Assembly: GCF_036321535.1 (NCBI RefSeq)
Contig: NC_087436.1
Location: forward strand, 35,404,001-35,468,000
Length of the DNA stretch: 64,000 nt
Origin: Camelus dromedarius
Taxonomy: Eukaryota
Direction: 5' to 3'
Positions within the stretch are counted from its first letter, which is position 1. Each line of letters begins with the position of its first letter. This document shows positions 1 through 64,000 of this stretch, one piece after another. The notes under the pieces are model-generated. The model searched no databases. It saw only the letters and a list, made by a program, of their open reading frames with translations, and was not told the origin of the DNA. A program made the position numbers and the translations under genes.

Positions 1-381
1 CCTTTTACAGTTCCTGAAATAAAATAAAATAAAGGAAAAGAAAGAAAATAAAATCTAACAAAGTATTGTCTGACTCAGAGCCTCTGAAGAAGTTCTTCCC
101 TCCACCAAAAAAACTTTTCCTCCCAATTTGCCACACTAGTTATGATTTATCATCATTAGAAATCAATAAATGTCAGTTTCTTCCCTGATTCATCTAACCT
201 AAATGAAGTTTTCTTTTAATTCTCTCTTGTGGGGCTCCTAATCCTTTTCTTTTTTCCATTACTTATCACAACTTGTAACTGTTTGTCACTTACATGTTTA
301 CTTATATCATGATACTCAATACCCGTTCCCAGATCTTCTATCCAAGTAGAGTAGAAGCTCCATTAAAAAGGCATCATTTTA

Positions 382-605
382 TAATATATATAAAATAGAT
401 AAGCAACAAATTTATACTGTATAGCACAGGGAAATATATTCAATATCTTGTAGTAACTTACGATAAAAAAGAATATGAAAACAAATATATGTATGTTCAT
501 GTATGACTGAAGCATTGTGCTGAACACCAGAAATTGACACAACATTGTAAACTGACTACACTTCAATAAATATTTATATATATATATATATGTATACCCC
601 AAAAT
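382..605 (+). mobile_element. 5'-truncated L1 3' end (cetartiodactyl/camelid type) with 15-bp TSD
   Basis: L1 3'UTR motif (tatataaaatagataagcaacaa...ctgtatagcacagggaaatatattcaatatcttgta...gactacacttcaataaa). Perfect direct repeat aaaggcatcatttta at 367-381 and 606-620, beside a TTAAAA endonuclease-like site. Confidence 0.9.
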
Positions 606-1001
606 AAAGGCATCATTTTAGGTGTGATTTACCATTGTGGACCCAATACCCAGTGTACCATCTGAAGGTAAGATGGTATGCAACAAACATTGGTTGAATA
701 AATCACTTTACATATCCTGAAATCCTTTTTCATATTCTGAAGCATAAAAGTACATGATTTCTTTAAGTGGTTTATTATGATTCCTGTTTTCATTAAAATC
801 TAAGCCAGAATTATTACTTGCAATTAAAGGGAGAAAATATTTCTTGAGTATCAAACTCTCTGTCAAAGTAAGTTTAGCATGTTGATTTGATGAGCAATAT
901 TCTTTTTATATTCAGCTTCAATTTCCCAAGCATCTGGGCATCCAGCAGAAAGTCTTTAAAGTTATAACAATACATTTCCTTCTGCAGCTCTGGAAAGCAG
1001 A

Positions 1002-1003
<2 letters not shown>

Positions 1004-1044
<41 letters not shown>
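1004..1044. repeat. (CA)n microsatellite, ~20 units
   Basis: Directly visible. Confidence 0.98.
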
Positions 1045-1045
<1 letters not shown>

Positions 1046-1242
1046 CTCTCTAAGTATGAAGGTTGGCATTCCACTTGGTTGTTAGTCTTACAGCCACAGA
1101 AAATGGAAATGAAGGGCCACAGAGAAGAAAGTGAAAGTAGGTAAGGAAGGTAAATGCTAGATTCCATTTCAGCTATTCCTGAATCATATTAAATTATGGA
1201 ACCAGAGTAGCTGAATCTCATCGAAAGCTAGGAATTATATAG

Positions 1243-1765
1243 TGTGGCAGATCGGATTTTCCAAAAATCGATCCTGTCTTCCATTCTCATTTATAACGTG
1301 ACCTTTACTCTGATCAAAAAGTGGGGTCTATGAACCGCTTCATTAAATAAGGGTGGGCTTCACACTCACTTGGAACCAACAGAATGAGACCCACGATAAG
1401 CTGCATTACTTGCGAGGCTAGGTCAGAAAAGGTCGTCCCGTTTCTACATACATTCATATTACAACCCGGCCACAGAAGGAAAGTGATGAAAATGAGGTAA
1501 AGATCATCTCCCGGGTTCTCACATTTTTCTTTTTCTTCTATAACATGTTCTTGGCTAAAGAGATGAAACTTTCCCCCCCTTTCTCCATCATCACTTTCCA
1601 GATTTCATCATTTCAAAGCAGCCTTGCCTTTGAGTCTTCCCAGCTGAGGCCCCAGGCAGTATGGAGCAGAGTCAAGCCTTCCAAATTCCTGACCCACACA
1701 ATTCATGAGCATAATAAAATGGTTGTCGTCTTACATCGCTAAATAAGGGGTGGTTTATTAGACAG
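1243..1765 (+). mobile_element. Degraded MaLR LTR (MLT1-type)
   Basis: MLT1-like motifs gaggctaggtcagaaaagg and cccagctgaggcccc...aaattcctgacccaca...aataaaatggttgt. Confidence 0.65.
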
Positions 1766-2989
1766 ACAAATTTTACTGTTTAGCATGACATACAAATCTC
1801 TTATGATTTAAATTACCTTTATAGTGCCATTTATTTTTTAGCCAAACTCACCTTGGTCATAAAAAGTCAAAGTTATCGTACTTGTTCTTTGGTTGAGACT
1901 TCTGTTTTCATCTCTGCAGCATCATCTAACTTGAGCTTGCTCCTCACAAGAGATGGCGTCTAACCCAAAAACTCAGCTCCAAAGTTAGGGGCTGCTGCCT
2001 GTGGGCACGTATCACGGAGTGATAACTATGCGTTTTTCTGATTTAAGTACTTTTCAGATTTATCCTCTGTGCACTACTGGAGACCATACTTTTCACTCCA
2101 GAAAATCTTAGGGCTAACATCTCGCTGAAATAAAACTAGGCTTGCTCAGCTTAGAGGGTATTGATTCTGGTCTGTTTAGCTAAACTTTTCCTTTCTGGAT
2201 GGGTGGTGCTTCCTTGCCTTACATGACTCATTTTTCCATAATATCTAAAGTATTTTAAGTTTAGTAGGCTGTCATAGGTGACACGGCTCATACGGGGATT
2301 ACAGAGCAGAAGCAAACCTGTACACTGAGCCTCCCTTCTTTTCAGGTCCCTCCCAGTGGCCAACTCTGCTCAGAACTACTCCAACCCACCTTGTTCAGCA
2401 GGTTCCTCAGCCCTTCTAATTGGAACCTTGCCTGAACATGACAACCAGTTCCTATGTCCTTCTCTCCAGCCCTGGCGTCTGCAGTTTTGCCTAGTTGGAT
2501 TACTTGATATATTTATCCATCCACTTACGAAAGTAAGAAAACCATCTTGTTTCTTTAACAGATGTGGATTTGCTTACGATCACTAGATCTGTTTCTTTAT
2601 CTGTGAAAGAGTTAGACTAGATATGCCATAGTTTCTACCTCGATAGAACTCATGCACTTGGAGTTCTGAGCCAGCAAGCACGCTGAGGCTACCACGCTGT
2701 TCTAAAGCCAAGCCACATGGAGAGACCAATTAACAGGCGCTCTGGTTGCCCGTCTTGGTTTTCCAGTCCTCCCTACCCAGAGACCAAATATTTGAATGAA
2801 CAAGCCTTCAGATGATTCCAGCTTCTACTCCTCAAGGCAGTCCTAAAAATTGAATCTGATCATGACTCTCAATTTTTTCTGTTGAATAACCTTAACCTTT
2901 AGGATTTTCCAATGATATGTGCTCTAGAGTCATGTAGAATTATAAGCATACCAAACACAAAATTATCTGTACCATATTAAACTTGCACT

Positions 2990-3124
2990 GGGGGAGGGTA
3001 TAGCTCAGTGGTAAAGTGCGTGCCTTGCATGCACAAGGTCCTGGGTTCAATCCCCAGTATCTCTGTTAATAAATAAATAAATAAATAAACACAATTACTG
3101 CCCCCCCCCAAAGACCTGATGAAA
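2990..3124 (+). mobile_element. tRNA-derived SINE, camelid Vic-1-like
   Basis: ggggagggtatagctcagtggta (A box)...gggttcaatcccc (B box), (aaat)n tail, TSD taaacttgca at 2978-2987 and 3125-3134. Confidence 0.85.
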
Positions 3125-3573
3125 TAAACTTGCAGTCAGCATCGTATTCAATTTGCAGGTGAATTTTTTGCATGGGTTCTGTCTTTGTGCATGTAACTTG
3201 CACTTTAGTAGCAATAAATAAAGCCATAAACATGCAATGAATAATTTTTCATTAGTTGTTATTGGAATCATGGCTTAAAGTTACTTCATTTTTAATTATC
3301 CATTGAATTTTTTATTTATAATCATTCTTAAAATTCTCCACCCAGTCAGGTTGAGACATGCCTCATGTAAAGGGCTAAACTCAGGCAAGACAGAATCAAT
3401 TATCTGTTCAGTTTCAAACTCCAAAAACAATCTTTTGAAGCTCATTTTAGGTATAAAAAATGTGAAAGATATGACTTCCAGCTGTAAGAGTCAGATTTTG
3501 TTGAGAGGAAAAAAAATAGGATAGAGACTTGTATTAATCATGTTTCTATTTAATTTCCTATAATTAATGATGC

Positions 3574-4112
3574 TGTGAAATTTGGGTCCTTGCAGATACT
3601 GGAGAGGCTGCCCCTCCCAGGATTAGCTAATTCCTAGAGATAACAAATGACTTCTCTAAGGTGTGGTTTTCATGTGCAAACTGACCAATCCAGAGTCCAT
3701 ACTCTCCTACTACCTCCTTTATCAAGCTCTCATAGGTTGAGCCACTATCCCTCTGCCCTAGAATCACCTCAGGGCCAGGTATCAGGCAACTAGGGGTGAT
3801 CCCTACACCCCAGAAATAGTCACACACTCTGTGGAAATAGTCACACCAGCCAATCCTAAACCTGTTTGGCCTGCTTAGCCTGCCTTGCCCATTGCTTCCA
3901 TGAAAACCTTACTTAAAGCTTTCGTCCATGCTTCCCCTTGTTCCTCTGCCTCCTGACCGACCCGGGTTCTTCCCCATGTGGCCCCATGTGTGATGGCATG
4001 CCTCTTGTTTCTAAGGATCTGTGAATATGAACTTACTCCTTCAGGACAATCATTTCCATGTCTGTGTGTCTTACTATGTCTGATAGAAACAAATTATAGG
4101 CACTTTTTAGAA
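3574..4112 (+). mobile_element. Old ERVL-class LTR (MER54/MER73/MER74-like)
   Basis: Motifs gctaattcctagagataacaaatgactt, aactgaccaatccagag and cagggccaggtatcaggcaactaggg recalled from this LTR group. Confidence 0.55.
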
Positions 4113-4777
4113 CAAGATTCTAGAGGTCATACTTTGGGGAACTGATCACAGAGTTTCTACTCTGTACCACAAAAAGTGGACAGGTTCCTTTCTCAAGTCC
4201 CACTTGAACCTCTCCAGGCAGTTCTTAATGCTTCTCATAACTACTTCCCAAGCAAAAGGGAAGAAATAGTATGGATAACTGGGGAACCCAGTCCACTTGG
4301 ACACATTTTGAGTGATTTGGAGCACTCAACTTTAAACAAAAAGAGACCCTTGTTCTGTGGTTTTCAGAGCAAAGCATAGTTTTTCCTTCCCACACGTGGC
4401 TTTTGGCCCTTATCTTCCTTGGGGGCTTGTTTTGGTTCATGAATCCCTCCCATAATTCTCTTTTGCTCAAGTGATTAGTCAACCTTCAAAAACAATTTTA
4501 CAGACATCAAGATGAAAACAAAATAAAATTCATTTGTGTTTGAGTTTGTGATAAGTAAGTCTTTTAAAGCATGGGACTCTGAGCAGAGCCCCTCTTGTCT
4601 GGGACTCGAGGAGGCATTGGCTCTATTAGATATTGAGTCTTATGATAAATCTGTAGCATTGAAGACAATATAGTATTGCCGAAATGATGGAATTTAACTC
4701 AAAATCCAGAAACAGACCAGGGCATTTATAAAAAACTTGATTTTTGACACAGAAGTAATTTAAAATGGGTGAGAAAA

Positions 4778-4919
4778 CCCACAGCAAAAAAAAAAAAAAA
4801 AATGTGACAATGAATATATGTATGTTCATATATAACTGAAAAACTGTGCTCTACACAGGAATTTGACACAACAGTGTAAAATGACTATAACTCAATAAAA
4901 AAAAGGTTAAATAAATAAA
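4778..4919 (+). mobile_element. Short L1 3' end with 17-bp TSD
   Basis: L1 tail (gaatatatgtatgttcatatataactgaaaaactgtgct...gactataactcaataaaaaaa). Direct repeat taaaatgggtgagaaaa at 4761-4777 and 4920-4936. Confidence 0.9.
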
Positions 4920-5171
4920 TAAAATGGGTGAGAAAAGGCTGTGCATTCAATAAATGGTCCTGCAACAGTTGCTTATTCCCACGGAAGAAGCCTAGACCTG
5001 GCTGCCACAACTTGCACAATGTCTCTTCTGCTGCATTTTGTTAATCAAAGCAAGTCACAAAGCCAGCTCCTGTTCAGCAGAGTGGAGCAATAGTCTCCAC
5101 CTTTGAGAGAGGGGCAACAGTGCCACGTGAAGAAGCGGCAGGGACAGAGAGAGACCTGAGTCATTAAGGGA

Positions 5172-5355
5172 AGAGCTGCCAGATTTAGCAAACCAAAATA
5201 CAGGAAACCCAGTTAAATCTGAATTTCAGAAAAATAATGTTTTAGCATAGTTAGGTCCCAAATATTGCATAGGACATACATATACTAAAAAAAACTCCTT
5301 TTTTATCTGATTTCAAATTTAAGATGGGCATCCTGTATTTTATCCTGTAGCACTA
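5172..5355. mobile_element. MER53-like palindromic hAT MITE
   Basis: gctgccagatttagcaaaccaaaatacaggaaacccagttaaatctgaatttcag...aaatttaagatgggcatcctgtatttt; internal inverted symmetry. Confidence 0.8.
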
Positions 5356-6309
5356 ATTAATGGCCATTATTGAAATGTTTACCACAAACATGGGCTTTTA
5401 ACTTGTACATAAAACAATCATAGCTTGATATAGGAAATATCAATCAATAAATATTTCTAAAAATATATGTACAAAGAAATGTTTTAAAGTGTAGGTTTCC
5501 AGGAGTTTTGAGCTCTTTATAAATATTAAGAGCTTAACAGTAGAGAATGGCGAGACCAGAAAAGTGATTTCTGTTCAGCAATGTCATTATCTTTAGGTGC
5601 ATGCTTCCTCCATTTATCAGTCTATTAAATGTACAAGCCAGATTTACCAACTCACTCACATTCATTCTCGTTCTCACATCTCTCCCCAGTACGTTGAAAG
5701 AATGAATTCAGTCACAAAGGTAGTGTTCCAGAGCTGCTGTGGTGAAAAGATATTTCCCAGCACTCTCCCGGTTTTTATATCCAAGGCCATTGTCCCTTAG
5801 GTCTCACCTTCCAGGCTGCAAAGGACCTGTTCTGATCTCACTAATGAGTGGGAAACCTCAGTGCCTCTGACAGGAGAGAGCTCCACAGGCCATCACACAG
5901 CAGACTTGTTCAGTGGAGCAGAACAGCTTCCCAGGAAGGCATGATAGATTTTATGACACTTCTAAAACCACCTTATTCTGGCAAGAATAATTTCACCTAA
6001 ATTTATTTTTATCTCCAATTTCTGTACATCTTACTTTCAGTCATGATTTTATTGAATTCCAGTAGGGTGTGTAATCGTGCACTGGGTTGGGGATACATGA
6101 GACCCTTGTCCTTAAGTAGATGAGAAAAACATCAGGAACAGAAATATAAATATATAAAGACAAGAACATAAGAGTCATCTTTCTAACAACTGAAGGAAAG
6201 GGATGGCTAATAGCCAAGAATCCTTGGTGAAGTCAGAGAATCATAAATGGAGGTTTAATGGAGGGGATCATGTGACAAGCTGAGCAGGAAGAAGAAAATT
6301 AGCAGAGAC

Positions 6310-6790
6310 TACCGGCTGTTCTGCAGGATTCAGTCTCCCATTTTCCCCTTAGTTATATAACCCTCAGGGTTTGCTGGGTATGTGGTCACTCGAATAAAGA
6401 CTACATTTCCCAGACTCCATTGCAGCTAGGTGTGGATCTGTGGTTAAGTTTCACCCAATAGAATGTAAATGTGAAAACACCATGTGTAGTTTCCTGGAAA
6501 CATCCTTAGCAGGAAAGGGCCTGCCTTTCTTCAGCCTTTCCTACTTCTTGCTGGCTGGAATGCTGACAAGATGGCAGCAACAAAAATAGCTCTCTTGAGA
6601 TGCGAGGTAGAAGCATGAAGTAGAATGCTGAGGGTGAAGGAACAGCAAGACCAGAGGAGTCTTGGTGTCTGATGCCACACAATGCCATATTGCTTACCTC
6701 AAGTGCTTACCCCCAAATTTCATTTCCATAATTCAGAAATGCATATCTGTCCTATTGAAACCCCACTTCAGGGATTTTCTATAAAATAAA
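6310..6790 (+). mobile_element. MaLR LTR (MLT1J-like)
   Basis: tacatttcccagactccattgcagctaggtgtgg...ttaagtttcacccaatagaatgtaa motif. Confidence 0.7.
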
Positions 6791-8189
6791 ATAGTATCTA
6801 CTCATAAGAGATAAATAACTTAATGGCAAAATCAACTGCTTAATAGGAAATCAAAACTATGGTTACCAGAATACATTTCCCTAAAAGGAGTGATCTTGTA
6901 ATAGAGTCAGAAGCTTGTTATTCCCCAGGGTCATTCAGGCAGGTTTCCAATTGAAGAGCAAGGCAATGGGGAAAATATTTGAGACCAACTCTAAATGAGC
7001 CTGTCATTGAAAAGATTTATTTTCAAGAAGAGATCACAGGGTCAAAAAAGAAAAATAAGGATCGCTTGCATTGAAATAGCTCCAGCCAATTCCTACCAAA
7101 CCGGGCTGAAAATAAGTACAAGTCAAAGTTGCAGTGAAATTAAATATAACTCTGGCCAATCTCTCTTAGTCCTTAAAGATGGCTGTAATTGAGTTGTGGA
7201 ATAGCCGGCAAAACATCTTACATGGCACACCATTTTCTTGACTATCAGTCTGCACAATTATTAGATAATTAAATTATGGTACTTTTAACCCAACTTAATT
7301 TCCTGGCAATTTAACTTGTTCTTTCTTTCCCCAACTGACAAAGCCCCAAATAAGCATGTAAAATTGAGCATTACTTAGCCATTTGAACAAATATCAGTAT
7401 TTATTTCAAATGTAGTTAATTCACAGAAATTCTATTACCATTATCAAGCCATTGACAGTATCTTCCACTCAAATAATTTGAAAAAGTAGAGAGTAGATAT
7501 TCCTTAATTTTTGTTAATTCTTTTTGATTTCTTGCTGTTAAAGTAGCATTTGTTTACTAGGCTGAGATTTTAAACTTCTTAGATAGCATCATATATTTTT
7601 CCCTATAATTTCTATCAGTATTTTTCCATAAAGAATTTTACAGGCAACTGGAAACTTTCACTCTAACACTTCGTGTTACAACTTTTATGTCAGGAAAGAT
7701 ATTTTGGGACTCCTTTTGAGACCTTTCAGGGGGAGGCTAGTGATGGCTGTCCCAGCAAACCATAGGGCAGGATGGAAGCTGATTATGGTCTTCACACTTC
7801 CTCCCATGTGAAGTGAGCAAGGCGGGCCACACTGACTCTGCTTTGAGGGGGACAGTGGCAAATCTCAGCTAGTTGCATAGAATCAATACAAGAAGACGTT
7901 GAAAACAGATCCACAAAGTAGATCCTACTGTATGTATATGATTTAAATATTCCCATCTTAATATGAAGTCTGGTATTAAAATCTGTTGAGCCTAACTTTT
8001 TGTTTAAAGGTGATAAGGCAAAATAATAAACCAAATGAACAAACAGAGGGCTCTAAGAAGCTCAAATATTTACATTTTTTTATATATCTATTTACACAAT
8101 TCCTAGCTCCTATCTGGAAAACAGCATCTCTGCTTTTTTACCATCTCAACATGCTCAAATCACTCTGGAGTAAGGGTCATCAATAATGG

Positions 8190-9380
8190 CTTAATCAAGA
8201 AATCCACCAGAAGTTTACCAGTCCTTGTTTAACATGACCTTTCTGTGGCCTCTGACAATGATGAATTATCCCTATTTCCAGAAAACTCTCCTCTCTCTTG
8301 GCTCCTGTATAACTATTTTCTCTTGGTTTACTTCGTCCCTCTCTGAGCAATCCTTCTAAGTCTGCTTTGCTGGAAGTCCCTGAAGTGTTAATGTTCCCCA
8401 GGGTCTTGATCATAGCATTGTCTTGCACTGCACTTTCCCGTGGTTCGAGCACTACTCATCTGTTAAAGAATTCCAATTCTTGATAGTATCAGCCTCAGCA
8501 CACACTCTCAAGATTCATTGCTATAATGTCTGCTATATTCTGGATATTTTTTTCATTTGAACACCCCAAAGGAACCAAATCTGTTTATAGTTCGACTTAC
8601 TTTCTAAATCTCCTCCCTCCCTCACCCCATCTTCATCCTGTGCTACTAAATCCTATATATTTTACAGGCTAAATATCCAAATCTATCGTTTCCTCTTTTC
8701 TCTGTTTTCACTGACTCTTATTCAGCAGTCAACTGGACCATTGCAAAAATTAAAAGAGGAAACAAACAAGCAAACAAACCCTTCTAAATAGCCCTCCTGC
8801 TTTTAATTTTGTCCCATTTCCATTGTACAAAAGCTTATGTGGTTCTTCTAAAATATCTCACATAACCACTTCTCTAGTCAAAATCTTACAATGGCTTTCC
8901 TTCACCTGTAGGTCAACACCCATACCTTGCTGGTACAGGATGCCATTCATACTTTGAGCACCTTCATTTCTGGATTCATCTACCACTCTCCACATACTCA
9001 TCCATGCTTTAGCCTCCTTGAACACTTATGTTCACTGCATGAGCCACAATCTTTCTTTCCTCTGTGCCTTTGCACATGCTGATATCACTGACTGGAAAAT
9101 ACTTCCCTTTTTTTCTACTTGGAAAATTCCTCTTTTAAGACTCATGCACATATCCTTTCTCCTGTGACTATGTCACAGCTTCTTCTATGCGGTATTACAT
9201 ATCCCCTTTCTTATGTTCCTTTGCATTTAGTGCATGTTTTCACTGCAGCAATTTACACAGTGGTTTGGAAGCACTTCTTTACATGTACATGTTTGCTTTA
9301 TGAGGAGAGAAACCATGTCTTACTCGTTTTTCTATGACCAACACCCAGCACGGTGCCTGGTGCTCAAAAGATGTTTGTTT
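8190..9380 (+). mobile_element. L2 3' region remnant
   Basis: L2-type motifs (caatggctttcc, tgcctttgcacatgctg, cccagcacggtgcctgg...atgtttgt). Confidence 0.7.
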
Positions 9381-10547
9381 TGTTAATATTAAGCAGAGAA
9401 GGGGGTATGCAGATAAAAGACATATGGTCCTTGATTCCACAGAAATACATTAAAAATCTAAAGGGTTATCACAGAAAAAATAGAAATAGATTTGCTTTTA
9501 TTCTACCAGAGAGAAGAACTTGAAAAATTCACAAAGAATTGAATTCTTGTTTAATAAAATAAAGTACTAATTCCTGGAGTTATTCAACAACCAAACAGGA
9601 AGTCCCAAGAGTTAGTGGGTTTCCCATTACTAGATTCAAACTGAAACCAAGTGGCCTAATCAGCCAGAAGGTGGGCTGTCGTCAATACTTGCAGTAGATG
9701 AGGGTTGAGATCTCTATAAGTCTAATGTCATCCTGTGAAAAGAGACGTGTTTTGAATGATTCTGAAATAATTTTTTAGGAACTAAGATTATTGGCTATCT
9801 CTGCCTTAATTCTGTATTTTAAAATATTAAATATCAATTAAGTTCAGTGTATTTATAATAAGAGTTCACTGAAATTTCATAATTCCCCAGTATTCCGGTC
9901 ATGCAAAACTAGAGACATTGTAGTGGGGTGATTTGGGGAGAAAGCAATAACTACCTATCTGAGTTTGGATACTTAGGAAACATGGACACAGGAGTCAGAC
10001 AAATGGAGGTCCAATAGCACCTTTGTTACCAATAAAGAACAGCTTTGTTACCAGTAGGCCGCATTCTTCTGCAGGCCTAATAAATAACCCTGAATTAAAA
10101 ATACTCACCCTCCCAAAGAACAAGATGCAGACTTCCCTTGCTGTGCTGCCGGAGTGTGAAAAGCAGAGCAGGAGAAATATCATGAGGACCCAGAAAACAG
10201 TAAGCTAACACTAATGTGTTTCCTCCCATTTTCCACAGTCAGTGGAGGGAGTGAGGAAAGGGTGGGAGAGAAGATAGAAGTGCTTCTTCTACAAATTCTT
10301 CGGATTGCTGAGAGGAATTTTCCTCCTCTCTATGAAGAGGGATTGAAAAACAGCGAAAAAGAGCTGTAATATACTCAAGAGCGAGGCCGTCTTTCAGGTG
10401 CCTCTTAGTCTACGATTGGCTTTGCATATCAGAAAACGTCGTCTTGCTTCTTCGATATTTTGAAAGAATAGAAAGTCAGCAGCTATACTAGAGACTAACC
10501 TCTTTCCTTAGGATGAATTGTTTTACCGTTTGCACATGCACCCATAC

Positions 10548-10930
10548 AGTCAACAGACATTTATTAAATGCCTGCCGTGCTCCTGGTGCTTTTGTGCTAG
10601 AGGTCAAAGACAAATAAGCCCCTTTGTCCTTAAAGACTTCTAGCTGGAGAAATGGCCTATTAAATAATAGTAACAACAACAACAATAATAATAGTGTGAT
10701 ACACATGGTAACCGATGCAGGGATATTATGCTATGAAGGAGAAATTAATTACTGGAAGAAAGAAAAAGGAATATGGTAATGAAAATGGCAAAGATGTGGG
10801 GGAGTCCTGATACAGGCTTTGAAAAGTGAGGCAGAGCTCACCAGGAGAAAGTGGATGGGCACAGAGACACCCCTTGGAAAAGAATATCCATCAGCAAAGG
10901 CTCAAACATCTCAATGTGCAGAGCTCCAGG
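10548..10930 (-). mobile_element. L2 3' remnant
   Basis: caacagacatttattaaatgcctgccgtg...gtgctag is the reverse complement of the L2 3' end. Confidence 0.6.
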
Positions 10931-12534
10931 GAGCACTAAACTAAAAGGAAACCATGCTTGATATTTGTGAAATATTTTCACATTTAACTTAAAGTTTATT
11001 AAAGTAAGGGAACTTCTGCATAGTTTAATATGGTTACAAGGACCTAGATGTGAGCCATTTTGTACTAGTTAATAATAACCAAACGATTTAGGGTATTAGT
11101 CATTAACCATTAACAAATACCCGCTGGATCCCTCATCTTTGGTTGATTTCCAACAGTTATATCTCAGAGGCCTTGGCACTTGTTATTTGAATTTAAGCAT
11201 TTATGTCTGGAATATAAGGACCAAAGATATTTTGCTTCTGGGCCATTAAAATTTTTAGAATAATAAGCCATTCCCTCGCAGCCCCTCTCTTTGGTAGAAC
11301 GCCATTCAGGAATGTGTTCCCTATCAGAATTCATGAGGGAAATAAAGCAGTGCTCTTATTAAGGAAATCCATTTCCTCCAAAAGGATAAAGTATGACAAG
11401 GACTGTTTTTTCAACCTAATGTAAATTTCATAACATCAGCAGTGTGCTGTGCAAACTGCCAAATAGAAAGGCTCTCTCTCACGCCTGATCCGCAGAACAT
11501 ATGGGCTCAAAAGGACACAGATTCCGTGCACCTCAGGGAAGCACATCCTCCACCCTGCTCTCTAAGCTCTAAACCGGTGAACCTACTCCTATCTCTTGAA
11601 GGCTTAGTCTTTATTAGATACCTTCTTTCCAGACAGATAAAATGATGAGGGGTTTTGTTTTTTGGTGTTTTTCTTTTCCCTTTCCCGTCCCTTTCTCTTC
11701 ACAGATACAGCACCAGTGATTGAAAAGCCTGGCCTGCAAATCTGACAGTTCACTTATCTGGGTCTATCTCTAAGTACAAGGTCAACATTATCTCAGCCTG
11801 CATCCTGTGTAATTACAGTATTTGGCTGGCATTGCTGAACAGGGGCTGAAATCCATCAGGTTCTAGTTAATCTGCCTTGAGTAACCACAGCTGGTTGGCC
11901 GGAAGAAAATGATTATGAAATAAAGTTGTTGTGTCTTAATAATAAAGATTACTGATATGCAGGGCAAGATGGATCTCAGGTTAACCTTTTCCTATGTATG
12001 AAGGCTCTGTATAATGTGAGGCAAAAGGAATTTTTCTGTAAAGTCTTCTTGATTTCATATTTTGTGTCTCCTTTCTTTTCACTCTTACCGAATGTCCCAC
12101 TAGTCCTGAATTTTCATTACTCTTCAGTGAAACACATATATTAACCTTTTGGACGTTTTCCAAACAGACCAAACTAGAAATTTAATAGATATGAGATCAG
12201 CTTCCTTCTTTTTAATTAGTCTTCAAACTTAATCTTGTCTTGTTTTATTAAGAATCAGTTTATCTTGCTAATGTTGAGGCTATGAGTTACTCACACTACA
12301 GACAGAACAATGATGAATTTACAGGGTAATATTAGGTAGTATGTCTAGTGATGTGTGGCCTGGGGCAAGCAGTATAGTCAACACATGAAACAGACTTGCA
12401 GTTGGGCGAAAACTCCCCATCACTATCTGTACAACATGAACAACTCAAGCACACTTCCAATCCAATAATTTTGACCCCTTCCAATAATAAAAGATGATCA
12501 TAAAATGTTTTATCTGGCAACTGTGAAAAGCCTC

Positions 12535-12770
12535 AGGCAGTGGTACGGTGGTTAAGAGCATAGATTCCAGAGTCATACCCCGTTCTGCCACTCACTAGCT
12601 GTGTGACCTTGGGCAAATTACTTGACTTCTCTGTGCCTAAAATTTCTCAGATTTAACATGGAGATGATAATAATAATAGCTGTCTCATGTGGTTGTCTTT
12701 AGAATTAAATGAACTAACATATCAAAAGCACTTCAGACAGTGCCTAGCATTTAATAAGCACGGTAAGTGG
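12535..12770 (+). mobile_element. MIR SINE
   Basis: gtggttaagagcatag...ctgccactcactagctgtgtgaccttgggcaaattacttgacttctctgtgcct core. Confidence 0.9.
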
Positions 12771-15700
12771 TTCACTGTTGATAAAATTAAAACAGCTAAA
12801 GAAACAGGGCGGTCTGGATCATGATCCTGTTGGATAGTTAGTAGGTAGGGCTTGCAAGATTTTTAGCTCTAAATTCTTGTGTTTGATATTTGACTTCAGG
12901 CTATTAACATTTAACCAGAGGCTCATAAATAAGATGAACTATGGTTAAACCCATCACGTTAATGTGTCTACTCATAAGAAAATAAGAATGCACATAAAAA
13001 TGATACACTATGGATTGCATTTGGCAGGGTAGGATGAGAGCAAGAGAGGACGAGGGAGGGTGATGTGCTTGAGGCTGATGAGTCTGGACATGGTGGCTCC
13101 CAGGCTCTTCCTTGGTCCACTGCTGTCATTGCCCTTAGCACACATGACCGGGATGACTGTGAAGTCCCTCCTACGAAGGAATTCATTTTCCTTTCTAGGT
13201 TTCCAAGTCCACTTTCGGCATCCATGCCTTAGCTGTTGCGCTGAGTCTTCTGTCTTCATAATTACATCTCTAATGTAATGCATCCAGCAACGATCCTTAC
13301 TTACATCCTCTTAATGACATACCTACTACAGGTCCATGCCAAATCCCCTTTGTCAACATTTAAGTCAATTGGTTAATACTAAACAAAACAAACACATAGA
13401 GACAAAAGAAAAGCATCAGTGGGGATTTTGGGTGAAAAGATAAGCTGAGGAATATGTATTTTGAATAATTTTTCTTCATTTTTTGCATGCTTTTAAATTC
13501 TGGAAATTGCTTGGAAATCATTTTACAATAGCTCTTTTTCATTCTTATGACTCTTACCTGACTTCCTAAAAGGTAACAAAGGAAGAAGTTTCAGGACAGA
13601 CTCTAGAAGTTCATGATGTGTTTGTTCATAAGATTTTAAGACATCATACACACATTTATATATTTTTGTTGATCTCACAAATCTTCCTTTATTTTAGCTG
13701 AAGATAATATATAAAAGTCAAAACATGTCAAAACATATATATCCTCTCTATATAACAGAAAAGTCAACAATTCATTTTAGAGGCATTCTGTGTATTTTGT
13801 AATCTAAAATGAATTTCTGCCTAAGTCCCTATTTCTCACCATAGTATATCTACATAGCTCTTATTAATGTCAAGGAAACTATTCAAGTGTCCTAATGGAA
13901 AGATAATTTGAGAACAAATGTCTTTTGAAAAGTAACAACCACTGTCAATTGAAAGAAAAGAACAGCTTTTTTTGGTTAAAGTTTGATACTGGGGGTGGGG
14001 GTGGGGAGGGATGTCTGCAATTTTGGTTGCTAAGATGAGGCTTTTTGAGGCATCATCTTTTCAGATGGAGTTTGTAATGGGTGGGTTTTAAGATTGTCTT
14101 TTGCTCCCAAATTGTATCTCTAAATGTAAGGAAGGGAAAAATGAAATCAAATCACTTTAGTAAAATATTAAAAAGTCAAACTATTTTAAATATATCAGTA
14201 TGAAAATAGAACTTTCATAAGATCTTCACTTTCTGGGGTTTTTTTTGTTTTGTTTTTTTTAAACAGCGGTCTGTTTTTTCTTTAATACTATTCATTGCTG
14301 CTCGTGTTTCCAGTCTTATACTGAGCTTCCTAACATCTGTTTTCTATTTTTCTTTAATTTCCCCTCATGACCTTTGGCCTATTCTCTGTGTTTGGAAAAA
14401 CACAGGAATTAAAGTAGACATTATCTCTATGCTTTCTCCAAACTGCATAAATTCACATTTTTAGCCTGCCTTATTTCTAAGCACAGGCTCTCTAACCACA
14501 GAATCAGTTTGTCTGTTACTGAGGAGGAAGTTTCATAATGTTCAAAATTGGGATCTGTAACCCTGGAGTGTGGCGTCCTGGGGGCTGCAAGGGCTTGTAG
14601 GGCACCAGAATATCTGTTCTAAATCTGTGGCCACTGTGAAAATTGCTCTGGCCTCGTCTAGTGTTCTAGAAAATCCCCAAAGCATGACACACTTGAAGTT
14701 ATTTTTATAATTATAGCATTTAGTCTCTCACGTGAGACTGAAAAATGTGATACTAATATAGGATGAGAACATATTGTGCAGGTTTGAAAAAACATCAGTT
14801 AAATGAGCAGTTACTTAACGATCATGCTTAACGAGCTAAATTATTCACCAAAGGTAACAGTGAGAGAAACAAAGAGGAATTCAATGCTGTGCTAAATGCA
14901 GACCATACATTAGAACACAGAAAGCCTGAGCTACACAGAACCGCTGGGTAACCAATATTCTGAATAAATGGGTGAATAGGTGGGGGATTATCCAAAGGAG
15001 CCTCCATTTTTCTAATGACTCTGAATATAATATATACTTTTATACCTCCTTTTAATTGAATTATAATTTACATGCAAAAAAAGTACATAGATCTTATGTA
15101 TACAACTGGGTAGGTTACCCAGATATACATACCTGTGTTCCATGCCTTCTTAAACAGAATATGCCTAAAACAATTATAGTTTTCTTGGGAACCCAGGTGC
15201 AGATACTATTGTGTTAAAATATATAATGCCTTCAAAGTCTAGTGATGGGACTTGAATTTGTTGCCTTTACTGTAAGAGACTTTATCTTACTTGGTTCTTT
15301 CTGCTTCCTGTAGATTTTTCTGCCTCATTTTAAATTTTCACTTAGTTGTCTTTATATGCCTGGACCTAATGTGGAATCAAATAAGATGTCCAACAAAAGT
15401 TTGTAGTAACAAATTGGCTATTGGACATCCAGACTTGAGGGCATTATATGGCTAGTGAAAGTAAATAACGTCGAGAGTTTTTGTCCTAAAGGAACAAGTA
15501 TTAGTAATGTTAATGAGTTTTTAGAGGTCACAAAATATCTTGCTTATCCAAACTGAGGTAAGACTTGCTACACTGACGTTTTGTAAGTACCACTGACAGA
15601 GGATCTGAAACTACAGCCATGCCGAGAAGGGCTCAGTCATCCCGAACCTAACAGAGCCAGCAAGATAACTGGCTGAGATGCTGATATCACATTACACAAC

Positions 15701-18700
15701 CAGACAAGTCCTATGAAAGACTCTTCAACAAACAACCTGCTTCTGTAATATGGAGGTTCCACACAGACCTTCTTTGTGCATTCGAAAGCGTCAGAGAGAT
15801 TTCGCCTTCTTATGCTCAGAATTGGCCAAGATCATGCTGCACAATCTTGAAGAGTTTCTTTGATTTTTAGAACAAATATGCTCAATTAGAAGCTTTGAAG
15901 GAACCCTTGGAAGGAACGCACCACTATCTCAAGGCAACTTTGTCAAGTAAGGCACGTGCTTCCAAGACTCTAAGGTCAGCTCCAAGGAGCCCAGGTGGGC
16001 CACCCCTTCACCCCAGGGAGTATCACTCATGGGGATATTAGGGAGGCAGAAAAATAGTTAAGAACCCTGACCTTGAGTTACCAGTTTGGTAAAGGTGACC
16101 CTATAGAGGAATTATACGAAGTCCAAAAAAGCAGAATTCCCCAAGAAGCAGAAACCACAGCTAATTAGATCAATTATTATCACTGGAAACTCACTGCAGA
16201 GAGAGCATTATGCTATTACCCAAGACAGCCGCCAGCAGGCTGCAGCCATGCTCTGCACTCACCCGACCCCGCCTCAGCCTGAAGACCACTCGGCTAGAGA
16301 GAACCAACAAAAATCACAGCTTTTCTACTCCTTTTGGCACCAGCAACTAGTTTTACAAGTTCCCTTCAAAGATTGAATGACTTCCTGTTTATCTCTACGA
16401 AGTGTTTTTTATACAGATTTTGCTACATATTTCAATATCAAACAAAGCATTTCCCTCCAAGAAGCACTATTTTAGAGGATAAAATGCAAAATTTTCTGGG
16501 AAGACAAAGGTGAGCCTAAAACAAAAAGATGGACCTATGATGTTCCTTACTTTTATAGTTTAAGATCATTTTTATTAATTATTTACTTGTAACATTGCCT
16601 GGGTCTGTGGATCTTTTTCTACAAATGCTCTCTTATATAGTTCTTTGAAATTACAATTTTAAAAAAAGTAACCAAAGTGTTTTCCATGATGTAGAGAAGT
16701 AAATAAATAAATCAGAAACCTTAAAAAGGCTAGCTATTTCTGTTCACCATCATACTTGAAATGAGGAATTTATTTTTGGTCCACTTTGTATTTTTCTCTT
16801 ATGTGTCATAAGAGTGATTGTCAAAGTAATAGAAGAGGATCTTTTCTTGACACCAGAACTATGAAATGTAAGACAAATTATTTTATTTGGCTAACCATTT
16901 TTATAGATCTATATTTAAACGCGATTAAATCCATTTTAGAATCACGTCCATGTGACCCTTCATTCTTCCTTTCCAAGTTTTTTAGTTTCTCTTTGAATAT
17001 GCTGTATTCTCCACTACAAAGTTTGCATATCCGGTGTTTATTCCCACTTTCTTTTAAAACAAATTAGTCTTGGCACAGTGCAGGCATACTTTCAATGTTT
17101 GCTTCCTCCTCTTGCTTGAAATAAAGGTTCAAAAACAATTTCAAAAGAGCCAGGGATCTCTCAATTCTCTGAACACCTAAAGCACTTTTTTAAACCATCA
17201 TCCAGTAGAAAATGCTATTTCCTGGAGGCCCAGTTTATGCACCTCCCCAGATGGGACTGTTCTCATCTGCCCCAGCTTGCCTCTGCTGCTTGTCCTGCTT
17301 TCTCACGTTGAAAGCCTGGACTCCTCTCCCCAGCATCACCTTGTCTTCCAGCAGCGCGGTCTCCTTGGCACCTGGACAGTTGGAGCCAAACACTCCCCAA
17401 CACCTCAGTCCCACGCATCAGCACTCGGAGACACTGGCTGATCTGGGGGGCTGCACAGAAGGGCCAGGGAGCAGTACCTGAAAGTGCAGGGAATTCAAAA
17501 GAGACAGAAAGAGAGGGAGAGAGGGGAAGGATGAGGAGACAGCACATTCTCTCAGCTATACCTTCCTTGGCCACTATTTCAGCGCACAACACGCCATATT
17601 GCTTCTCCAGAGACACCCTGTTTATGCGGTCTTTTCTTGTTGAGCTCTGGCCAACATAATAATGTGACATTTGTGTTTACTCTTCCTCCATCTCTGACTC
17701 CCATCCATTTTTCCCTCCTCACTTCCCTTGGCATTATACTCCTCCAATGAAACGTTAGCACATTAGCTTCACCACAGGCTCTATTTTCTGGAGAACTGGG
17801 GCTTAGATGCCATTTTTACTAGATTATATTTGTTCAGGTTTAAATCTCTCTGTATCCTTCACAGCACCTGCTTTTGTACAAAATACTACTAGTATATACC
17901 ACATACTAGTAGATGTTAAATAATACATTCCTGCTGGAAGATCAGCTAGTTTAAAAAAAAAAAAAAGAGCATGTGTCTAAACCCCTAATGGAAACATCCA
18001 CAAAGAGGCTCGTCTTTATCATTTCTCTTTATAAAAAGCATGAGTATTTACTTGAAAGTATTATGTATCAGGCAGCCCCTAGCTGATAAATAACATTTAA
18101 AAGCTATTTTCAACCTATTTTTAGAATGAGAGAACTAATACTTGTATTTTCAAAGCAGAAACATCCACGTCTGTAAACTCCATTCTTAAGTCATGGTTGT
18201 TACTAAATTTTCCATGCCACTTCCCCCAAACTAGAAAAACCTTGAACTAAAATTAAATGATTATAAAGCATTTGTGAATCTACATAAAGTATATTTTTAT
18301 AGAACTTTTTTTTAAGGAGGGCTCAATCATCAACATCTGTCTTTATAGATGCCAAAATTACAAATTCCTGCGCCCCATGCTACTTCTCAGTTTCTGGATC
18401 TGACTGATGTTAGTGCTCAAAAAAAACAAGCAAACCTATTGACAAAGTTATTTTCAGTTGAGTATCCAAATATTTTTATTTAAATACCTCTTTAATCCCA
18501 ATTGCTTTTTTTTATCTTTCGTTTTGTTTTGTTTTGTTTTGTTTTTACTTTTTTAAATATTGGAAGAGAGATTCAAAAGTTGCTCAAAGACACATGGCAT
18601 AAAGTGTCAATACTGGAACATGAGGAGTTTCCGTTCTGAAAGTTGCTTGTTTATCAAGCCAGATACGATCCTATTTAGACACCCTGTGCTCTTTCAGAAG

Positions 18701-21579
18701 TAAGACTTCCGCAGGTGTGCCGCTGGCCACCCCTCTTTTCTCTCTAGAGGGGAAATTCTAGCTGTCTCTACAGTAAAGACACTCTCAGATGTTTGGATTT
18801 TAAAGACATTGTGGGACCACTCAATATATGAGGAAGAAACAGGAGTCCAGAGTTATCTGCTCTGTAATTACAGTGGATCTCCTGGGAGCCCTCCCATAAA
18901 GCTAACAAGATGATATACAGTCAAAATAGAGGATCTTGCCTCATATGTGTGAGACAAGCACAAATGGTAAAATGAGATAGCACAGCATAGAATTCACATT
19001 AATAACATCATGTAACCCACACTTGTGTTATGTCAGTGGTAATTCCAATGCATTCATGATAGTTGAGAGTTCTTCTGCCAAGTCATTCCCTTCATGTACC
19101 TAAGACTGGAGAGCACACTTCAAGGGTATAATGACTGGAAATTGGGGGAGGGGGGAATCTTATTACAGAAGCCTTAAATGCCAGAAGCCAATTTATTATT
19201 TAAATCAATTCAGTACAAGGTAAAGAGTTACTGAAAATATTTTTGGAACAGGAGAAAAGTAATCTTAGGGCTTCACTCAGAAAAAGAGTTTGGTGTTGTA
19301 TGTATTATGGGGAGAGTAAAAGTGAGATGATTTAAGATGCTACTGCATTGGTCCAGACAACATGGACTAGAAGCACCGGACAGATGCAAGGGACAGTAGA
19401 GTGCAGAAGCTCTATGACTTGGTTCCCCTTGTTCCCATTCCACCTCCCCCATCTTCCCAAATTAAAGTGAGAAGAGGCAGCCATGTGGACTGCTGGCAAT
19501 GGTCCTCACTCTTCCCAAGGTACCAGCCCAATCTGCAACCCCTTATGTGTAGTTCTGCTCAATCCAGTTTGAGCTACAGTTGCTCTAGGCAAGATGAAGT
19601 TTTTTGACTATTTTTTAAATAAAGAGCTCACTATAAATTCTAGATTTTGGAATTCTAAATTTGAAGCCTAATACTAAGGTTCTCATACTCCAAAAATTTT
19701 TTGTCTAGTCTCTAACTTAGTGACGTGAGATATTTGTGCTGTATTTGGTTACAAGTGTTGTTTATTTGGAGTTGGGGTGGGCACACAGGCACGGTGCATC
19801 ACTGATTTCACGATGAGTTCAGATTCAATCTGTTCCTTCTTATTTCTCATATCATCTCTTAATAAAAAGTGTTTAAATGTCATTTTAAAATACTTTTCAG
19901 ATTTTATGTTACAACTAAATAACCTGATTACAAATTTTTGTCATCTTTGGTAATTCTTAGTAGCAGTAAGAAAGCATTGCTTTCTTCCTTGCTGCCTAAA
20001 CCTTGGCTTATTTAATAGGTGCTGAACATCAAAGTGTAACTAATGGACCATAAGACACTTAAAACACCTTCATGGACTAATTAGTAAAATTTCCTTTATG
20101 TAATTCTTGGAGGATCGATCTCCAAGAAAATTACAACCTGGTGACAACATGAACAGAAAATGCAAGGTTAAACCCTCATTGTAACAGAATAGCAAATAGT
20201 GGCCACTTGGCTGATCATAGCAAACATGAATCAAATTAGTACTTATCCAGTTCATTTATTATATAACATTTGCTTAAAAACTGCTTTCTTTCTATGAAAT
20301 TGAGTCTTTTAACTGAATTTTTTCAGCCTGAAGCAAATAATTTTACTGTAGTGGCTACTGATCAATTCTTTAAGAAAATATCTAGGTAGAGACTAACTTT
20401 TTTAAAAATTGGCTTGTTTAATAGTTCCAGTGTAATTGAAGAGATCCTAATAAGCCATTTTCTGTATTAGGATATGAAACCTTGTTAAGACAACTAAATA
20501 TTAATAATGCCTTTTCATTCTTCAAATACAAATTAAGGGGAAAAAACCTTCTAAATGAAAAGATGGAATCAATGAACTAAATTCAGCTAACACGAGTCTT
20601 ATCCTTTAGAAACAGGCTGTGCTTGTTACTAACCAAGGATTCCTGAGACAAGGAACCTGACTTCATCTGTTTTACCATAAATATTTTGATTCAAGAGAAC
20701 ATAAACTGGCTTTCCATATCAGGGAAAAACCTCACCTTTCAGTCCATCTTCAACCATCATAAAAGACTTTCAAGTGAGGAAAGGTGAAAACAAACCCAAT
20801 CAGTTATTAGCAGTGTTTGTGAAAACAAAGTAGACTGGTCTCTAATTTTGAGTTCAAAAGTTTATCAAAAGCCACATTTTTCTGAACTAGTTAAGCAGAC
20901 AATAGCCTCCTTGATCTGCTGTTACTTTGAAAACATAATGATCTGTTGTTTATTTTTTCATATTTGAAACTTGAAACAAAAGCCAAATGTAGTTTTTAAA
21001 CTGCTTTACTTCTCTTAAATGATCAGAATGTGTGATCCCGCATGTGTGCAAACTGACTTCTTTTCTCTGAAAGCTATATGCACAACCAAGGTTTACAGAT
21101 ACAGTCTGCCCTTGCCCACAAAGCCCTCACCAATGTATTGGCATAACTAAATAGTGTATTTCACTTTCAGACTGTAAACAGAGAATTTACAAATTCTCAA
21201 CTGGGAAAACCTACACATTGAATTTGAGTCTGTCTAGCCTGAAGTGCTGGAAAACTCCCAAGACATCCTCCTCAGATCCATTGGGGATGTGAGGCAAAGG
21301 TGAGGCTCATCAAGGTAGCATGGCATCCTTGTACATGTTCAACAGAAGGGACCCAGTTGAACACATTCAACTTATCTGTACCTGTGAGGATGGCCTTTTG
21401 TGGGATTTTTAACATGTGGTTTCTGCATTGTTTGGGAGTGTTCAATTTTGCTATAGAAGTCAGGAAAAAATGGAATGGATAAAACTCATAAGAAATATCA
21501 GAAAGTAAGTCAATCAGTAAAGCATATTAAAGATGGGTTGAATTGATGGGCCATATGGTGTTTAAGACAGATAAAAACA

Positions 21580-22188
21580 ATGAAACAAATACTAAATTCT
21601 GGAGAGGGTTTGGAGAAAAGGGAACCCTCCTATGCTGTTGGTAAGAATGTAAATTGGTGCAGCCACTATGGAAAACAATATGGAAGTTCCTCAAAAAACT
21701 ACAAATAGGTTACCATATGATCCAACAATCCCACTCCTGGACATATATTCAGAAAAGACAAAAACTCTAATTTGAAAAGATATAAGCACTGTTTATTTAT
21801 ATGGTATATATGTACAATGGAATATTACTTAATCATAAAAAAAGAATTAAATGCCATTTGCAGCAACATGGATGGACCTAGAGATTATCATACTAAGTGA
21901 AGTAAGTCAGAGACAGATATAAAGATACCACTTATAGGCAGAATCTTAAAAAAAGATACAAATGAATGTATTTACAAAACAGAAACAGACTCATACACAT
22001 AGAAACCTGTGGTTACCAGGGGGGGAACAGGGGAGAGGGATAAATTAGGAGTCTGGAATTAGCAGATACACACTACTATATCTAAAATAGATAAACAACA
22101 AGGATCTTCTGTATAGCCCAGAGAACTGTATTCAATTTCTTGTAATAACCTATAATGAAAAAGCACCTGAAAAAAAAAATATATATAG
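21580..22188 (+). mobile_element. L1 ORF2 end plus 3'UTR (internally deleted)
   Basis: ggagaaaagggaaccctcc...aatgtaaattggtgcagccactatggaaaac...gccatttgcagcaacatggatggacctagagattatcatactaagtgaagtaagtcag. Confidence 0.92.
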
Positions 22189-22223
22189 CACCTTTCACCT
22201 GCCAAGCCCCTTGCTTTACGTCC

Positions 22224-22711
22224 TATATTAGTTTCCTTTAGCTGCCATAACAAACTGCCACAAACTTAGTGGCTTAAACAACACAATTAATTTCTTACAG
22301 TACTGTAGGTTGGAGGTGGGATATGAATTTCACTGGGCAAAAATCAAGGTATCAGCTGGGCTGTGTTCCTTTCTGAAGGCTTTAGAGGAGAGTCAATTTC
22401 CCTGCCCTTTGTAGGTCACTCTTTAGCCAGTGGTCCCTTCCTTTGTGTTCAAAGTCAGCAATGAACATCACACCTTTATGACCCTACATTCATCCTCACT
22501 TCTGTCTCTGCTGTAGCCAGAAAATCTTCCCCAGTGTTTAAGTACACATGTGATTAGATTAGATTCATCTACATGATCGAGAATAATTTCCCCACCTCAA
22601 GGTCCTTAACACAATCATGTCTGCAGAATCCCTTTTGCCATGTCAGACAATATATTGGCAGCATCTGGGAATCAGGGCATGAACACCTTAAGGGCAGTAT
22701 GCCTACCACAC
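22224..22711 (-). mobile_element. MaLR LTR (MLT1C/D-like)
   Basis: tattagtttcctttagctgccataacaaactgccacaaacttagtggcttaaacaacac...gcctaccaca. Confidence 0.85.
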
Positions 22712-23689
22712 CTGGTTTCTGTAACCATGCTATCAATAGGGAGGGCCAGAGCATGTGACCATGACTAAGCTGGACTTGATTGGATGGGCCTTCCGTTTAC
22801 TTGCTCCCTGTTTATTCCAAGTGTGTCAGTTTATTCAGTCCCCTGTCCTTTACTACCATTGTACATTTGCAGTTCTTTAATACATTCTGTGATATGAGCA
22901 TTTTCTTTTAGTCTGTCTGTCTTTCTGTTTCATGAGCTCTGGAATGAGCTGCCTGAGAGTGTACCTGGAGGCCACCACTGAATCATGGTAATGCCGTAAA
23001 CAACAGGATCTCAGTCTTGGCTGGTCCCCAGATGGAGCCACTCAAACCCCACAACCTCATATACGTAAATCAGATGAGAATATAAATAATTGATCACTTA
23101 TCTTTCCTGGAATAAAACAAGTCTATTACTGAAAGAGTAGAAGTTCAAATCGATCAAAAAAGAAACCGAGAAAGCTACGAGTAGGAAGAAGCAGATATAA
23201 AAATGGAAACAGTTTTAATTCAGTAGAAACTAGAAACCAGAAAGGCATACTGCTTGGATTGCCAAGAATGATAACTTTAAGCCTGGAGTAGAAATTGAAG
23301 GTCAAAGAGGGAAGTTATTTGTGGTAGCCAAAAAAGGTCAGTCTCAGAGCAAGAGAAGTTTAAAACTAGAAAAAGAACTCTGATTTTTCAGTAGGCAAGC
23401 CAAAAAACGTGACTTAGGCATATTTTTGGCCTGAGCAGTGATATAAAGTTCTTTGTGTCCCAGGTTTCTTAATCTTATATTTTAAGCTGGACCCTGTATC
23501 CATTTTAGGCACCCAGTATTTGCCTATCTACATTACTGGGCACCTGTTATATGCAAAGCATTTTCCTAGGTGCCTTAAGCCTGGCTTTTGGAAAACAAAA
23601 ATGGAAACTAATGACTGTAGCACACCATCTGGCTCCTGCGAACCCCTCCAGCTTTTCACATCAGCCTTCCCCTTACCTACAGTGTCTCC

Positions 23690-24130
23690 TTTCTGCTATT
23701 CAACACCCCAGTGAATAACACCTGAGTTATTTCCACTCTTAAGGTCTTTGCTGTTGCTTCTTCCGGAATGCTCTTTTCAGATTCTGCCCCAAGTTGGCTA
23801 CTCCCTGCATTAGGTGTCCGTTCAGATGTCACTTCGGAGAGGTCTTCTCTGCCCACCTTGTCTAAAGTTGCATCCCCCACTCCTACCCTAGCTGTGCTCT
23901 ATGGTGTTACTTCTTCCACAACCCCCATTACGATTTGCAAGTACCTTATGCATTTGTTCACTTGGAGTCAATAATCTGTTTCTTTGTTTCTGTTCACTAG
24001 AATGCAAACTCCAGGTCTGTGTTCTCACGTCTATATCACCAGCACCCAGTGCTCAGTGTTTTACACATTTTAAATAAAATCTGAATGACTACATTAATGA
24101 CTAAGTAAATGGATGGATGAATGAGTTTAA
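23690..24130 (+). mobile_element. L2 3' remnant
   Basis: ggtctttgctgttgct...ttcagatgtcacttcggagagg...cactagaatgcaaactcca...atggatggatgaatga. Confidence 0.7.
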
Positions 24131-24231
24131 GGATGAATTAGATTATGTTTTCTGATAACACTGTTGAAGTTGTAATTCTACTGAGATATGTACAGAACTA
24201 AAAATTGTCATGTTTCTGACTGGACTATATT

Positions 24232-24540
24232 CATGGTTCCCAAACTCTGTGCCCAAGCATACCAGGAAACTACAAGTAACATTCAGAGGTGACACTGGAT
24301 ACGTTAAACATTTGAGGAATTTATAGCAAAACATGTATTAGACACCATGAGAACTGCTAGATCAAGGTCATTCACACTTTCAATGTTAGAACACATTCCA
24401 TTTTTTGATGATGTCATATTTTGTGAAGATGGGTTTTCTATGGTTGCCATCATAACAAGCAAATACCATGCAAAAATCAGTGTAGAATAGGAAATGAACT
24501 TGGTGGTATGCATTCTGAGTCCAAGACTGGCAAAACAGTA
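24232..24540 (+). mobile_element. hAT-Charlie DNA transposon fragment with decayed transposase C-terminus
   Basis: From ~24422 reads CEDGFSMVAIITSKYHAKISVE*EMNLVVCILSPRLAK, matching the hAT C-terminal dimerisation motif (CExGFS...KYR). Confidence 0.7.
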
Positions 24541-24803
24541 CAGGGCTCAACAGGTAAATAATCTGGTAATTAAAATTAAACTCTCTAGTAGCCACATTTT
24601 TAAAAGTAAAAAAAAAAAAAAAGCAGGTCAAATTAATTTTAATGATATATTTTATTTAACCCAGTCAGTCAAAATACTACAATTTCACATGTAGTCAATA
24701 TAAAAACATTAAAGTAATACTTTAACCTCTTTTATGCATTCTTGGTCTTTCAGTTCAGACCAGCCACACTCAGATGCCCAGCAGATACTTGTGGCCAGAG
24801 CTG
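24541..24803. mobile_element. MER33-like hAT MITE
   Basis: tctagtagccacattttaaaagtaaaaa...aattaattttaatgatatattttatttaaccca...tagtcaatataaaaa motif. Confidence 0.75.
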
Positions 24804-25137
24804 GTCTACAGCCATAAGATCTCAAGCAGAAGCATGTTCCATTACAAAATTCTCCTATTTTTTTTAGTCTAAAGAAGAAAAATTTTAACCAGGTCATAGG
24901 GCAAACAACCAATAATTGAACACAACTTAAAAGAGAAGCTAGGATAAAATACTGTTTGCATTTATTACAAATTAATAGTCTGTCAATGATTTCATACTTA
25001 TTCACCTGATGTAATGGCATCCTTTTAATGAGATAATTTGTTTGGAGCATTTACACAGTACTTGGCATGATTCTGGATAAGTATTGAGTATTGTTATTAA
25101 TACCAAGGATATTGTTGCATATTGTTATATAGCATAT

Positions 25138-25660
25138 TGCTGCAGGGAAGTGTGTTTCAGCTCAGTGTTACAGCTCCGTTGTGACAGCAACCTGGATCCA
25201 GGCGAGAGACCAAGCAGCACTCACAGAGTTGGAGAACTCAGGTTTATTATGCCGGCAGGCCCAGAGGAATTAATATTCCAAGCTCTGGACCCCGTCTGTA
25301 GGTTTACGCAGGCTTTTATAGGCTGCCAGTTTATACTTTGCAACATCATATGCAAATAAGGTGTAACAAAGTTGACTAATTAGGAACGAGCTTTGTAGAA
25401 ATGGACAAATCAGGAGTGATAGAAATGGGCCAGTCAGGAGTGAGCTCCATGCAAATGAGGCATTATGAATGGACCAATCAGGAGTTAGCTCAGGGAACCA
25501 ATAGAATCTTAGGTATCAGTTCTGCTTTCCTAGAAGTAAGCCGTTTTAGAGTTAAAAAGCAAGATAATGCCGCTGGGCTAGGGAACCAAATGGTGCTGGT
25601 AGGAGAGTAGTGGCCCTGCCTGGGGGTCCTGCTATCTTTTTAATGGGGCTTCCCACCTCA
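25138..25660 (-). mobile_element. Intact ERV1-class solo LTR (523 bp)
   Basis: TG...CA termini and 4-bp TSD atat (25134-25137, 25661-25664). Minus-strand TATAAAA (25314-25320) lies upstream of AATAAA (25243-25248), in U3-R-U5 order. Confidence 0.85.
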
Positions 25661-28600
25661 ATATCAGTTTATCCATATCCATAAGCATGACTAAGAAGAA
25701 AGAAAGCATGACAGTACAAAGTACCCATCAATTTCTTTTTAGACTCTTCCTGGTAAACAATGGCCAAATAAATACATCAGGAGATATCTGTAAATTCAAT
25801 ATTGAAGGTGAGTGGTAGATTAAGCATTTCTTAAGAATTTGAAAATCTTTCAAGTTTCTGAGCTTTATTAGGTTATTCATCCCTGAGCGTCTCAAATACA
25901 AGCCTCTGTCATTATTGTTTTGACCAAGACTCATCAGTGCTTCAACCACGAATTTTCAGGCGTTTGCCATTATTCACAGCTGCCTCATTTTGGTTCAGTT
26001 TAGGGGAAAAAATAATGTGCTAATGTTTTATTTCCACATTCTCTGTTAAGAAACCCCTTTCGTTACCTGGTCCATGTGCCTTCCCACTTAGGCAGGAATG
26101 TGGCCAGTGTGACCACCCTTACCCTGGTTAAAGCAGAGTTAGCATTCCCTTCAAGCATGAATTAATGCTAACCTTTGTAAGGATGTATTTAACCTCTTAA
26201 AAATCCTGCTAGTTTCTGAAATATTCATTGTACTGAAATCAATAAATCACTGAAATCCCCACTGGGAGGGTAACTTCCTGAGGTCTCAGAGGCCAAGCCA
26301 GAGTGGAGCTAGTAAACATCAGTTTCTCACAGACATGCAATTAGAACATCTGCTTGTGTCTTCTATGCCTATTAAGATGTTTACTCTGTTAATTGTAGGC
26401 ATAACATGGGTATCCATCAGTATTTTTGTTTTCACTCCCACTACAGGAATTCAATAACAGAGCTCTAACCCGGGCCAGCTACCTTGCCAGTCAATTAGCA
26501 ACTTGTCTTTTTAAAGAGAGTATAAGAAACGCACTTTGTCAGAAGCAAACGATGACGGGTGAGAGACAATCGTGAGAAAAAAAAAGTCTGTGCAAGTTGC
26601 AGTGTGGACAAACGTATTTCACCAGCATTTATTTAAATAGTTCTGAATTTCATAATTAGGTTGATTAAATCAAAAAGAGCCACTTCTGGCATCTAGGGAT
26701 AGATTTTGAGCCTATCCAAGCATTTTTAAATGCTAACTTCTTTAGCCTTTCCAGCTGTGCCGTTAATTTTCCAGCTTGGGTTTTTCTGCACAAATGAGGA
26801 GTAATCATCTGTCGTTTCCTCAATTTTAGAGTATTGGGAGAGAAAGTATATACCAAAATGTCTGAATTAGAGTTACCGAAAACTATTAGTTACATTTCAG
26901 TAAATTATCCACATTTAAAAATTGAACTAGATAAATATAACAATCATAAATTCATTAAATTAATCCACCTGAAAACTTTGAAATATTGGTGAAATTTAGT
27001 TATGTAGTTTACAGATTATGTTCTAATGGTATCATAAACTTTAGGCGATATTTAGCACACAAAATTTGGGTTTCAGCTGTCTATAATATTGCTAAATGCA
27101 TAGAATAGTTTGGCAGCATTTAATATAAACTTTACTTGGTATTTACCCCAGGAAACTTAACTTGTTCCCATTTACAGAAATTATTATGTCATAGTAAACA
27201 TCTGTATAAAATCTTGAAAATGTAATTGATATTTAATTTACATAAATTTCTGTCAAAAAATTATCCTGATAATCTGATAAGGAATAAAAATATCGTGTTA
27301 ATTTCATCTTAATTTCCATTCATTATTTCTGATGAATATAAATAATGACAATTGCCATGAATAATGATAATACAGAAGCAAGAATTTGAGAATATTTAGG
27401 AAACATCTTGCTCTGCGTCCAGCACTGTCTCTAAAATATACCAGCTGGTTTAGGAGAGTATTTCTATGTCACCAGTCCATTAAAAGAAGAAATTAAAAAG
27501 AAGGTAATACTCACCTGAAATTGAATTTTAAGATGGACTTTACATCCACTATTTAAGTTGAAATTTCTGAACTTCCTCAAAGGTAAGCACAACTAAAGTA
27601 GAAACTCGATTGTTAAACGTTCTGCCTCAAATGATATTTTTCAAACATCTGGAAACATTCCTTTGCCTCCCTTCTGAAACCATAAGAACTACACACTGCT
27701 GAAGCTTGATGAAGAAATTTTATTTCAATGACTGTGGAACAGATACTCTCCATGTTGGAACTATGTCGATGCAGGGCTTTTCCAGTTCATAGAATGTCCT
27801 GGGCTGTTCGTGGCTAAGAGGTGGGTTGTTTTGTTTTATTTTGTTTTTGTAAGGCTTATGGACCCCTTCTCCACTTAGCACACCTATCTTAGCTCTAGGA
27901 ATCAATCCTGTTAGCAAACAGCTTCCATACAGCTTCATAGTCACTTTACCTACTGTCACAAACTCAGGTGGCCTCAGTACAGTCAAGACTCAAATGAATC
28001 CTTTGTCCTTATTAATATATACGTATTCTGTTTCTAAGTTAAACCAGAATGGTAACTTCACTGGGGACTGGATTCATGCTAGAGTAATTTCTACATCCTT
28101 CTGTTGTTCTATCTCAACCCACAGATGGGGATGAAAGAAAACATAGTCTGTATGTATCAGATGTGTGCATGTTATAGCATCAGGCAATTATGAAAACGAA
28201 AGGAATACGCATAGCCTGTGACTTCAGTACTCACACACTTAGCCACTGTGCCATCCAGCCTCTTTATAATGAAAAAATTCAACACCTATTTTAAATACCC
28301 ACTAAGGAACATTTTTCTTTGAACTATGATCAGAAGAAAATGGAATTTTCTAAATAAGGGATCCACTACAAGAACGATATAAAAAAAAATATTCCATAAA
28401 ACTATAGTGTAGTTCTTCAAAACCTGGCATGTGAATTTTAGAAAGAAAATATGCAATGTTTATAATAAAATATATAATTTGGTTTTAATGGTAAACATTA
28501 GTATGCACATGCTTATATGTTTCTGAGCTATAAATCAAACTCACGGAGGGAGATTTTCTTAATGCGAACCTACAAGTAAAGCCACGTCCCTCAGAAAACA

Positions 28601-31600
28601 TGCAGACTATACAGCTGTGCAGCTGAATAGCACATTATATGGCCATGTCCAGTTATCATGAAAATTGGCCAGAATTCCTGCAGGCTAATCCAGTATGGTT
28701 TTGATAACTAAAATATAAAACACATCATAATTCACATTGTCATAATGTAGACTTAACCAAAACTCAGCAGTTTTGAAATCACTAATTTATGTAATGATCA
28801 TTCCATCAAAGTTGAGTACCATGGTAATAATTTATTAAATTATTCACAGAATTTCTGAAACTGTCTCAAAAATATATGGGGCCAAGTTCTATGAAATTCA
28901 CTAAAGTCGACAACAACAACAAAAAATAGGAATGCGCATAAAAGGAGTGTTGTTTATTCTCTAAACCTTGCATACCTTACAAAACCAGAAGCTCCATCAA
29001 ATTTCTTTAATCACATGATGACAAAACGTCAGAATTGGAAAGGAAAAAATTATATCTAGTCAGGAACATAATTAAGAAAAACAACGAAGGCTTTTAAGGT
29101 TATTGTATTAGTCTGATGATCATCCACAAAAAGAAGCTCACATCAAAATGCAATCTTCTAGGTCATATTTTCTTCTGACAATTCTCTGTACATTTTCCAA
29201 CCCTCTAGCACAGTCTGTGCACCTGCAATGCACAGCAGCTTGGACACGATGCTGTCCCAGCGCCTCTGCCATTAACCTTGTCACACAATAAAATTCTGTT
29301 TACTTTTCAGCCTCCTAAATTATACCATAAGAACCTTAAGGACAAAAATCTATCTATCTTATTTTCTCTTTATTGCTAACACCTAGTATAGACTGTTGTT
29401 CTTTAAGTATTTGTTGAATTATACTAAATCCAACACAGTAACTTTTAAGCACAAGGGAAATCTGTTTCACTTTGTTTCCTATATTATACATTTACACACT
29501 AAGGGAATGTGAGTGTATATGTATAAGTAAATTATACATACACATTAATATGCAATGGGTATATATAATTTATATATAATTATATATAACTGCATATATG
29601 TCATTATATACAAATTTTATATATATATATTAAACTGTTCTGTCATTAAACTCTCAAGTTTTCATTCTTGAATTGTGTGGTTTAGAATGGAGACATTATT
29701 CCAAATTATTGATAAATATTTTGGTATTGTGTATGGTCAGACATAAGAGTTCAGGATTTAAATCCCAGCCAGATGTAAAGTCAAAGAGTATTTGAAAGAA
29801 CTCCCCCTTTCTAACTCAGCCTTTCCAGAAATCCTACTGCAATATACAAGAGGCCTTCCAAGAGGCTTGGAAAGGCGCTACACCTATAGTCACTATAATG
29901 ATTAGGGGGAGAAAGATGATAAAAAAAAAAAAGGAAACTGAATAGAAAGGCAAGCATGTAGGCTCTCTCATTAAAAATAAAAACTGAGATACAGAGTCAA
30001 ATGAGCCATAGTTTGAATAAAGTAATGAGACGGACTCATGATGGCCAGCTCTTGTGTTTGCCCGCTTTCAATTTTGAAGGATGTGGAATAGAATGATTTA
30101 AGATTTCTTACTGGGTTGTGTTTTCTGGAATTCTGGAAAGTAATCTGTACTCTTACAGTGTGTTCATGCTGTGTAAGGCTGTTTGATATAACTGATGAGA
30201 ATCTGTACCGAGCGTCTTCCAAAATCACTTCCCTTGGCTTGTAGCCCAAACAAAATGCAGTCACAAGTATTTAACTAAAAAAGATTAATTGTCCAGGTGA
30301 TTGCATGGTCTTTCTCAGTGGCGTCTTCACTGTGATCCTCTTTCCTTTGTTCTCACACTGTACTACCATACGACCAAGTTGAAGCCTCCTGCTCTGCAGC
30401 AGAAAGTCTTGCCCATTAGGGCTTCAAAGTGCAGCCCATCACCCTTAACACGCAGCTCTCCGAATTCACTGAACCGAAGCAAAGGCCAGGGCCATCCTCC
30501 CATGGTCAAAGCAGCGGTTTCCCTTCCATATCTAACAGTGCCTTGCTGGAAAACAGGGAACAAGGAAAGGCAAGCCTGACCCTGTCAGCAAATAATAGAA
30601 GGTGGAAAGAATGTAAGAGATAGGCATATTGTATTATGATAATTTATACTTGAGAATAAAATTTAGTTTTCTCTTTCAATTATTCTCCATCTGCCCCTGT
30701 GAAACAGAAATCCTTCTTTGGTAGCATAAGGCCACTTACTAGCATCCCACAAACATGATTAATAGATTCCAGTCTTCTGAAGGAATACTTTGTAACAAAG
30801 CTACACATACACACACACACACACATTATGATTTAATGTGGACAAAAACTTGTAATTTTTAACAATTTTAAACACAATTTTATTCAAATAAAAACAGCCA
30901 CCAAGAGCTGTTGTTTACAGTTGAAGAGGTGTTCTTATTTAAAAGATAAAGCCAGTAGAGAAAACATCCGAGTCCTTAATTATAGGTTTTTTACACACTG
31001 CTGATCATGCTCACATTGGATTGCTAACTTTCTGGCAGAATAAGGAAAGTGGCAGATTAAGAAAACCAGTTTTATCAGTTCTTTGTCTGGATTCTCCTCT
31101 GTCTCTTGAGAGAGTTCCTTGGATGATCCAAGTAAAAATGTTTTTACTGATTCATTTTTATTTTCCTGTGTGAGGGAAAAGATTGACACAGATAAAATAT
31201 GAATAACAGCTACTAAAATATTAATTATTTAAGCCATTACTGTGGCAATCACTTATTCTGATTTTCTGGAACATTCTTGATTATAAACATCTGTTCTGTG
31301 GTTCCCAGAAAGACAGTCCTAATATTTTACAATGTACATCCCAACTTTGGATTCTGAACAAATGGTCATAAAATCTCCTGCTTCCCAATAGTACTATGAA
31401 AACTTTCTGCAGCACATTCTCCAAAACAGTAAAGGTAACTTTTTCAGTGAATAAGTCGTTTGGGCACATATGTTCTCATGCCCTTTAAAAAGAGATTTTA
31501 AATAACTTAAAGGGTACTGTCAGAAGAAAAGATTTCTGACAGTAGTTTTGTGATATGTTGGATCTTCTTCCTGAGAAAGTTTGGGTTATTAAGTGGTATT

Positions 31601-34324
31601 TGCGTGGCATCCCATCAAAGGGAGCTCAGTTGTTGCAGAAAGAGAGTCTGGGTAATTCATTTGCCCACCTGGATCTCACAAGGCAGTGCCGAATCGATGC
31701 TCCAAGCACCAAAGCCATGACAATGCTGGAGCACAGGAGTGAAGTCAGAAGGCTTTCTCAGTCATTGCACAGTCATCAAACAGAGACTGACTGTCTGGCT
31801 GAAGTAGCCACATGCTTCATTTCCCTGAAGGCCTACTGGTGCCCAGCTTCAGAGGAACTCGGTGTGTCACCAAGGTGATCTCTGATTAGGAACAGTCAAC
31901 CATGCAAACCCTGAGAACGGCAGGGAAACAAGGGACTGTCATCTACATGCTGATGGTATAAGGATTACCACACGCCCTATCTCAGCACCCACTCAGAGTG
32001 TCCTCCCTGTGACCTCCAGTTGCCCAGAGAGGACCCACCTGGAAAGTCATTAGATGACTAAGACCCCGATCCTTAAGCTTAATCTGTGCTGGAGTAATAA
32101 CATTTTTTTCTTTAAAAACAAAAAGTGTGCGTGTGTATGTAAGCATATGGCTATCTCACTAAGTGTCCTTGCCCAGATTCTACTTCTTCATAAAATGGCA
32201 AATTCATTCTAAGGATATGATTTTAAACCTTTTCTGTTACTGAGTAATAATCATGACTGGTCCACAGACCCAGGCACTATACATAACTAAATACTGGTGC
32301 ACAGGAAAGAGTGGAAAATACTCATATCTGGTTACACACTTCAAACTGGCTTATCTAATTTTATTTTGCTTATTTTATTTGTATTTGTCTACCTAAATCA
32401 CCGGACTTGTCGTCTTCTCCCCGTCCACACAAAAGCAGGAAGAGTAAAAAGAGTCTTTCTGTTTGCTGTGGCGTACATTAGTACATGAAAACCGGATGGA
32501 ATAAAACGAGCGTGTGGTGAAGTCAGTGAGCTTAGAGGCGCGTATCTGATCAGACCTTTAACCTCACTGTTTCCTCTCCTTCTCTGAGTATTTATTTTAA
32601 CTCTGAATTTTCGTCTGTGGCCTTCAGTGCCAGAAATATTCTTACATGTTCAGATAAGACACTTTCATCCACTTCCAAAAATGTTGAGGGTGAGGGTCAG
32701 ATCTGAATTCCTGCTTATCCTGAGGCAAATGTCTCCAACTGGACCAGCACTTGGGATGTTTGGGATGTCTTGACTGACGTCTCTGCAGCTGATGGGGCTG
32801 TTTGCGGTCTCTTTTTTTTTTTTTTTCTCTCTCCGCCATCCCCCTCTTCTGAATTTACACCAGCAGAGACAATAAATCGCTTCCTAGATTCTTCCCATTC
32901 CCTCCAAAGCTAAGCTGAGGACAGAAGGCCCCCGTCGATTTTTTCAGCTTGACCCTACCTGTGTTTGGCTCTGGCCACTCGACCATGTCAGCATTCCAGG
33001 ACCATGAGAGAAGGCCACGTTTGAACCCAACAGGAAGCAGAGGAAGCCAGGCGTTGACATCACCTGACAGATGTGTTTCTCAAGTGGGAAATGTTATTCA
33101 GGGCTTTTTCATGGAAATCATTGACAGAGAAAAGGAATAAAGAAAAGAGGGAGAGGAGAGAGAATGTCAGTGCCATGATGGGCATGTTCTGCACCCCATA
33201 AAAAAAAGAATTAAAATGACGCAACCTCACCTCCCTCTGTCTCCACTCCCCCCCCGCCCCCTCATCCTTTTCGTCTGGAAGTAAACGTTGCTGAAACACT
33301 ATAGCTACCGGCAGAGTAGCAACACAGAATAACATGGTAGCAACACATAAAACTGTCCGTCTTCAAGGAAAATGGATGGTGAGGTTGAGGGGGGAAATGA
33401 ACTAAATCAATTTGAACAAGCATGTTAAGGACTGTGAAAGGGCAGAGTTTAGTGCTGCTAGGCTGGAAAACATTTGTCTCTGTCTTCTTGTATTTCCACA
33501 GCACTGGGCAGAATCCACCCACAGGCTTCTCACTTGGCTCCAGTCTGACTCTGTGTCTGATTAATGGCAGCTGGAGGTGTCCAGTAATTTCCTCACCTAA
33601 TAATAAACTGCAACCCAAAATGGAGGTTCCTCTCAAGCCCACAGTTAACATACCTGCACTTACAACCAGGAGGTAGCCAATTACCCTGCCTCTGTGCCCG
33701 CTACCTAGGGAATACATGCTCCAGCAGGGCCAAGGCTGTTTTGTGTACTGGGGACCCAATTCCTGCCTACACCAGACAGACTGTTCTTGTTACACAAAGA
33801 ACACATATCAAGTTCAATCAGAGATGGAAACAAAAAATCAAAATGCTTAGAAAAATCTTCCAGCAGCACCACCAAATACATGTTAAAAGTAATCTCAAAA
33901 CTGTGGGAGAAAAAAAGGTCAGAGGATGGACCTGGTCTTAAGCCTTTTTGGAACTTAAATTTTAAATTGTCGTTACTGAAATGCCAGCTTGTAATTGCAA
34001 AGCCTGAAGCCTAAACAATCAGTCTCATTCCCTGCTACCTCAGCAACCAGTAAAGCTGTGTTTGCCCAGTACTTCTGCCTCTCAGATGCCTTCAGCAATG
34101 AGAAATGGTCCATGGCACGCACCATACGGTGATTATGTGGCTTAACTCTGCCATATTCATTAAGTGGTTAGCCTCAACATTTGTATTTATAGTAATTAAC
34201 ACAATTAATTAAGCTGAAGAATAATACACATTATATACTGAGATGAAAATACAGAATCCTATGTGTGTGCGGGGTTGTGTGTGTGTCTGTGTGCACAAAT
34301 ACGTTAGTACACACGGGTAGTGGG

Positions 34325-34515
34325 CGTGTGGCGTAGTGGAGACTACACGGGCCTGCATTCAGATTTCATTTCTGCTGCTTTATTGCATGATCTCATGAAA
34401 TTATTTTAACTCCTGTGAACTTCTGCTTCTTCACTTGTAAAATGAAAATAATAATATTTATCAGTAATAAATGTATGTAAAGTACCTAGTTCAACATCTG
34501 GCACATAGTAGGTAA
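34325..34515 (+). mobile_element. MIR remnant
   Basis: ttaactcctgtgaacttctgcttcttcacttgtaaaatgaaaataataata...tggcacatagtagg. Confidence 0.7.
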
Positions 34516-34552
34516 CCTATAATTGGTTTCACATGTTAGAGGTGACGTCTAA

Positions 34553-35118
34553 AAAAATTTTAATAGGTGTAAAATATACATGATGTGAAATTTATCATCT
34601 TAACCATTTTTCAGTGTACGGTTAGATGTCATTAAACATATTCATATTGTTGTCCTACCATTACCACCATCCATGTACAGAGCTCTTCTCCTCTTGCAAA
34701 ACTGAAAGGCTGTATCCATTAAACAATAACTCGTCCTCCCTGCCTCCCTCCCTCCCCGACAGCCATTCTACTTCCTATCACTGAATGTGACTGTTCTAGG
34801 TTCCTCGTATAAGTGGGCTTATGCAGGATTTTTCCTTTTGTGACTGGCTTATTTCACTTAGCATAATGTCCTCAAGATTCATCCTTATTTTAGCAAGTGT
34901 CTGAGTTTCCTTCCTTTTCAAAGCTGAAAAATAATTCCATTGAATTCACATATCACATTTTGTTTATCCATTCATCTGTCAATAGACATGTGAGTCGTTT
35001 CTACCTTTTGGCCATTGCGAATAATGCTGCTATGAACAATGGTGTAAAAATATTTCTTTGAGTCCCTACATTCAATTATTTTAGGTATATACCCAAGAGT
35101 GGAATTGCTGGATCATAT
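34553..35118 (-). mobile_element. Old L1 (L1MA/MB-type) 3' end
   Basis: ttttgtgactggcttatttcacttagcataatgtcctcaagattcatcc...aataatgctgctatgaaca...gtggaattgctggatcata. Confidence 0.9.
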
Positions 35119-36763
35119 AAAATTATTTTATATGGTTAAATAATTTCATATTAAAATTAATAATCTTCCCATTCCTTTGCTTAGGACCAAAGAGGAAAGC
35201 AGTTTTTCTGATCCTTTATTGCCAGAAATAGAGAAATAAAGATGCTTCCTGACCCTTTAATGCCAGCAATAGAGAAAATTGTTTTTTCTCACTTTTAGGG
35301 GAAATCAGAATAATCCATTGGGGATGACATAGCACAAGGGATAGGCAGAACTAACTGGCCAGGGCATTACAGAGACACACAGAATCTGTGAGGCTGAAAA
35401 CCCTATTTAACTCATCTTTCTTCTATATTTTCAAGGAAATCATACAAGGCTTGTAGCCTGATACGCCTCCTGTCCCTATTCAAAGCCCAGGCTGCCACAC
35501 AGAACGTATTTATTACTATTCCCATATGTAAAAGCCGTGATTCTGGTGGTCTTTAGGCGTGGGGAAGATCTCAATGACAGGCGTCTCTACTCACCAGCAA
35601 GATGATAAGGAGACATCATGGAGGGCAGACCTACCCATGTGAAAAAAAAATTACAGTGTCACAAGTATTCTTAAATAAAGAAGAGTATGTATCATTGAAT
35701 TGCTGTAACATTTTATGTTACAATGAAAAGTATGTTGTAAAGAAGTATAGTACCATCACATTCTGGCTGAGGCCAACCTGGAAACTGACAGTGAGAATGG
35801 GTAGATCAGATGTGTGTGGGCGAGGAGCCTGGCACTAAGATGATGAAGGAGAAGAGACAAGAATAAAGGGATGATGAAAAGATCAGACAAAGAGGAACAG
35901 TAGCAGAACAAATCAAAGATATCAGGTCAAAAATGAAAACTTTGCAATGTGAGTGCTGGCCCTCTGTCAGGAGATCCTAAACTGGGGTTGGCCAAGCAAA
36001 GGGAGGACAGACAAGGGACAGAACCAAGTTTGTGGCAGAATGTTTCACGGAATCACACATTGCTGGGGTCTCGGTAGAGACTTAGAACAAACAGGAATTC
36101 ACTTGATGAATTAATGGCATGTGCTAGCACACGCCCTTGCTAACGGTGCTATTTTGTATGACTAAGCGTGTGCCTGTACCCATCGGGGCAGTGTAGGACT
36201 GTCTCTAAGCTACATTCAGCTAACTAGATTTGCACATGCCATGGAAGGGGAGAAAGTGGGTGTGTGTCATTTTTAATAGAAAAATGTTAAACCTTCTTAG
36301 CCAGCCCCTGAGCTCCCCAAACAGAGGAGACCTTTAGATAAGTGAGGACCTTCCAAGACTCTGGACCATGCAATGTGAACTCTCCACTGGGGATGACTCG
36401 GGTGCACTTTGACCAAAAGGGTGCAACTGGGTTGGGAGATTTAAATGTGTGCACGCCAGGGTTCAAGTGCATTCTGATGCAGTCCCCCAGCTTTGTAATG
36501 GGGTCTTAGTTTTCCAAGTATCACCCATTGAGCTGTTTCCCTGGTTAGCCTCCTTGGATGTCCTGCTCACAGTCAGTAGCTCCCTACCCAGATCAATACT
36601 AACACCTCCCTCATCATTCTTAAAATGAATCCTTACCTTCAATCTGAGTCTCTCGTAGGCAAACTAGTGCTATTTTTTCCTGTTTCCATTCTACTTCTCC
36701 CTTTTAATCATCATAAATCAACATATTATTTTCAAAGGTGTAAGGCCAATTCTGCACCCCCCA

Positions 36764-36764
<1 letters not shown>

Positions 36765-36813
<49 letters not shown>
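36765..36813. repeat. (CA)n microsatellite, ~24 units
   Basis: Directly visible. Confidence 0.98.
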
Positions 36814-36816
<3 letters not shown>

Positions 36817-37519
36817 TCTTTATCAGAAAACCTGGAAGAAGTTTTTTATTTCTTTGTTTTTCTTTTTAAGTGGAAATCTTATATTGCTGTTTACGAAATA
36901 AGATTAGGAAGCAGCCCAATGAAAGAGAGAGAAAATCCCCCAAAGACTAGCAGTGATACCAGGAGGGCATCCAAACTGGGCTCCAAAACTGGGCCTGCCG
37001 TGGGCCAGTCATAGATTTAGAGGGTATACTTCCTCTTCTGTTCTACTTGGCCTCAAAGTTGCTGTTCCTTCAAGCAAAAGAAAAAAAGGAATAAATCTAC
37101 AGAGAAAAACACACCTCAGGAGAATGAAAGGGTGAGGAAAACACGTGGAAACCTCTAAGCTTCACTGGCAAGCAAGTCTAGAAACATCAGCTTTGTGAAA
37201 ACTGGAAAGAAAGTTTGAAGACTTGAGCTGCTGGAGAGAAGTGAGTGAGTCCTTGGCATGTGCGTCCTCAGTGGGGTGAGCCTCGGCTAGACACACCCAG
37301 GGGGCTGCCTCCTAGTGGCTCTCTGATTATTACCTGGCATGCTGCAGCGGCCACCAACAGCCCCTTGGCTGCTTCCCACCAAACTCCCTTGTCATCACCG
37401 TCTCCAACTCCCCACAGCAGTCCCTCCCCTTATCAAAACCTGACACTCCCATCCCATTCGTGTCGGCTCAGCTGCACCGGCTGCTGCCGAGTCAGGGTTC
37501 AGTGTCGTATCTGAATGTT

Positions 37520-38100
37520 CAGTGATTCACGAAATGTTTGTGGAGTACCTATTAGGTACCAGAGAGTGTGCTAAGTACTAGGGTGAGTAAGATAAATAAC
37601 CACTCATAAAATAATAACAAAGGGAAAAGAATGGAGTTTAGAGACGTTACACAAACTGAACCACATCGATCCCAGTCAAGGCAGAAGGAGATGTCCTTTC
37701 AGGGTCTAGGCTTCGATGTGAGATCTGGAAAGTCAGAAGAGGTCTCCTTGCCACTGACTACAGAGCAGAGATTTAAAGAAAGGATAGGAGTGACCTAGAT
37801 TTTGAGGGGAAGGGGATGGTAGATGGTGGGGATGAATGTAGGGTGAGAAGGGGCATTTTAGCAGAAAAGAATAATATACACAAAACCCTGCAGTGGAAGA
37901 AAGCATGACTTCTCCCGGGACACTGAAAAGAAGCCAGTGTGGCTGGAGGCCAGGGAGCAATCAAGGTGGTGACGAAGTAAGAATTTGAGGCTAGAGAGAC
38001 CTGCAGCACACAGACAACTCAGAATTGTGTGGAGGATATGATGAGGGTTTTTTATTTTTCCCTTGATCTTGGTGGAAGGTCTTTGAAATGCCAGTTAAGG
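37520..38100 (-). mobile_element. L2 remnant
   Basis: atgtttgtggagtacctatt...gtgctaagtactaggg; gaagccagtgtggctggag. Confidence 0.6.
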
Positions 38101-38234
38101 AATTAGGATGGATGAAGTACCTGTACAGACAGAGTCACCATGGGCTGGCATGATGGACAATGGGGATGTGTGCAACCTTAAAAAGTTAGTAAAGTGGATT
38201 GGAGATTAGTCACCTAAGGTCCAGAAAAATGACA

Positions 38235-38850
38235 ACTTGAGCTCAGGGTCCTGTCCTACCACTTACCAGCACCTTGACCTTGAGAGAATTCGTGAACTTC
38301 TCTTAGTGTCAACTTAAGGCACCTACTGTTAATTGCAGCTGTGAGTATCAAATGAGGTCGTCCATTTGAGAGCAGTTTACAACCGCCAGTGGTGTAAAAG
38401 TGTAAAGCAGCAATGAGTGCTGGCAACGTTACAGCAATACTTGTTATGACAGTAACATTAAAACATGTATTAGATAGTTTTTGCTGTGGCAACAAGCAAG
38501 CCCCAAATCTCAGAGCTAACTCTGGCAGTTATTTCTCACTCATGTTAAATGAGGACTGCAGGCTGGCTGTGGCTCTGGTGCAGGCTGTGGGCTGATGGAG
38601 TCTGCTTCATTTGTTTTCTCAATCCAGAATCCAGGCTGGAGGAGCAGCACCCATCTCATACCTGCTTTTCTTGAGGGGAATGGGGTGGAGGGGCAGAAGT
38701 GAAAGAACTTCTCAGATTTGGCATATCCCTTGGCTTGAGCAAATCAGACGACCATGCTGCACATCAATGGGAAAAGAATGCGTTATCTTCTTTGAGGTAA
38801 GGAGAAAAGGAATATTAGGAACAATAGTACAATCTGCCATAAATATTTGT
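38235..38850. mobile_element. MIR remnant followed by MLT1-type LTR remnant
   Basis: ccacttaccagcaccttgaccttgag (MIR core-like); tgtattagatag...gctgtggcaacaagcaagccccaaatctcag (MLT1-like). Confidence 0.55.
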
Positions 38851-41800
38851 GTGTATGTGTGTTCAAAACTTTCTAAATCTAAGGAAAAAAAGAGTAGACG
38901 TTGCAGATTGTAGCTATTCTGATAATAGGAGAGGGGTGTGGCTAAGACAGGACATCTATGTGACTTTTTGTGAGACTCAACAAACAAAAACTTTTTAAAG
39001 TAAAATATATTTCAACTACTAGATGTGTTCTTCAACTTTTTTCTAAATTAAATAATGGGAGAAATTATTTAAACAAATAATTTTCATGCCCTATTTAACA
39101 CATAAAATGAAAATAACCACCCCTAATTTGCCATTTTTGTGCATTGAATATGAATCTGAAAGATACATACAATATGCTTCCAAAAAATACACACAAACTG
39201 TGTAGCATGCCATCAGGCTTGCCAACTGCTAAGGAACTTGGTGCTATCAGAGCCACTGATGTGGTTGCACAGGCTGGTCACTGACCAAAGGCACCAATCA
39301 AGAGGAAAATAAGAGATGAGATCCAACCCACCCTTTGCTCACCAAGCCAGCTTCCCTGGTGCAAAGCTATGTCTACTCAGAGGAAGGGGCAACAGTTTCC
39401 AGCTTGCACAAATGAGTCATGTAGCCCCAGATGAAGCTTCAGAGGGTAAGCATCAACATCCTGGGTCTGGTTCATAATGTTGTGTGCAGTGATCATGCCA
39501 GTGAGAAAAACTGTCTGAACTACACATTAAAACCTCAGACTAATATAATTCACAAGAGACTGTATATAATCGATATTTTTTTTTTTTACTGGAGTAACAT
39601 AGAGTAAAAAATAAAACTGCCAAAAAGACAGGATACTCAAATCTTCTGTAGTTTTTCTTTTTTAAGTAGCAAGTGCACAGAAGTCAAATTACAATCTGAA
39701 GATGATCCTAGAACTGGATAAAACGGAGGCAGTCATATATTTTCATGTTAATGGTAACAAGTATCTCTTTCGAGAAGTATGCTGCTCCATAGGTGGAAGC
39801 ATTTCCCTCATGCTCTGTGCTCTCTCTGATTGATACAGCCAACCCACAGCCCCCGTATCTACCAGTTCTTTACTGACCAATCCCCTCCTGACAGACATCG
39901 CCTCTTCAGATCTATTAACATCATCTCAGAGCCTTTCCCTGAGTCATAAACCAACTAAATTTCTAAGTAGCAACAAGAATCCATGCATTTTAAAGCCCTT
40001 AGTACAATCCATCACAGATGTAGACTTTCTTCCCTGGGTCACTGAGATGATCTCCAATATCTGACTTAAACCTTAGGCTGCTACATTTATGAGGTTTCTC
40101 TCATACAGGAATTCTATAATATCTGTGGATACTTAATGTCCAGGTATTTTATGTATTGAATGTTTACAGCAGTTTTACTCATGGGATATCTCTGACTAAT
40201 AATATCTTGTAACGTATAGTTGCAAAGTCTCCTAAATTTACCAGGACCAAAGGGTTTCCGTTTCTTAGTACATCTGATATAGCTATTTCAAAGGAAATTG
40301 CTCTGACACAGGAGCTTCTAGGTACCATTTTCCCCCTTGAGAAAATTCTGCATACATATTATTCTTTCTTCCATATCGAGTTGCATCTGAGTTTTGGGGT
40401 GGGGGGAGGTTGCTATATTTTTGTTTTTAAAGGAATTGGACTCTCTGAGAAAGCCACATGGAATTTTCCTTCAGAGACCTGTCTTGTCATTCCTAGGAAC
40501 TATGTACTTGTAAATTTTGATATTTTAAGTCCTCAACCCTTCCCCTTAAAGTCACGCAGGGTCTACATCTAGAAGTCTACACAAAGTTTTCCTACCCTTG
40601 ATACGGTTCAAGCCTTCATGGTCTAGATCTCTGGGATGGTCTTCATAAATGGTCCCATGTAACAATCTCTCAAACATCTGAAAGGCCTGGTCTTTCCAGC
40701 ATAAAAGTTTTCCATCTTCTAAATGTGCTCTCTCTCCCATAACTATTATGTAGACCTATTATGTAGAAGTATTTGAGTTTCTCCACAGCTCTCCATTCCC
40801 CAGAGCACACATGTACACTAAAATCTGAGATAGTAAGACTGAGAACATCCTTAAAAGAAGAGAAGAGCTAAGAGACAAAATGATTAAAGCAAAAGACATC
40901 CTTGCAGATTGTTCTTCTACAACTGTGGGGTTTGATACAGCAGCCGCTTTTAGGATCCCTTTCTTTCTTTCTCTGCAGATTTAATCCCTTAAAAGAAACT
41001 CTTAATGGTACGTGGATGTGTTGTAGTAATGATAATACCTTTCTCTCTTTTCCTCAGGAAGGTACCACTTAAGGTATTATAAATTCCTGGCATCTATGTG
41101 ATGGGTCTCTATGAAAGAAATAAGCCGTAAGAAAAACTAATAAGCTATTCCATTAAAGAAAATTACATATATATGACATTTATCAAGTGCTAAAATAAGC
41201 AATACATTTATTTTTACAGCAAAGGATAACAAGAGAAAGAAGAAAGAAAAACTGGAAGGCGAAAAAGGAAATAGGAGAGGCAAATGAGATACAGAACTGT
41301 ATTTGCAAAATATTTTTCTCCTTTGCTTAATGAAACAGTAGGTTCAAACCTTGCCTTCCCCACCCCTCCTCCTGCTTGTCTTACAACTTTTTTGTTATTA
41401 AGAGTGACTCCTTTAACTAACAAAATTCCCACTCAGTAGCCACCTCTGGTACATGGCAAATACCTGACTCAGTGCTATTATACCTGTCCCCAAAAGCTCA
41501 AAGCAGGTTCAAATTTACATAAAAGCTATTTGCTAGACGTAGAGATGAAAAACATATTTAAGCAACATAGGTATTTTTTTTTATTTAAGTTGGCTCTTAG
41601 TGCTCGTTTTTAATAATGTTCATCACAGGAGCCATAAAACTAACAAATTTAGAACAATCCCACTCAATAAAAGAGAGTTGAATTTAGCACCTCAATGTTA
41701 TTGCCTGAAAAATAACAATTTTTAATTAATAAATAAATTTCCAAACCATGTGTGACTGTGTGTAGTCACTCATTACGAGAGATCCAATTAACCTTCTGAG

Positions 41801-43336
41801 GCTTAGGGGCCAAATGACTTTACCAGAATATACAGTAAAAGCGTATTGCAAAAATTTCACTGATTCGTCTTACAGTCCTTTAAAATTTAGGCACAAGTTG
41901 ATTTTCCAGACATTAGTGCAAATGTATATTCCATCTTTTCAGTGAAATTAGATCCTTTTTCCTGGTACACCTAACTCCATGACCAGTTCTAGACAGAGGT
42001 ATAAAATGCCCATCTTAGGACACTGCAAAGTGAGATGGTGTATATTTTGCAGGGCAAGGTACTCAAAACAGTGGTAATCACACCGCCAAGACCAAAAAAC
42101 CTCTGAGTTGGACTTTTAGGAAGAAGCCCCTTTCAGAGATGACTGTCTCCATTCTAAAGACATGGGTTGAAACATTTGTTTTATATAAAACTGCTTGTAA
42201 AATTGGTCTAATTAAACCTCAAGATTGTGTCTGCTGGAATGTAAGCTATCACACGTAGTGATATTCAAACACAAACACAACTTACAAAGTTTTCAGCTTG
42301 GGCAAATAGGAATTTTTTAAAATATGAATTAATACAGCAAACCCAGCAGCAAATGTTATTACAGTATGATTAAAGAAGAAACATTAATATAGTTCAATGG
42401 ATACAGCACATATAATCTTCCAGGATCTGGCCCCTGCTAGCTCTGCAAACTCCACCCCCACCTCCCCTCCCAGCCCAGCTCCCACCACCCCCACCCCTCA
42501 TGCTGTCACACGGTGCTCCAACCAAGCACACCTGTGTCACATGCAGCCTCCAAAATCTCCTTGATCCTGAAATTCGTATAAACTGATTTCTCCACCTCAA
42601 ATCTCACCTCCCCACCCCCATTCTCCAAACTTATTCTCACAGTTCTTCCTTTGATTAATTCCTCCTTGTCCCCTCAAAATGTACACAGGCTCTAAAACTG
42701 CCAAAAATGGACATGGCATTAAAACAAACATCTTTTTTAGCCTCTTTGAGGCACTCTCATATCCTGCTTTACATTACAGGATTTGGCTTTGCACAGATCT
42801 CCGTTTGGGTAAATGAACAAATAAATGGTCTTGCCTGCTAGCAGAAAAATTCATTAAATTCCCAAGACCTCTTCTAGTACATTTCATTTCATACTAAATA
42901 TTTCACCCTGAGTATCATATTGATATTCTAGTAGTCAAACTTACTATATTTTCACCATCTAGATTATGTTTCATTTCCAAAGAAGTGTCTAATTTCATGG
43001 CTTGTGGCACATTTGATTTGTTACTTAAGCAAACAATAATGAACAAGTCACCGTCTCCCTGCATCTTAAATTCATAGAGTAATGTTAACTGAAATTCCTA
43101 GAGAAACTAAACAAGAAACTATGTATAATAAATCCTCATGCTTTTGTTTTCAACAAGTAGCCAAACTTAAGAAAGTACTGACAACTGATAAGTGATGTAG
43201 AAAATAAAAAGATGAGTCATTTTTATTCTGGCTTTATCCTTATAATGATCATTATCAAACTGTAATTTCAATTATATTATTGCTCTTTTATGTTAGGTTT
43301 GCTAACAACAATCCTGCTCATAATTTTTTCCACTAT

Positions 43337-43712
43337 AAAGATCACTTATATGTGGAATCTAAAAAAAAAAAAAGACACAAATTTATTTACAAAACATAAA
43401 GAAACTCATGGACATAGAAAACAAACTTATGGTTACCAGAAGGGAAGGGGGGCAGGGAGGGATAAACTGGGAGTCGGAATTGGCAGATACAAACTACTAT
43501 GTACAGAATAGATAAATGGCAAGGTCCTACTGTATAGCACATGGGACTATATTCAATGGCTCATAGTAACCTGCAATGAAAAAGAGTATGAAAAAGAATG
43601 TGTTTGTGTCTGTGTATAAATATATAACTGAATCACTATGCTGTACACCAGAAACTAATACCACATTATAAATCAACTTTTTACTTCAATTTAAAAAATG
43701 GGGGGAAAAAAG
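43337..43712 (+). mobile_element. L1 3' end
   Basis: atcacttatatgtggaatctaaaaaa...gacatagaaaacaaacttatggttacca...gaatcactatgctgtacaccagaaactaa. Confidence 0.9.
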
Positions 43713-45004
43713 ATATTCAAAGATATTCAAAACCACACTTGGAAGTAGTGCGACAAGCCGTGTACCTTCAGTGTGAGAGAAGCAAGTACTGCTGTGTTGT
43801 AACCCGAGAAATAACAGACTCACTTCTCTTAAAACTTAAACACTGAAATAGTGGGCCTGGGTTCATGAAGTGGACCTCTTTAACAAAGTTTCTTCCCCTT
43901 TAAAGTTCTGACACCTCTAAGCGTGCCCTCATTCCTGAACACGATTCTTCTGCGCTGGGATCATCGGTTCCCATATTAAAAAACAAGAGAACAAAGCTGA
44001 AAAAGAAAAAGGAAAGGGCCGTTCCTCACTTCCAGGACCCAGGCTTATCTCAGCAGCCTCCTATTTTTAACCAGATTGCAAATGGTATCCCTGATCAAAG
44101 GCCCAGAGCCCTGGAGGAACTTGGGCAAACAGCACGCAGCAGAATGCTTCCTGATGATCTGTAAGCAGGAAAGGACTTTTGACATGAAAGACAGCTTACG
44201 CAGCACAAGAATAGCCACAAACCAGCTGTAAAATGCTTAACGTTGCCCTTGAACGAATGCAAATTGTTCCAAATAATTTTTCCTTTTTTCACAGCCTCTG
44301 GAAGCCCCGCTGGGGCATTTAAACAGCCACATGCTCAGTATACAAAAGCTTCTCCAAGTGGGAAAATACGGTGTACTAATGTGTTTAGAATAAGGGAACT
44401 GAGCACATCCACAGTTCACATTTGATGCCTCCTTTTCCTTTTGTTGGGGAATAAGTTCATTAATGACAGACTTGTTTTGGATACTAACTAAGCTTCCAAT
44501 GTTTTGGCTTAGGAATACTTATTTAACCACTGAAGTGGTTGTTAATTTAAAAGGTAAATGTGTAACTGAGTCTTAACCTAGGACTGTTCATGCCACTGGA
44601 ATGTATATTTACCTAAAGGTTAAGAAGTACAGTGCTTACTTTTCTTTTTGTTTTCTTTTAGACAAATATATATTATAGAAATGCAATGAATACTATGAGG
44701 TTTATATATCTTTTCCACTATAAGTCATGAGAATAGTATTATTATCTAATATTTCATATTTGCATAGTTACAAAACACTTATCTATATATGAATTCATTT
44801 ACTTCACAAAAAGGCTCTCAAATACATTAATGTTCTTCCACATAATCCTTCAAATAAAGAGGTAAAACAAAATGATCCCTCTCAATAATGATGCCTGTCC
44901 TAATCAATTATGTTCATTCTTCATTTAAACTAACAGATTAAAAAGAAACCTCTTAATACTTCATTATTTTAAAATCACATTGTGTAGTTTAGAAAACTAT
45001 ATAC

Positions 45005-46549
45005 CTACAGTTAAAAGATATGCTTTATTTTGCAAGAGAAAATTTACCTTCAAATAATTTGACAATTCACTAATAAAAGTTAGGCAGAAGGGTGTATTTA
45101 AAAAATCAAACAAACAATTAAAAAAAAAAAACCTTTAAAGTTACTTTGATAGATACAAATACACTGTACTTGACAGAGTGGGTGTGTTGCTTCAATATTA
45201 AATTTAAATAAAATATTTATGAATCAAAACATATAAATTATACTTTATAACTAAACAATAGACTATGCTATCAAATTCTTCTGTAAAGAACATCTTTCTG
45301 TAATAAATTATTGCCTTAACCTTATTTATTAAGTCTACATTTTCACATTTGTCTAAAAATAATAAAATCATTTGAGATGGTTACTTTGTGGTCTCAAGTA
45401 GAATAAATATCCCCACAAAACCATGTTCTGTATATATATATAGTATAACCAGGGAAGAAAAATATCCCTCTACTCAAATATCAAAAATCACTTTAAAAAT
45501 TAATGTTTTAAAGCAAACATGCATGGAAAAGAGAACTTTTCTACAGTAATACGCAGCTTAAAAATATTTGTTTAGAAGCATTGTACTGGAGACTTCTGAT
45601 AGGGTCAGTGATATTATATATTAAATTTCTAAGTGCTTTCTGTGAAAGTAGTCGTTATCAAAACTAGTTGCTTTTTCAAGCAGAGAAAAGTGGTACTTTT
45701 TAAAATAAGTACTTATTTCTTTAATGTCATGCAAACCTATAACATTTATTAGTAAGAGTATAGTATGCATTAAAATCTAATCCCCATTCCCCCCGAGATT
45801 TATTTCATATTATACTCTGTCTTTATTTTTATAATAATAAATATGGACGCAGTGAGTACACAAAGCCTTACTGTGCTTCGTTGGGGAACCAGCTAGACGA
45901 CTAGCACAATTGCTGTGATTTTAAACCATGTTTTACTTAAGACTAATTTTTCATCAGTGTTAGAGGTTAATAACACTGTTATTTCCTCTATTACCTGGAT
46001 TTAATAAAAGCAGTGGGGCATAACATTCTGTAAAGCCAGGCAATAAGAGGAAATAACACAAATGTTAACCTCTAACATAAATGTAACGGTAATTACTCCA
46101 GTCTAGTTTTAAAATTAATGCCTTTGGTAGTGTCCCAAGTGGCCGGAAAAAAAAAAAAAACCCCACCTCTCTCTCCTCAGAGTTCTAGCAACCCCAAGAT
46201 CCAAGGTCAAGGGCAAATTATGCCATCAGTTTACATGCTTAACAACAGTTGTGCACCACATCAGCCTTTAATACAGGAGCACATTATATTAAGAGTAACA
46301 CATTGTTATAAAATAATAAAACTGTAATTATAAATCAGCTAAACTGAAATTGCATATTGAAAATGTTATTTAACCCCAAAAAATGCTGCAATACAGAAAA
46401 GTTGATCCATCTTCTCATGTGTCAAAAATAAAATCAAGTTACACAATAAGGTAGGTAAATTTCCAAGTTAAATACGTAAGAAAGGGAAGCATGCAAAACG
46501 GTTTCATCTCTACCTAACCGGTACTTTTTAAAGGGGCACTTCAGTTTTA
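45005..46549 (-). other. Probable 3'UTR of the minus-strand gene
   Basis: Follows the TAA TAA stop. AU-rich, with no recognised interspersed repeat. Minus-strand AATAAA at 45024-45029, plus others at 45325, 45745 and 45822. The 3' end is inferred. Confidence 0.6.
45958..46077 (-). repeat. Long imperfect inverted repeat (~45-bp arms)
   Basis: tgttagaggttaa/ttaacctctaaca (13/13), tgttatttcctct/agaggaaataaca (13/13), attacctgg/ccaggcaat (8/9). Confidence 0.95.
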
Positions 46550-46606
46550 TTACAAGTCAGCTTTGTCTTCCATAGCAGCAACTCGTGTCAGCAGCCTCTT
46601 GGCAAA
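46550..46606 (-). CDS. Terminal coding exon of an unidentified gene: FAKRLLTRVAAMEDKADL*
   Basis: Acceptor ctaacaacag|TTT, phase 0, tandem TAA TAA stop, followed by UTR-like sequence; in frame with the 49.0 kb exon. Confidence 0.75.
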   Translation of the reverse strand, partial: FAKRLLTRVAAMEDKADL

Positions 46607-49009
46607 CTGTTGTTAGCAAGTTTGAGGTTAATTTCTATTAATTATCTCAGATCCTCAAGCCCTGCCATGTGTTCACTGAAAACCAAATTTCGGATTTCAG
46701 TTTTGCAATTCTGTGAGGCCTATCTACATTTTGTAGGTCCACCAAGGACAAGCATGCCAAGCTTCCATTTTTCCCACACCACCACTCATCACAGGCTTCA
46801 GCCGTCTATTATTCCCTGTCATCTTTTCATATTCAGTTTACAAAAGCAAAAATGTGCCTCCAAGCTGTTGATGACCCAAAGTTTGTTGGACTCCTTTCTT
46901 AATAAATTCCTTCTGTATGTGGATCTTGTCACTCATCTCTTGTATTCATCAAGGCATGGGCACTTGGTGGCACCCCAAAATGTTTACTGACTGATACACT
47001 GACTGATATGCAATAGTGGAAACAAGAGGGGAAGATCTTTGTTCCAGCTGAACTAGACAAGCCCTACTACATCGTGTAGCAGAAACCTAATTCCTGATCC
47101 ACTTCTTGTCTCATAGACTGTGACTGTCAAAGTGTGAGCATGAATTTATCTTGTCCTCGGATAACTGGCAGGTAGGGTGAGGACTACCATGATAACTAAT
47201 TCTTTTAAAGAAAATTCTGATCAGCATGGCAAATATAATTATGATGACAATGTCATTTAAAAAGTACCTATCAGCTTCATCTTTGGAGAACTTGAAATCT
47301 TAATCACCCTATAAACTACTGGGAGGGAAAAACTTCAAACAGGCTTACAGGAAGTTTCAGAAAGGGAAATGGAAAATGTGACTGATGAGAAGGATCTTCA
47401 GTGGCCCAGAGCCATGAACAAGGTCACTCAAATAGACAGAAGGCCCTCCTCAGGTGTGGTCCCTTTGTTGTGTATTTACACTGGCTCCTGTGTTGAGAGG
47501 AGGCCTCCACGGTCCTGAAAACTGCCAAAAACCCCTGGCTGAGCGCCGCAATAAACACGGTCTGTGATGATAACCTCTGGTGCACTCCACATGTACCCGG
47601 ATCGTCTGCGACCTTCACTCCCCTCTGCAGCAAGTCAGAATAACATTTGCAGTCCATCGACTTGGGGACACGGGGAGCAATGAGAGCAGCACAAAGGGCG
47701 AGTGGTGAAGAGAAGCAGAGGGACACAGCTCATTGTTTGCAAAGAGTGGGCCAGGCTCACAGCCAGCCAGACCGCTCACCAGCTCTACTATCAGCTGATG
47801 AGTTAACCTCTCACAGTCTCCTCACTCATAAAATTAGAATCAAAACTGCAACTACCTCAAAGTCAATAAAATGACCTACATAAAGCAGTGATTACTATCC
47901 AGTAATTATAATCCTGCATGGAAGGCTCACTAAAACCATCAGGAAATCAAAATTGCAGTAGCAAATGCTGCTATACAAAGTTGCACATTTATCTTTTATT
48001 ATCCAAACCAAGAATTCTAGAATAAGTTACCTGATTTAGAAAAGTCCAGAAGAGCACGTGCTTACATTATAACATCTCAATACTACCCACTCTTAAAAAA
48101 GAAGTTGTATCTGATACTGCTCCCACTAAGAAAATGCCCCTCACCTAATGAACTGCCAATAACTACACGTTTGAAGAAGGAACAAGGATTAACAAATTGT
48201 AGTTTCCTCTTAAAAATTTTTCTTGGATGGAAAGAAAGTAAAATTTTCTTTTTTTATTACAAATATTCAACTCTGTATGTATATTTGACAATATAATGAA
48301 ACTTATCAAAATAAACAAAGACAAATAAAACATGGTCTCAATGCCTGCAGAGTTCAGAGGCTAATGAAAGAAAAATCACATGCATAAATAATTATAATAC
48401 TAACCTATGCTATAACAAAGGTGTTTCAAAGCTTCTGGAGTACAGAGTCGAAAGGATAAGTAGGGATTCATAGTAAAACTGAAATATTTCCTGGACCTAG
48501 AAAGATGACTTGGGCCAGAGGAAAAAACAAATTTTCTGAATGTCCTGAATGGATATCCTTTTGTATGCTGACTCTAGGAAGCTAACCAAATACATGGCTG
48601 ACTGTTCCCACAACAAGAATTACCCAAATGATGGTAAAAAATTGCCCCACACATTCCACCATTACCGTGACTGAGTATCCAGAAGGAATTTCCAAGGGAA
48701 AGATTAATGCTTGCTACCTTCACACAGTTTAAAAACTATTTAGAGCAAGAGCCATTCCTTATTCAGCTTTGTATTCTTTGGCACGTAAAACAAAAATTGT
48801 TGTCGGCCACTTAAAGGGCTGGTCTCTCGGTCAGAAACCAGAATTCCCTTAGCTTTGTGGCATGTGCTCTGAATCCAGAAGTTAATCCCCACCAGTCAGA
48901 ACTACCTCTCACCTTTGGGGAACAAATCCTTGTTTTAGGAAGACTTCCCTGGGGATCAAGTTATCCCATCAACAACTAGCGACTTTCTTATGAATAAAAT
49001 AGTCCTTAC

Positions 49010-49096
49010 GTTTGTTGGTCCCTCATTCTTGTAAAGCTTGTTAATTCTGAGAAACTCAGGACTTTCCCCCAAATTAACATCCATTTTCTTAAGGCT
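49010..49096 (-). CDS. Penultimate coding exon: SLKKMDVNLGESPEFLRINKLYKNEGPTN
   Basis: Acceptor atcttcttag|AGC, donor AAC|gtaagg, 87 nt, phase 0-0, open frame. Confidence 0.75.
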
Positions 49097-51293
49097 CTAA
49101 GAAGATATGGTGATGGTTGATGCCATTATGTTATTTAAATTCCGTTAAATGCCAAATCCATTGTTTTATATAAACACATTAATTTTTATCACTCAAGCTA
49201 CAGAAATCAAGAGGCATTGCTCTATTTTAAGATGTTATAGTGGGCAAGAGACAATATCAAATGAGGTGGCCCATAATCAGGATGCGATTGCCTGGAAAGA
49301 CGTCTAACTAAAACAGTATAAGAGATAATCTTTGAGAAATTAATCATTGATGGACTTTGTGCTATGTATTTCAGCTTAAGAGCCTGTCTAATCCTAGGAA
49401 ACTTCTAGTTCAGGAAGATTAAAGTCATTCTAGGTCTCACTGTTTTAAGCATTTGGCTGCAGTCTTAGAAATCTGCTCGAGGACCTCTGTCCTAAAGCTG
49501 TTCATTTCTCTGAACGGGATGGACAGGATTTTGCAGTCTGGAACAGTCTGCAATCAGAGCCCAGTCTTTCCTAGTTGACTGCTTAGCAACCAACTAGGAC
49601 CCAAAGGATATGGACTAAAGGCACTTAGAGTTTCCTAATTAAGGCTGCTAATAACAGAAGCTTTCTATATACAAAGCTTAAAAAGAGGAAGAGGCAACTG
49701 GAGATGATTTAAAGATAAAGCAGGACATTTCAATGACTCACCCATTACCAAAAGTTGTATTAACTCTAGACAGAGGCTTTGGCAAATACTAACCTCCTGA
49801 CCTAAAAAAAAAAAAAAATTTAGCTATATGAGCTTAAAATCAATTACTGTACGGGAACAATTTAGCTATATATAACTATTATGCACAAGCAGCATTTGTG
49901 GATCAATAATTTACTAGAAAGAATTAGAGAGGATATTTGCCCTACGGGCTTAGAATTTAAAAGTTAAAAAGCAAAATAGGTACTTTTAAGGATTCAGAGT
50001 GGTTGAATGATTCATATTTGTTTTGTGTATGGAACAGAGATGATATTTTCATTTCCTATTTTCAATTCATTTGAAAAGCTAAATGCTTTGTAGTGGTGCA
50101 AGGACCACTGTAAATACATCCAGTCAACAAGGCCATAGAAAGACACAGCCACCACTGGTATAGCGTCCTCTAAAGTGAAATTTGAAAATAATAGAAAATT
50201 AATTCTGATCAGTATTGCTAATAGAACAATAGCAGCTCATCCTGACGCCACTGTCCTAGGTTTTCCCGTCTCCCCCAGCCAGCAGATGAGTCAGCCCAGA
50301 GCAGGCATCCAGCTGAGGCAACTCTGGAAATAGAAGAACTCATAGCTACAAAATACCATTGTGAGACCTTAAATCTATATTATTCTTTAACTTTAAAAAA
50401 CAAAAAGAAAGAAAACGGAAACAAAAGTTTCCCTGTTAGTAGTTTCCCGTAATCGCCTTAGTAACACTGAGACAAAGGGGATCTCAGTTATGTTACAGAT
50501 GAGGAATAAAAGTCTCCACGAAATTCCAAGACCTAATAAATAGAAACCTTAGAACTAAAACGGATGTCCTTCAACCTGAAGCCAAAAAAAATCTTCCTGC
50601 TCTACAAACCACATGCCATCTTGTTCATATTCCTAAGTTCGTGGGCAACTGACTTGATTTGCTTTCTCTTTGCAGATGTTTCATGGAATTCCTCTGTTAT
50701 TTAAAACAAATGTATTAAAACCTTGGTTAAAGCCAGATAGAGGAAACCTGAAAGCTATTCTGCATCTGTTTTTGTTACACATGGTAACCAAGGAGACAAA
50801 AACACCCACAGGCCCCACTTCTGCTACTGCTAGTAGTTGAGTGTCAGTGTTTTATGGCCTTGACGGCCATATTTGATTTTTTTAAGAGACAGAAAATAAA
50901 CAAAAACTCTATGTACCGTTTCCTCTGTTTGCAAGAACTGTGACCTTTGACTCTTATAAATCTATTCAAAGCCAAAGTCTGGAGATTGGGTGTTTCAGGA
51001 ATGTTCAAGATATAGCTTGAGATTTATAGAACTGCAAACTTTTCTTGGCTTTTCTTGGCCCGTTTTATTTGATAAAACTTAACTGGTAAACAAAGTGGCT
51101 GCACATCCTCTACAAAACGTCCATTAGGTTATCTTGCTTTATACCAAACTAGAGTTTGTTTGCACAAAGAATTAATGAGAGGGGTTACTGAAGGACTTTA
51201 GTCTCTTCTTTTCTTCCACTTGGACAGACTGTTTGCAATACCAGCACTAATGAATACAAATAAAAGTAACTGACATTCTAATGTATAACTCAC

Positions 51294-51313
51294 TTTCAGG
51301 GAGTCTAGCTCCA
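51294..51313 (-). CDS. 20-nt coding microexon: (L)ELDSLK
   Basis: Strong acceptor ctttttctgttttaacag and donor AAA|gtgagt; phase 1-0 bridges the flanking exons exactly. Confidence 0.55.
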
Positions 51314-52679
51314 CTGTTAAAACAGAAAAAGATGTTTCTTTTAAAAAGTCCTGTGAGGAGTTTGATGTTAAGACAGTTGAAATTTCTATCAGAGTGTATA
51401 AAGTCCATGGTGTTCACTAGCACTGAGCTAGATCTCAGGGTCTTGAATAACGCAATTTCCTTAAGAGTGTTTCAGCCTTCCTATTTGGAATGCGGCCCTA
51501 TAATTAACGCTGTATGTTGTATCTTCCATAATGAACGTATCATTGGTGTTTAAATTAGCTGGAATTAACATAATACATTTCTGTGTCTAGAAACATTTCA
51601 AGTTCAAAAAGCCTCAACATCTAATACTTCAAAATACATTTTAAGAATTTATCATTAGACCAGAACACTGAAGCAGTGTTGCTTGCTTGGCATAGACAGT
51701 GGCAGCGCTGACCTTTCTGGCTGCAACTGTTTCCTGAAAACAGAGGTAAAATATCTTACTCCCATCTCTGGGTGTCATCCTAAAACCTCACTTGACAGCT
51801 AGCCACTCTGGCCCATCCCTGATGGCAAAAGATTTCTGACTCCCCTACCTTATCAGAGCAGCAGTTTCCAATTCATCGTGCTTGCATTCCAGAGGGTCAC
51901 AAGATGGACCTTTTATATTCATTTTTAATTTAAAAAATAGGAAAGCAACTAAGTTTACTAATATTTAATATACAGATTGAAACTGGCTCCATCATTAAGC
52001 CTTTGGGTCAGAGGGACTTAGGGATTATATTATAGTAAATTTCATGATGGTATTATATTGAGTAGAAAAATATTTATCACTGTTTGTACTAAAATGGGGA
52101 TTGACATGAAAATCTTAAGTATCATAAAGAGACTGGTCATCTCACAGTAAAGTTTTTTAAAAGTTGGAGAATCTGAAGATTAGTTACATGTTTTCCTCTT
52201 ACTAAAAAAAAAAAGGTTCCAAATTTTTGAACTTTTCTATAATTAAAAATGCCTGCTTAGCAGTATTTAAACACACACACACACACCCTTAATATGTCCC
52301 AGTGTAAAAGCACTTTTAATAAGAAGTGAGAAAATGATTGTTTTGGAAAATAATTCCTGCTATCAAGACAAAATTTTGAAAACAGATATTTGGCAATGTT
52401 TTCATCATTATGCAACTTTGTTACTGAAAACAATTTGTGTGTCAATTATAAAATGATCATCTGCACGCTTTGAAAATTAAATGTTGTACATTTTATAGAA
52501 ATACATGATATGTGTTAATTCGCATTAATGTTTTATTTAGTGTTTGCATCTATGCTTATAAAAGGATTGGCCCATATTGCACTCCTTCCTCTCCATCTCT
52601 CTCTGACTTTCGTGAGTTGGAAAACTTCCCTATTCCTCAGTTTTTGAAAGTGTGCCCCAAATAGATGTTCTCTCTCCTA

Positions 52680-55600
52680 TGAAGATTTAGTAAAACCTGT
52701 ACTAAAAAAGTGTCTGGTTTTGTGGGTAGGTTCTTGACTGCCAGTTAAGTGACAATGGTTTTAGATTAATTTGTTTTTTAAAATTTCTTTTCTGTCAATT
52801 TTGGTAATATACAGTGTTCTGGAAAATTGGCCAGTTCACCCAAGTATTTACATAAAATTTTTAATATTTTAATATTTCCATTCTGCATATACTCATCTTC
52901 CTTTTTTTATTCATAATATTTATATCACCTTTTTGAAAATCAGTTTTGTCAGAGGAATTTCTTTCTAAAGAAACAGATTTTAGGGCTTTGTTTCTTTGAT
53001 TTATATTTAATTCATATTTTTGTTCTGGCTTCTTTATGTCCTGAGTTTATATCCTGAGTTTGTTTCCTGAGTGTACTGTGCTTTTCTCTTTCTACCTTTT
53101 GGTGCTGAATGCATGGAAAGAACGTTAATTTTCCACGTGTCTTCTACACTGTTACATGAATTTAAGATAAAACTCCCTACAAACAATTTAATAACTGCCT
53201 TCCACAAATTTTAACATGTAGTGTTTCACTGATGCTTAGTTCTACCGTTCGTTTTTATTTCTTCATATTGTCATGGTTTAAAGCATGGTAACGGAAGTCA
53301 GGTTGTCTGGGCTTTCCATCTTAGCTCCATCCTTCACTAGATCTGTGCTTTCATTTCCTCATCAGCAAAATAAGAACAGCATAGAACCCACCTAAGGGTG
53401 TCATGAAGTTTATAGCATGCACGTGTCACAGCACATGACCCACTGAACACTCTGCTGAAACTGGCTGCCACCTTCATCATCATCTAAACATCATCAGTAT
53501 TAAATCCATTAAATATGTTAGAGAATATTGCTTTAAAATGCATAATATGTAAGTTATACCCATATGTTCAAAATATATCATTATATAATGTTATTGGCTA
53601 TGGTCAGACAATATCATACTGATTCACTGACATTGGTTGTGATTGACTTTGTAGGGTCAATCTGTATGTAAGCTTTGTGTGTGCTTGAAAAGTGATCTCT
53701 CTACTCTGTAGTTGTTGGGGGAGGGATTTTGTAAATACACATTAGACCAACTGTGTTAATTTTATTATTCAATGTGTCTGTATATGTATTAAACTTCTAT
53801 GCTTGACACCAGTACTTCACAGAGTTGTGTTAAAATCTTCTATGTGGATTTGTTAATTTCATCTCAACTTCAAATTATTTCAGTTTTGGCCCCTGTGTTT
53901 GAGGATGTGTTGTTAGTTACTCACAAGTTGAAACTGCTACATATTCTTGGGAAATAGCAGCTTCCTCATTAAAAATAATCCTCTTTAGTAATGTATTTTG
54001 GGTCTCAGTTCTACTAATACAGTATTTCCCTAATATACTTTTCCATGTGTTTACTTTCAGCCTTTCTATGTCATTGTTGTGCTCTACTTCTTACAAAGAA
54101 GTACATAAATCAAAGATTAAAATTAAAATCTCTGTTTAACTGATCATACGTTTAATCAGTTTACATCTATTGAGATGATTTATCCACTTGGATCCTCTCT
54201 ACCATTTTGTGTTGTGTCATTTTTGTTTGTATTTTCTCTTCTCCTTTCCTGACATCTAATGAATTGATTGAATTATTTTTACTCTCTTTACAATATTGTT
54301 AAGTTCTTTTTGTGGAGATGCTTATGTTTTATTTTGTTTTTAAATTTTAGACATATGATTTTAATTATCTGCTAGACCATTCACATGGAAATATGTGGTA
54401 ACCGAATGGAAACAAGGGGTCATAAACTTAGAAGAGAGGTAAGTATTTTTGAGCAGCATTTTCCATTTAAATCAAGTTAGGTTTAGACATTCACCAGATT
54501 GGTCCACTTTTTTAACATTTAAAATAAACTTCCTGTGCCGAAAATTTTTACAAAACAATGTATTTAAACTGGCTTCCAGAAATTGTCCAAATAATTTTTT
54601 TAACACAATTCAAGTGCTTTTTTTCCCCTACATTTCTTGAAATCTCAAGTTTTCCTTGGCAACTTTATCCAAAAGGCTACATTTTCATTTTAGAGATTAT
54701 ACTTCATATTTATGTAAGAGTGTCCTAAATTGATGTTCACAGGATATCTTTCTCTAAGCCCTAGTGGTTTATACTTTCTCTTTAAAATATCTAAATATCC
54801 TATAAGTAAGTTGTCATTCTCAAAGTTGTTTTGTAGAAAAATTTGTGAATTACACATCTATAAATTCCTACCCTTTGCTCTCTCCTTCCCTTTTGTACCA
54901 CCTGGATGCAAAATTTATGAAGCACTAGGGAAGAAGAAGCCATGCAATAGAAAGACCTTGGTCCTTGACCCTGTGCAGACGACCTTGGTCCCTAACCTGG
55001 CCTAGGAACCTGATCAACTTCTACGTGAGTGAGAAGAAAACTCGTATTGTGTTAAGCCACTGAAATTGTAAGGACTCCCTGTCAGAGCAGCTACCATTAT
55101 TTCACTGATACAATTCCATATTTATTTCTTAATTCACTCCAACAAGTGGTCCTTTTAATTGATGTCTATAAGCATTTAAAGTGATTATTGATACAGTTGA
55201 ATCAGTATCTACCATGTTTAACTGTTCTAATTATTGCATTTGTTCTGTTTCTTCTTATTCCTATCTTTTTCTGCCTTTCCAATTTCAGGTGAGCATTTCA
55301 TGATTCCATTTTTTCTCCTCTTGTAGCATGTTATACTTCTTTTAAAAATATTTTCAATAGTTGATGAAATTTCAAAAATGCATTTTTAACCAATCTAAAT
55401 CCACCTCACATAACTCTATGCTGCTTCATGTAATGCAGTTATTCCTAATTCCTCCTTCTCATCTCTTATTCACTTATTTACTCATTTCACTTATCCGTAT
55501 GCCACAATAACCCAATACTTTGTTACTATTATTGCTTTAAACCAACAATTATCTTTTAGTGCAATTAAAAACAAGAAAAGCAAAAGACTTCATTTTACGT

Positions 55601-57480
55601 TATGTATTGCTTCTTTGACACACTTCCTTTCTTCACACAGGTCTGAGTTTCTGACCTACATCATTTTCCTTCTCACTGAAGAACTTCGCTTCACATTTCT
55701 GTCAGGGTAGTTCTGCTGGTGAAAAAGTCCCTCAAGTTTTGTTTGTCTGAGAAAACCTTTTCTTCTTTACTCTTGAAGAGTAATTTTACTGCATATAGAA
55801 TTATATGTTGATGTTTTTCTTTCAAAACTTTAAACACTTCCCTCCACTCTTTTCTTATTTGCATGGTTTCTCATTAGAAGATCACTATAATTCTTATCTT
55901 TGTTCATATATAAGTAAGGTGTATTTTTTTCCTCTGGATTCTTTCAAGAATTTTCTCTATGTTTTTGATTTTCTGCAGCTTGATTATGATATACCTAGGT
56001 ATAGTTTCTTGGTTATTTTTTGGAGGGATGGTACAGTAATTCTTCTTCTTAGGCTGAGCTTCTTAGATCTGTGGTTTAGTGTCTGTGATTAATTTTGGAA
56101 AGTTCTTAGCCATTATTACCTCATCTATTTCTTCTGCTTCTTCTCTATCTGGTATTCTAATTATGTATATGTTACATCTTTTGCAACTGTCTCATAGTTC
56201 TTGGATGTTCTGGAATTTTTTTCCCTTTACCCTTTTTTGTTTTTGTTGATACTGGGTTTCCCTTTACCTTCTAATTTGGTAAGTTTCTATTGACCTATCT
56301 GCATTCTCACTAGCTCTCTCCGCAGGCATGCCCAGTCTACTGAGGAGGGCATCAAAGACACTCTTCCTTTCTGTCTTTGATTTCTAACATCTCCTTTTGA
56401 CTCTTTCTTATAGTTTCCGTCTCTTCACTTACATTACTCATCTGTTCTTGCACATTGTCTTCTCTTCCCTTTAGTCTTTAAGTTATTAATCTTAGTTATA
56501 TTAACTTCTGATAATTCCAACATCTGTCCCGTATCTAAAGCTGATTCTGATTCTTGCTTGTCTCTTTGGACTGTGTTTTTCTTGCTTTTTGGCATGCTTT
56601 GTGATTTTGTTTGAAAGCCAGACACATCATACTAATATTTGCTATAAATGTAGGTGCCAGAGTATTCAGTTTTCTCTAGTATCCTTGTTTTTATTGCCCC
56701 TGTTGACTCTGGGCTTCCCTAAGCACTCTTCTTCAGAGACAGCCTGCATCTTACAGCTCTTTCTATCGTAATCCACCATCACTACATCGGAGCCTGGCTG
56801 GTGTGGTGATAAAGTGCGGGAGGAGGGAAGCATTATGGAATCTGAAGATTAAATCTCAAGTTTTTAGTATGTCTGGGTCCCTGGGCTGTGACCTTCACAA
56901 GCACTTCCTCATGGTATACCTTTCTTCCTCTTAAGTCAGACCAGAAAACTAGCTGGAGTAAGCATGCCCTCCCCCAACTGGGATAAGGCTCTGGTACAGT
57001 CTTACCTCCTCAAGCGTATGCCTTTGTTATGAACAACTCTGTGGGAATATTTCATGATGATTGCTCTTTCCCTTTCCACCCCAAAGTCACAAGACGATCC
57101 TTCTTGGATCTTCACTGTGACAGCGGTTGGGTTCCTGGAACTTAAAGCTCACCGGAGCCCCATAAAAGCATAAGCCTCACAAGTTTCTCACTTTCCCCCT
57201 GGTTCATAGCCCCCAGCATTTCCTCAAAATTACCATTTAAGGGTCCCGACCCTCTGATGGCACCAGCTGCTTCTGCCCCAGGTAAGCAGATCTCAGCTGT
57301 GACTCTGGATTTGCCCATCTCACCAAAATCTAAAGTGGGAGTTGGCCCTGTAACCTCTGTTCTCTGATGGGTCCAAGGAAAGTCATCCATTTTAAGTGCA
57401 TGTAGCTTCTCTGTTGTAAAGACAGGAGGGAGGGACCACTTCCAAGCTCTTCACATGTTAGAACTGAAATCAGAAGTCCT
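52680..57480 (-). mobile_element. Old fragmented L1M block with nested MIR (~53.3 kb) and MLT1 (~54.9-55.1 kb)
   Basis: T-rich decayed L1 motifs (tttgtttgtctgagaaaacc...actcttgaagagtaattttactgcatatagaatt; ttggaaagttcttagccattatt); MLT1 end tgtgttaagccactgaaatt. Confidence 0.7.
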
Positions 57481-57917
57481 AGTCTTAATTTTCTACTCAG
57501 TTGGTAATTCTTCCCTTCACACAAACCAATTGCTCTTATCCACACCTATTTTGTCGGCCTCACATGGTTTTAATGTGTCTCAGAGCAAGAAAACATATAA
57601 GTCCTTCTCTCTTAATGTGGAACAAAACTGCCCGCAGAAATCAAGCCTTTGGAGATTTTCTGAAAAACAAACCAAAATAAGCTGTGTCTAGAAAGCAGGG
57701 GTAACCATGAATAGAGCACTTGGTCCTGCAAGTCAAAGAAAGAGGAGCATTGTCTTTCTCTAAATCTTTTCCTAACTGAGCTTAAGATATTCACCTAGAC
57801 TGATTTATGAGAGTGTAAGTGGAAGCAAGGGCAGGGGTTGGATTTCCTCAAACATATTCCTTGTGTCCTTACGTGCTGCTCTTACGGCATTGATTCAGAG
57901 CGAAGGGTGTGTCTTAC

Positions 57918-57975
57918 AAATGCTCACGGCCTGTTCCTGTAATATTTCATCACGTGCCAATGCAGTCTTCATCCC
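57918..57975 (-). CDS. Coding exon: GMKTALARDEILQEQAVSI(L)
   Basis: Acceptor ctactttgcag|GGG and only one open frame. Donor T|gtaaga (phase 1); alternative donor GCC|gtgagc ending at 57928 (phase 0). Confidence 0.6.
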
Positions 57976-59844
57976 CTGCAAAGTAGCAGTGTCGGGGAAC
58001 AAGTTATCATTCTGAAATAATAAAGGCCATTCATTTTAGTGACGTTTAAAATGCATGAGAACATTTATGACCAAACCCATATATTTCTCACCATGAATAT
58101 GTGGTATTAATTATCAATCCTGCTGCAGGGAAGAACACGTTTATAACATTATGAAGAAAATCTTTCTTTTACGTTAAGGATGTTCGCATTTGGAAGGAAA
58201 TTATTGTGTTGGTTAATGTGGCCCAGTTTCTGGTGATAACCTTTCTGCAACTGTCAATATTTTTCTCCATGGGGCTGCATTTCAAAAACATTTGATATGA
58301 CATTCTATACCATGCTAGTAGGAAATTATGTTTAATATTGTAAAATATTACAATTTAGGCATTACTTGACTAGAATTGGCTACCTGAGTCACACTTCATT
58401 TGAAAAAAATAAGAATCTAATTTATAATAGCCACTACTACCTCACATAAGATACAATAACCAAGTAACGCATTAGCTGGCATGCCTACAAAGACAATATA
58501 ATATCATAATAATATTAGCAATAGTAATAAGGTGATATTTTCAACCCAACACTGAGAAGAAAGACCTTTGGCTCCTTTTATTTTCACAACAGTCTTCAGT
58601 TGGATATTTTTGTGAGAAGCAGAGAAGCCCTATAATGACCTGAAAGAACACATGGATCCCCAGAGCCCTTTCCAGATGGAGAAGGCAATGTCCTCTACTT
58701 ACAGGTCAGATGAGTAAAGAACCTGCTGTGGGAGTATCCATCCAAAAATCCTCAACCCTTACAATAGCACCCATTACTGAAATAGCAACTTTCAGCACCA
58801 GCCAGAGCTTGGAAAGTTTAAAATGAGAAAAGAGGTTTTAAAGCATTACTTTACATTATTAGAATCAGGCCAGGAGAAAATGGATATCAGGATGTTAGAA
58901 CTGGCTGACAGGATGAATGTTTCCTGCCATACATTTCTGTGTTCTTGTTCCAGTACCTATACTTACTAATTAGGTGTCCTAGACCAAGTCTCTCTGAGCC
59001 TTGTCAGAAAAAAAAAATCTCTTGATGTCTTCATCTCTAAAATGAACTTAAAGGCATCTCTCACATGGGCAGTGATGAGGCCTGTATGAGGTAATTTGTA
59101 AAAAAAAAAAAAAAAAAAAAGTTCTGTATAATGTCCAGCATGAAGCAAATCTTCAATACTAGCTCAATGCTCAGACTCATCTCCTTTTTTTTTTCCTTCC
59201 TCTAATCCAACTAGGAGAAATATTTTCAACTTAAATGGCTAAGAAATTGGAATAAAATTCCCCTATATTTACTTAGAAATGCTCAGATATCTAACTTTTG
59301 TTTGCATATCTTATTTCATTTTATTATGTATCTTGTATTATTTTGTTTCCGGGAACACAGTTGAGATTAGACTTGGCCCCAGCTGCACGATTATGGTTTA
59401 ATAAGGGAAACAGCACAGACACACATTCTATCTATAAAAATAAGAGCTGCAATGATGACCAAAGAAGTGAGTAGTCAAGAGGATCCAGAATTACGTTGGT
59501 GGTTTGGAGGTCACTGGATGTTAGGGAAATTGTCCTGAACTGTCATTTGAAGGAGAACAAGGAAGTGATGAAGCAGAGGAAAGGTGTTATCCAGAGCAAA
59601 CATTTGGACTGACAGAGAACATCAAGGTCAAGCGGAACACGGCTCTTCACATGAACCAACACCCACCCAGGCAGGTGCTCAAGACTCTCGTCCTTCCTAG
59701 AGAGCCCCAGAACGCTCCAGCAGTCAGCACCCGAGTCAGCCCTGAGCCAGACATCATCTATGCTCTAGGCTTTTTAAAAAAATCTCCCTCACTTTTTTCC
59801 ATTCCGTCAAAGTACTCAGTCCTACGATATCCTCTTCTCTATTT

Positions 59845-60038
59845 ACTATATATAAAATAGGTTATAAAAACCCAAATTTCTTCTCTATAACACAGGGAAC
59901 TATGTTCAGTATCTTATAGTAACCAATAGTGAGAAAGACTATGAAAATGAATATATGTATGTATATGTATGCCTGAAACATTATGCTGTACACCAGAAAC
60001 TGACACATTGTAACTGACTATACTTCAGTAAAAAATAA
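59845..60038 (+). mobile_element. L1 3' end, same family as 382-605
   Basis: actatatataaaatagg...acacagggaactatgttcagtatcttatagtaacc...tgtaactgactatacttcagtaaaaaataaa. Confidence 0.9.
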
Positions 60039-61329
60039 AGTACACTAAGCTCATCTGATATAATAATATTTACTAGTATAACATGAGTGAAGTACAAAAT
60101 CCACATTTTCCCAAAAAAGCACTAATAAAAATTCCAGCAGTTTTCCTAGAGCTATCCCAGAATCCACTAATCAAAATAAGCATGACCTGCAAACAAAAAT
60201 AGAGGCTGAAAATGACAGTTGTCTATTTCAAAGAATGAATTAACATACACTTGAGCTATTCAGTAAAGATGGCAAAATAACTGCATGTGTATTTACTGAA
60301 AACATTATGAATTGAGTTATAATATAATCTCAAATTATATAAACATTTACTTAGATAACAAAATACTTAGTTTTGAAAAATCTTACCTTTGGAAATATTT
60401 TAGAATTTCCGATGTGAACAATTCAAATCACAGATGGCATAAAACAAATGCAATAATATTTTCCCTCGAATGTTTAGACTGTTTCAGAAACAGAGGTAGG
60501 AGTTCATTCCAACACTTAAACATCATGCTAGAGACTCTCCACAACTATTATCACAAAACACCATTATCTCAAAACATTATCTCAGAACAACATGCTTGAA
60601 ACTAGCTCAACTAATTCTCATCCGAGAAAACCAAAGAGTTTATATTCCATAAGGCACCAACATGCAAAAGATCATCATTGCAAAAAATAAATGTGTGTGT
60701 GTATTTTTCTCTTTGAAAATATTTTTATGTTAGAAAGTATATTCTTACTTTTAAAAGATGCATACAAAGCTCACTGAATTTAGTATTTTCATTATACACA
60801 TCTCCCCACTTCTAGTAAACCAAGTTAAAAAATAATAGCTCACTCTTAGTCTCATATCAGTGAGTAATCACACACAGAGAGCAAACTCAAACAAGTAAGA
60901 GACTCACAGTGTCCTCTAGGTGGTAACAATATTTGCTCTCTAGTTAACAGCTAAAGACGTCCAAGTTCTTATAGAAGCATAATGCAGTTTATACCCCAGA
61001 TTTAGCAAATGTGAGTCAGAGATCTCTCATAAGGAGGTATGCAAATGTGACGGATGCCACTGTTAAATTTAGGATCAGCATCCTCTTACTTGAAGGATAG
61101 AAACGAGGAGACCTCCTCTCTCTGGAACACTTACCATCAGTGATGGATGCCACCTAGTTCATATATTTCAGAAAATGATACTCCTGCTGTGTGGACGCTA
61201 AGCCACTGTAACCCTACATGTCTCGCTGGGGAGTTGTTTTTTTTTTTTTCAATAGACCTATTCACCCTTTGCCACATTTTAAAGTCCTGCAGCACTGAGT
61301 ATAAACTACAGCTTTTGAAATTAGAATAA

Positions 61330-61835
61330 AAAGTGTTGGTGATGGGCCCACTGTGTATCAAAAACCTTACATATGTCTATACCCTTTGATCCAGGAACTC
61401 TACTTCTGAAAATGTAAAGGGAACATTACATATAAATGTGTAATTATATGAATCTTTATTTCAGAATATTTACAACAAAGAAAATTTGTTCTCAAAGTGT
61501 TCAAAAATCAACGAAATGAAAATCAGTGAAAAAAATGTCCAAAATATAAGATAAATAAGAAACTATTTTGTAGTCCCAATAAAAGTGATATTCTAAACAT
61601 ACTCACATGAAAAATGCCCATGTAATAGTTACATGTAATAGTATAAAAAAGTAGGTTAAATGTGATGCCATTTTTTAAATTGCAATGAACATATGTAAAA
61701 ATAGTGGTTTTGTCTGGGGAATTGGATTATAATTGAATTTAATTTTCTTTTTCATTATCTGTATTTTCTACTTTTATTCAATTAGCATGTATTACTTATA
61801 TAATGAAAAGTTTCAAATTAGTACCAATAAAAAAA
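61330..61835 (+). mobile_element. Very old L1 (L1ME-like) 3' remnant
   Basis: ataccctttgatccaggaactctacttctg; tagtggttttgtctggggaattggattat...atgtattacttatataat. Confidence 0.5.
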
Positions 61836-63137
61836 TGAAAAAATTAAAGTGCAAAATAGACAAGCTTTCCCCTTGCCCTCTCTCCTGTAGCTTAAAATAC
61901 ACAACACAAAGAAAACCAGATTAAGCACATTAGTCTTAAAACAATCAAAAATAAGCACTAAACTAATACAAGTGAAATTCAACTGCATGTGATCTGCTTA
62001 AATCAGTATAAATATATATGTCATACCATGAAAAAATGACCACACATAGAGGAAAGATAAGTATGTTTATATCTGAGTTTATGCTATCTTTCTGAGTAAC
62101 CTTAGGCAAGTCACATGTACAGTTATAGTCATAGAATAAGATGGGAGGAGTAGATGAGTTCTGAAAGCCCTTTCAGATCTAATATTCGATCAACCACTGG
62201 AAAAATCCTCTTAATTTAGATGACACCCTGGACTTCCTTCAGCCATCGGAAGGCCCCACACCAGTTTCAGTAACTGTGCACAAGGCCCCCTGGGCAGGGA
62301 CTGTGTCTTGTATAAATATTTACACTTTAAATAAGTCTCCTTCACATAATAACAGCTCGATAAATACCTGGCAATAAAGCATTCTTCTTGTTATAGTTAT
62401 ATTTTCATGACCTCAGCAAACCTGTCCCAAAATATTTCCAAAAATTTGATCAACTTGTCTGCACAAATAGCAACGGCTAATCTGGTCTAAGATCCGATGC
62501 GAGTGTAAAAACTAATTATGGTAAGACTTAGTACACAGGTTTGAGTAAGCTGCTTTCATTCAATTCTCAGCATGAGAGAGCGTGGCCCCCCAAAGCCACT
62601 AAGCACCACTGTTCCTGTGCTCTGCGAGAGCTCGGAGACGTCTTCCATAGCGGCTCTGTTTGATCCATCTTTCTGGTTTGGCCTTCCCTTTGTTCTTCAC
62701 AGGAGCCTAAATTTGTTTTGGTAATTTCATCAGCTTCAGAAAAAGCCAGAGTAAGTGTGCTGGTTAAAATATTCAGTGAGCACATCTATCAGCATGTTGT
62801 ACATGAGAAACAAAAGGCTAAAGCTGCAGTTGTAGCTTTAGGAGCCAGCAGCCAGAATGGGTAGCTAGAGCAGCCCACAATCAGGAAACCAACGGGCCAA
62901 CGGCATGGATGCTAAGGGCAGAGAGCCCCACAGCAGACAGCTCCTCCGCTGAGCTGGGACAAGGCAAAGTCAAAACAGTGGGGAAGAATGGCAGTGAAGA
63001 GCCATCACCACACTAAACTGATCCAAATCACATTCCTGTCGCTCCTCTATAAATTGAATTTATTTTTTAAATTTTTGGATTGATAAATGGAAAATATGAT
63101 ATATGGTTTAATCATTAAAATTAATCAAAACTTTCAA

Positions 63138-63243
63138 GAGTAGTGTGGTGATCAGTCTGCAATATATACAGATATCGAATCACTATGTTTTATATCTGAA
63201 ACTAAGAGAATGTCATATTATCAATTATACCTCAATAAAAAAA
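63138..63243 (+). mobile_element. Short L1 3' tail with probable TSD
   Basis: atatcgaatcactatgttttatatctgaaactaa...tcaattatacctcaataaaaaaa; aactttcaa repeated at 63129-63137 and 63245-63253. Confidence 0.8.
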
Positions 63244-64000
63244 GAACTTTCAATTTTCTAGTTACCATGTAGTACTGAATGCACTGTAAAATATTTAACA
63301 GAACTAAACATACTTATTTAACCAGCATTATATTTACTTTTGAAAGCAAGGAGCAGGAAAGAGATCCATTAAAATAAATGCAGTAGATTATTTTAAGTAG
63401 AAAGATACACCCCCAAGAGGGGAAAAAGTCTGTGGAGGCAATAGCAAATGTTTTCTGGGACTTTCAGTATAAAAGTCATGGGTTCAGCTCCTGGCTTTCT
63501 TACTACTCCATACTATATCATAACGGACTTTGGTTTACAAATCTTTTGTGTTTTTAACCATAATCAGTTATGTGAGTCAAATCAGCAATGTTCAAAAAGG
63601 GTCTGTTTAATTCTTAGCTACATATAGAGATTCCAAATGTTGGACGCATGTATGTGGAAGATACAATTTTTTTTCTTCTAGGAGCATACTATCATTTATA
63701 AACTCAAGTAAATGTTTATAATTGTGGCTATGCAAAAAAAATACATAATCATACCTCCAATAAAAGCCTCTATTTGAGAAATAAGCTATGGTGGTTGCAT
63801 TATGTTGCATATGTATGTCTACTATGTGACATACACGGGAATATAAAATGTCACGAAGTAAAACAGACCCTAAGTAATCAACTTTAAAATATATTTCACC
63901 TAAGATGGAGGGAATTTGAAGACTACTGATCCATGGTAGTTTAGTTAAGATACTGCCTCTTACATGAACATCCCAATTCATCCCCTGACAGTGATTTTCA

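What the first reader, a model, noticed from the sequence alone, without database searches (positions are those of the whole stretch)
45958..46077. Long strand-asymmetric hairpin in the putative 3'UTR
Seen: three helices (13, 13 and 9 bp, plus a short AU extension) separated by a 6x6 internal loop and a 1-nt bulge, closing a ~27-nt loop, about 470 nt after the stop codon. The mismatch in the 9-bp helix is A-C on the + strand but a G-U wobble on the minus (mRNA) strand. This is the strongest non-microsatellite symmetry I found. Inference: a structured RNA element (ADAR/Staufen substrate, localisation element or miRNA-like precursor), possibly exapted from an ancient palindromic DNA-transposon derivative (Eulor/UCON-type classes).
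Basis: partly seen in the sequence, partly recalled or inferred. Interest (0 to 1): 0.7.

Follow-up and report, generated by a model that had tools for sequence, protein, structure and literature searches.

The report
Nested-palindrome hairpin in mammalian non-coding DNA
The 120-base hairpin is real and strong, but it looks like a local DNA-copying accident (an inverted duplication of an already palindromic stretch) in non-coding DNA, and nothing yet shows that it is a conserved RNA signal.

Summary
The hairpin at 45958-46077 is real: about -53/-55 kcal/mol, z about -8 on both strands, with the 13+13+9 bp anatomy described.

Strand asymmetry: 3 mismatches wobble on minus and 2 on plus. The 2.4 kcal gap is reached by 75-80% of neutral-decay simulations.

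Stop codon 470 nt upstream: that frame has no acceptor, changes mostly non-synonymously, and probably holds a stop in a related genome. No host gene was identified.

New here: each arm is itself a hairpin. The 6x6 loop looks like one templated change: an exact 8-nt inverted copy of adjacent sequence (null 0.7%, post hoc). Best reading (0.5): an inverted duplication made by replication template switching, then altered once more, in probably transcribed non-coding DNA; incidental dsRNA. A conserved RNA element stays open (0.25), because orthologues, editing and transcript ends could not be examined. No Rfam family, TSD or second copy was found. The scan has no look-alike sequence, but it read two other hairpins in this genome similarly.

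The parts
45958..45970 (.). Outer 13-bp helix, left arm (pairs with 46065-46077)
45971..45976 (.). Left side of the 6x6 internal loop; 45971-45978 is the exact reverse complement of 45955-45962 (candidate template-switch product)
   Evidence: 8 of 8 nt, null 0.7%
45977..45989 (.). Middle 13-bp helix, left arm (pairs with 46045-46058, one A bulged at 46045/46046)
45990..46003 (.). Inner 9-bp helix with A45993.C46041 (G-U on minus), one mismatch and a 4-bp A-U extension, left arm (pairs with 46031-46044)
46004..46030 (.). 27-nt spacer/apical loop, weakly structured
46031..46058 (.). Right arm of the inner and middle helices
46059..46064 (.). Right side of the 6x6 internal loop; 46054-46065 repeats directly at 46073-46084 (11 of 12 nt), an alternative template
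   Evidence: null 2%
46065..46077 (.). Outer 13-bp helix, right arm
45955..45998 (.). Left arm as a hairpin of its own (-13.7 / -11.6 kcal/mol, z -3.3 / -2.7)
46038..46080 (.). Right arm as a hairpin of its own (-8.4 / -7.9 kcal/mol, z -4.2 / -2.2)
45952..45954 (.). 3-bp ragged outer extension (pairs with 46081-46083); symmetry beyond it is not significant (p 0.23)
46000..46005 (-). AUUAAA at the top of the stem, with a CA ending 23 nt downstream at the internal loop; one of 9 such hexamers on minus in 2.3 kb, so not significant by itself
46538..46987 (.).

Best explanation
A locally generated nested palindrome. (1) A 40-45 nt A+T-rich stretch was already a quasi-palindrome able to fold back on itself (shown for both arms today). 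(2) During replication the polymerase switched template and laid a reverse-complement copy of about 46 nt some 27 nt away, giving a near-perfect 46-bp inverted repeat (inferred). (3) A second short templated change rewrote six adjacent bases in one arm, splitting the stem into 13 bp / 6x6 loop / 13 bp (sequence signature shown; which arm changed is not fixed). (4) One indel and two point changes followed. The site lies in non-coding DNA that is probably transcribed from the minus strand (intron, lncRNA or long terminal exon; inferred). The RNA would then fold into a rod that is an incidental, selectively editable ADAR-type duplex, with no shown role. If neutral, about four events over 46 columns point to a young, lineage-restricted element (inferred), not a several-hundred-million-year-old one.
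For: Substitutions are clustered: 5 of 6 in 6 of 41 columns, P=0.0014 under scatter. The left loop plus 2 nt is an exact reverse complement of 45955-45962; 0.7% of composition-weighted alternative loops do as well. In the other polarity a direct template lies 19 nt away (11 of 12 nt, null 2%). Each arm folds alone, z -2.2 to -4.2, and the arms also align as direct repeats. No 4-9 nt TSD at the ends. No second copy in the window by blastn or nhmmer. The strand gap is ordinary for neutral decay. Flanking 44.5-47 kb is no more structured than background: 9 of 156 (5.8%) versus 5.7% of 300 windows at z<=-2. Template switches are reported to build whole stems in one step, over 6,000 in the primate lineage (PMC10710096, abstract and section 6), and to act within one stem half (bioRxiv 10.1101/2021.04.15.439925, passages).
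Against: No orthologue of the hairpin was obtained, so youth and neutrality are inferred, not shown. The template tests were post hoc, with two polarities and two template kinds tried; allow about four-fold (roughly 3%). Clustered changes with intact helices are also what selection on helices would leave (two perfect runs of 13 or more arise in 4% of scattered-decay trials), and template switching can maintain selected stems. RNA-labelled runs hold up to 0.64 of the words of the surrounding 3 kb, and a transcribed exon-like setting raises the prior for function. A 64-kb window has little power to show copies of a low-copy repeat family.
Confidence: 0.5

Rival explanations
1. A conserved cis-acting RNA duplex in a long 3' terminal exon (or intron/lncRNA) of a minus-strand transcript. 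Its 13-bp and 22-27-bp helices are kept by selection as an ADAR or Staufen site, or it hides a weak AUUAAA and its cleavage site and so favours downstream poly(A) sites.
For: z about -8. Helices intact while changes cluster in one loop. Minus-strand G>C plus T>A skew is positive in 8 of 9 blocks. In the rod, 4 of 6 AUUAAA bases and the downstream CA are paired. Internal loops can uncouple helices into selectively edited units (PMC3113232, passage).
Against: No strand preference. No coding last exon found. The skew continues for 44 kb downstream, so it marks no gene end. Poly(A) hexamers are common here, 9 on minus and 15 on plus in 2.3 kb. No Rfam match. The loop is explicable by one mutation.
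Confidence: 0.25
2. Remnant of a small palindromic non-autonomous DNA transposon (MITE, MER-type or Eulor/UCON-type) whose long terminal inverted repeats, with nested sub-terminal repeats, form the stem.
For: 120-nt size, perfect 13-bp terminal inverted repeats and an internally repeated motif are MITE-like (sequence; general knowledge). The left unit has CAG...CTG ends, like many DNA transposon ends (recalled).
Against: No 4-9 nt TSD; the 2-3 nt candidates do not abut paired ends or are part of the palindrome. The right end lacks the matching CTG. No copy in the window. The arms are too alike for an ancient family decaying neutrally (inference). Dfam/Repbase were not available.
Confidence: 0.15
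3. A lineage-specific miRNA precursor born from the inverted duplication.
For: Long stem with a loop over 10 nt; template switching is a documented source of new miRNA stems (PMC10710096). One CNNC lies 19 nt past the plus-strand stem end.
Against: The stem is 26-27 bp above the internal loop or about 46 bp with a 6x6 break, against the preferred 35 bp (PMC10710096 introduction). No CNNC on minus. The best Rfam miRNA hits score 23.8 and 17.1 bits against gathering scores of 90 and 84.
Confidence: 0.05

Closest known systems
Template-switch-generated hairpins and de novo miRNA stems (Monttinen, Frilander, Loytynoja; PMC10710096; bioRxiv 10.1101/2021.04.15.439925)
   Same: Short inverted copy next to its source, no TSD, near-perfect stem, and a multi-base change matching a nearby reverse complement ('TSM within a stem half').
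   Different: Those cases were dated on alignments of relatives; here no orthologue of the hairpin was available. Here both arms are themselves hairpins (four copies of one motif), and the stem does not fit miRNA geometry.
Selectively edited ADAR duplexes broken by internal loops (PMC3113232, PMC8041805, PMC10713624; passages read)
   Same: Helices uncoupled by a loop; an A-C mismatch inside a helix on the plus strand.
   Different: No editing, strand or conservation shown.
MITEs and ancient palindromic repeats (Eulor, UCON, MER-type; PMC5753468, passages read)
   Same: Short, with terminal inverted repeats and a palindromic body.
   Different: No TSD, no second copy seen, arms very alike; Eulor families are defined by sharing across bony vertebrates, which was not testable.

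Membership tests
Template-switch-generated hairpin | Reverse-complement copy adjacent to its source, without target-site duplication | tested here: met
Template-switch-generated hairpin | Cluster of changes explained by a nearby template | tested here: met
   cluster P=0.0014; template nulls 0.7% and 2%, post hoc
Template-switch-generated hairpin | Sudden appearance on one branch, unstructured in outgroups | not testable with these tools
   no orthologous DNA of the hairpin found
MITE / non-autonomous DNA transposon | Terminal inverted repeats | tested here: met
   13-bp perfect ends
MITE / non-autonomous DNA transposon | Target-site duplication abutting the ends | tested here: not met
   none of 4-9 nt; 2-3 nt candidates do not fit the paired ends
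MITE / non-autonomous DNA transposon | Dispersed copies | tested here: inconclusive
   none in 64 kb; no whole genome held
Eulor / UCON ancient repeats | Match to a Repbase/Dfam consensus and sharing across amniotes or bony vertebrates | not testable with these tools
   no such library or vertebrate genomes on hand; definition from PMC5753468 passages
Primary miRNA | About 35-bp continuous stem | tested here: not met
   26-27 bp, or about 46 bp with a 6x6 (minus) or 4x4 (plus) break
Primary miRNA | Apical loop of 10 nt or more | tested here: met
   27 nt, weakly paired
Primary miRNA | Known family or processed 22-nt reads | tested here: inconclusive
   no Rfam family at gathering score; small-RNA reads not examined
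ADAR/Staufen duplex | Duplex of 20 bp or more | tested here: met
   inner rod alone -33.7 kcal/mol, z -6.1
ADAR/Staufen duplex | Editing or protein binding in vivo | not tested
   no read-level data obtained
3'UTR element of a coding gene | Coding last exon upstream (the frame ending at 46552-46547) | tested here: not met
   no acceptor above threshold from 46100 to 47623; 7 of 9 changed codons non-synonymous, 1 synonymous, 1 ambiguous; probable in-frame stop in one related lineage
3'UTR element of a coding gene | Site lies inside a mature transcript | tested here: inconclusive
   RNA runs hold part of the 3-kb stretch; strand, ends and coverage of the hairpin unknown

The most novel reading that the evidence does not exclude
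A replication accident turned into a 3'-end switch. On the minus strand the first-made arm can fold on itself, leaving AUUAAA (46005-46000) open while it is transcribed. Refolding into the long rod pairs most of the hexamer and the CA cleavage site, so the race between folding and 3'-end processing (possibly tuned by ADAR or Staufen binding) would choose between this site and the AAUAAA cluster 180-260 nt downstream. It would be a template-switch-born, two-state RNA element controlling alternative polyadenylation. One paper search with five such terms returned one review only (listing seen), which is too narrow to show absence from print.
Probability: 0.06. Interest if true: 0.6.

Novelty: new member of a known kind. 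Interest (0 to 1): 0.22.

Why it matters
Most likely it matters little: it is one more mutation-made hairpin of a kind reported in thousands per lineage. Its value is as a clean, readable case in which helix-loop-helix anatomy and a G-U on one strand, often taken as marks of selection, can come from two templated mutations. If orthologues show conservation, or reads show editing or use of the buried poly(A) signal, it would become a testable example of a regulatory RNA switch created by template switching.

Tried and rejected
Host gene: not identified.
- Pfam on 85 + 86 stop-to-stop ORFs: none reached a curated cut-off. These were chosen by eye from several hundred, so small exons can be missed.
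- Homologue searches of 48959-49096(-) and 57145-57450(-) against longer proteins were empty; weak evidence by the tool's own note.
- Rough splice-site scans with recalled weights gave only unverified short candidates.
- A shared 'AAMED' reading at 46.57 and 62.63 kb had no blastn support.

Orthologues or copies of the hairpin: none.
- Viral contigs 0. Locus searches with the neighbouring ORF family 0 of 4.
- Exact look-up of 10 ORFs at or near the hairpin, 0 of 10; ESM Atlas no hit.

Rfam: only a tRNA-like hit at 2994-3065; weak generic hairpin hits locally.

Literature motif searches: 9 papers for six stem motifs; the 2 that I opened were ARF6 primers, the other 7 were seen as listings only. 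0 papers for six further motifs. Supplements were not searched and could list the locus in genome-wide structure or editing tables.

Rejected ideas: a longer decayed palindrome in the flanks (p 0.23); a cluster of structured elements nearby; a piggyBac reading of the two TTAA (ends face the wrong way; inspection); the loop poly(A) hexamer as evidence (too common).

Full report
Verdict. The hairpin is real and far stronger than chance. The two supports offered for function, strand asymmetry and a 3'UTR position, do not hold. Its anatomy is most simply explained by two templated replication errors. Conservation, editing and transcript structure could not be examined, so a functional RNA element remains open.

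The observation. Folding 45940-46095 gives -52.7 kcal/mol on plus and -55.1 on minus, z -7.9 and -8.4, with 0 of 200 shuffles as stable. The helices are 13 bp, 13 bp with a one-base bulge, and 9 bp with A45993 opposite C46041, followed by four A-U pairs and a 27-nt loop. It is the top-listed short-range inverted repeat in the window. Of 3194 windows of 120 nt it ranks fourth by energy, behind three of 56-63% GC. Among the 1309 windows of 30-40% GC (mean -19.0, sd 5.1) it scores -46.5, and the best such window elsewhere scores -33.8.

Strand asymmetry. Of 52 opposed columns, 42 are Watson-Crick, 3 wobble on minus, 2 wobble on plus and 5 fail on both. When a perfect duplication was mutated at random with 3 or 8 substitutions, a strand gap of 2.4 kcal or more appeared in 75% and 80% of 400 trials each. 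An A-C mismatch is also a favoured ADAR site (PMC10713624 and PMC8041805, passages), so it does not select the minus strand.

The presumed stop codon. The distance given points to TAA TAA at 46552-46547 on minus (my inference). No acceptor passed my rough threshold between 46100 and 47623. A phmmer search with the overlapping plus-strand ORF found 4 unnamed proteins, and a profile search found one more cluster. They look like spurious ORFs on orthologous DNA and shift frame against the window. Combining two reading frames of closely similar records gives a stop 10 codons early in that lineage (this assumes the records share the base). So this is homologous non-coding DNA. Pfam on 171 selected ORFs and two homologue searches found no coding exon in the window; small exons may have been missed.

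Setting. Unchecked scan notes call this genome camelid and place FREM3 14.2 Mb before and PPP3CA 16.7 Mb after the window. With recalled human coordinates this suggests roughly the SPRY1-ANKRD50 region of 4q28; that is a lead only. Four runs on record as RNA (one study) hold 0.25-0.64 of the words of 44500-47500, and six guessed-RNA runs hold 0.23-0.60. Minus-strand skew (G>C plus T>A) is positive in 8 of 9 blocks, both upstream and for 44 kb downstream. That fits a long minus-strand transcription unit but marks no 3' end.

What the anatomy shows. Each arm is a hairpin by itself: left -13.7/-11.6, right -8.4/-7.9 kcal/mol, z -2.2 to -4.2. The arms also align as direct repeats, so one motif occurs four times, a palindrome of palindromes. 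The rod (-51.5) is far more stable than the short-range fold (-24.3). Five of the six substitutions in the 41-column core fall in six columns (P=0.0014). The left loop with two further bases is the exact reverse complement of 45955-45962, which 0.7% of composition-weighted alternative loops achieve. If instead the right loop is the derived one, a direct template lies 19 nt away (11 of 12 nt, null 2%). These tests were post hoc, with four combinations tried. Either way one templated event can account for the loop, leaving a near-perfect 46-bp inverted repeat with one indel and two point changes. Template switching is reported to create whole stems in one step, over 6,000 in the primate lineage (PMC10710096, abstract, opening and section 6), and to act within one stem half (bioRxiv 10.1101/2021.04.15.439925, passages). 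The signature is shown; the order of events, the age and neutrality are inferred.

Against my reading. Selection on helices would also leave intact stems and a changed loop, and two perfect runs of 13 or more arise in only 4% of scattered-decay trials. The same mechanism can maintain selected stems. The RNA-run signal raises the prior for an exonic setting. On minus, AUUAAA sits at the top of the stem with a CA 23 nt later; the rod pairs 4 of the 6 hexamer bases and the CA. But 9 such hexamers occur on minus and 15 on plus in 2.3 kb. The flanking 2.5 kb is no more structured than background (5.8% of 156 versus 5.7% of 300).

Known families. No Rfam family reaches its gathering score at this site. 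There is no 4-9 nt target-site duplication and no second copy in the window, though 64 kb is a weak test and no genome was held. Eulor families are defined by sharing across bony vertebrates (PMC5753468, passages), which I could not test. The stem is 26-27 bp or about 46 bp with a break, against the 35 bp preferred for miRNA precursors. It would work like a selectively editable duplex (PMC3113232, passages), but membership of that class needs editing data. All searches for orthologous DNA of the hairpin itself were empty. The scan holds no look-alike stretch.

Scores. Template-switch inverted duplication with no shown role 0.50; conserved RNA element 0.25; transposon remnant 0.15; miRNA 0.05; other 0.05. 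Novelty: new member of a known kind. Interest 0.22. The boldest reading not excluded is a template-switch-born two-state element that gates a poly(A) site (probability 0.06, interest 0.6).

Noticed in passing
window 2994-3095 (+): tRNA-Ala(TGC)-like sequence followed by a (TAAA)n tail, probably a short tRNA-derived SINE.
   Followed up: no
window 45703-45718, 49569-49599, 49658-49679: Three further short palindromes: 16 bp perfect, 31 bp at 84%, 22 bp at 91%.
   Followed up: no
window about 46500-46540: Orthologue-derived ORFs P0002, P0006 and P0009 carry about 40 residues upstream of the aligned part with no good match in the window, hinting at a deletion of roughly 130 nt in this lineage.
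   Followed up: partly
window 51733-51713, 51313-51294, 49801-49794, 13565-13558 (-) and 62703-62750 (+): Short segments with good acceptor and donor scores (candidate micro-exons); none could be tied to a protein.
   Followed up: partly
window 53400-56800 (-): A-rich block with reversed skew and L1-like translated fragments, a decayed LINE-1 (family recalled).
   Followed up: no
window 382-591, 4794-4920, 21918-22186, 43334-43699, 59844-60057: Five related repeat fragments, 63-81% alike, resembling L1 3' ends (family recalled).
   Followed up: no
window 47427-47870: G+C- and CpG-richer patch with open frames of 50-100 codons on both strands and a weak minus-strand acceptor at 47624; no Pfam hit.
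   Followed up: partly
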